Origin: Eledone cirrhosa
Taxonomy: Eukaryota
DNA length: 64,000 nucleotides
Assembly: GCA_964016885.1 (NCBI GenBank)
Contig: OZ024741.1
Coordinates: 400,272,001 to 400,336,000 of the forward strand
Direction: 5' to 3'
The notes under the pieces are model-generated. The model did not search any database. It had not been told where the DNA came from and saw only the letters and a list, made by a program, of their open reading frames with translations. The position numbers and the translations under genes are program-made. Positions 1 through 64,000 of this stretch are shown here, one piece after another; the first letter of the stretch is position 1, and each line of letters begins with the position of its first letter.

Positions 1-339
1 CACTGAAAGTTCAATAATAGATATGTTCAGAATTAAATAAGATATAAATATCTTAACCAGAACATTCCATCTGAAACTATATATATTCAGGCACAGATAT
101 ATACAATTTTTCTAATATGCCGTCTGCTAATTCTTTGTGGTGATGCATCAACTCTTGAAACCATCCTGTTAAAACTGGTGACCTTCGACGCGGGAGTATT
201 TAGGCATGAAATGCTCCTTTACAATATATATATATACATCAACCCAGCATTGTTAAAACTGGTGACCCCGAGAAAAAAAATAATAGGATCTGGTGTTGTG
301 TGTATATAAAAAAGAGAAAATTAATTAGCAGTATTTCAC

Positions 340-696
340 AAAAGATTTTTTAAACACGAACACGAGGAAATTTCAAAATGGCTACCAACAAGTCCTCCGC
401 AACTATCAACAATTTGCAACCCGAAAGAAAAAGAAGGAACATGCAGATATACTTTTCGTTGAGACACACTTTCTTCCACCTAACGTGGAATTCGGACACA
501 AACATTTCTCTGACAAACAACAAAAATTCGGACACAAAATTTCTCCGGCATTCTAGGGCACAAATTTTCTCCGACAAACAACAAAAATTCGAACACACTG
601 CTCAATTATTTTTTCACTGATGTGCTCTTTCAGCATTTGTTCTTGCTGATTCAATAATCTGTATCGACTTCCGTCTAGGAGGGGAGTATTGTAGTG
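340..696. mobile_element. Possible right end of a CACTA/CMC-type DNA transposon (left boundary unknown, may lie outside the window)
   Basis: Ends in ...GGGGAGTATTGTAGTG at 696, whose reverse complement begins CACTA. Preceded by imperfect subterminal repeats (GACAAACAACAAAAATTCG twice, TCGGACACAAA twice, ~490-597). The matching left TIR was not seen. Confidence 0.3.
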
Positions 697-699
697 ACC

Positions 700-775
700 T
701 ACATTCCGCGGGCTCACATACATTCTCTGTGCGTGATTTAGCTCAGCTCAGCCAATCAGCGCCAGTAGAAGAGGA
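700..775 (+). promoter_or_regulatory. Candidate MSH4 promoter (CCAAT box, local CpG enrichment)
   Basis: AGCCAATCAG with CCAAT at 752-756 is a good NF-Y consensus. The 700-910 interval is richer in CpG than its AT-rich surroundings and lies upstream of the MSH4 exons. Confidence 0.35.
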
Positions 776-873
776 TGTATCCCTACGTGAGTGAGGGAGA
801 AATTACCCGCGAAGATTTGAAGAATCTCTCTCTTGCACCAGGAACTTCGAACCAGCAACACGTACATGTGACG
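775..873 (+). CDS. Candidate first coding exon (MYPYVSEGEITREDLKNLSLAPGTSNQQHVHVT), possibly of MSH4
   Basis: ATG at 775, open for 33 codons to ACG|GTGAGA; an alternative donor TAC|GTGAGT follows 786. Both are phase 0, but the exon at 7311 starts in phase 2, so an intervening exon would be needed. No homology support. Confidence 0.25.
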
Positions 874-991
874 GTGAGATTTTGCACCTTAGCCTGCCGG
901 CTTTCTGGCGCAATGGCACATTCCCTTTTGTAACCTCATTTTTATGTGTAACTTCAACCATACAAGTTAACCAATATTATTTGTGCTACAA

Positions 992-1105
992 TCTGAGTCC
1001 AAATCCCGCCGAGGTTGACTTTGCCTTTCATCCTTACGGGGTCGATAAAATAAAGTACCAGTAATGAACTGGTTAATTGCTGGCCTTGTGCCTAAAGTAG
1101 AAACA
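992..1105 (+). mobile_element. 5'-truncated tRNA-derived SINE (family A) with target-site duplication
   Basis: GAGTCCAAATCCCGCCGAGGTTGACTTTGCCTTTCATCC...AATAAAGTACCAGT is shared with 5 other copies in the window. Flanked by ATTATTTGTGCTACAA (976-991) and ATTATTTGTGCTATAA (1106-1121). Confidence 0.8.
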
Positions 1106-1399
1106 ATTATTTGTGCTATAACAAAAATAAACATACATTTCATCTCTAAAATCTGCTGTTGACATCATTATTATGTTACTCGTGTCTCAATAACATTTAT
1201 AATCCATGCTGCTAAAGGGCTCACACATATGAGCAACCAACACAACTCTGATAGCAGTGACTAGGGATGTGGTTCATGAGTCAAGAATGCTGGAAGTCTC
1301 CACTGCTACAGGCTCTACCACAAATCTATCAGAGAGCAGCTGACACTTGAGCAGTTTTCCCTCTTCTGCACCAGGATGCCACTAGAGAAGTATTATTAT

Positions 1400-1555
1400 A
1401 AGGGGATTGGCATTAATCAGTAGAATGTTGGACAATATGCTTTGTGGAATATAGTTATGTCCCTTCATATTCTGCATTCTAATCCCACCGAGGTTAGCTT
1501 TGCCTTTTATCCTTCAAGGTTGACAAATAAAGTACCAGTCCAATAGTGGGTCAAT
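1400..1555 (+). mobile_element. SINE family A, degenerate copy
   Basis: AATCCCACCGAGGTTAGCTTTGCCTTTTATCC...AATAAAGTACCAGT matches the other copies. Confidence 0.7.
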
Positions 1556-1572
1556 TTTGCCTCTATTTTACA

Positions 1573-1763
1573 CAGCTTAGTAGTTAGAGCATTGAACATA
1601 TAATCTCGAGGCTGTGAGTTTGATTCCCAGACCAGGTGATGTGTTATGTCCTTGAGCAAGACACTTTATTTCATGTTGCTTTGGTTCACTCAGCTGTAGA
1701 AATGAGTTGCAATGTCACTGGTGCCGAGCTGTAGTGGTCATTGCCTTTCTCTTGGATGACATC
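1573..1763 (+). mobile_element. tRNA-headed SINE (family B)
   Basis: A-box-like AGCTTAGTAGTTAGAGC and B-box-like GAGTTTGATTCC, then GTCCTTGAGCAAGACACTTTATTTCA. An inverted copy is at 6035-6150 and related sequence at 4711-4920. Confidence 0.65.
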
Positions 1764-1790
1764 ATATAGTGTATATATATAGTGTATATA

Positions 1791-1869
<79 letters not shown>

Positions 1870-1947
1870 TGTATATATAGTGTATATATATAGTGTATAT
1901 ATATAGTGCATATATATAGTGTATATATAGTGTGTATATATATATAT
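1764..1947. repeat. (TA)n / (TATATAGTG)n microsatellite
   Basis: Directly visible. Confidence 0.95.
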
Positions 1948-2197
1948 ATCATCATCATCATCGTCGTTTAATGTCTACCTTCTACGCTAGCATGGGTTTA
2001 GACGGGAATTGACCCATGTGAGGCAAGATTGGTTGTCTCGCTCGTATAGGACTGTCTGGCGGGTTTTCTACGGCTGGATGCCCTTCCTAACACCAACCAC
2101 GTTTACAGTGTGGACTGGGAGGTTTTTACCGTGTTACCTACACGACCACATTACAGCGTGGACTGTGTGTTCATTTGTCGGGACACCTACACGACCT
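1948..2197 (-). mobile_element. SINE family C with (GAT)n tail
   Basis: GGCTGGATGCCCTTCCTAACACCAACC is the reverse complement of the GGTTGGTGTTAGGAAGGGCATCC core at ~7016 and ~63890. (ATC)n tail at 1948-1963. Confidence 0.7.
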
Positions 2198-2289
2198 CAT
2201 TAGTTTAGGACTGGATGTTGTGGCACCAACATAACTTTAGGTGTAGATGGGGGTGGGGGTGTATTTTTGATTAGGAGGTGCCTACTGAC

Positions 2290-2642
2290 TATAGGTTTCG
2301 CTTTGTACTTAGGCAAGGCGGGTCTTCTGTATTACTGTGTAGTGCCAAAGATCTTGGTCCAGTGACATTGTCTTGGAGAGGTGTAAGTGTGTGAGGTTGG
2401 AATTTATCAAGTCATCCCAGGTTTTACTGGGTCTACCTACTCCGTAACTTCCGTCTATTTTAATCGCCCTGCACATTTTTATACAGCTGTCGTCTTCCAT
2501 GCGCATCACGTGGCCATACCAACGTAGTCTTCTCTCGAGTAAACTGCATCTGATCCCTCTTATTCCTAATTTCTCACTTAGTTCGTTTATACTTTGCCGT
2601 TCACGTATATTACTATTACACATCCAGCGGAGCATGCAAGCT
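2290..2642 (-). mobile_element. RTE-clade LINE 3' fragment
   Basis: ORF 2309-2635 contains MLRWMC...ERRLRWYGHVMRMEDD...GRPSKTW, the typical C-terminus of RTE/CR1-type ORF2 after the RT domain. Confidence 0.85.
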
Positions 2643-2643
2643 T

Positions 2644-2762
2644 TAGTGTATATATAGTGTGTATATATAGTGTGTATATATAGTGTGTATATAAAGTGTA
2701 TATAGAGTGTGTGTGTATATATAGTGTGTATATATAGTGTATATATATAGTGTATATATAGA

Positions 2763-2807
<45 letters not shown>
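2644..2807. repeat. (TATATAGTGTG)n / (TA)n microsatellite
   Basis: Directly visible. Confidence 0.95.
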
Positions 2808-2810
<3 letters not shown>

Positions 2811-2879
2811 TATGAAGAGAGAAGAAACATTTAGATATAATTAGTAATAAAATGTATCATACCTAAACTGCTCCTAGAG

Positions 2880-2969
2880 TCCTCGACTACGTAGTTTCGT
2901 GGCATAAACAAAAACAATACATCATAAAGATATAGAGTCCTTGCGAGGTTTGCCGACTTATCAAGAGGA
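2880..2969 (-). ncRNA. Type I hammerhead ribozyme (inverted copy)
   Basis: On the minus strand: TCCTC-TTGATAA-GTCGGCA...TGCCAC-GAAA-CTACGTAG-TC-GAGGA. Confidence 0.75.
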
Positions 2970-3735
2970 TACCTCATTTTACTAGTCTCAAGAACGCGTC
3001 TACACGACGTGAGAAAGAATCCCAAAAGGCGGAGGGGGAGATAGTCACGCGATATAACGGTCGAGAAACAGAGCTAAGCCTCTTATAACCCCGAAGAAAA
3101 TACCACGGAGGCGGAGGGGGTATTTATATCGAAGCCGTAGAAGAGGTGGTGAAGGAGGCGAGAAGTATAAGTAATGGAAGCTTTCCAGTTGTCCCCACAC
3201 TTCAAAGATTGCTCGACCAGAGGGAGTTATTAACAATATATTTAGAAACACACAGATACATGCGGACACACACATATACATGAATGCATCCGCACCCAAC
3301 CGTGAGTTAAGGGTGCCAACTTCACCGATGGTGCTCAATGAATGACTGGGACAGACCAATCCGGTTGAACCAGACTGAACCAGTATCAGAGTTAAAAATA
3401 CATTGGTTGGGTGCGGATGCATTCATGTATATGTGTGTGTCTGCATGTATCTGTGTGTTTCTAAATATATTGTTAATAATTCCCTCTGGTCGAGCAATCT
3501 TTGAGGTGTGGAGACTGCTGGAAAGCTTCCATTACTCATACTTCTCGCCTCCTTCACCACCTCTTCTACGGCTTCGATATAAATACCCCCTCCGCCTCCG
3601 TGGTATTTTCTTCGGGGTTATAAGAGGCTTAGCTCTGTTTCTCGACCGTTATATCGCGTGACTATCTCCCCCTCGCCTTTTGGGATTCTTTCTCACGTCG
3701 TGTAGACGCGTTCTTGAGACTAGTAAAATGAGGTA

Positions 3736-3825
3736 TCCTCTTGATAAGTCGGCAGACCTCGCAAGGACTCTATATCTTTATGATGTATTGTTTTTGTTTA
3801 TGCCACGAAACTACGTAGTCGAGGA
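3736..3825 (+). ncRNA. Type I hammerhead ribozyme, predicted cleavage after GUC at 3820
   Basis: Stem I TCCTC (3736-40) / GAGGA (3821-25). Core TTGATAA (3741-47). Stem II GT(C)GGCA (3748-54) / TGCCAC (3801-06), including G10.1-C11.1. GAAA (3807-10). Palindromic stem III ACTACGTAGT (3810-19). C17 at 3820. Confidence 0.8.
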
Positions 3826-4328
3826 ATTTAGGAGCAGTTTAGGTATGATACATTTTATTACTAATTATATCTAAATGTTTCTTCTCTCTTCATAATGTAT
3901 TTTTAACTCTGATACTGGTTCAGTCTGGTTCAACCGGATTGGTCTGTCCCAGTCATTCATTGAGCAACATCGGTGAAGTTGGCACCCTTAACTCACGGTT
4001 GGGTGCGGATGCATTCATGTATATGTGTGTGTCCGCATGTATCTGTGTGTTTCTAAATATATTGTTAATAACTCCCTCTGGTCGAGCAATCTTTGAAGTG
4101 TGGGGACAACTGGAAAGCTTCCATTACTCATACTTCTTGCCTCCTTCACCACCTCTTCTACGGCTTCGATATAAATACCCCCTCCGCCTCCGTGGTATTT
4201 TCTTCGGGGTTATAAGAGGCTTAGCTCTGTTTCTCGACCGTTATATCGCGTGACTATCTCCCCCTCCGCCTTTTGGGATTCTTTCTCACGTCGTGTAGAC
4301 GCGTTCTTGAGACTAGTAAAATGAGGTA

Positions 4329-4418
4329 TCCTCTTGATAAGTCGGCAGACCTCGCAAGGACTCTATATCTTTATGATGTATTGTTTTTGTTTATGCCACG
4401 AAACTACGTAGTCGAGGA
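4329..4418 (+). ncRNA. Type I hammerhead ribozyme, predicted cleavage after GUC at 4413
   Basis: Identical to the 3736-3825 motif, 593 nt downstream. Confidence 0.8.
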
Positions 4419-4646
4419 ATTTAGGAGCAGTTTAGGTATGATACATTTTATTACTAATTATATCTAAATGTTTCTTCTCTCTTCATAATGTATTTTTAAC
4501 TCTGATACTGGTTCAGTCTGGTTCAACCGGATTGGTCTGTCCCAGTCATTCATTGAGCAACATCGGTGAAGTTGGCACCCTTAACTCACGGTTGGGTGCG
4601 GATGCATTCATGTATATGTGTGTGTCCGCATGTATCTGTGTGTTTC

Positions 4647-4650
<4 letters not shown>

Positions 4651-4710
<60 letters not shown>
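4651..4710. repeat. (TA)n(TG)n microsatellite
   Basis: Directly visible. Confidence 0.95.
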
Positions 4711-4711
<1 letters not shown>

Positions 4712-4920
4712 TGTGATGTCATTGGTGCCAAGCTGTATCAGCATTTGCGTTTTTCCTTGAACCAAACATCAGTGGCATGGTATGTATGGGCATCTGCTGG
4801 TCTTCCTCAAACACACCTTGCCTAGACTTTGTGCTTCAGAGGGGAACTTTCTATGTGTAAAACCCATGGGTGACATCAGTGGCATGGAGAAGGGATACTG
4901 GTATGATGGATTGGTGTATA
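4711..4920 (+). mobile_element. SINE family B internal/3' fragment
   Basis: TTGTGATGTCATTGGTGCCAAGCTGTA matches 1707-1734 (TTGCAATGTCACTGGTGCCGAGCTGTA). ACATCAGTGGCATGG is internally duplicated. Confidence 0.5.
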
Positions 4921-5196
4921 GTATCTGATCCAGCTCTGTTTTGAGGTCAAATCCCACCTCCTTCTGTCAAGAGGTTGCAACCAACAGATAGTAACAGCAA
5001 TTGAAATACCAATGGAAACATAGTTTCCTTGGTCCAATCTGACAATCAACTCCTTTTTTTACTATTCCTAATACAGGATTAGGAAAGTATTTGTAGAAAA
5101 GTCATCCAGTTGTAAAAATACACACTCCAACAATTTAGTATAAATTATCTCAACCATCTTAGTATGGAAATAAATATAGATGTATAATAGTAATGT

Positions 5197-5490
5197 GTTT
5201 AGTGTGTGTGTTAATGTGTCTCTGTGTGTGTGTTTATGTGTCACTGTGTGTGTGTGTGTCTGTAAGTGTGTGCGTCATTGTGTGTATCTGTATGTGTGTG
5301 TCATTGTGTCTCTATCATTGTTTGTGTGTGTGTGTGCATGTCATTGTGTCTGTGTGTCATTGTGTCAGTCTGTCTGTGTGTGTCATTGTGTGTGTGTCAT
5401 TGTGTCTGTCTGTCTGTGTGTGTTTGTGGATGTGTGTATGTCATTAGACCTGTTTTTGTGTGTGTGTCATTGTGTATGTGTGTCTGTATG
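5197..5490. repeat. Compound (TG)n / TGTGTCAT microsatellite
   Basis: Directly visible; it gives the Cys/Val pseudo-ORFs in all three frames. Confidence 0.95.
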
Positions 5491-6034
5491 TTACTGGTAT
5501 TTCACTTATAAGAAGATAATTATTTTTAACAGGTCAGTAAGAATTTATAATTATCAGTGAAGGTAGCCATCAATGTCAGTGACTGTGAGAGGAACTATGG
5601 TCAGTGAACATCTAAAATAAACACTACACTTCCTCACAAAGTTTTATTATCAGTCAAACCATAATTATAACCTCCACCAATCTTTCTACATAACAGAACT
5701 TTGTAATATATCCAAATTGACTCACTCAGTTTATTACTTTATTTTAACTAGTTTTTTTTTATTTTATCGAATGACAAGAACCCAGACCTCATTCGCTTAC
5801 CAAGTGGGACGGACCTTGTCAAATTGGACCAAGGGAATAAACTTTCTATTGCTGGTAGTATCTACTAGTTGCAACTCCTGGCAGATCAAGATACTTGAAG
5901 GAATCAATCGACAAGTTCCCAAACCTCATTCACTTATTGAGTAGGGTGGAACTCGTCAAACAAGGAAACAATGTTTCCATTGGTATTTCCACTGTTGATA
6001 CTATCTACCAGTTGCAACTCCTGGTAGAAAGTGG

Positions 6035-6150
6035 AGTGTGAAATAAAGTGTCTTGCTCAAGGACATAATGCACCAAATGGTTCAGTAATCGAACTTGTAA
6101 TCTCACAATTGAAAACCCAATTCTCTAACCACTAAGCCACATACCTTCTC
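6035..6150 (-). mobile_element. SINE family B, 5' portion
   Basis: TGAAATAAAGTGTCTTGCTCAAGGACATAA...CTCTAACCACTAAGCCAC is the reverse complement of 1573-1675. Confidence 0.65.
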
Positions 6151-6732
6151 TAAAGTCACTATCACTAAAGTGAATCAATAGGGATCAGTTAAATAAAATG
6201 AAAATGTATTCAAACAACTTTTAAGCTGAAAAGGTAATGTCCATATAAAACTATTATCTAGACTGAACGATATTGGTTTTCATACTTTTTCATTGTTTAG
6301 TTGGGGGAGGAAAAGACTGGTGAGAAGGCTGGAGGTTGGTACCCTCTAACTGGACACCTGGTGTCAGGGAGGGAATGATAGTGTTCATGGTCCTTCTTAA
6401 GCCCTCCAAGACTGGGATGAAGGTAGCTATCATCAAACTAGATACCTGGCTTGAATATTATGCTAGCAACAGAATGGACACCACTAAAAGTACCCATGGG
6501 CCAAGTATTGGTGTTAAATAAGGTGATGGATTAAGTCTATGATCTGGGTATATGTCCTAGGTTTTCTGATCAGAATTTAGGCAGATAGGGCTCTGATGGA
6601 TATATCCTACCTGGTTGATGATAGGAAGGGACCAATGAGATAGGTAAAGATAGGATTTTCCCTTAAAACAAGCTATTTCAGCATCGTGCATTATTTTTTC
6701 TTTTCTCTCATTTCTGGTCTGCAAATGATATA

Positions 6733-6955
6733 TTGACGAAGATAAGGATTGACAACAATACCGTTACACCCTTCTGTGGCAAGGGAGATGATTGCCTAGA
6801 TTCAGAAAATTAAGGTGATGGCCAGGCTGAAAAGAATTGAAGGTGTAGTAGGCCTCATGGCTCTGTACTTGGAGGGAAATGCATTGTACTTTGAAATAGA
6901 TGAACTTGACCAACTGGATACCAAAAAGATTGAACAGCACCTAAAGGAAGTGTTT
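6733..6955 (+). mobile_element. Degenerate Gypsy-type LTR retrotransposon gag N-terminal fragment
   Basis: Hand translation gives ...VTPFCGKGD, a frameshift, then IQKIKVMARLKRIEGVVGLMALYLEGNALYFEIDELDQLDTKKIEQHLKEVF. This resembles the PFxGxGD..W..K....LYLEGxA...LKEAF pattern of invertebrate Gypsy gag. Recognised by eye only. Confidence 0.5.
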
Positions 6956-6965
6956 ATATATATAT

Positions 6966-7168
6966 GGTCGTGTTGGTGACATGACAAAAAGCACCCAATC
7001 TATTTTTTAGATGTGGTTGGTGTTAGGAAGGGCATCCGGTCATAGAAACCAAACGAGAAACAGTTCTGTATGAGCAAGACATGGTCATCTGATCAAACTT
7101 GTCTCACAACTCATCTAACCCATACTAACATGGAAAATGGACATTTAATGGTGATAATGATGTTGATG
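6966..7168 (+). mobile_element. SINE family C
   Basis: AAAAAGCACCC...GGTTGGTGTTAGGAAGGGCATCC...CATGGAAAATGGACATTTAATG followed by a (GAT)n-like tail. Confidence 0.65.
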
Positions 7169-7310
7169 CCCATACATATTCTTTCCTTCTCAGCTAAAGT
7201 TTTTTTTTATGCCTAATCCAAGTTTCTTATCTAACATGTTTGAGATGCTATGTGTGTGACTTTCTGTTTACATGTCAAGTAGGTACTGTAATATATTGGC
7301 TTTACTCCAG

Positions 7311-7435
7311 GTCATCTACCATATCAAGTGATCGTCTTAACTTTGCTACACCTGCTCATGCTAAAATACCTGCTGTAAAAAGGACTCCATATACATCATC
7401 CACGACTAATTCTGATAGTACTGCAGTTATTGCAG
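7311..7435 (+). CDS. MSH4: MSH4 internal exon (SSTISSDRLNFATPAHAKIPAVKRTPYTSSTTNSDSTAVIA)
   Basis: Acceptor TTTACTCCAG| and donor CAG|GTAAG. 125 nt ending in phase 1; G+CC joins in frame to the 62267 exon giving STAVIAAIVEGRG, comparable to vertebrate MSH4 SVIVAVVEGRG after an S/T/P-rich N-terminus. Confidence 0.8.
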
Positions 7436-7469
7436 GTAAGGTATATAGTTGTTTTTGTCTAATTTAATT

Positions 7470-7650
7470 ATAGTTTCTACTTTTGGCACAAGGCCAGCAA
7501 TTTCTCCAGTGCATTACTGGTACTTTATTTTATTGACCCAATAAGAATGAAAGGCAAAGTTAACCTCGGTGGGATTTGAACTCTGAACATAAAGGGCCAT
7601 AACTCTATGCTGCAAGGCATGGTGTCTGACGCTCTACTGAAACTGCCAAA
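7470..7650 (-). mobile_element. SINE family A, near full length
   Basis: ACTGGTACTTTATTTTATTGACCC...GAAAGGCAAAGTTAACCTCGGTGGGATTTGAACTC. Confidence 0.8.
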
Positions 7651-7929
7651 CCACAGTTATTTCCTATGTTGTGTATATCTGACTTAGAATAGATATACTG
7701 CACCCCTGTGTGTTGTACGAAGTGATTAACATTTAATGAGCTGTCAGTGTCAAATTGCAAAAATAGAGAAATCTCCCCTTAATATATAATACAATGTCAA
7801 GGGAAGCAATTCATAAAATATTCAGTGTGCTGAAGGTTAAAAGAGTTGGCACCATGAAGGGCATCTGTCCATAAACCATTGCTTCAATAAGGCCCCACAG
7901 GGCTAACCCCTGCTTCAGCAAGGTAAATA

Positions 7930-8106
7930 ATTGGTTCTATTTTTGGCACAGGCCAGCAATTACCTCAGTGTATTCCTGGTACTTTATTTTATTGACCCCG
8001 TAAGGATGAAAGGCAAAGTTAACCTTGGGATTTGAACTCAGAACGTAAAGGGCCATAACTCTATGCTACAAAGCATGGTGTCTGATGCTCTACCAATACT
8101 GCCAAT
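7930..8106 (-). mobile_element. SINE family A, near full length
   Basis: Closely similar to 7470-7650. Confidence 0.8.
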
Positions 8107-8414
8107 GGTCTTAAAACAATTATAATAATACTATTTCCTGATTGTAGCTTAATTCTATGTAATTGTTATAAGTATTAATTGTGTAATTACCGTTTGTGAT
8201 TTAGCAGGTAAATTAATTATAGTATGTGTATGGTCCCATACCTCCTGATGGATTCTTAGGGATGTTGTAATGACATATAGTGTTGCTAGCACATTTTTAT
8301 AGCCTGGCAGAGCCCAACCTTCTCTAGGTCTCATTACAGTAGAGCTCTTTCAACAAGGATTGAGGGAGAGAGAAAATGTGAGAGAATGGAAGTGAGAAAG
8401 ATTAGAGGAAGACC

Positions 8415-8595
8415 CCAGTACTTGACTGGTACTTTTTTATTGACCTCGAAAGGGTGAAAGGCAAAGAAATAATAATCAAAATGCATGACAACATTTCTGT
8501 CTTGCTTTTACACAAATAAACAGTTGTGGGATTTGAACTCAGAGTATAAGGAGCTGGAATGAATGCTGCAAAACATTGTATCTGATGTTTTAATG
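8415..8595 (-). mobile_element. SINE family A copy with an internal ~55-bp insertion, cut off by the MITE at 8596
   Basis: ACTGGTACTTTTTTATTGACC...GAAAGGCAAAG [insert] GTGGGATTTGAACTCAGA...TCTGATGTTTTAATG. Confidence 0.65.
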
Positions 8596-8751
8596 CAGCA
8601 GTCTCCAACATTTTTGCACCATTGTCCAGTGTCATGGAAGACAATTTCTCCATGGAACGGGGAAGGGAGCGGTCGGTATCGGTCCTATTCATAACAAAAC
8701 ACAATAAGAAAAAAAGTGCATATTACAGACAAAATATTTTTCAGCATAGAC

Positions 8752-8913
8752 ATGGCCCTTTACATTCTGAGTTCAAATCCCATCGAGGTTAGCTTTACCT
8801 TTCATCCTTACAGGGTCAATAAAATAAAGTACCAGTAATGCACTGGGAGATTTAGCCGATTTTCTCCTTCCATTCAAATTGCTGGCCATGTGCCAAATGT
8901 AGAAAAAATTATT
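8752..8913 (+). mobile_element. SINE family A nested in the MITE
   Basis: TCTGAGTTCAAATCCCATCGAGGTTAGCTTTACCTTTCATCC...AATAAAGTACCAGT...TTGCTGGCCATGTGCC. Confidence 0.8.
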
Positions 8914-11659
8914 AATCTAATTATTACACTTATACTGTAAATATGACAGTCAATAAAATGGAAAAAAGTTTTTATTCTTTCTGTGTGGCATGCTACCAAA
9001 TGGTCCATGGCCTGGTACCATCAGCAGCCCAGTACAGTCCACAGTACAGTACAGTCCACAGTACAGTAGAGTCCAAAGTCCAGAACAGTCCACAATACAG
9101 TACAGTTCACAACGCAGTACAGTCCACAGTACTGTACAGTCTACAGCCCAGTACAGTCCACAGCCCGGTACAGTCCACAGTATAGTCCAAAGTCCAGTAC
9201 AGTCCACAGTACAGTACAGTTCACAGTACAGTACAGTCCACAGTACAGTACAGTCCACAGCGCAGTACAGTCTACAGTACAGTCCACAGAAAAGTACAGT
9301 CGACAGCCCATTACAGTCCACAGTACAGTACAGTCCACAGTACAGTCCACAGCCCAGTACAGTTCACAGTACAGTCCACAGTACAGTACAGTACACAGTA
9401 CAGTACAGTCCACAGCCCAGTACAGTCCACAGTACAGTTCAGTCCACGGTACAGTACAGTCCACAGCCCAGTACAGCCCACAGTACAGCCCACAATACAG
9501 TACAGTCCACAGTACAGTCCATAGTACAGTACAGTCCACAGCCCAGTACAGTCCACATTACAGTACAGTCCACAGTACAGTTCAGTCCACAGTACAGTAC
9601 AGTCCACAGCCCAGTACAGTCCACAGTACATTACAGTCCACAGTACAGTCCACAGTACAGTACAGTCCAAAGTCCAGTACAGTCCACAATACAGTACAGT
9701 ACACAACCCAGTACTGTGTACAGTAAAGTACAGACCACAGTACTGTACAGTCCACAGCCCAGTACAATCCACAGTCCAGTACAGTCCAGAGTACAGTACA
9801 GTCCACAACCCAGTACAGTCCACAGTACTGTACAGTCCACAGCAAATTACAGTCCACAGCCCAGTATAGTCCAAAGTCCAGTACAGTACAGTACACAGTA
9901 CAGTACAGTCCACAGTACAGTACAGTCCACAACCCAGTACAGTCCACAGCCCAGTACAGTCTACAGTACAATCCACAGTACAGTACAGTCCATAGTACAG
10001 TACAGTCCAGAATACAGTACAGTCCACAATACAGTACAGTCCACAACTCAGTACAGTCCACAACCTAGTACATTCCACAGTAGAGTACAGTCCACAGTAC
10101 TGTACAGTCCACAGTACAGTACAGTCCACAGTACTGTAGAGTCCACAGCCCAGTACAGTCCACAGCACAGTAGAGTCAACAGTACAGTACAGTCAACAGT
10201 ACAGTAGAGTCCACAGCACAGCAGAGTCCACAGCACAGTAGAGTCCACAGCCCAGTACAGTCTACAGTACAGTCCACAGTACAGTACAGTCCAGTACAGT
10301 CCACAGTACAGTACAGTACAGTTCACAGTACAGTACAGTCCACAGCCCAGTACAGTCCACACTACAGTACAGACCACAGTACATTCCACAGCCCAGTTCA
10401 GTCCATAGTACAGTACAGACCACAGTACAGTACAGTCCACAGTACAGTACAGTCCAAATTCCAGTACAGTCCACAGTACAGTACAATCCACAGTACAGTC
10501 CACAGCCCAGTACAGTCCACTGTTCAGTACAGTTCACAATACAGTACAGTCCACAGTACAGTACAGTCCAAAGTCCTGTACAGTCCACAGTACTGTACAG
10601 TCCACAGCCGAGTACAGTCCACAACCCAGTACAGTCGACAGTACAGTACAGTCCACAGCCCAGTACAGTCGATAGTACAGTACAGTACACAGTACAGTAA
10701 GTTCACAGTACAGTCAACAGCCCAGTACAGTGTACAGTACAGTACAGTCCACAGCCCAGTACAGTCCAAAGTCCTGTACAGTCCACAGTACAGTACAGTC
10801 CACAGTACAGTCCAGAATACAGTACAGTCCACAACTCAGTACAGTCCACAACCCAGTACAGTCTACAGTACAGTACAGTCCACAGTACTGTACAGTTCAC
10901 AGTACTGTACAATCCACAGTACAGTACAATCCACAGCCCAGTACAATCCACAGTACTGTACAGTCCACAGCCCAGTACAGTCCACAGCCCAGTACAATCC
11001 ACAGTACAGTACAGTCCACAGTACACTACAGTTCACAGTAGAGTCCAGAGTACAGTACAGTCCACAGTACAGTATAGTCAACAGCCCAGTACCGTCCACA
11101 GTACAGTACAGTCCACAGTACAGTACACAGTACAGTACAGTCCACGGTATAGTACAGACCACAGTACAGTCCACAGCCCAGTACAGTCCACAGTACAGTA
11201 CAGTCCACAACCCAGTATATTCCACAACCCAGTACAGTCCACATCCCAGTACAGGCCACAGTACAGTCCGCAGCCCAGTACAGTCCACAGTACAGTACAG
11301 TCCACAGTACAGTAAAGTCTACAGTACAGTACAGTCCACAGCCCAGTACAGTCCACAGTACAGTCCCAGCCCAGTACAGTCCACAGTACAGTACAGTCCA
11401 CAGAACAGTACAGTCCACAATACAGTACAGTCCACAGTCCAGTACAGTCCAAAGTCCAGTACCATCCACAGTACAGTACAGTCCACAGTACAGTACAGCC
11501 ACAGTACAGTACAGTCCACAGCCCAGTAGAGTCCACATTACAGTACAGTCTACAGTACAGTACAGTCCACAGTACAGTACAGCCCACAGTATAGTACTGT
11601 CCAGAATACAGTACAGTCCAGAATACAGTACATTCCACAACCCAGTACAGTCCACACTA

Positions 11660-14600
11660 CAGTACAGTCCACAGTACACTACAGTCCACAGCCCAGTACT
11701 ATCCATAGTACAGTACAGTCAACAGCCCAGTACAATCCACAGTATAGTACAGTCCACAGCCCAGTACTATCCACAGTACTGTACAGTCCACAGCCCAGTA
11801 CAGTCCACAGTACACTCCAGAGTACAGTACAGTCCACACTACAGTACAGTCGACAGTCCACAGTACAGTACAGTTCACAGTACAGTACAGTCCACAGTAC
11901 AGTTCGAAGTCCAGTACAGCCCACAGTACAGTACAGTCCAAAGTACAGTACAGTCCAGAGTTCAGGACTGTCCACAGTACAGTATAGGCCACAGTACAGT
12001 CCACAGTACAGTACAGTACACAGCCCAGTACAGTCCACACTACAGTCCACACTACAATACAGTCCACAGTACAGTACAGTGCACAGCCCAGTACAGTCCA
12101 CAGTACAGTCCACAGGCCAGTACAGTACGGTCCACAGTACAGTACAGTCCGCAGCCCAGTACAGTCCACAGTACAGTCCCAGCCCTGTAGAGTCCACAGT
12201 ACAGTCCAAATTCCAGTACAGTCCACAATACAGTACAGTCCACAACCCTGTATAATCCACAACCCAGTACAGTCTACATTACAGTACAGTTCACAGTACT
12301 GTACAGTCCAGAGCCCAGTACAGTCCACAGTACAGACCACAGTACAGTACAGACCACAGCCCAGTACAGTCCACAGCCCAGTACAGTCCACAGTACAGTA
12401 CAGTCCACAGTACACTACAGTCACCAGCCCAGTACAGTCCACAGCCCAGTACAGTCCACCGCCCAGTACAGTCCACAGTACAGTACAGTCAACAGACCAG
12501 TACAGTCCACAGCCCAGTACAGTCCACAGTACAGTACAGTCCACAGCCCAGTACAGTCCTGAATACAGTCCACAATACAATACAGTCCACAGTAGAGTAC
12601 AGTCCACAGCCCAGTACAGGCCAGAGTACAGTAAGTCCCCAGTAGATTACAATCCACAGAACCCTACAATCCACAGCCCAGTACAGTCCAAAGTCCAGTA
12701 CAATCCACAGTACAGTACAGTCCACAGTACAGTACAGCCACAGTACAGTACATTCCACAGTACAGTCCACAGCCCAGTACAGTCCACAGACCAGTACATT
12801 GAACATTACAGTACAGTCTACAGTACAGTAAAGTCCACAGTACAGTACTATCCACAGTACTGTACAGTCCACAGCCCAGTACTGTCCACAGTACAGTACA
12901 GTCCAGAATACAGTACAGTCCACAGCCCAGTACAGTCCACACTGCAGTACAATCCACACTACAGTGCACAGTACAGGCCACAGTACCGTTAACAGTAGAG
13001 TCCACAGTAAAGTACAGCCCTCAGTACAGCCCTCAGTACAGTACAGTCCAGAGTACAGTCCACATTACAGTACAGTCCACAGCTCAGTACAGTCCAAAGT
13101 CCAGTACAGTCCACAGTACACTCCAGAGTACAGTACAGTCCACAGTACAGTACAGCCCACATCCCAGTTCAGTCCACAGTACAGTACAGTTCACAGTACA
13201 GTACAGTCCACAGTACAGTACAGTTCGAAGTCCAGTACAGTCCACAGTACAGTTCAGTCCACAGTACAGTACAGAACACAGTACAGTCCACAGACCAGTA
13301 CACTCCACAGTACAGTACAGTCCACAGTACAGTAGAGTCCACAGGACAGTACAGTCCACAGACCAGTACAGTCCCCAATACAGTAAAGTCCACAGTACAG
13401 TACAGTCCACAGCCCAGTACAGTCCACAGTACAGTCCAAAGTCTAGTACAGTCCACACTACAGTACAGTGCACAGTACAGTACTGTCCACAGTGCAGTAC
13501 AGTCCACAACGCAGTACAGTCCATAATCCAGTACAGTCCACAGTACAGTACAGTCCAAAGTACAGTACAGTCCACAGCCCAGTACAGTCCACAGCCCAGT
13601 ACAGTCCACAGTACAGTACAGTCCACAGTACTGTACAGTCCACAGCACAGTACAGTCCACAGTACGGTACAAATCCAGTACAGTCCACAATACAGTACAG
13701 TCCAAAGTCCAGTACAATCCACAGTACAGTACAGCCACAGTACAGTGCAGTCCACAGTACAGTCCACAGCCCAGTACAGTCCACATCCCAGTACAGTCCA
13801 CAGACCAGTACAGTCCACATTACAGTACAGTCTACAGTACAGTACAGTTCACAGTACAGCCCACAGTATAGTACAGTCCAGAATACAGTACAGTCCACAA
13901 TACAGTACAGTCCACAACCCAGTACAGTCTACAACCCTGTACAGTCCACAGTACAGTACAGACCACAGTACTGTACAGTCCACATTACAGTACAGTCCAC
14001 ATTACAGTACAGTCCACAGCCCAGTACTATCCACAGTACTGTACAGTCCACAGCCAAGTACAGTCCACAGTACAGTACAGTCCACAGTACAGTACAATCC
14101 ACAGTCCAGTACAGTACACACTACAGTACAATCCACAGTAAAGTACAGTCCACAGTACAGGCCACAGTACAGTTCATAGTACAGTCCACAGTACAGCCCA
14201 CAGTACAGTCCACAGTACAGTACAGTCCACAGTACAGTCCACAGTACAGTACAGACCACAACCCAGTACAGTCAACAACCTAGTACAGTCCACAGTACAG
14301 TCCACAGTACAGTACAGTCCAAAGTCCAGTACAGTCCACAATGCAGTACACTCCACAACCCAGTACAGTCCACAACCCAGTACAGTCTACAGTAAAGTAC
14401 AGTCCACAGTACTGTACAGTCCACAGCCCAGTACAGTCCCCAGCCCAGTACAGTCCACAGTACAGTACAGTCCACAGCCCAGTACAGTCCACAGTACAGT
14501 ACAGTCCACAGTACAGTACAGTCCACAACCAAGTACAGTCTACAGTATAGCCCACAGTACAGTATAGTCCATAACCCAGTACGGTCCACAGTACAGTCCA

Positions 14601-17600
14601 CAGTACAGTACAGTCCACAGCCCAGTACAGTCCATACTACAGTACAGTGCACAGTACAGTACAGTCCACAGCCCAGTTCAGTCCACAGCCCAGTTCAGTC
14701 CATAGTACAGTACATATCACAGTACAGTACAGTCCACAGGACAGTCCAAAATCCAGTACAGTCCACAGTACAGTACAGTCCACAGTACACTACAGTCCAC
14801 AGTACAGTCCACAGCCCAGTACAGTCCACAGTACAGTACAGGCAGCAGTACAGTACAGTTCACAATACAGTACAGTCAACAGTACAGTACAGTCCAAAGT
14901 CCAGTACAGTCCACAATAATGTACAGTCCACAACCCAGTACGGTCCACAACCCAATACAGTCTACAGTACAGTACAGTCCACAGTACTGTACAGTCCACG
15001 GCCCAGTACAGTCCACAGCCCAGTACAGTCCACAGCCCAGGACAGTCCACAGTACAGTACAGTCCAGAATACAGTACAGTCCACAACTCAGTACAGTCCA
15101 CAACCCAGTACAGTCTACAGTACAGTACAGTCCAAAGTAGTGTATAGTTCACAGTACAGTACAGTCCACAGTACAGTACAGTCCACAGCCCAGTACAATC
15201 CACAGTACTGTACAGACCACAGCCCGGTACAGTCCACAGCCCAGTACAATCCACAGTACAGTACAGTCCACAGTACAGTACAGTCCACAGTACAGTACAG
15301 TCCACAGCCCAGTAGTGTCCACACTACAGTACAGTCCACAGTACACTACAGTCCACAGCCCAGTTCAGTCCACAGTACAGTACAGTTCACAGTACAGTAC
15401 AGTCCACAGTACAGTACAGTTCGATATCCAGTACAGTCCACAGTACAGTACAGTCCACAGCCCAGTTCAGTCCACAGTACAGTACAGTTCAAAGTACAGT
15501 CCACAGTACAGTACAGTTCGATATCCAGTACAGTCAACAGTACAGTCCACAGTACATTACAGACCACAGTACAGTACAGTCCACAGTACAGTACAGTCCA
15601 CAGGCCAGTACTATCAACATTACTGTACAGTCCACAGCCCAGTACAGTCCACTGTACAGTACAGTCCACAGTACTGTACAGTCCACAGCCCAGTACAGTC
15701 CACACTACAGTACAATCCACAGTACAGTACAGTCCAGAGTACAGGCCACAGTACAGTTCACAGTACAGTCCACAGTACAGTACAGCCCACAGTACAGTAC
15801 AGTCCAAAGTACAGTATAGTCCACAGTACAGTACAGTCCACAGTACAGTACAGACCACAACCAGTACAGTCCACAATCCAGTACAGTCCACAGTACAGTA
15901 CAATCCAAAGTCCAGTACAGTCCACAATACAGTACACTCCACAACCCAGTACAGTCTACAACCCAGTACAGTCTACAGTAAAGTACAGTCCACAGTACTA
16001 TACAGTCCACAGCCCAGTACAGTCCACAGCCCAGTACAGTCCACAGTACAGTACAGTCCACAGCCCAGTACAGTCCACACTACAGTACAGTGCACAGTAC
16101 AGTACAGTCCACAGCCCAGTACAGTCCACAGTACAGTACAGTCCACAGTACTGTACAGTCCACAGCACAGTACAGTCCGCAGTACGGTACAAAGTCCAGT
16201 ACAGTCCACAATACAGTACAGTCCACAATCCAATACAGTCCACAACCCAGTAAGTCTACAGTACAGAATACAGTACAGTCCACAATACAGTACAGTCCAC
16301 AACCCAGTACAGTCCACAACCCTGTACAGTCCAGAGTACAGTACAGACCACAGTACTGTACAGTCCACAGTACAGTCCACAGTACAGTACAGACCACAAC
16401 CCAGTTCAGTCCACAACCTAGTACAGTCCACAGTACAGTACAGTCCAAAGTCCAGTACAGTCCACAATGCAGTACACACCTCAACCCAGTACACTCCACA
16501 ACACAGTACAGTCTACAGTACAGCCCACAGTACAGTACAGTCCATAACCCAGTACGGTCCGCAGTACAGTCCACAGTACAGTACAGTCCACAGCCAAGTA
16601 CAGTCCATACTACAGTACAGTCCACAGTACAGTACAGTCCACAGCCCAGTTCAGTCCACAGCCCAGTTCAGTCCATATTACAGTACAGACCACAGTACAG
16701 TATAGTCCACAGTACAGTACAGTCCACAGTACACTACAGTCCACAGTACAGTCCACAGCCCAGTACAGTCCACAGTACAGTACAGGCAGCAGTACAGTAC
16801 AGTTCACAATACAGTACAGTCAACAGTACAGTACAGTCCAAAGTCCAGTACAGTCCACAATAATGTACAGTCCACAACCCAGTACGTTCCACAACCCAAT
16901 ACAGTCTACAGTACAGTACAGTCCACAGTACTGTACAGTCCACGGCCCAGTACAGTCCACAGCCCAGTACAGTCCACAGCCCAGGACAGTCCACAGTACA
17001 GTACAGTCCAGAATACAGTACAGTCCACAACTCAGTACAGTCCACAACCCAGTACAGTCTACAGTACAGTACAGTCCAAAGTAGTGTATAGTTCACAGTA
17101 CAGTACAGTCCACAGTACAGTACAGTCCACAGCCCAGTACAATCCACAGTACTGTACAGACCACAGCCCGGTACAGTCCACAGCCCAGTACAATCCACAG
17201 TACAGTACAGTCCACAATACAGTACAGTCCACAGTACAGTACAGTCCACAGCCCAGTAGTGTCCACACTACAGTACAGTCCACAGTACACTACAGTCCAC
17301 AGCCCAGTTCAGTCCACAGTACAGTACAGTTCACAGTACAGTACAGTCCACAGTACAGTACAGTTCGATATCCAGTACAGTCCACAGTACAGTACAGTCC
17401 ACAGCCCAGTTCAATCCACAGTACAGTACAGTTCAAAGTACAGTCCACAGTACAGTACAGTTCGATATCCAGTACAGTCAACAGTACAGTCCACAGTACA
17501 TTACAGACCACAGTACAGTCCACAGTACAGTACAGTCCACAGTACAGTACAGTCCACAGGCCAGTACTATCAACATTACTGTACAGTCCACAGCCCAGTA

Positions 17601-20600
17601 CAGTCCACTGTACAGTACAGTCCACAGTACTGTACAGTCCACAGCCCAGTACAGTCCACACTACAGTACAATCCACAGTACAGTACAGTCCAGAGTACAG
17701 GCCACAGTACAGTTCACAGTACAGTCCACAGTACAGTACAGCCCACAGTACAGTACAGTCCAAAGTACAGTATAGTCCACAGTACAGTACAGTCCACAGT
17801 ACAGTACAGACCACAACCAGTACAGTCCACAATCCAGTACAGTCCACAGTACAGTACAATCCAAAGTCCAGTACAGTCCACAATACAGTACACTCCACAA
17901 CCCAGTACAGTCTACAACCCAGTACAGTCTACAGTAAAGTACAGTCCACAGTACTATACAGTCCACAGCCCAGTACAGACCACAGCCCAGTACAGTCCAC
18001 AGTACAGTACAGTCCACAGCCCAGTACAGTCCACACTACAGTACAGTGCACAGTACAGTACAGTCCACAGCCCAGTACAGTCCACAGTACAGTACAGTCC
18101 ACAGTACTGTACAGTCCACAGCACAGTACAGTCCGCAGTACGGTACAAAGTCCAGTACAGTCCACAATACAGTACAGTCCACAATCCAATACAGTCCACA
18201 ACCCAGTAAGTCTACAGTACAGAATACAGTACAGTCCACAATACAGTACAGTCCACAACCCAGTACAGTCCACAACCCTGTACAGTCCAGAGTACAGTAC
18301 AGACCACAGTACTGTACAGTCCACAGTACAGTCCACAGTACAGTACAGACCACAACCCAGTTCAGTCCACAACCTAGTACAGTCCACAGTACAGTACAGT
18401 CCAAAGTCCAGTACAGTCCACAATGCAGTACACACCTCAACCCAGTACACTCCACAACCCAGTACAGTCTACAGTACAGCCCACAGTACAGTACAGTCCA
18501 CAGTACAGTCCACAACCCAGTACATTCCACAGTGCAGTACAGGCAACAGTACAGTACAGTTCACAATACAGAACAGTCAACAGTACAGTACAGTCCAAAG
18601 TCCAGTACAGTCCACAATACTGTACAGTTCATAACCCAGTACGGTCCACAACCCAATACAGTCTACAGTACAGTACAGTCCATAGTACTGTACAGTCCAC
18701 AGCCCAGTACAGTCCACAGCCCAGTACAGTCCACAGCCCAGTACAGTCCACAGTACTGTACAGTCCAGAAAACAGTACAGTCCACAATTCAGTACAGTCT
18801 ACAGTACAGTACAGTCCACAGTAGTGTATAGTTCACAGTACAGTACAGTTCACAATACAGTACAGTCCACAGTACAGTACAGTTCGATATCCAGTACAGT
18901 CCACAGTACAGTCCACAGTACATTACAGACCACAGTACAGTCCACAGTACAATAAGTCCACAGTACAGTACAGTCCACAGCCCAGTACTATCCACAGTAC
19001 TGTACAGTCCACAGCCCAGTACAGTCCACAGTACAGTACAGTCCACAGTACTGTACAATCCACAGCCCAGTACAGTCCACACTACAGTACAATCCACAGT
19101 ACAGTACAGTCCACAGTACAGGCCACAGTACAGTTCACAGTACAGTCCACAGTACAGTACAGCCCACAGTACAGTACAGTCCACAGTACAGTATAGTCCA
19201 CAGTACAGTACAATCCACAGTACAGTACAGACCACAACCAGTACAGTCCACAACCCAGTACAGTCCACAGTACAGTACAGTCCAAAGTCCAGTACAGTCC
19301 ACAATACACTACACTCCACAACCCAGTACAGTCCACAACCCAGTACAGTCTACAGTAAAGTACAGTCCACAGTACTATACAGTCCACATCCCAGTACAGT
19401 CCACAGTACAGTACAGTCCACAGCCCAGTACAGTCCACACTACAGTACAGTCCACAGTACAGTACAGTCCACAGCCCAGTTCAGTCCATAGTACAGTACA
19501 GATCACAGTACAGTACAGTCCACAGTAAAGTACAGTCCAAACTCCAGTACAGTCCACAGTACAGTCCACAGTACAGTACAGTCCACAGTACAGTACAGTT
19601 CACAATACAGTACAGTCAACAGTACAGTACAGTCCAAAGTCTAGTACAGTCCACAATACTGTACAGTCCACAACCCAGTGCGTTCCACAACCCAGTACAG
19701 TCTACAGTACAGTACAGTCCACAGCCCAGTACAGTCCACAGCCGAGTACAGTCCACAGTATAGTACAGTCCAAATCCAGTACAGTCCACAGTACAGTACA
19801 CAGTACAGTACAGTCCACAGTACAGTCAACAGCCCAGTACAGTCCACAGCCCAGGACAGTCCACAGTACAGTACAGTCCAGAATACAGTACAGTCCACAA
19901 CTCAGTACAGTCCACAACCCAGTACAGTCTACAGTACAGTACAGTCCAAAGTAGTGTATAGTTCACAGTACAGTACAGTCCACAGTACAGTACAGTCCAC
20001 AGCCCAGTACAATCCACAGTACTGTACAGACCACAGCCCGGTACAGTCCACAGCCCAGTACAATCCACAGTACAGTACAGTCCACAGTACAGTACAGTCC
20101 ACAGTACAGTACAGTCCACAGCCCAGTAGTGTCCACACTACAGTACAGTCCACAGTACACTACAGTCCACAGCCCAGTTCAGTCCACAGTACAGTACAGT
20201 TCACAGTACAGTACAGTCCACAGTACAGTACAGTTCGATATCCAGTACAGTCCACAGTACAGTACAGTCCACAGCCCAGTTCAATCCACAGTACAGTACA
20301 GTTCAAAGTACAGTCCACAGTACAGTACAGTTCGATATCCAGTACAGTCAACAGTACAGTCCACAGTACATTACAGACCACAGTACAGTCCACAGTACAG
20401 TACAGTCCACAGTACAGTACAGTCCACAGGCCAGTACTATCAACATTACTGTACAGTCCACAGCCCAGTACAGTCCACTGTACAGTACAGTCCACAGTAC
20501 TGTACAGTCCACAGCCCAGTACAGTCCACACTACAGTACAATCCACAGTACAGTACAGTCCAGAGTACAGGCCACAGTACAGTTCACAGTACAGTCCACA

Positions 20601-23600
20601 GTACAGTACAGCCCACAGTACAGTACAGTCCAAAGTACAGTATAGTCCACAGTACAGTACAGTCCACAGTACAGTACAGACCACAACCAGTACAGTCCAC
20701 AATCCAGTACAGTCCACAGTACAGTACAATCCAAAGTCCAGTACAGTCCACAATACAGTACACTCCACAACCCAGTACAGTCTACAACCCAGTACAGTCT
20801 ACAGTAAAGTACAGTCCACAGTACTATACAGTCCACAGCCCAGTACAGACCACAGCCCAGTACAGTCCACAGTACAGTACAGTCCACAGCCCAGTACAGT
20901 CCACACTACAGTACAGTGCACAGTACAGTACAGTCCACAGCCCAGTACAGTCCACAGTACAGTACAGTCCACAGTACTGTACAGTCCACAGCACAGTACA
21001 GTCCGCAGTACGGTACAAAGTCCAGTACAGTCCACAATACAGTACAGTCCACAATCCAATACAGTCCACAACCCAGTAAGTCTACAGTACAGAATACAGT
21101 ACAGTCCACAATACAGTACAGTCCACAACCCAGTACAGTCCACAACCCTGTACAGTCCAGAGTACAGTACAGACCACAGTACTGTACAGTCCACAGTACA
21201 GTCCACAGTACAGTACAGACCACAACCCAGTTCAGTCCACAACCTAGTACAGTCCACAGTACAGTACAGTCCAAAGTCCAGTACAGTCCACAATGCAGTA
21301 CACACCTCAACCCAGTACACTCCACAACCCAGTACAGTCTACAGTACAGCCCACAGTACAGTACAGTCCACAGTACAGTCCACAACCCAGTACATTCCAC
21401 AGTGCAGTACAGGCAACAGTACAGTACAGTTCACAATACAGAACAGTCAACAGTACAGTACAGTCCAAAGTCCAGTACAGTCCACAATACTGTACAGTTC
21501 ATAACCCAGTACGGTCCACAACCCAATACAGTCTACAGTACAGTACAGTCCATAGTACTGTACAGTCCACAGCCCAGTACAGTCCACAGCCCAGTACAGT
21601 CCACAGCCCAGTACAGTCCACAGTACTGTACAGTCCAGAAAACAGTACAGTCCACAATTCAGTACAGTCTACAGTACAGTACAGTCCACAGTAGTGTATA
21701 GTTCACAGTACAGTACAGTTCACAATACAGTACAGTCCACAGTACAGTACAGTTCGATATCCAGTACAGTCCACAGTACAGTCCACAGTACATTACAGAC
21801 CACAGTACAGTCCACAGTACAATAAGTCCACAGTACAGTACAGTCCACAGCCCAGTACTATCCACAGTACTGTACAGTCCACAGCCCAGTACAGTCCACA
21901 GTACAGTACAGTCCACAGTACTGTACAATCCACAGCCCAGTACAGTCCACACTACAGTACAATCCACAGTACAGTACAGTCCACAGTACAGGCCACAGTA
22001 CAGTTCACAGTACAGTCCACAGTACAGTACAGCCCACAGTACAGTACAGTCCACAGTACAGTATAGTCCACAGTACAGTACAATCCACAGTACAGTACAG
22101 ACCACAACCAGTACAGTCCACAACCCAGTACAGTCCACAGTACAGTACAGTCCAAAGTCCAGTACAGTCCACAATACACTACACTCCACAACCCAGTACA
22201 GTCCACAACCCAGTACAGTCTACAGTAAAGTACAGTCCACAGTACTATACAGTCCACATCCCAGTACAGTCCACAGTACAGTACAGTCCACAGCCCAGTA
22301 CAGTCCACACTACAGTACAGTCCACAGTACAGTACAGTCCACAGCCCAGTTCAGTCCATAGTACAGTACAGATCACAGTACAGTACAGTCCACAGTAAAG
22401 TACAGTCCAAACTCCAGTACAGTCCACAGTACAGTCCACAGTACAGTACAGTCCACAGTACAGTACAGTTCACAATACAGTACAGTCAACAGTACAGTAC
22501 AGTCCAAAGTCTAGTACAGTCCACAATACTGTACAGTCCACAACCCAGTGCGTTCCACAACCCAGTACAGTCTACAGTACAGTACAGTCCACAGCCCAGT
22601 ACAGTCCACAGCCGAGTACAGTCCACAGTATAGTACAGTCCAAATCCAGTACAGTCCACAGTACAGTACACAGTACAGTACAGTCCACAGTACAGTCAAC
22701 AGCCCAGTACAGTCTACTGTACAGTCCACAGCCCAGTAGTGTCCACACTACAGTACAGTCCACAGTACAGTACAGTCCACAGTACAGTACAGTCCACAGC
22801 CTAGTTCAGTCCACAGTACAGTACAGTTCACAGTACAGTACAGTCCACAGTACAGTACAGTTCGAAGTCCAGTACAGTCCACAGTACAGTCCACAGTACA
22901 GTAAGTCCACAGTACAGTACAGTCCAAAGTCCAGTACATTCCACAATACTGTACAGTCGACAACCCAGTACAGTCCACAACCCAGTACAGTCTACAGTAC
23001 AGTACAGTCCACAGTACTGTACAGTCCACAGCCCATTACAGTCCACAGTACAGTACAATCCAAGTCCAATACAGTCCACAGTACAGCCCACAGTATAGTA
23101 CAGTCCAGAATACAATACAGTCCAGAATACAGTACAGTCCACAACCCAGTACAGTCAACAACCCTGTCCAGTCCTCAGTACAGTACAGACCACACTACTG
23201 TACAGTCCACACTACAGTACAGTCCACAGTACAGTACAGTTCACAGCCCAGTACTATCCACAGTACTGTATAGTCCTAAGCCCAGTACAGTCCACAGTAC
23301 AGTACAGTCCACAGCCCAGTACAGTCAACACTACAGTACAATCCACAGTACAGTACAGTGCACAGTACAGGCAACAGTACAGTTCACAGTACAGTCCAGA
23401 GTACAGTACAGTCCACAGTACAGTACAGTCCAAAGTCCAGTACAGTCCACAGCCCAGTAAGTCCACAGTACTGTGCATTCCACAGCACTACAGTCCGCAG
23501 CCCATTACAGTCCACAGTACAGTACAGTACAGTCCAAAGTCCAGTACAGTCTACAGTACACAGTACAGTACTGTCCACAGTACAGTACAGTCCACAATCC

Positions 23601-26600
23601 AGTACAGTCAACAGCCCAGTACAGTCTACAGTACAGTCCACAGTACATTACATTCCACAGTAAATTTCAGTCCAGAATACAGTACAGTCCACAATACAGT
23701 ACAGTACACAACCCAGTACGGTCCACAACCCAGTTCAGTCCATAGTACAGTACATATCACAGTACAGTACAGTCCACAGGACAGTCCAAAGTCCAGTACA
23801 GTCCACAGCCCAGTACATTCGACAGCCCAGTACAGTCCACAGTACAGTACAGTCTACAGTACAGTACAGTCCACAGTACAGTCCACAGTACAGTACAGTT
23901 CACAGTACAGTACCGTCCACAGCCCAGTACAGTCTACAGTACAGTCCACAGTACAGTACAGTCCACAGTACAGTACAGTCCATAGTACAGTACAGTCCAC
24001 AGCCCAGTACAATCCACAGCACAGTACAGTTCACGATGCAGTACAGTCCACAGTACCGTACACTCCAAATCCAGTACAGTCCACAATACTGTACATTCCA
24101 CAACCCAGTACGGTCCACAACCCAGTACAGACTACAGTACAGTACAGTCCACAGTACTGTACAGTCCCCAGTACAGTCTACAGCCCAGTAAATCCACAGT
24201 ACAGTACAGTTCAAATCCAGTACAGTCCACAGTACACTACAGTACATAGTACAGTACAGTCCACAGTACAATCAACAGCCCAGTACAGTCCACAGTATAG
24301 TACAGTCCACAGCCCAGTACAGTCCAGAGGTCAGTACAGTCCACAGTAGAGTATAGGCCACAGTACAGTACAGTCCACAGTACAGTACAGTCCACAGTCC
24401 AGTACAGTCCACACTACAGTACAGTCCACAGTACAGTACAGTCCACAGCCCAGTACAGTCCACAGTACAGTCCACAGCCCAGTACAGTCCACAGTACAAT
24501 ACAGTCCACAGTACAGTCCACAGTACAGTACAATCCACAGCCCAGTACAGTCCACAGTACAGTCCCATACCAGTACAGTCCCATACCAGTACAGCCCACA
24601 GTACAGTACAGGCCATAGTACAGTACAGTCCACAGTACAGTACAGTCCAAAGTTCAGTACAGACCACAATACAGTACATTCCACAACCCAGTACAGTCTA
24701 CAGTACAGTACAGTCCACATTACTCTACAGTACACAGCCCAGCACAGTCCACAGTACAGTCCACAATTCAGTACAGTCCACAGTCCAGTACAGTCCACGA
24801 TACAGTACAGTCCACAGTACAATCCGCAGTACAGTACAGTCCACAGTACAGTAAATCGACAGTACAGTAACATCCACAGCCCAGTACAGTCCACAGTACA
24901 GTACAGTCAACAGCCCAGTACAGTCTACAGTACAGTACAGTCCACAGCCCAATACAGTCCAGAATACAGTCCACAATACAATACAGTCCACAATAGAGTA
25001 CAGTCCACAGCGCAGTAAAGGCCACAGTACAGTCCCCAGTAGAGTACAATCTACAGTACAGTACAATCCACAGCCCAGTACAATCCACAGTACCCTACAG
25101 TCCACAGCCCAGTACAGTCCAAAGTCCAGTACAATTCACAGTACAGTACAGTCCACAGTACAATACAGCCACAGTACAATACAGTCCACAGTACAGTCCA
25201 CAGCCCAGTACAGTCCACAGTCCAGTACAGTCAACATTACAGTACAGTCTACAGTACAGGACAGTCCACAGTACAGTACAGCCCACAGTATAGTACGGTC
25301 CAGAATACAGTACAGTCCACAATACAGTACAGTCCACAACCCAGTACAGTCCACAACCCAGTACAGTCCACAGTACAGTACAGACCACAGTACTCTACAG
25401 TCCACAGTACAATACAGTCCACAGTACAGTACATTCCACCGCCCAGTACAGTCCACACTACAGTACAATCCACAATACAGTACAGGCCACAGTACAGTTC
25501 ACAGTACAGTCCACAGTACAGTACAGTACACAGCTCAGTACAGTCCAAAGTCCAGTACAGTCCGCAGTACACTCCAGAGTACAGTAAGTCTACACTACAG
25601 TACATTCCACAGTACAGTACAATCCATAGCCCCATACAGTCCTCAGTACAGTCCACAGCCCAGCACAGTCCACAGAACAGTACAGTCCACAGTACAGTAC
25701 AGTCCACAGTAAAGTACAGTCCAAAGTACAGTACAGTCCACAATACAGTAGAGTCCACAGTACAGTACAGTCCAGAGTACAGTACACTCCACAGCCCAGT
25801 ACAGGCCACAGTACAGTACAGTCCTCAGTAGAGTACAATCCACAGTACAGTACAGTCCTCAGCCCAGTACAATCCACAGTACTCTACAGTCCACAGCCCA
25901 GCACAGTCCAATGTCCAATACAATCCACAGTACAGTACAGTCCAAAGCCCAGTACAGTTCACAGTACACTCCAGATTACAGTACAGTCCACACTACAGTA
26001 CAGTTCACAGTACAGGCCACAGTACAGTTCACAGTACAGTCCACAGTACAGTACAGCCCACATTACAGTACAATCCACCGTACAGTACAGTCCACAGTAC
26101 AGTCCACAGCCCAGTACAGTCCAAAGTCCAGTACAGTCCACAGTACACTCCAGATTACAGTACAGTCCACACTACAGTACAGTCCACAGTACAGTACAGT
26201 CCACAGCTCAGCACAGTCCACAGTACAGTCCACAGTACTGTATAGTCCACAGTACAGTACAGTCCACAGTATAGTACAGTCCACAGTACAGTCCACAGCT
26301 CAGTACAGTCCACAGTACAGTACAGTCCACAGCCCAGTACAGTCTACAGTACAGTCCACAGTACAGTAAAGTCTACAGTACAGTCCACAGTACAGTACAG
26401 TCCACAGCCCAGTACAGTCCACAGTACAGTACAGTCAACAGCTCAGTACAATATACAGTACAGTCAACACTACAGTACAGTCCACAGTACAGTACAGTCC
26501 ACAGTACAGTAAATCGACAGTACAGTAACATCCACAGCCAAGTGAAGTCCACAGCCCAGTACAGTCCACAGTACAGTACAGTCAACAGCCCAGTACAGTC

Positions 26601-29600
26601 CACAGTACAGTCCACAGTACAGTACAGTCTACAGCGCAGTACAGTCCACAGTACAGTACAGTCCACAGTACAGTACAGTCCACAGCCCAGTACAGTCTAC
26701 AGTACAGTCCAGAGTACAGTAAAGTCTACAGTACAGTCCACAGTACAGTACAGTCCACAGTACAGTACAGTCAACAGCTCAGTACAATATACAGTACAGT
26801 CAACACTACAGTACAGTCCACAGTACAGTACAGTCCACAGTACAGTAAATCGACAGTACAGTAACATCCACAGCCAAGTGAAGTCCACAGCCTAGTACAG
26901 TCCACAGTACAGTACAGTCAACAGCCCAGTACAGTCTACAGTACAGTACAGTCCACAGCCCAATACAGTCCAGAATACAGTCCACAATACAATACAGTCC
27001 CCAATAGAGTACAGTCCACAGCGCAGTACAGGCCACAGTACAGTCCCCAGTAGAGTACAATCCACAGTACGGTACAATCCACAGCCCAATACAATCCACA
27101 GTACCCTACAGTCCACAGCCGAGTACAGTCCAAAGTCCAGTACAATTCACAGTACAGTACAGTCCACAGTACAGTACAGCCACAGTACAATACAGTCCAC
27201 AGTACAGTCCACAGCCCAGTACAGTCCACAGTCCAGTACAGTCAACATTACAGTACAGTCTATAGTACAGGACAGTCCACAGTACAGTACAGCCCACAGT
27301 ATAGTACGGTCCAGAATACAGTACAGTCCACAACCCAGTACAGTCCACAACCCAGTACAGTCCACAGTACAGTACAGACCACAGTACTGTACAGTCCACA
27401 GTACAATACAGTCCACAGTACAGTACATTCCACCGCCCAGTACAGTCCACACTACAGTACAATACACAATACAGTACAGGCCACAGTACAGTTCACAGTA
27501 CAGTCCACAGTACAGTACAGTACAGTACACAGCTCAGTACAGTCCAAAGTCCAGTACAGTCCGCAGTACACTCCAGAGTACAGTAAGTCCACACTACAGT
27601 ACATTCCACAGTACAGTACAATCCATAGCCCCATACAGTCCTCAGTACAATCCACAGCCCAGCACAGTCCACAGAACAGTACAGTCCACAGTACAGTACA
27701 GTCCACAGTAAAGTACAGTCCAAAGTACAGTACAGTCCACAATACAGTAGAGTCCACAGTACAGTACAGCCCAGAGTACAGTACAGTCCACAGCCCAGTA
27801 CCTTCTCCAGTACACTCCACAGCCCAGTACAGGCCACAGTACAGTACAGTCCTCACTAGAGTACAATCCACAGTACAGTACAGTCCTTAGCCCAGTACAA
27901 TCAACAGTACTCTACAGTCCACAGCCCAGCACAGTCCAAAGTCCAATACAATCCACAGTACAGTACAGTCCAAAGCCCAGTACAGTTCACAGTACACTCC
28001 AGATTACAGTACAGTCCACACTACAGTACAGTTCACAGTCCACACTACAGTACAGTTCACAGTACAGGCCACAGTACAGTTCACAGTACAGGCCACAGTA
28101 CAGTTCACAGCACAGTCCACAGCCCAGTACAGTCCACAGTACAGTACAGTCCACAGTACAGTACAGTCCACAGCCCAGTACAGTCCAGAGTTCAGTACAG
28201 TCCACAGTACAGTACAGTCTATAGCCCAGTACAGTCCACAGTACAGTACAGTCCACAGTACAGTCCACAGCCCAGTACAGTCTACAGTACAGTCCACAGT
28301 ACAGTACAGTCCACAGCCCAGTACAGTCCACAGTACAGTACAGTCAACAGCTCAGTACAATCTACAGTACAGTCCACACTACAGTACAGTCCACAGTACA
28401 GTACAGTCCACAGTACAGTACAGTCAACAGCACAGTACAGTCTACAGTACAGTACAGTCCACAGCCCAATACAGTCCAGAATACAGTCCACAATACAATA
28501 CAGTCCCCAATAGAGTACAGTCCACAGCGCAGTACAGGCCACAGTACAGTCCCCAGTAGAGTACAATCCACAGTACAGTACAAGCCACAGACCAATACAA
28601 TCCACAGTACCCTACAGTCCACAGCCCAGTACAGTCCAAAGTCCAGTACAATTCACAGTACAGTACAGTCCACAGTACAGTACAGCCACAGTACAATACA
28701 GTCCACAGTACAGTCCACAGCCCAGTACAGTCCACAGTCCAGTAGTCAACATTACAGTACAGTCTACAGTACAGGACAGTTCACAGTACAGTACAGCCCA
28801 CAGTATAGTACGGTCCAGAATACAGTACAGTCCACAATACAGTACAGTCCACAACCCAGTACAGTCCACAACCCAGTACAGTCCACAGTACAGTACAGAC
28901 CACATTACTGTACAGTCCACAGTACAATACAGTCCACAGTACAGTACATTCCACCGCCCAGTACAGTCCACACTACAGTACAATCCACAATACAGTACAG
29001 GCCACAGTACAGTTCACAGTACAGTCCACAGTACAGTACAGTCCAAAGCCCAGTACAGTGCACAGTACAGTACAGTCCACAACCCAGTACAGTGCACAAC
29101 CCAGTACAGTCTACAGTACAGTACAGTTCAAACTACTGTACAGTCCACAGCCCATTGCAGTCCACAGTACAGTACAGTCAAAAGTCCAGCACAGTCCACA
29201 CTACAGTATAGTCGACACGCCAGTTCAGTCCACAGTATAGTCTGCAGTACAGTACAGTCCACAGCCCAGTACAGTCTACAGTACAGCCCACAGTACAGTA
29301 TAGTCCATAACCCAGTACGGTCCACAGTACAGTCCACAGTACAGTACAGTCCACAGCCCAGTACAGTCCATACTACAGTACAGTCCACAGTACAGTACAG
29401 TCCACAGCCCAGTTCAGTCCACAGCCCAGTTCAGTCCATAGTACAGTACAGAACACAGTACAGTACAGTCCACAGTACAGTCCAAAGTCCAGTACAGTCC
29501 ACAGTACAGTACAGTCCACAGTACACTACAGTCCACAGTACAGTCCACAGCCCAGTATAGTCCACAGTACAGTACAGGCAACAGTACAGTACAGTTCACA

Positions 29601-32600
29601 ATACAGTACAGTCAACAGTACAGTACAGTCCAAAGTCCAGTACAGTCCACAATAATGTACAGTCCACAACCCAGTACGGTCCACAACCCAACTTAGTCTA
29701 CAGTACAGTACAGTCCACAGTACTGTACAGTCCACAGCCCAGTACAATCCGCAGCCCAGTACAGTCCACAGCCCAGATCAATCCACAGTACAGTACAGTC
29801 CAGAATACAGTACAGTCCACAACTCAGTACAGTCCACAACCCAGTACAGTCTACAGTACAGTACAGTACACAGTAGTGTCTAGTTCACAGTACAGTACAG
29901 TCCACAGTACAGTACAGTCCACAGCCCAGTACAATCCACAGTACTGTACAGACCACAGCCCGGTACAGTCCACAGCCCAGTACAATCCACAGTACAGTAC
30001 AGTCCACAGTACAGTACAGTCCACAGTACAGTACAGTCCACAGCCCAGTAGTGTCCACACTACAGTACAGTCCACAGTACACTACAGTCCACAGCCCAGT
30101 TCAGTCCACAGTACAGTACAGTTCGATATCCAGTACAGTCCACAGTACAGTACAGTCCACAGCCCAGTTCAGTCCACAGTACAGTACAGTTCGATATCCA
30201 GTACAGTCAACAGTACAGTCCACAGTACATTACAGACCACAGTACAGTCCACAGTACAGTACAGTCCACAGTACAGTACAGTCCACAGCCCAGTACTATC
30301 AACAGTACTGTACAGTCCACAGCCCAGTACAGTCCACAGTACAGTACAGTCCACAGTACTGTACAGTCCACAGCCCAGTACAGTCCACACTACAGTACAA
30401 TCCACAGTACAGTACAGTCCAGAGTACAGGCCACAGTACAGTTCACAGTACAGTCCACAGTACAGTACAGCCCACAGTACAGTACAGTCCAAAGTACAGT
30501 ATAGTCCACAGTACAGTACAGTCCACAGTACAGTACAGACCACAACCAGTACAGTCCACAATCCAGTATAGTCCACAGTACAGTACAATCCAAAGTCCAG
30601 TACAGTCCACAATACAGTACACTCCACAACCCAGTACAGTCTACAACCCAGTACAGTCTACAGTAAAGTACAGTCCACAGTACTATACAGTCCACAGCCC
30701 AGTACAATCCACAGCCCAGTACAGTCCGCAGTACAGTACAGTCCACAGCCCAGTACAGTCCACACTACAGTACAGTGCACAGTACAGTACAGTCCACAGC
30801 CCAGTACAGTCCACAGTAGAGTACAGTCCACAGTACTGTACAGTCCACAGCACAGTACAGTCCACAGTACGGTCCACAATACAATACAGTCCACAATACA
30901 GTACAGTCCACAATCCAGTACAGTCCACAACCCAGTAAGTCTACAGCACAGAATACAGTACAGTCCACAATACAGTACAGTCCACAACCCAGTACAGTCC
31001 ACAACCCTGTACAGTCCAGAGTACAGTACAGACCACAGTACTGTACAGTCCACAGTACAGTCCACAGTACAGTACAGACCACAACCCAGTTCAGTCCACA
31101 ACCTAGTACAGTCCACAGTACAGTACAGTCCAAAGTCCAGTACAGTCCACAATGCAGTACACACCACAACCCAGTAGAGTCCAAAACCCAGTACAGTCTA
31201 CAGTACAGCCCACAGTACAGTACAGTCCATAACTCAGTACGGTCCACAGTTCAGTCCACAGTACAGTACAGTCCACAGCCCAGTACAGTCCATACTACAG
31301 TACAGTCCACAGTACAGTACAGTCCACAGCCCAGTTCAGTCCACAGCCCAGTTCAGTCCATAGTACAGTACAGACCACAGTACAGTACATTCCACAGTAC
31401 AGTACAGTCCACAGTACAGTCCACAGCCCAGTACAGTCCACAGTACAGTACAGGCAACAGTACAGTACAGTTCACAATACAGAACAGTCAACAGTACAGT
31501 ACAGTCCACAATACTGTACAGTTCATAACCCAGTACAGTCCACAACCCAATACAGTCTACAGTACAGTACAGTCCACAGTACTGTACAGTCCACAGCCCA
31601 GTATAGTCCACAGCCCAGTACAGTCCACAGCCCAGTACAGTCCACAGTACAGTACAGTCCAGAAAACAGTACAGTCCACAACTCAGTACAGTCTACAGTA
31701 CAGTACAGTCCACAGTAGTGTATAGTTCACAGTACAGTACAGTTCACAATACAGTACAGTCCACAGTACAGTACAGTTCGATATCAAGTACAGTCCACAG
31801 TACAGTCCAGAGTACATTACAGACCACAATACAGTCCACAGTACAATACAGTCCACAGTACAGTACAGTCCACAGCCCAGTACTATCCACAGTACTGTAC
31901 AGTCCACAGCCCAGTACAGTCCACAGTACAGTACAGTCAACAACCCAGTACAGTCCACAGTACAGTCCACAGCCCAGTACAGTCCACACTACAGTACAGT
32001 CCACAGTACAGTACAGTCCACAGCCCAGTTCAGTCCATAGTACAGTACAGACCACAGTACAGTACAGTCCACAGTGAAGTACAGTCCAAACTCCAGTACA
32101 GTCCACAGTACAGTCCAAACTCCAGTACAGTCCACAGTACAGTACATTCCACAGTATAGTACAGTCCACAGAACAGTCCACAGTACAGTGCACAGTACAG
32201 TCCACAGCTCAGTAGAGTCCACAGTACAGTACAGTTCACAATACAGTACAGTCAACAGTACAGTACAGTCCAAAGTCCAGTACAGTCCACAATACTGTAC
32301 AGTCCACAACCCAGTACGTTCCACAACCCAGTACAGTCTACAGTACAGTACAGTCCACAGTACTGTACAGTCCACAGCCCAGTACAGTCCACAGCCGAGT
32401 ACAGTCCACAGTATAGTACAGTCCAAATCCAGTACAGTCTACAGTACAGTACACAGTACAGTACAGTCCACAGTACAGTCAACAGCCCAGTACAGTCTAC
32501 TGTACAGTCCACAGCCCAGTAGTGTCTACACTACAGTACAGTCCACAGTACAGTACAGTCCACAGTACAGTACAGTCCACAGCCTAGTTCAGTCCACAGT

Positions 32601-35600
32601 ACAGTACAGTTCACAGTACAGTACAGTCAACAGTACAGTACAGTTCGAAGTCCAGTACAGTCCACAGTACAGTACAGTCCAAAGTCCAGTACATTCCACA
32701 ATACTGTACAGTCGACAACCCAGTACAGTCCACAACCCAGTACAGTCTACAGTACAGTACAGTCCACAGTACTGTACAGTCCACAGTACAGTACAATCCA
32801 AGTCCAATACAGTCCACAGTACAGCCCACAGTATAGTAGAGTCCAGAATACAATACAGTCCAGAATACAGTACAGTCCACAACCCAGTACAGTCAACAAC
32901 CCTGTCCAGTCCTCAGTACAGTACTGACCACACTACTGTACAGTCCACACTACAGTACAGTCCACAGTACAGTACAGTTCACAGCCCAGTACTATCCACA
33001 GTACTGTATAGTCCACAGCCCAGTACAGTCCACAGTACAGTACAGTCCACAGTACAGTACAGTCCACAGCCCAGTACAGTCAACACTACAGTACAATCCA
33101 CAGTACAGTACAGTGCACAGTACAGGCAACAGTACAGTTCACAGTACAGTCCAGTGTACAGTACATCCCACAGTACAGTACCGTCCACAGTACAGTATAG
33201 TTCACAGTACAGTCCACAGTACAGGACAGACCACAACGCAGTACAGTCTAGAACCCAGTACAGTCCACAGTACAGTCCACAGTACAGTACAGTCCAAAGT
33301 CCAGTACAGTCCACAGCCCAGTAAGTCCACAGTACTGTGCATTCCACAGCACTACAGTCCACAGCCCAGTACAGTCCACAGTACAATACAGTCCAAAGTC
33401 CAGTACAGTCTACAGTACACAGTACAGTACTGTCCACAGAACAGTACAGTCCACAATCCAGTACAGTCAACAGCCCAGTACAGTCTACAGTACAGTCCAC
33501 AGTACATTACTTTCCACAGTAAATTTCAGTCCAGAATACAGTACAGTCCACAATACAGTACAGTACACAACCCAGTGCAGTCCACAACCCAGTACAGTCC
33601 ACAGTAGAGTACAGTCTACAGTACAGTACAGTCCACAGCCCAGTACAGTCGACAGCCCAGTACAGTCCACAGTACAGTACAGTCTACAGTACAGTACAGT
33701 CCACAGTACAGTCCACAGTACAGTACAGTTCACAGTACAGTACCGTCCACAGCCCAGTACAGTCTACAGTACAGTCCACAGTACAGTACAGTCCATAGTA
33801 CAGTACAGTCCACAGCCCAGTACAGTCCAAAGCACAGTACAGTTCACAATGCAGTACAGTCCACAGTACCGTACACTCCAAATCCAGTACAGTCCACAAT
33901 ATTGTACAGTCCACAACCCAATACGGTCCACAACCCAGTACAGTCTACAGTACAGTACAGTCCACAGTACTGTACAGTCCACAGCCCAGTACAGTCCACA
34001 GCCCAGTACAATCCACAGTACAGTACAGTTCAAATCCAGTACAGTCCACAGTACACTACAGTACACAGTACAGTACAGTCCACAGTACAATCAACAGCCC
34101 AGTACAGTCCACAGTATAGTACAGTCCACAGCCCAGTACAGTCCAGAGTTCAGTACAGTCTACAGTAGAGTATAGGCCACAGTACAGTACAGTCCACAGT
34201 ACAGTACAGTCCACAGTCCAGTACAGTCCACACTACAGTACAGTCCACAGTACAGTACAGTCCACAGCCCAGTACAGTCCACAGTACAGTCCACAGCCCA
34301 GTACAGTGCGCAGTACAGTACAGTCCACAGTACAGTCGACAGTACATTCCACAGTACAGTCCACAGTACAGTACAATCCACAGCCCAGTACAGTCCACAG
34401 TACAGTCCCATACCAGTACAGCCCACAGTACAGTACAGGCCATAGAACAGTACAGTCCACAGTACAGTCCAAAGTTCAGTACAGACCACAATACAGTACA
34501 TTCCACAACCCAGTACAGTCTACAGTACAGTACAGTCCACCTTACTCTACAGTACACAGCACAGCACAGTCCACAGTACAGTCCACAATTCAGTACAGTC
34601 CACAGTCCAGTACAGTCAACAATACAGTACAGTCAACAGTACAATCCGCAGTACAGTACAGTCCACAGTACAGTAAATCGACAGTACAGTAACATCCACA
34701 GCCCAGTACAGTCCACAGCCCAGTACAGTCCACAGTACAGTACAGTCAACAGCCAAGTACAGTCTACAGTCCAATACAGTCCAGAATACAGTCCACAATA
34801 CAATACAGTCCACAATAGAGTACAGTCCACAGCGCAGTAAAGGCCACAGTACAGTTCCCAGTAGAGTACAATCCACAGTACAGTACAATCCACAGCCCAG
34901 TACAATCCACAGTACCCTACAGTCCAGAGCCCAGTACAGTTCAAAGTCCAGTACAATTCACAGTACAGTCCACAGTAAAGTACAGTCCAAACTCCAGTAC
35001 AGTCCACAGTACAGTCCACAGTACAGTAGATTCCACAGTATAGTACAGTCCACAGAACAGTCCACAGTACAGTACAGTCCACAGTACAGTCCACAGCCCA
35101 GTAGAGTCCACAGTACAGTACAGTTCACAATACAGTACAGTCAACAGTACAGTACAGTCCAAAGTCCAGTACAGTCCACAATACTGTACAGTCCACAACC
35201 CAGTACGTTCCACAACCCAGTACAGTCTACAGTACAGTACAGTCCACAGTACTGTACAGTCCACAGCCCAGTACAGTCCACAGCCGAGTACATTCCACAG
35301 TATAGTACAGTCCAAATCCAGTACAGTCTTCAATACAGTACACAGTACAGTACAGTCCACAGTACAGTCAACAGCCCAGTACAGTCTACTGTACAGTCCA
35401 CAGCCCAGTAGTTTCCACACTACAGTACAGTCCACAGTACAGTACAGTCCACAGTACAGTACAGTCCACAGCCTAGTTCAGTCCACAGTACAGTACAGTT
35501 CACAGTACAGTACAGTCAACAGTACAGTACAGTTCGAAGTCCAGTACAGTCCACAGTACAGTCCACAGTACAGTACAGTCCAAATTCCAGTACATTCCAC

Positions 35601-38600
35601 AATACTGTACAGTCGACAACCGAGTACAGTCCACAACCCAGTACAGTCTACAGTACAGTACAGTCCACAGTACTGTACAGTCCACAGCCCATTACAGTCC
35701 ACAGTACAGTACAATACAAGTCCAATACAGTCCACAGTACAGCCCACAGTATAGTACAGACCAGAATACAATACAGTCCAGAATACAGTACAGTCCACAA
35801 CCCAGTAGAGTCAACAACCCTGTCCAGTCCTCAGTACAGTACAGACCACACTACTGTACAGTACAGACCACACTACTGTACAGTCCACACTACAGTACAG
35901 TCCACAGTACAGTACAGTTCACAGCCCAGTACTATCCACAGTACTGTATAGTCCACAGCCCAGTACAGTCCACAGTACAGTACAGTCCACAGTACAGTAC
36001 AGTCCACAGCCCAGTACAGTCAACACTACAGTACAGTCCACAGTACACTACAGTCCACAGCCCAGTACTATCCATAGTACAGTACAGTCAACAGCCCAGT
36101 ACAATCCACAGTATAGTACAGTCCACAGCCCAGTACTATCCACAGTACTGTACAGTCCACAGCCCAGTACAGTCCACAGTACACTCCAGAGTACAGTACA
36201 GTCCACACTACAGTACAGTCGACAGTCCACAGTACAGTACAGTTCACAGTACAGTACAGTCCACAGTACAGTTCGAAGTCCAGTACAGCCCACAGTACAG
36301 TACAGTCCAAAGTACAGTACAGTCCAGAGTTCAGGACTGTCCACAGTACAGTATAGGCCACAGTACAGTCCACAGTACAGTACAGTACACAGCCCAGTAC
36401 AGTCCACACTACAGTCCACACTACAATACAGTCCACAGTACAGTACAGTGCACAGCCCAGTACAGTCCACAGTACAGTCCACAGGCCAGTACAGTACGGT
36501 CCACAGTACAGTACAGTCCGCAGCCCAGTACAGTCCACAGTACAGTCCCAGCCCTGTAGAGTCCACAGTACAGTCCAAATTCCAGTACAGTCCACAATAC
36601 AGTACAGTCCACAACCCTGTATAATCCACAACCCAGTACAGTCTACATTACAGTACAGTTCACAGTACTGTACAGTCCAGAGCCCAGTACAGTCCACAGT
36701 ACAGACCACAGTACAGTACAGACCACAGCCCAGTACAGTCCACAGCCCAGTACAGTCCACAGTACAGTACAGTCCACAGTACACTACAGTCACCAGCCCA
36801 GTACAGTCCACAGCCCAGTACAGTCCACCGCCCAGTACAGTCCACAGTACAGTACAGTCAACAGACCAGTACAGTCCACAGCCCAGTACAGTCCACAGTA
36901 CAGTACAGTCCACAGCCCAGTACAGTCCTGAATACAGTCCACAATACAATACAGTCCACAGTAGAGTACAGTCCACAGCCCAGTACAGGCCAGAGTACAG
37001 TAAGTCCCCAGTAGATTACAATCCACAGAACCCTACAATCCACAGCCCAGTACAGTCCAAAGTCCAGTACAATCCACAGTACAGTACAGTCCACAGTACA
37101 GTACAGCCACAGTACAGTACATTCCACAGTACAGTCCACAGCCCAGTACAGTCCACAGACCAGTACATTGAACATTACAGTACAGTCTACAGTACAGTAA
37201 AGTCCACAGTACAGTACTATCCACAGTACTGTACAGTCCACAGCCCAGTACTGTCCACAGTACAGTACAGTCCAGAATACAGTACAGTCCACAGCCCAGT
37301 ACAGTCCACACTGCAGTACAATCCACACTACAGTGCACAGTACAGGCCACAGTACCGTTAACAGTAGAGTCCACAGTAAAGTACAGCCCTCAGTACAGCC
37401 CTCAGTACAGTACAGTCCAGAGTACAGTCCACATTACAGTACAGTCCACAGCTCAGTACAGTCCAAAGTCCAGTACAGTCCACAGTACACTCCAGAGTAC
37501 AGTACAGTCCACAGTACAGTACAGCCCACATCCCAGTTCAGTCCACAGTACAGTACAGTTCACAGTACAGTACAGTCCACAGTACAGTACAGTTCGAAGT
37601 CCAGTACAGTCCACAGTACAGTTCAGTCCACAGTACAGTACAGAACACAGTACAGTCCACAGACCAGTACACTCCACAGTACAGTACAGTCCACAGTACA
37701 GTAGAGTCCACAGGACAGTACAGTCCACAGACCAGTACAGTCCCCAATACAGTAAAGTCCACAGTACAGTACAGTCCACAGCCCAGTACAGTCCACAGTA
37801 CAGTCCAAAGTCTAGTACAGTCCACACTACAGTACAGTGCACAGTACAGTACTGTCCACAGTGCAGTACAGTCCACAACGCAGTACAGTCCATAATCCAG
37901 TACAGTCCACAGTACAGTACAGTCCAAAGTACAGTACAGTCCACAGCCCAGTACAGTCCACAGCCCAGTACAGTCCACAGTACAGTACAGTCCACAGTAC
38001 TGTACAGTCCACAGCACAGTACAGTCCACAGTACGGTACAAATCCAGTACAGTCCACAATACAGTACAGTCCAAAGTCCAGTACAATCCACAGTACAGTA
38101 CAGCCACAGTACAGTGCAGTCCACAGTACAGTCCACAGCCCAGTACAGTCCACATCCCAGTACAGTCCACAGACCAGTACAGTCCACATTACAGTACAGT
38201 CTACAGTACAGTACAGTTCACAGTACAGCCCACAGTATAGTACAGTCCAGAATACAGTACAGTCCACAATACAGTACAGTCCACAACCCAGTACAGTCTA
38301 CAACCCTGTACAGTCCACAGTACAGTACAGACCACAGTACTGTACAGTCCACATTACAGTACAGTCCACATTACAGTACAGTCCACAGCCCAGTACTATC
38401 CACAGTACTGTACAGTCCACAGCCAAGTACAGTCCACAGTACAGTACAGTCCACAGTACAGTACAATCCACAGTCCAGTACAGTACACACTACAGTACAA
38501 TCCACAGTAAAGTACAGTCCACAGTACAGGCCACAGTACAGTTCATAGTACAGTCCACAGTACAGCCCACAGTACAGTCCACAGTACAGTACAGTCCACA

Positions 38601-41600
38601 GTACAGTCCACAGTACAGTACAGACCACAACCCAGTACAGTCAACAACCTAGTACAGTCCACAGTACAGTCCACAGTACAGTACAGTCCAAAGTCCAGTA
38701 CAGTCCACAATGCAGTACACTCCACAACCCAGTACAGTCCACAACCCAGTACAGTCTACAGTAAAGTACAGTCCACAGTACTGTACAGTCCACAGCCCAG
38801 TACAGTCCCCAGCCCAGTACAGTCCACAGTACAGTACAGTCCACAGCCCAGTACAGTCCACAGTACAGTACAGTCCACAGTACAGTACAGTCCACAACCA
38901 AGTACAGTCTACAGTATAGCCCACAGTACAGTATAGTCCATAACCCAGTACGGTCCACAGTACAGTCCACAGTACAGTACAGTCCACAGCCCAGTACAGT
39001 CCATACTACAGTACAGTGCACAGTACAGTACAGTCCACAGCCCAGTTCAGTCCACAGCCCAGTTCAGTCCATAGTACAGTACATATCACAGTACAGTACA
39101 GTCCACAGGACAGTCCAAAATCCAGTACAGTCCACAGTACAGTACAGTCCACAGTACACTACAGTCCACAGTACAGTCCACAGCCCAGTACAGTCCACAG
39201 TACAGTACAGGCAGCAGTACAGTACAGTTCACAATACAGTACAGTCAACAGTACAGTACAGTCCAAAGTCCAGTACAGTCCACAATAATGTACAGTCCAC
39301 AACCCAGTACGGTCCACAACCCAATACAGTCTACAGTACAGTACAGTCCACAGTACTGTACAGTCCACGGCCCAGTACAGTCCACAGCCCAGTACAGTCC
39401 ACAGCCCAGGACAGTCCACAGTACAGTACAGTCCAGAATACAGTACAGTCCACAACTCAGTACAGTCCACAACCCAGTACAGTCTACAGTACAGTACAGT
39501 CCAAAGTAGTGTATAGTTCACAGTACAGTACAGTCCACAGTACAGTACAGTCCACAGCCCAGTACAATCCACAGTACTGTACAGACCACAGCCCGGTACA
39601 GTCCACAGCCCAGTACAATCCACAGTACAGTACAGTCCACAGTACAGTACAGTCCACAGTACAGTACAGTCCACAGCCCAGTAGTGTCCACACTACAGTA
39701 CAGTCCACAGTACACTACAGTCCACAGCCCAGTTCAGTCCACAGTACAGTACAGTTCACAGTACAGTACAGTCCACAGTACAGTACAGTTCGATATCCAG
39801 TACAGTCCACAGTACAGTACAGTCCACAGCCCAGTTCAGTCCACAGTACAGTACAGTTCAAAGTACAGTCCACAGTACAGTACAGTTCGATATCCAGTAC
39901 AGTCAACAGTACAGTCCACAGTACATTACAGACCACAGTACAGTCCACAGTACAGTACAGTCCACAGTACAGTACAGTCCACAGGCCAGTACTATCAACA
40001 TTACTGTACAGTCCACAGCCCAGTACAGTCCACTGTACAGTACAGTCCACAGTACTGTACAGTCCACAGCCCAGTACAGTCCACACTACAGTACAATCCA
40101 CAGTACAGTACAGTCCAGAGTACAGGCCACAGTACAGTTCACAGTACAGTCCACAGTACAGTACAGCCCACAGTACAGTACAGTCCAAAGTACAGTATAG
40201 TCCACAGTACAGTACAGTCCACAGTACAGTACAGACCACAACCAGTACAGTCCACAATCCAGTACAGTCCACAGTACAGTACAATCCAAAGTCCAGTACA
40301 GTCCACAATACAGTACACTCCACAACCCAGTACAGTCTACAACCCAGTACAGTCTACAGTAAAGTACAGTCCACAGTACTATACAGTCCACAGCCCAGTA
40401 CAGTCCACAGCCCAGTACAGTCCACAGTACAGTACAGTCCACAGCCCAGTACAGTCCACACTACAGTACAGTGCACAGTACAGTACAGTCCACAGCCCAG
40501 TACAGTCCACAGTACAGTACAGTCCACAGTACTGTACAGTCCACAGCACAGTACAGTCCGCAGTACGGTACAAAGTCCAGTACAGTCCACAATACAGTAC
40601 AGTCCACAATCCAATACAGTCCACAACCCAGTAAGTCTACAGTACAGAATACAGTACAGTCCACAATACAGTACAGTCCACAACCCAGTACAGTCCACAA
40701 CCCTGTACAGTCCAGAGTACAGTACAGACCACAGTACTGTACAGTCCACAGTACAGTCCACAGTACAGTACAGACCACAACCCAGTTCAGTCCACAACCT
40801 AGTACAGTCCACAGTACAGTACAGTCCAAAGTCCAGTACAGTCCACAATGCAGTACACACCTCAACCCAGTACACTCCACAACACAGTACAGTCTACAGT
40901 ACAGCCCACAGTACAGTACAGTCCATAACCCAGTACGGTCCGCAGTACAGTCCACAGTACAGTACAGTCCACAGCCAAGTACAGTCCATACTACAGTACA
41001 GTCCACAGTACAGTACAGTCCACAGCCCAGTTCAGTCCACAGCCCAGTTCAGTCCATATTACAGTACAGACCACAGTACAGTATAGTCCACAGTACAGTA
41101 CAGTCCACAGTACACTACAGTCCACAGTACAGTCCACAGCCCAGTACAGTCCACAGTACAGTACAGGCAGCAGTACAGTACAGTTCACAATACAGTACAG
41201 TCAACAGTACAGTACAGTCCAAAGTCCAGTACAGTCCACAATAATGTACAGTCCACAACCCAGTACGTTCCACAACCCAATACAGTCTACAGTACAGTAC
41301 AGTCCACAGTACTGTACAGTCCACGGCCCAGTACAGTCCACAGCCCAGTACAGTCCACAGCCCAGGACAGTCCACAGTACAGTACAGTCCAGAATACAGT
41401 ACAGTCCACAACTCAGTACAGTCCACAACCCAGTACAGTCTACAGTACAGTACAGTCCAAAGTAGTGTATAGTTCACAGTACAGTACAGTCCACAGTACA
41501 GTACAGTCCACAGCCCAGTACAATCCACAGTACTGTACAGACCACAGCCCGGTACAGTCCACAGCCCAGTACAATCCACAGTACAGTACAGTCCACAGTA

Positions 41601-44600
41601 CAGTACAGTCCACAGTACAGTACAGTCCACAGCCCAGTAGTGTCCACACTACAGTACAGTCCACAGTACACTACAGTCCACAGCCCAGTTCAGTCCACAG
41701 TACAGTACAGTTCACAGTACAGTACAGTCCACAGTACAGTACAGTTCGATATCCAGTACAGTCCACAGTACAGTACAGTCCACAGCCCAGTTCAATCCAC
41801 AGTACAGTACAGTTCAAAGTACAGTCCACAGTACAGTACAGTTCGATATCCAGTACAGTCAACAGTACAGTCCACAGTACATTACAGACCACAGTACAGT
41901 CCACAGTACAGTACAGTCCACAGTACAGTACAGTCCACAGGCCAGTACTATCAACATTACTGTACAGTCCACAGCCCAGTACAGTCCACTGTACAGTACA
42001 GTCCACAGTACTGTACAGTCCACAGCCCAGTACAGTCCACACTACAGTACAATCCACAGTACAGTACAGTCCAGAGTACAGGCCACAGTACAGTTCACAG
42101 TACAGTCCACAGTACAGTACAGCCCACAGTACAGTACAGTCCAAAGTACAGTATAGTCCACAGTACAGTACAGTCCACAGTACAGTACAGACCACAACCA
42201 GTACAGTCCACAATCCAGTACAGTCCACAGTACAGTACAATCCAAAGTCCAGTACAGTCCACAATACAGTACACTCCACAACCCAGTACAGTCTACAACC
42301 CAGTACAGTCTACAGTAAAGTACAGTCCACAGTACTATACAGTCCACAGCCCAGTACAGACCACAGCCCAGTACAGTCCACAGTACAGTACAGTCCACAG
42401 CCCAGTACAGTCCACACTACAGTACAGTGCACAGTACAGTACAGTCCACAGCCCAGTACAGTCCACAGTACAGTACAGTCCACAGTACTGTACAGTCCAC
42501 AGCACAGTACAGTCCGCAGTACGGTACAAAGTCCAGTACAGTCCACAATACAGTACAGTCCACAATCCAATACAGTCCACAACCCAGTAAGTCTACAGTA
42601 CAGAATACAGTACAGTCCACAATACAGTACAGTCCACAACCCAGTACAGTCCACAACCCTGTACAGTCCAGAGTACAGTACAGACCACAGTACTGTACAG
42701 TCCACAGTACAGTCCACAGTACAGTACAGACCACAACCCAGTTCAGTCCACAACCTAGTACAGTCCACAGTACAGTACAGTCCAAAGTCCAGTACAGTCC
42801 ACAATGCAGTACACACCTCAACCCAGTACACTCCACAACCCAGTACAGTCTACAGTACAGCCCACAGTACAGTACAGTCCACAGTACAGTCCACAACCCA
42901 GTACATTCCACAGTGCAGTACAGGCAACAGTACAGTACAGTTCACAATACAGAACAGTCAACAGTACAGTACAGTCCAAAGTCCAGTACAGTCCACAATA
43001 CTGTACAGTTCATAACCCAGTACGGTCCACAACCCAATACAGTCTACAGTACAGTACAGTCCATAGTACTGTACAGTCCACAGCCCAGTACAGTCCACAG
43101 CCCAGTACAGTCCACAGCCCAGTACAGTCCACAGTACTGTACAGTCCAGAAAACAGTACAGTCCACAATTCAGTACAGTCTACAGTACAGTACAGTCCAC
43201 AGTAGTGTATAGTTCACAGTACAGTACAGTTCACAATACAGTACAGTCCACAGTACAGTACAGTTCGATATCCAGTACAGTCCACAGTACAGTCCACAGT
43301 ACATTACAGACCACAGTACAGTCCACAGTACAATAAGTCCACAGTACAGTACAGTCCACAGCCCAGTACTATCCACAGTACTGTACAGTCCACAGCCCAG
43401 TACAGTCCACAGTACAGTACAGTCCACAGTACTGTACAATCCACAGCCCAGTACAGTCCACACTACAGTACAATCCACAGTACAGTACAGTCCACAGTAC
43501 AGGCCACAGTACAGTTCACAGTACAGTCCACAGTACAGTACAGCCCACAGTACAGTACAGTCCACAGTACAGTATAGTCCACAGTACAGTACAATCCACA
43601 GTACAGTACAGACCACAACCAGTACAGTCCACAACCCAGTACAGTCCACAGTACAGTACAGTCCAAAGTCCAGTACAGTCCACAATACACTACACTCCAC
43701 AACCCAGTACAGTCCACAACCCAGTACAGTCTACAGTAAAGTACAGTCCACAGTACTATACAGTCCACATCCCAGTACAGTCCACAGTACAGTACAGTCC
43801 ACAGCCCAGTACAGTCCACACTACAGTACAGTCCACAGTACAGTACAGTCCACAGCCCAGTTCAGTCCATAGTACAGTACAGATCACAGTACAGTACAGT
43901 CCACAGTAAAGTACAGTCCAAACTCCAGTACAGTCCACAGTACAGTCCACAGTACAGTACAGTCCACAGTACAGTACAGTTCACAATACAGTACAGTCAA
44001 CAGTACAGTACAGTCCAAAGTCTAGTACAGTCCACAATACTGTACAGTCCACAACCCAGTGCGTTCCACAACCCAGTACAGTCTACAGTACAGTACAGTC
44101 CACAGCCCAGTACAGTCCACAGCCGAGTACAGTCCACAGTATAGTACAGTCCAAATCCAGTACAGTCCACAGTACAGTACACAGTACAGTACAGTCCACA
44201 GTACAGTCAACAGCCCAGTACAGTCTACTGTACAGTCCACAGCCCAGTAGTGTCCACACTACAGTACAGTCCACAGTACAGTACAGTCCACAGTACAGTA
44301 CAGTCCACAGCCTAGTTCAGTCCACAGTACAGTACAGTTCACAGTACAGTACAGTCCACAGTACAGTACAGTTCGAAGTCCAGTACAGTCCACAGTACAG
44401 TCCACAGTACAGTAAGTCCACAGTACAGTACAGTCCAAAGTCCAGTACATTCCACAATACTGTACAGTCGACAACCCAGTACAGTCCACAACCCAGTACA
44501 GTCTACAGTACAGTACAGTCCACAGTACTGTACAGTCCACAGCCCATTACAGTCCACAGTACAGTACAATCCAAGTCCAATACAGTCCACAGTACAGCCC

Positions 44601-47600
44601 ACAGTATAGTACAGTCCAGAATACAATACAGTCCAGAATACAGTACAGTCCACAACCCAGTACAGTCAACAACCCTGTCCAGTCCTCAGTACAGTACAGA
44701 CCACACTACTGTACAGTCCACACTACAGTACAGTCCACAGTACAGTACAGTTCACAGCCCAGTACTATCCACAGTACTGTATAGTCCTAAGCCCAGTACA
44801 GTCCACAGTACAGTACAGTCCACAGCCCAGTACAGTCAACACTACAGTACAATCCACAGTACAGTACAGTGCACAGTACAGGCAACAGTACAGTTCACAG
44901 TACAGTCCAGAGTACAGTACAGTCCACAGTACAGTACAGTCCAAAGTCCAGTACAGTCCACAGCCCAGTAAGTCCACAGTACTGTGCATTCCACAGCACT
45001 ACAGTCCGCAGCCCATTACAGTCCACAGTACAGTACAGTACAGTCCAAAGTCCAGTACAGTCTACAGTACACAGTACAGTACTGTCCACAGTACAGTACA
45101 GTCCACAATCCAGTACAGTCAACAGCCCAGTACAGTCTACAGTACAGTCCACAGTACATTACATTCCACAGTAAATTTCAGTCCAGAATACAGTACAGTC
45201 CACAATACAGTACAGTACACAACCCAGTACGGTCCACAACCCAGTTCAGTCCATAGTACAGTACATATCACAGTACAGTACAGTCCACAGGACAGTCCAA
45301 AGTCCAGTACAGTCCACAGCCCAGTACATTCGACAGCCCAGTACAGTCCACAGTACAGTACAGTCTACAGTACAGTACAGTCCACAGTACAGTCCACAGT
45401 ACAGTACAGTTCACAGTACAGTACCGTCCACAGCCCAGTACAGTCTACAGTACAGTCCACAGTACAGTACAGTCCACAGTACAGTACAGTCCATAGTACA
45501 GTACAGTCCACAGCCCAGTACAATCCACAGCACAGTACAGTTCACGATGCAGTACAGTCCACAGTACCGTACACTCCAAATCCAGTACAGTCCACAATAC
45601 TGTACATTCCACAACCCAGTACGGTCCACAACCCAGTACAGACTACAGTACAGTACAGTCCACAGTACTGTACAGTCCCCAGTACAGTCTACAGCCCAGT
45701 AAATCCACAGTACAGTACAGTTCAAATCCAGTACAGTCCACAGTACACTACAGTACATAGTACAGTACAGTCCACAGTACAATCAACAGCCCAGTACAGT
45801 CCACAGTATAGTACAGTCCACAGCCCAGTACAGTCCAGAGGTCAGTACAGTCCACAGTAGAGTATAGGCCACAGTACAGTACAGTCCACAGTACAGTACA
45901 GTCCACAGTCCAGTACAGTCCACACTACAGTACAGTCCACAGTACAGTACAGTCCACAGCCCAGTACAGTCCACAGTACAGTCCACAGCCCAGTACAGTC
46001 CACAGTACAATACAGTCCACAGTACAGTCCACAGTACAGTACAATCCACAGCCCAGTACAGTCCACAGTACAGTCCCATACCAGTACAGTCCCATACCAG
46101 TACAGCCCACAGTACAGTACAGGCCATAGTACAGTACAGTCCACAGTACAGTACAGTCCAAAGTTCAGTACAGACCACAATACAGTACATTCCACAACCC
46201 AGTACAGTCTACAGTACAGTACAGTCCACATTACTCTACAGTACACAGCCCAGCACAGTCCACAGTACAGTCCACAATTCAGTACAGTCCACAGTCCAGT
46301 ACAGTCCACGATACAGTACAGTCCACAGTACAATCCGCAGTACAGTACAGTCCACAGTACAGTAAATCGACAGTACAGTAACATCCACAGCCCAGTACAG
46401 TCCACAGTACAGTACAGTCAACAGCCCAGTACAGTCTACAGTACAGTACAGTCCACAGCCCAATACAGTCCAGAATACAGTCCACAATACAATACAGTCC
46501 ACAATAGAGTACAGTCCACAGCGCAGTAAAGGCCACAGTACAGTCCCCAGTAGAGTACAATCTACAGTACAGTACAATCCACAGCCCAGTACAATCCACA
46601 GTACCCTACAGTCCACAGCCCAGTACAGTCCAAAGTCCAGTACAATTCACAGTACAGTACAGTCCACAGTACAATACAGCCACAGTACAATACAGTCCAC
46701 AGTACAGTCCACAGCCCAGTACAGTCCACAGTCCAGTACAGTCAACATTACAGTACAGTCTACAGTACAGGACAGTCCACAGTACAGTACAGCCCACAGT
46801 ATAGTACGGTCCAGAATACAGTACAGTCCACAATACAGTACAGTCCACAACCCAGTACAGTCCACAACCCAGTACAGTCCACAGTACAGTACAGACCACA
46901 GTACTCTACAGTCCACAGTACAATACAGTCCACAGTACAGTACATTCCACCGCCCAGTACAGTCCACACTACAGTACAATCCACAATACAGTACAGGCCA
47001 CAGTACAGTTCACAGTACAGTCCACAGTACAGTACAGTACACAGCTCAGTACAGTCCAAAGTCCAGTACAGTCCGCAGTACACTCCAGAGTACAGTAAGT
47101 CTACACTACAGTACATTCCACAGTACAGTACAATCCATAGCCCCATACAGTCCTCAGTACAGTCCACAGCCCAGCACAGTCCACAGAACAGTACAGTCCA
47201 CAGTACAGTACAGTCCACAGTAAAGTACAGTCCAAAGTACAGTACAGTCCACAATACAGTAGAGTCCACAGTACAGTACAGTCCAGAGTACAGTACACTC
47301 CACAGCCCAGTACAGGCCACAGTACAGTACAGTCCTCAGTAGAGTACAATCCACAGTACAGTACAGTCCTCAGCCCAGTACAATCCACAGTACTCTACAG
47401 TCCACAGCCCAGCACAGTCCAATGTCCAATACAATCCACAGTACAGTACAGTCCAAAGCCCAGTACAGTTCACAGTACACTCCAGATTACAGTACAGTCC
47501 ACACTACAGTACAGTTCACAGTACAGGCCACAGTACAGTTCACAGTACAGTCCACAGTACAGTACAGCCCACAGTACAGTACAATCCACCGTACAGTACA

Positions 47601-50600
47601 GTCCACAGTACAGTCCACAGCCCAGTACAGTCCAAAGTCCAGTACAGTCCACAGTACACTCCAGATTACAGTACAGTCCACACTACAGTACAGTCCACAG
47701 TACAGTACAGTCCACAGCTCAGCACAGTCCACAGTACAGTCCACAGTACTGTATAGTCCACAGTACAGTACAGTCCACAGTATAGTACAGTCCACAGTAC
47801 AGTCCACAGCTCAGTACAGTCCACAGTACAGTACAGTCCACAGCCCAGTACAGTCTACAGTACAGTCCACAGTACAGTAAAGTCTACAGTACAGTCCACA
47901 GTACAGTACAGTCCACAGCCCAGTACAGTCCACAGTACAGTACAGTCAACAGCTCAGTACAATATACAGTACAGTCAACACTACAGTACAGTCCACAGTA
48001 CAGTACAGTCCACAGTACAGTAAATCGACAGTACAGTAACATCCACAGCCAAGTGAAGTCCACAGCCCAGTACAGTCCACAGTACAGTACAGTCAACAGC
48101 CCAGTACAGTCCACAGTACAGTCCACAGTACAGTACAGTCTACAGCGCAGTACAGTCCACAGTACAGTACAGTCCACAGTACAGTACAGTCCACAGCCCA
48201 GTACAGTCTACAGTACAGTCCAGAGTACAGTAAAGTCTACAGTACAGTCCACAGTACAGTACAGTCCACAGTACAGTACAGTCAACAGCTCAGTACAATA
48301 TACAGTACAGTCAACACTACAGTACAGTCCACAGTACAGTACAGTCCACAGTACAGTAAATCGACAGTACAGTAACATCCACAGCCAAGTGAAGTCCACA
48401 GCCTAGTACAGTCCACAGTACAGTACAGTCAACAGCCCAGTACAGTCTACAGTACAGTACAGTCCACAGCCCAATACAGTCCAGAATACAGTCCACAATA
48501 CAATACAGTCCCCAATAGAGTACAGTCCACAGCGCAGTACAGGCCACAGTACAGTCCCCAGTAGAGTACAATCCACAGTACGGTACAATCCACAGCCCAA
48601 TACAATCCACAGTACCCTACAGTCCACAGCCGAGTACAGTCCAAAGTCCAGTACAATTCACAGTACAGTACAGTCCACAGTACAGTACAGCCACAGTACA
48701 ATACAGTCCACAGTACAGTCCACAGCCCAGTACAGTCCACAGTCCAGTACAGTCAACATTACAGTACAGTCTATAGTACAGGACAGTCCACAGTACAGTA
48801 CAGCCCACAGTATAGTACGGTCCAGAATACAGTACAGTCCACAACCCAGTACAGTCCACAACCCAGTACAGTCCACAGTACAGTACAGACCACAGTACTG
48901 TACAGTCCACAGTACAATACAGTCCACAGTACAGTACATTCCACCGCCCAGTACAGTCCACACTACAGTACAATCCACAATACAGTACAGGCCACAGTAC
49001 AGTTCACAGTACAGTCCACAGTACAGTACAGTACAGTACACAGCTCAGTACAGTCCAAAGTCCAGTACAGTCCGCAGTACACTCCAGAGTACAGTAAGTC
49101 CACACTACAGTACATTCCACAGTACAGTACAATCCATAGCCCCATACAGTCCTCAGTACAATCCACAGCCCAGCACAGTCCACAGAACAGTACAGTCCAC
49201 AGTACAGTACAGTCCACAGTAAAGTACAGTCCAAAGTACAGTACAGTCCACAATACAGTAGAGTCCACAGTACAGTACAGCCCAGAGTACAGTACAGTCC
49301 ACAGCCCAGTACCTTCTCCAGTACACTCCACAGCCCAGTACAGGCCACAGTACAGTACAGTCCTCACTAGAGTACAATCCACAGTACAGTACAGTCCTTA
49401 GCCCAGTACAATCAACAGTACTCTACAGTCCACAGCCCAGCACAGTCCAAAGTCCAATACAATCCACAGTACAGTACAGTCCAAAGCCCAGTACAGTTCA
49501 CAGTACACTCCAGATTACAGTACAGTCCACACTACAGTACAGTTCACAGTCCACACTACAGTACAGTTCACAGTACAGGCCACAGTACAGTTCACAGTAC
49601 AGGCCACAGTACAGTTCACAGCACAGTCCACAGCCCAGTACAGTCCACAGTACAGTACAGTCCACAGTACAGTACAGTCCACAGCCCAGTACAGTCCAGA
49701 GTTCAGTACAGTCCACAGTACAGTACAGTCTATAGCCCAGTACAGTCCACAGTACAGTACAGTCCACAGTACAGTCCACAGCCCAGTACAGTCTACAGTA
49801 CAGTCCACAGTACAGTACAGTCCACAGCCCAGTACAGTCCACAGTACAGTACAGTCAACAGCTCAGTACAATCTACAGTACAGTCCACACTACAGTACAG
49901 TCCACAGTACAGTACAGTCCACAGTACAGTACAGTCAACAGCACAGTACAGTCTACAGTACAGTACAGTCCACAGCCCAATACAGTCCAGAATACAGTCC
50001 ACAATACAATACAGTCCCCAATAGAGTACAGTCCACAGCGCAGTACAGGCCACAGTACAGTCCCCAGTAGAGTACAATCCACAGTACAGTACAAGCCACA
50101 GACCAATACAATCCACAGTACCCTACAGTCCACAGCCCAGTACAGTCCAAAGTCCAGTACAATTCACAGTACAGTACAGTCCACAGTACAGTACAGCCAC
50201 AGTACAATACAGTCCACAGTACAGTCCACAGCCCAGTACAGTCCACAGTCCAGTAGTCAACATTACAGTACAGTCTACAGTACAGGACAGTTCACAGTAC
50301 AGTACAGCCCACAGTATAGTACGGTCCAGAATACAGTACAGTCCACAATACAGTACAGTCCACAACCCAGTACAGTCCACAACCCAGTACAGTCCACAGT
50401 ACAGTACAGACCACATTACTGTACAGTCCACAGTACAATACAGTCCACAGTACAGTACATTCCACCGCCCAGTACAGTCCACACTACAGTACAATCCACA
50501 ATACAGTACAGGCCACAGTACAGTTCACAGTACAGTCCACAGTACAGTACAGTCCAAAGCCCAGTACAGTGCACAGTACAGTACAGTCCACAACCCAGTA

Positions 50601-53600
50601 CAGTGCACAACCCAGTACAGTCTACAGTACAGTACAGTTCAAACTACTGTACAGTCCACAGCCCATTGCAGTCCACAGTACAGTACAGTCAAAAGTCCAG
50701 CACAGTCCACACTACAGTATAGTCGACACGCCAGTTCAGTCCACAGTATAGTCTGCAGTACAGTACAGTCCACAGCCCAGTACAGTCTACAGTACAGCCC
50801 ACAGTACAGTATAGTCCATAACCCAGTACGGTCCACAGTACAGTCCACAGTACAGTACAGTCCACAGCCCAGTACAGTCCATACTACAGTACAGTCCACA
50901 GTACAGTACAGTCCACAGCCCAGTTCAGTCCACAGCCCAGTTCAGTCCATAGTACAGTACAGAACACAGTACAGTACAGTCCACAGTACAGTCCAAAGTC
51001 CAGTACAGTCCACAGTACAGTACAGTCCACAGTACACTACAGTCCACAGTACAGTCCACAGCCCAGTATAGTCCACAGTACAGTACAGGCAACAGTACAG
51101 TACAGTTCACAATACAGTACAGTCAACAGTACAGTACAGTCCAAAGTCCAGTACAGTCCACAATAATGTACAGTCCACAACCCAGTACGGTCCACAACCC
51201 AACTTAGTCTACAGTACAGTACAGTCCACAGTACTGTACAGTCCACAGCCCAGTACAATCCGCAGCCCAGTACAGTCCACAGCCCAGATCAATCCACAGT
51301 ACAGTACAGTCCAGAATACAGTACAGTCCACAACTCAGTACAGTCCACAACCCAGTACAGTCTACAGTACAGTACAGTACACAGTAGTGTCTAGTTCACA
51401 GTACAGTACAGTCCACAGTACAGTACAGTCCACAGCCCAGTACAATCCACAGTACTGTACAGACCACAGCCCGGTACAGTCCACAGCCCAGTACAATCCA
51501 CAGTACAGTACAGTCCACAGTACAGTACAGTCCACAGTACAGTACAGTCCACAGCCCAGTAGTGTCCACACTACAGTACAGTCCACAGTACACTACAGTC
51601 CACAGCCCAGTTCAGTCCACAGTACAGTACAGTTCGATATCCAGTACAGTCCACAGTACAGTACAGTCCACAGCCCAGTTCAGTCCACAGTACAGTACAG
51701 TTCGATATCCAGTACAGTCAACAGTACAGTCCACAGTACATTACAGACCACAGTACAGTCCACAGTACAGTACAGTCCACAGTACAGTACAGTCCACAGC
51801 CCAGTACTATCAACAGTACTGTACAGTCCACAGCCCAGTACAGTCCACAGTACAGTACAGTCCACAGTACTGTACAGTCCACAGCCCAGTACAGTCCACA
51901 CTACAGTACAATCCACAGTACAGTACAGTCCAGAGTACAGGCCACAGTACAGTTCACAGTACAGTCCACAGTACAGTACAGCCCACAGTACAGTACAGTC
52001 CAAAGTACAGTATAGTCCACAGTACAGTACAGTCCACAGTACAGTACAGACCACAACCAGTACAGTCCACAATCCAGTATAGTCCACAGTACAGTACAAT
52101 CCAAAGTCCAGTACAGTCCACAATACAGTACACTCCACAACCCAGTACAGTCTACAACCCAGTACAGTCTACAGTAAAGTACAGTCCACAGTACTATACA
52201 GTCCACAGCCCAGTACAATCCACAGCCCAGTACAGTCCGCAGTACAGTACAGTCCACAGCCCAGTACAGTCCACACTACAGTACAGTGCACAGTACAGTA
52301 CAGTCCACAGCCCAGTACAGTCCACAGTAGAGTACAGTCCACAGTACTGTACAGTCCACAGCACAGTACAGTCCACAGTACGGTCCACAATACAATACAG
52401 TCCACAATACAGTACAGTCCACAATCCAGTACAGTCCACAACCCAGTAAGTCTACAGCACAGAATACAGTACAGTCCACAATACAGTACAGTCCACAACC
52501 CAGTACAGTCCACAACCCTGTACAGTCCAGAGTACAGTACAGACCACAGTACTGTACAGTCCACAGTACAGTCCACAGTACAGTACAGACCACAACCCAG
52601 TTCAGTCCACAACCTAGTACAGTCCACAGTACAGTACAGTCCAAAGTCCAGTACAGTCCACAATGCAGTACACACCACAACCCAGTAGAGTCCAAAACCC
52701 AGTACAGTCTACAGTACAGCCCACAGTACAGTACAGTCCATAACTCAGTACGGTCCACAGTTCAGTCCACAGTACAGTACAGTCCACAGCCCAGTACAGT
52801 CCATACTACAGTACAGTCCACAGTACAGTACAGTCCACAGCCCAGTTCAGTCCACAGCCCAGTTCAGTCTATAGTACAGTACAGACCACAGTACAGTACA
52901 TTCCACAGTACAGTACAGTCCACAGTACAGTCCACAGCCCAGTACAGTCCACAGTACAGTACAGGCAACAGTACAGTACAGTTCACAATACAGAACAGTC
53001 AACAGTACAGTACAGTCCACAATACTGTACAGTTCATAACCCAGTACAGTCCACAACCCAATACAGTCTACAGTACAGTACAGTCCACAGTACTGTACAG
53101 TCCACAGCCCAGTACAGTCCACAGCCCAGTACAGTCCACAGCCCAGTACAGTCCACAGTACAGTACAGTCCAGAAAACAGTACAGTCCACAACTCAGTAC
53201 AGTCTACAGTACAGTACAGTCCACAGTAGTGTATAGTTCACAGTACAGTACAGTTCACAATACAGTACAGTCCACAGTACAGTACAGTTCGATATCAAGT
53301 ACAGTCCACAGTACAGTCCAGAGTACATTACAGACCACAATACAGTCCACAGTACAATACAGTCCACAGTACAGTACAGTCCACAGCCCAGTACTATCCA
53401 CAGTACTGTACAGTCCACAGCCCAGTACAGTCCACAGTACAGTACAGTCAACAACCCAGTACAGTCCACAGTACAGTCCACAGCCCAGTACAGTCCACAC
53501 TACAGTACAGTCCACAGTACAGTACAGTCCACAGCCCAGTTCAGTCCATAGTACAGTACAGACCACAGTACAGTACAGTCCACAGTGAAGTACAGTCCAA

Positions 53601-56600
53601 ACTCCAGTACAGTCCACAGTACAGTCCAAACTCCAGTACAGTCCACAGTACAGTACATTCCACAGTATAGTACAGTCCACAGAACAGTCCACAGTACAGT
53701 GCACAGTACAGTCCACAGCTCAGTAGAGTCCACAGTACAGTACAGTTCACAATACAGTACAGTCAACAGTACAGTACAGTCCAAAGTCCAGTACAGTCCA
53801 CAATACTGTACAGTCCACAACCCAGTACGTTCCACAACCCAGTACAGTCTACAGTACAGTACAGTCCACAGTACTGTACAGTCCACAGCCCAGTACAGTC
53901 CACAGCCGAGTACAGTCCACAGTATAGTACAGTCCAAATCCAGTACAGTCTACAGTACAGTACACAGTACAGTACAGTCCACAGTACAGTCAACAGCCCA
54001 GTACAGTCTACTGTACAGTCCACAGCCCAGTAGTGTCTACACTACAGTACAGTCCACAGTACAGTACAGTCCACAGTACAGTACAGTCCACAGCCTAGTT
54101 CAGTCCACAGTACAGTACAGTTCACAGTACAGTACAGTCAACAGTACAGTACAGTTCGAAGTCCAGTACAGTCCACAGTACAGTACAGTCCAAAGTCCAG
54201 TACATTCCACAATACTGTACAGTCGACAACCCAGTACAGTCCACAACCCAGTACAGTCTACAGTACAGTACAGTCCACAGTACTGTACAGTCCACAGTAC
54301 AGTACAATCCAAGTCCAATACAGTCCACAGTACAGCCCACAGTATAGTAGAGTCCAGAATACAATACAGTCCAGAATACAGTACAGTCCACAACCCAGTA
54401 CAGTCAACAACCCTGTCCAGTCCTCAGTACAGTACTGACCACACTACTGTACAGTCCACACTACAGTACAGTCCACAGTACAGTACAGTTCACAGCCCAG
54501 TACTATCCACAGTACTGTATAGTCCACAGCCCAGTACAGTCCACAGTACAGTACAGTCCACAGTACAGTACAGTCCACAGCCCAGTACAGTCAACACTAC
54601 AGTACAATCCACAGTACAGTACAGTGCACAGTACAGGCAACAGTACAGTTCACAGTACAGTCCAGTGTACAGTACATCCCACAGTACAGTACCGTCCACA
54701 GTACAGTATAGTTCACAGTACAGTCCACAGTACAGGACAGACCACAACGCAGTACAGTCTAGAACCCAGTACAGTCCACAGTACAGTCCACAGTACAGTA
54801 CAGTCCAAAGTCCAGTACAGTCCACAGCCCAGTAAGTCCACAGTACTGTGCATTCCACAGCACTACAGTCCACAGCCCAGTACAGTCCACAGTACAATAC
54901 AGTCCAAAGTCCAGTACAGTCTACAGTACACAGTACAGTACTGTCCACAGAACAGTACAGTCCACAATCCAGTACAGTCAACAGCCCAGTACAGTCTACA
55001 GTACAGTCCACAGTACATTACTTTCCACAGTAAATTTCAGTCCAGAATACAGTACAGTCCACAATACAGTACAGTACACAACCCAGTACAGTCCACAACC
55101 CAGTACAGTCCACAGTAGAGTACAGTCTACAGTACAGTACAGTCCACAGCCCAGTACAGTCGACAGCCCAGTACAGTCCACAGTACAGTACAGTCTACAG
55201 TACAGTACAGTCCACAGTACAGTCCACAGTACAGTACAGTTCACAGTACAGTACCGTCCACAGCCCAGTACAGTCTACAGTACAGTCCACAGTACAGTAC
55301 AGTCCATAGTACAGTACAGTCCACAGCCCAGTACAGTCCACAGCACAGTACAGTTCACAATGCAGTACAGTCCACAGTACCGTACACTCCAAATCCAGTA
55401 CAGTCCACAATATTGTACAGTCCACAACCCAATACGGTCCACAACCCAGTACAGTCTACAGTACAGTACAGTCCACAGTACTGTACAGTCCACAGCCCAG
55501 TACAGTCCACAGCCCAGTACAATCCACAGTACAGTACAGTTCAAATCCAGTACAGTCCACAGTACACTACAGTACACAGTACAGTACAGTCCACAGTACA
55601 ATCAACAGCCCAGTACAGTCCACAGTATAGTACAGTCCACAGCCCAGTACAGTCCAGAGTTCAGTACAGTCTACAGTAGAGTATAGGCCACAGTACAGTA
55701 CAGTCCACAGTACAGTACAGTCCACAGTCCAGTACAGTCCACACTACAGTACAGTCCACAGTACAGTACAGTCCACAGCCCAGTACAGTCCACAGTACAG
55801 TCCACAGCCCAGTACAGTGCGCAGTACAGTACAGTCCACAGTACAGTCGACAGTACATTCCACAGTACAGTCCACAGTACAGTACAATCCACAGCCCAGT
55901 ACAGTCCACAGTACAGTCCCATACCAGTACAGCCCACAGTACAGTACAGGCCATAGAACAGTACAGTCCACAGTACAGTCCAAAGTTCAGTACAGACCAC
56001 AATACAGTACATTCCACAACCCAGTACAGTCTACAGTACAGTACAGTCCACCTTACTCTACAGTACACAGCACAGCACAGTCCACAGTACAGTCCACAAT
56101 TCAGTACAGTCCACAGTCCAGTACAGTCAACAATACAGTACAGTCAACAGTACAATCCGCAGTACAGTACAGTCCACAGTACAGTAAATCGACAGTACAG
56201 TAACATCCACAGCCCAGTACAGTCCACAGCCCAGTACAGTCCACAGTACAGTACAGTCAACAGCCAAGTACAGTCTACAGTCCAATACAGTCCAGAATAC
56301 AGTCCACAATACAATACAGTCCACAATAGAGTACAGTCCACAGCGCAGTAAAGGCCACAGTACAGTTCCCAGTAGAGTACAATCCACAGTACAGTACAAT
56401 CCACAGCCCAGTACAATCCACAGTACCCTACAGTCCAGAGCCCAGTACAGTTCAAAGTCCAGTACAATTCACAGTACAGTCCACAGTAAAGTACAGTCCA
56501 AACTCCAGTACAGTCCACAGTACAGTCCACAGTACAGTAGATTCCACAGTATAGTACAGTCCACAGAACAGTCCACAGTACAGTACAGTCCACAGTACAG

Positions 56601-57541
56601 TCCACAGCCCAGTAGAGTCCACAGTACAGTACAGTTCACAATACAGTACAGTCAACAGTACAGTACAGTCCAAAGTCCAGTACAGTCCACAATACTGTAC
56701 AGTCCACAACCCAGTACGTTCCACAACCCAGTACAGTCTACAGTACAGTACAGTCCACAGTACTGTACAGTCCACAGCCCAGTACAGTCCACAGCCGAGT
56801 ACATTCCACAGTATAGTACAGTCCAAATCCAGTACAGTCTTCAATACAGTACACAGTACAGTACAGTCCACAGTACAGTCAACAGCCCAGTACAGTCTAC
56901 TGTACAGTCCACAGCCCAGTAGTTTCCACACTACAGTACAGTCCACAGTACAGTACAGTCCACAGTACAGTACAGTCCACAGCCTAGTTCAGTCCACAGT
57001 ACAGTACAGTTCACAGTACAGTACAGTCAACAGTACAGTACAGTTCGAAGTCCAGTACAGTCCACAGTACAGTCCACAGTACAGTACAGTCCAAATTCCA
57101 GTACATTCCACAATACTGTACAGTCGACAACCGAGTACAGTCCACAACCCAGTACAGTCTACAGTACAGTACAGTCCACAGTACTGTACAGTCCACAGCC
57201 CATTACAGTCCACAGTACAGTACAATACAAGTCCAATACAGTCCACAGTACAGCCCACAGTATAGTACAGACCAGAATACAATACAGTCCAGAATACAGT
57301 ACAGTCCACAACCCAGTAGAGTCAACAACCCTGTCCAGTCCTCAGTACAGTACAGACCACACTACTGTACAGTACAGACCACACTACTGTACAGTCCACA
57401 CTACAGTACAGTCCACAGTACAGTACAGTTCACAGCCCAGTACTATCCACAGTACTGTATAGTCCACAGCCCAGTACAGTCCACAGTACAGTACAGTCCA
57501 CAGTACAGTACAGTCCACAGCCCAGTACAGTCAACACTACA
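11660..57541 (+). repeat. Higher-order tandem duplication: copy 1 ~11660-36030 (24.4 kb), copy 2 ~36031-57541 (21.5 kb)
   Basis: Identical or near-identical ORF translations at offsets 24369 (11679/36048), 24381 (17084/41465) and 21511 (22486/43997 through 35478/56989). Confidence 0.92.
16975..22714 (+). repeat. 2,870-bp tandem duplication present only in macro-copy 1
   Basis: Identical ORFs at 17259/20129, 18046/20916 and 19616/22486; junction near 19829-19845. Confidence 0.9.
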
Positions 57542-60500
57542 GTACAATCCACAGTACAGTGCACAGTACAGGCAACAGTACAGTTCACAGTACAGTCCAG
57601 AGTACAGTACATCCCACAGTACAGTACCGTCCACAGTACAGTATAGTTCACAGTACAGTCCACAGTACAGGACAGACCACAACGCAGTACAGTCTAGAAC
57701 CCAGTACAGTCCACAGTACAGTCCACAGTACAGTACAGTCCAAAGTCCAGTACAGTCCACAGCCCAGTAAGTCCACAGTACTGTGCATTCCACAGCACTA
57801 CAGTCCACAGCCCAGTACAGTCCACAGTACAGTACAGTCCAAAGTCCAGTACAGTCTACAGTACACAGTACAGTACTGTCCACAGTACAGTACAGTCCAC
57901 AATCCAGTACAGTCAACAGCCCAGTACAGTCTACAGTACAGTCCACAGTACATTACATTCCACAGTAAATTTCAGTCCAGAATACAGTACAGTCCACAAT
58001 ACAGTACAGTACACAACCCAGTACAGTCCACAACCCAGTACAGTCCACAGTAGAGTACAGTCCACAGTACTGTACAGTCCACAGTACTGTACAGTCCACA
58101 GCCCAGTACAGTCGACAGCCCAGTACAGTCCACAGTACAGTACAGTCTACAGTACAGTACAGTCCACAGTACAGTCCACAGTACAGTACGGTTCACAGTA
58201 CAGTACCGTCCACAGCCCAGTACAGTCTACAGTACAGTCCACAGTACAGTACAGTCCACAGTACAGTACAGTCCATAGTACAGTACAGTCCACAGCCCAG
58301 TACAGTCCACAGCACAGTACAGTTCACAATGCAGTACAGTCCACAGTACCGTACACTCCAAATCCAGTACAGTCCACAATACTGTACAGTCCACAACCCA
58401 GTACGGTCCACAACCCAGTACAGTCTACAGTACAGTACAGTCCACACTACTGTACAGTCCACAGCCCAGTACAGTCCACAGCCCAGTACAATCCACAGTA
58501 CAGTAGAGTTCAAATCCAGTACAGTCCACAGTACACTACAGTACACAGTACAGTACACAGTACAATACAGTCCACAGTACAATCAACAGCCCAGTACAGT
58601 CCACAGTATAGTACAGTCCACAGCCCAGTACAGTCCAGAGTTCAGTACAGTCTACAGTAGAGTATAGGCCACAGTACAGTACAGTCCACAGTACAGTACA
58701 GTCCACAGTCCAGTACAGTCCACACTACAGTACAGTCCACAGTACAGTACAGTCCACAGCCCAGTACAGTCCACAGTACAATCCACAGCCCAGTACAGTC
58801 CACAGTACAGTATAGTCCACAGTAAGTCCACAGTACAGTCCACAGTACAGTCCACAGTACAGTACAATCCACAGCCCAGTACAGTCCACAGTACAGTCCC
58901 ATACCAGTACAGCCCACAGTACAGTACAGGCCATAGTACAGTACAGTCCACAGTACAGTACAGTCCAAAGTTCAGTACAGACCACAATACAGTACATTCC
59001 ACAACCCAGTACAGTCTACAGTACAGTACAGTCCACATTACTCTACAGTACACAGCCCAGCACAGTCCACAGTACAGTCCACAATTCAGTACAGTCCACA
59101 GTCCAGTACAGTCCACAATACAGTACAGTCCACAGTACAATCCGCAGTACAGTACAGTCCACAGTATAGTAAATCGACAGTACAGTAACATCCACAGCCC
59201 AGTACAGTCCACAGCCCCGTACAGTCCACAGTACAGTACAGTCAACAGCCCAGTACAGTCTACAGTACAGTCCACAGCCCAATACAGTCCAGAATACAGT
59301 CCACAATACAATACAGTCCACAATAGAGTACAGTCCACAGCGCAGTAAAGGCCACAGTACAGTCCCCAGTAGAGTACAATCCACAGTACCCTACAGTCCA
59401 GAGCCCAGTACAGTCCAAAGTCCAGTACAATTCACAGTACAGTACAGTCCACAGTACAGTACAGCCACAGTACACTACAGTCCACAGTACAGTCCACAGC
59501 CCAGTACAGTCCACAGTCCTGTACAGTCAACATTACAGTACAGTCTACAGTACAGGACAGTCCACAGTACAGTACAGCCCACAGTATAGTACGGTCCAGA
59601 ATACAGTACAGTCCACAATACAGTACAGTCCACAACCCAGTACAGTCCACAACCCAGTACAGTCCACAGTACAGTACAGACCACAGTACTGTACAGTCCA
59701 CAGTACAATACAGTCCACAGTACAGTACATTCCACCGCCCAGTACAGTCCACACTACAGTACAATCCACAATACAGTACAGGCCACAGTACAGTTCACAG
59801 TACAGTCCACAGTACAGTACAGTCAACAGCTCAGTACAATCTACAGTACAGTCCACACTACAGTACAGTCCACAGTACAGTACAGTCCACACTACAGTAC
59901 AGTCCACAGTACAGTACAGTCCACAGTACAGTACAGTCCACAGCTCAGTACAGTACAAAGTCCAGTACAGTCCACAGTACACTCCACAGTACAGTACAGT
60001 CCAAAGTACAGTATAGTCCAAAGTCCAGTATGTCCACAATACAGTACAGTCCACAGTATAGTACAGTCCTCAGCCCAGTACAGTCCTCAGCCCAGTACAG
60101 TCCACAGTACAGTCCACAGCCCGGTACAGTCCACAGTACAGTACAGTCCACAGTACAGTACATTCCACAGTACAGTACAGTCCAAAGTCCAGTACTGTCC
60201 ACAGTACAGTACAGTCTACAGTACCGTACAGTCCACAGTACAGTACAGTCCACAACCCAGTACAGTCCACAACTCAGTACAGTCCACAGTACAGTACAGT
60301 CTACAGTACAGTACAGTCCATAGCCCAGTACAGTCCACAGTACAGTCCACAGCCCAGTACAGTCCACAGTACAGTACAATTCACAGTAAAGTACAGTACA
60401 ATTCACAGTAAAGTACAGTCCAAAGTCCAGTACAGTCCACAATACAGTACAGTCCACAGTACAGTACATTCCACAGTACAGTACAGTCTACAGCCCAGTA

Positions 60501-62266
60501 CAGTCCACAGTACAGTCCATAACCCAGTACAGTCCACTGTACAGTACAGTCCACACTACAGTACAGTCCACAGTACAGTACAGTACAGTCCAGTACAGTG
60601 CACAGTACAGTACAGTCCACAACCCAGTACAGTGCACAACCCAGTACAGTCTACAGTACAGTACAGTTCAAACTACTGTACAGTCCACAGCCCATTACAG
60701 TCCACAGTACAGTACAGTCCAAAGTCCAGTACAGTCCACACTACAGTATATTCGACACGCCAGTACAGTCCACAGTATAGTCTGCAGTACAGTACAGTCC
60801 ACAGCCCAGTACAGTCCACAGTACAGTCCACAGTACAGTACAGTCTACAGCCCAGTACAGTCCACAATACAGTACAGTCCACAATACAGTCCACAGTACA
60901 GTCCACAGCCCAGTTCAGTCCACAGTACAGTACAATCCAGAGTACAGTGCAGTCCACAGTACAATACTGTCCACAGTACAGTGCAGTCTACAGCCCAGTA
61001 CAGTCCACAGTACAGTACAGTCCACAGTACACCACAGTACAGTACAGTCCACACTAAGAGTACAGTCCACAGCTCAGTACAGTCCACAGTCCAGTACAGT
61101 CCACAGTACAGTACAGTCCACAGTACAGTACAGTCCGCAGTACAGTACAGTCCACAGCCCAGTACAGTCCACAGTACAGTACAGTCCACAGTACAGTGCA
61201 GTCCACAGTACAGTCCACAGTACAGTGCAGTCCACAGTACAGTGCAGTCCACAGCCCAGTACAGTCCACAGCCCAGTACAGTCCACAGTACAGTACAGTC
61301 CACAATACAGCACAGTCCACAGTACAGTCCACAGCCCAGTACAGTTCACAGTACAGTACAATCCACAGTACAGTGCAGTCCACAGTACAGTCCACAGTAC
61401 AGTGCAGTCCACAGTACAGTGCAGTCCACAGCCCAGTACAGTCCACAGCCCAGTACAGTCCACAGTACCGTACAGTCCACAGTACAGTCCACAACCCAGT
61501 ACAGTTCACAGTACAGTACAATCCACAGCCCAGTACAGTCCACAGTACAGTACAATCCACATTACAGTGCCGTCCACAGCCCAGTACAGTCCACAGCCCA
61601 GTACAGTACACAGTACAGTACAGTCCACAGTACAGTACAGTCTACAGTACAGTCCACAGTACAGTACAGTCCACAGCCCAGTACAGTCCACAGTACAGTA
61701 CAGTCCAAAGTCCAGTACAGTCCACAATAGAGTACAGTCCACAACCCTGTACAGTCCACAACCCAGTACAGTCTACAGCCCAGTACAGTTCACAGTACAG
61801 TACAGTCCACAACCCAGTACAGTCTACAGTACAGTGCAGTCCACAGTACAGTGCAGTCCACAGTACTGTACACTCCACAACCCAGTACACTCCACAGTCC
61901 AGTACAGTCCACAGTACAGTACAGTCCACAGCCCAGTACAGTCCACAGTACTGTACAGTCCACAGTACAGTACAGTCCACAGCCAAGTACAGTCCACAGC
62001 CCAGTACAGTCCACAGTACTGTACAGTCGACAGCCCAGTATAGTCCACAGTATTGTACAGTCCACAGCCAAGTACAGTCCACAGTACTGTACAGTCCACA
62101 GTACAGTACAGTCCACACCCAGTACAGTCCACAGTACAGTCCACAGTACAGTACAGTCCAAAGTCCAGTACAGTCCATAGCCCAGTGGTTGGGGAGTGCC
62201 TTAAAAAACTAATAAGACAACTTTTGATGTTGATATGAATTAATAAATTGATATTTTCCCCAACAG

Positions 62267-62415
62267 CCATTGTGGAAGGTCGAGGCCTAGCAAAAGGTGA
62301 AATAGGAATGACTAGTATTGATCTGAAATGTCCAGTATTGGTACTTTCACAGTTTTCTGATAGTCAAACTTATGTTAAAGTCATGACTAAACTTCAGATC
62401 CTACAACCAATTGAG
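62267..62415 (+). CDS. MSH4: MSH4 exon, start of the MutS domain II/connector region ([50 protein letters not shown])
   Basis: Strong match to the MSH4 motif [20 protein letters not shown].P...LSQF.D..TY.KV.TKL..L.P.E. Acceptor CAACAG|, donor GAG|GTAAGT, 149 nt. Confidence 0.93.
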
Positions 62416-62449
62416 GTAAGTTGTATTTTATATGTATATATGGGAGGGG

Positions 62450-63026
62450 GTGTTCCGAGGCCATAGTATCTTGAATAAGGTCGGGTTGCAAGAAGTTTAG
62501 GTAACTGCTTCCTCTGCTGATAAAGAAGGGTTTCCCCTTGCGTATGAAAGGCCGGTTATATGATGCCTGTGTGAGATGCGTGATACTGCATGGTAGTGAG
62601 ACACGGGCAGCAACTACAGAGGATATGTGATGGCTGGAGAGAAATGAAGCAAGCACGCTCTGTTGGATGTGCAATGTCAATGTGCGTGAACGACCAAGCA
62701 TGGTTGTGTTGAGAGAGAAACTGTGTTTAAGAGGGATAAGTTGTAGTGTGCGGGAGAGAAGACTAAGATGGTATGGACATGTGATGCGCATGGAGGACGA
62801 CACTGGGTAAAGAAGTGCCAAGAAATGCCAGTTGAAGGAAGATGCAATAGAGGAAGACCACGAAAAACATGGGCGGAGGTGGTGAGAGCTGACCTCAGCT
62901 GAAGCTCATGGAGGAGATGATGAAGGACCGTGACAAGTGGAGAGATGCTGTGCTGAATAGGACCCATCCCACTCTTGCAAGCAGGGAAAAGTGGATGTAA
63001 AATGATGATAATGATGATGATGATAA
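62450..63026 (+). mobile_element. RTE-clade LINE 3' fragment with stops/frameshifts and a (GAT)n tail
   Basis: Translates to KKFR*LLPLL...KGRLYDACVR.V.LHGSET...ERRLRWYGHVMRMEDD...RGRPRKTW. Tail ATGATGATAATGATGATGATGAT at ~63002-63025. Confidence 0.85.
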
Positions 63027-63378
63027 TAGAGAGAGAGATATTAGAAAATAGTGTTTTTTTTCTTTTAAGGTTATATATATAGAGGCTGGAGAGAAAGATA
63101 TAAAGAGGCTGGCGGGAAAGATCTGTAAAAGGTGAAGAGAGAGAGGTATGTAGAGGTTGGAGAGAAATGAAGAAAGCATACTTTGATGGATATAGGATAT
63201 TAATATGTATGAATGGCAAAACATTGATGTTGAAGAGAGACATGTGATGGTACAGATGATGTGTGTGTGTGTGACAGCTTACACTTATGCAGGTTTAGCT
63301 GGCCTCCTCCATGGTATACCTCTATAATTACTCAAGATGTCTTGGGTAATTTAATGATAGGACCCCAGTCCTATCACG

Positions 63379-63409
63379 GTGGTAGCGGTGGTGGTGGTGG
63401 TGGTGGTGG
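63379..63409. repeat. (GGT)n microsatellite
   Basis: Directly visible. Confidence 0.9.
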
Positions 63410-63769
63410 CAGTGATAATTTGGACTGGATAACTACTAAACACAATAGCATAGCTAGGCAGGGTAAAGTAGGTAGCCCACTTCGAATGGAACTTTTGGTC
63501 TACTGCATTAAAAAAAATGCATGGTCAGGGTGCAAACTCAAAGACTACAGAAACTGAATCATCAATTCAAAAATACCAGCATAAGAAAAACAAAGTTCCC
63601 TCTTCTGAATTACTTTCCCCAACTCTTCTTTTGATAATAGGATTTTATCCTGAAATATTAAGGATTAATTGAACACTTCCAAGGTAACATCCCAACAATG
63701 TTGTTACTGTTATTTTTAACATTTAATATACAAGGTAGATCTTGAACAGAGAGCCAAAACAAATACTGC

Positions 63770-64000
63770 AAAGCATTCTATCTGACAAGTGGTCGTGGAG
63801 GTGCCATGGCAAAAAAGCACCCAGCCCACACTGTAAAGTGGCCATGTAGGCGCCACGGTAAAAAAGCACCCAGTACTCACTGTAAATGAGGTTGGTGTTA
63901 GGAAAGGCATCCAGCTGTAGAAATCAAGCCAGAATCAGTTCCTGTATGAGCAAGACAAGGTCAGCTGACTGGACACTGCCCACAACATGACAACCTGTCT
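63770..64000 (+). mobile_element. SINE family C, running off the window
   Basis: AAAAAAGCACCCAG (twice)...GGTTGGTGTTAGGAAAGGCATCCAGCTGTAGAAA...GTATGAGCAAGACA, as at 6966-7168. Confidence 0.7.

Follow-up and report, generated by a model that had tools for sequence, protein, structure and literature searches.

The window, meaning the whole 64-kb stretch of DNA that was analysed, contains an insertion of a repeat with a unit of 593 bp, each unit bearing one type I hammerhead motif, and this repeat is very probably a non-autonomous element of the Penelope-like (PLE) type. It constitutes a new family of a known kind, the animal retrozymes or non-autonomous PLEs. The longest stop-free frame within the element spans 134 codons, a tblastn comparison with PLE protein gave no match inside the units, and at the element neither a terminal LTR pair nor an LTR/PBS/PPT organisation was found.

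When both strands of the window were scanned with a descriptor, three hammerhead matches and no others were obtained, with predicted cuts after 3820 and 4413 on the forward strand and at 2885 on the reverse strand, the two forward positions being separated by exactly one unit (4413-3820 = 593). All three motifs comprise stem I (TCCTC/GAGGA), stem II, the GAAA, stem III and the GUC triplet, and 5000 dinucleotide-shuffled versions of the unit never yielded the descriptor on either strand. These results bear out what the first-pass annotation had read in this DNA, namely a complete type I hammerhead per unit and forward cleavage sites 593 nt apart, the latter as predicted positions. The search with hammerhead models allowing core variants, which it had also proposed, succeeded with the descriptor but not with Rfam, whose scan of positions 1-8000 of the window gave no hammerhead family at E<=1 and only microsatellite-driven miRNA matches. 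The core reads UUGAUAA and not CUGANGA, a U3:A8 covariant thereby replacing the C3-G8 pair, and such a covariant is reported from the Cercyon PLEs of Schistosoma in the accessible part of PMC4209133. Stem II is an extended hairpin of ~59 nt, while stem III is a 10-nt palindrome, ACUACGUAGU, which according to folding prediction could pair between two copies (duplex of -12.9 kcal/mol). Taken in isolation, the motif is predicted to form stems I and II (z = -2.5).

The first-pass annotation is also sustained in describing a non-coding unit with one type I hammerhead that is dispersed at high copy, the 23-nt 3' half of the motif having 7,458 exact matches throughout the 3.0-Gb assembly (control, 0) and a 16-nt version of it 8,680. 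For the present analysis, 150 insertions were inspected, gathered by similarity to the window's unit, by pattern order on contig 1, by similarity to an older copy and by end pattern; this sample is non-random, and two of its loci (L105 and L108) are one local duplicate. Tandem units with at least two consecutive type I motifs occur in 63 arms. Young copies diverge from one another by 2.35% on average, and an older subfamily, ~82% identical to the young one, has the same ~590-bp unit with the same ends. At three loci (L056 at 2285-3264, L175 and L197), the element is nested in (TA)n tracts of other PLEs or lies beside its own older copies.

In the window, the insertion is made of an inverted arm joined head-to-head to a forward arm, both arms being 5'-truncated and both ending in (TA)n (Table 1). 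The tandem array proposed for the interval 2805..4655 is thus real for the 2.1 units of the forward arm, whereas the whole stretch consists of head-to-head arms in (TA)n and is no plain tandem. The two forward units differ by 7 substitutions and 1 indel. Just past the cut in the reverse-strand arm (2883-2885 region), two substitutions relative to the forward units recreate a 9-nt word found 60 nt upstream, which is possibly a templated change that arose after insertion. To judge from its composition, the CpG-rich segment is likely to be an internal pLTR promoter.

Table 1. Features of the insertion and of its target tracts (window coordinates; distances past the cut refer to the predicted ribozyme cut)
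Feature	Position	Strand	Basis
Left (TA)n target tract	2716..2804	.	tandem repeat finder and flank inspection
Inverted arm, 600 nt, truncated 5' at 3404 and ending 3' at 2805, which is end site 1 (80 nt downstream of the cut)	2805..3404	-	
Type I hammerhead motif, U3:A8 core, predicted cut at 2885	2880..2969	-	descriptor scan
Forward arm, 2.1 units of 592/593 bp, truncated 5' at 3405 and ending 3' at 4655, which is end site 2 (242 nt downstream of the cut)	3405..4655	+	
Type I hammerhead motif, predicted cut after 3820	3736..3825	+	descriptor scan
CpG-rich segment, observed/expected 1.38, two conserved GC boxes	4158..4332	+	
Type I hammerhead motif, predicted cut after 4413	4329..4418	+	descriptor scan; 44 core/stem positions without fixed difference between old and young subfamilies
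Predicted long hairpin sequestering the hammerhead 3' half, with end site 1 (4493 there) as its 3' base	4400..4494	+	folding
Putative 81-nt intron, GT...pyrimidine tract...AG	4436..4516	+	inferred from sequence only
162-nt 'tail' between the end sites, predicted hairpin at ~4593-4640	4494..4655	+	
Right (TA)n target tract	4650..4701	.	tandem repeat finder

The window itself is AT-rich and microsatellite-rich, as in animal DNA, and its repeat types hint at a cephalopod. Most of it is occupied by a 53-kb uninterrupted satellite (9030-62177), composed of 17-bp and 12-bp units of CAGTA/CAGTCCA words in ~3,200 copies, the units being 60-80% alike. Two LINE 3'-end fragments, which we take to be RTE-like, lie on opposite strands at 1950-2640 and 62480-62980 and are 74% alike over 156 nt. 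Finally, a short interspersed repeat whose copies are likely SINEs is present in both orientations at 992-1072, 1417-1514, 7506-7640 and 8752-8846.

The Penelope-type nature suggested by the first-pass annotation is supported by the anatomy of the insertions, with its two fixed ends, head-to-head arms and (TA)n. Of the 213 arms counted, all of them uncut by a locus edge, site 1 (window 4493, 80 nt downstream of the cut) accounts for 93 and site 2 (window 4655, 242 nt downstream) for 107; 13 have other ends, and no arm stops at the ribozyme cut. The two sites, 162 nt apart, are invariant between the old and young subfamilies, and 194 of the 200 canonical ends run into (TA)n. Over the whole genome, 2,551 copies terminate at site 1 and pass into TATA, and 5,043 continue beyond that site; the genome-wide count of ends at site 2 (632) was discarded, the pattern used being out of phase with pure (TA)n. 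Complete insertions number 145, i.e., 85 two-armed, 55 single-armed and 5 complex, and wherever both ends of a two-armed insertion are canonical, site 1 is paired with site 2 (74/74), the other 11 of the 85 having one or two non-canonical ends. A partial tandem with an inverted, 5'-truncated copy in head-to-head arrangement was seen in 81 of 126 insertions. Besides, 5' truncation is near uniform, with a mean free run of ~510 nt, and the arms overlap at their junctions mostly by 1-5 nt. In the accessible text of PMC8557442, PLE insertions are described as partial tandems accompanied by a truncated copy in inverse orientation, with a tail that is 'often only at one end'; in the part available of PMC11167929, the tail of the anole Poseidon element is the segment that separates two internal sites of RT initiation, both target strands being cut and extended. 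The ends at site 1 or site 2 (200 of the 213 arms) and their 74/74 pairing match this pattern and are the signature of a Penelope 'tail'.

Concerning the ribozyme itself, the old (43 pieces) and young (164) subfamilies show no fixed difference at the 44 core and stem positions, against 82 at the 541 positions elsewhere (P=0.002), so that core and stems are indeed more conserved than the rest of the unit, as a functional hammerhead had been expected to be; when the motif's 3' half is removed, the old seed copy having been found by exact match to it, conservation is 0/21 (P=0.057). The longest invariant run between these subfamilies, ~18% apart, and another of 27 nt correspond to the two ribozyme halves. 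This conservation of core and stems argues for a ribozyme function. Compensatory changes across all predicted helices keep pairing in 25 of 39 cases, which is not clearly above chance. As for the fold in context, the predicted probability of stem I is ~0 in linear monomer, dimer and circle, forcing the active fold carries a penalty of 8.5 kcal/mol, and no hammerhead is expected to fold in nascent transcripts with more than ~30 nt upstream, the monomer being highly structured (z = -5.7). Splicing as a ribozyme switch is not supported, for removal of the putative intron restores stem I only with little upstream sequence. In the published systems, as far as the accessible text of each source goes, the ribozyme of the anole element depends on protein, and insertion in vitro can do without this ribozyme (PMC11167929), and eight of nine Xenopus retrozyme dimers are without cleavage (10.64898/2026.07.22.740005).

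The insertions also inform on the template. The cDNA crossed the cut site in 119 unforced passes with 0 stops at ±3 nt, and this free passage means that the template is therefore not a cut linear monomer but an uncut multimer or a circle. There is no pile-up of arm 5' ends at the cut site; an excess 6-48 nt downstream of it (17 versus 10.8, P=0.05) comes from an interval chosen post hoc, and no claim is made from it. No indel was seen at the cut junction in 249 read-throughs, part of which were selected by exact pattern. At diagnostic non-CpG sites, 46 of 60 insertions are homogeneous, whereas 13,030 of 14,192 random unit pairs (92%) differ; one insertion (L187) has 10 identical pieces spanning both arms, and the remaining 14 of the 60 are discordant at 1-4 diagnostic sites. 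Mostly identical units together with read-through of the cut fit a circular template, as has been proposed for PLEs (PMC4209133, accessible part) and for retrozymes (PMC7229834, likewise), and we consider the case for a circular RNA to be evenly poised.

The account to which we incline combines the ORF-less 593-bp repeat with the RT/GIY-YIG enzyme of a Neptune-type PLE acting in trans on a monomer-length, probably circular RNA with the aid of the hammerhead; taken as a whole, it falls slightly on the probable side. An internal promoter in one unit would transcribe the next unit, in which the hammerhead would cut only rarely, either as a dimer via the palindromic stem III or with the help of a protein, the monomer then being ligated. 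The PLE protein would nick both strands of a (TA)n tract and, on one RNA, cDNA would be primed at site 1 on one strand and at site 2 on the other; the RT would circle the template for a random length, and the two cDNA 5' ends would join by microhomology. A more specific version is put forward tentatively: a single RT dimer may nick both (TA)n strands and prime the two fixed sites of one ribozyme-derived RNA circle, making several turns, while the hairpin that has the first priming site at its base may hold the hammerhead off and thereby couple cutting, splicing and priming. Dual priming on one rolling circle would then account jointly for tail, inverted arm and tandem arrays.

Another possibility, which we judge to fall below even but to deserve serious consideration, keeps the same non-autonomous PLE-type element and takes as template an uncut linear multimer transcribed from a few young master arrays, these arrays lengthening by local duplication and the hammerhead acting at another step (5' trimming, protein-assisted) or as a conserved protein-binding fold. 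Its predicted sequestration would suit such a scheme, read-through of the cut site suits uncut RNA equally, and uncut RNA is the main substrate of the anole element according to the available part of PMC11167929. Divergence within insertions is 0.45%, against a median of 0.47% to the nearest other insertion, figures that young homogeneous master arrays also fit. In the same line, adjacent units of three insertions (L017, L014 and L123) share private alleles, which shows local duplication or conversion, and the insertion of the window, the most discordant of all, is a mosaic at 4 diagnostic sites in which the last units of both arms share a haplotype absent from the penultimate unit, as fits a heterogeneous multimer template. 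Nevertheless, linear copying can only shorten arrays, yet the longest arms reach 3,787 nt; both arms of L187 are devoid of any internal variation; and rare alleles, in small numbers, are present in all units in 5 cases and mirrored in register between the arms in 0, the others being single (46) or of another kind (4).

An ORF with RT, CX2-5CxxC linker and C-terminal GIY-YIG is absent from the unit and present in other families of the genome. A GIY-YIG search of the genome gave 10,597 candidates, of which 150 were scored and 50 loci examined. Most of these 50 have a CX4CX2C linker before the C-terminal GIY-YIG, a linker type given as a Neptune/Nematis mark in the accessible text of PMC8557442, and in one of them a frame of 938 codons matches both RT and GIY-YIG. 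The genome contains at least four ORF-bearing families of Neptune-type PLEs whose hammerheads are of the U3:A8 variant (L061, L062, L063, L077, L080 and others), and in three of them a GT lies within stem III, so that the putative intron donor overlaps the ribozyme cut site. Four ORF-bearing families have hammerheads with a UUGANAA-type core (U3:A8) and a stem III that is palindromic, as well as two ends joined to (TA)n, each end being used once in 7/7 two-armed copies inspected by eye. The L061 family, with 96-98% identity among its 40 best copies and thus about as young as the 593-bp repeat, has its first end ~76-80 nt past the cut and a second end that runs into the ORF start; it is the best candidate partner. 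By blastn and profile search of the 50 examined loci out of 10,597 candidates, the unit shows no alignable homology to any ORF-bearing element, and no ORF continuation after site 2 was found in 30 of the 59 places with C or G past that site; the partner can therefore only be inferred, and by analogy it is likely a Neptune-type PLE. Three apparently ORF-linked copies (L056, L166 and L189) proved to be cases of nesting or of neighbouring insertions, with (TA)n or flank in between, and L002, L111, L160 and weaker tblastn matches were judged by their coordinates. Mobilisation in trans by a Penelope RT, as first suggested, is hence supported by abundant candidate mobilisers and by the PLE insertion anatomy but not by a linked RT/GIY-YIG ORF, the proposed genome check for such linkage having found none in the 50 loci and 30 of 59 places. 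Read sets of four sequencing runs were also compared over the stretch up to site 2, an ORF branching off at that point being invisible to this comparison: one was deep, with the same organism code as the best holders, one gave 0 reads and two gave 2-3 contigs at a depth of 2-5, shallow matches that are no evidence for the repeat in other species. Among the runs listed as containing the repeat, none was of RNA.

It is improbable, in our view, that the unit is the pLTR of an ORF-bearing PLE missed by the sampling, with the arrays as its 5'-truncated debris. The unit is laid out like a pLTR (promoter-like segment, hammerhead, intron-like segment, tail), the ORF-bearing family has a tail running into its ORF start, and the insertions inspected number only ~150; in all these 150, however, what comes after the unit is another unit, (TA)n or flank and nothing else, both subfamilies, ~18% apart, are closed ~590-bp units, and the neighbouring PLE ORFs examined are separated from it by (TA)n tracts or unrelated flank. 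Least credible, and already largely refuted, is the reading that a satellite or SINE-like repeat was amplified at the DNA level or spread by a LINE, its hammerhead-like motif being dead or due to chance, which the lack of an Rfam hammerhead match and the common presumed RTE-like LINE fragments nearby would favour, but against which stand the two fixed internal 3' ends with their strict pairing and (TA)n targeting, the 0/5000 shuffles and the core conserved across subfamilies.

The non-autonomous PLE-type element thus favoured can be set beside known systems, as these are described in the accessible parts of the sources. Animal retrozymes, for which a field review is available (PMC6765202), are non-autonomous PLE derivatives of 51-972 bp (10.64898/2026.07.22.740005), a range that includes 593 bp, so that the monomer, first taken to be long for an animal retrozyme, is not of exceptional length. 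Like the animal non-LTR retrozymes (PMC7229834; 10.64898/2026.07.22.740005), the repeat has tandem units that are non-coding and contain one type I hammerhead each, a GC content <50%, a highly structured monomer, thousands of copies and co-existing PLEs. It differs in that their verified RNAs measure 170-400 nt whereas the longer unit is known here from genome sequence, in its U3:A8 core and ~59-nt stem II compared to a canonical small stem II, and in its short, dispersed head-to-head arrays in (TA)n compared to long satellites. With the Neptune-type EN+ PLEs and their pLTRs (PMC8557442; PMC4209133) it shares partial tandems, an inverted 5'-truncated arm, a one-end tail, a (TA)n target, a palindromic helix III, the U3:A8 core and an intron-like segment after the ribozyme, while it lacks an ORF, has a tail of 162 nt instead of 30-40 bp and shows no alignable homology to the ORF-bearing families examined. 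The Anolis Poseidon element PAc (PMC11167929) is comparable in its two internal RT start sites defining the tail, its AT-rich target, its use of both strands and its copying independent of the ribozyme cut, but PAc is autonomous and of the Poseidon clade, whereas the present repeat is ORF-less and uses the sites strictly one per arm in 74/74 genomic insertions. Finally, non-autonomous Chlamys elements such as MRC1 (PMC8557442) are likewise ORF-less PLE derivatives with head-to-tail multicopy insertions, but they share 3' sequence with an autonomous partner, most Chlamys elements are without canonical hammerheads, and the host is an alga. A search of the openly available literature found no description of the 593-bp family or of a strict one-site-per-arm count, though the supplements of the preprint may list related families. 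The suggestion of an undescribed family consequently stands for the family and not for its kind, which is already known and whose published length range includes the unit.

The family bears on why PLEs carry hammerheads and on whether animal retrozymes move as circles via PLE enzymes, the published link between retrozymes and PLEs resting on co-occurrence and, in vertebrates, on similarity of pLTRs. Its very young copies, which number in the thousands and have no ORF, display the PLE insertion signature directly, and its added value is an unusually clear record of how a PLE enzyme likely starts copying at two fixed sites. With a young ORF-bearing family of the same ribozyme variant at hand, a short RNA and one protein could serve to test both mobilisation in trans and the circle model.
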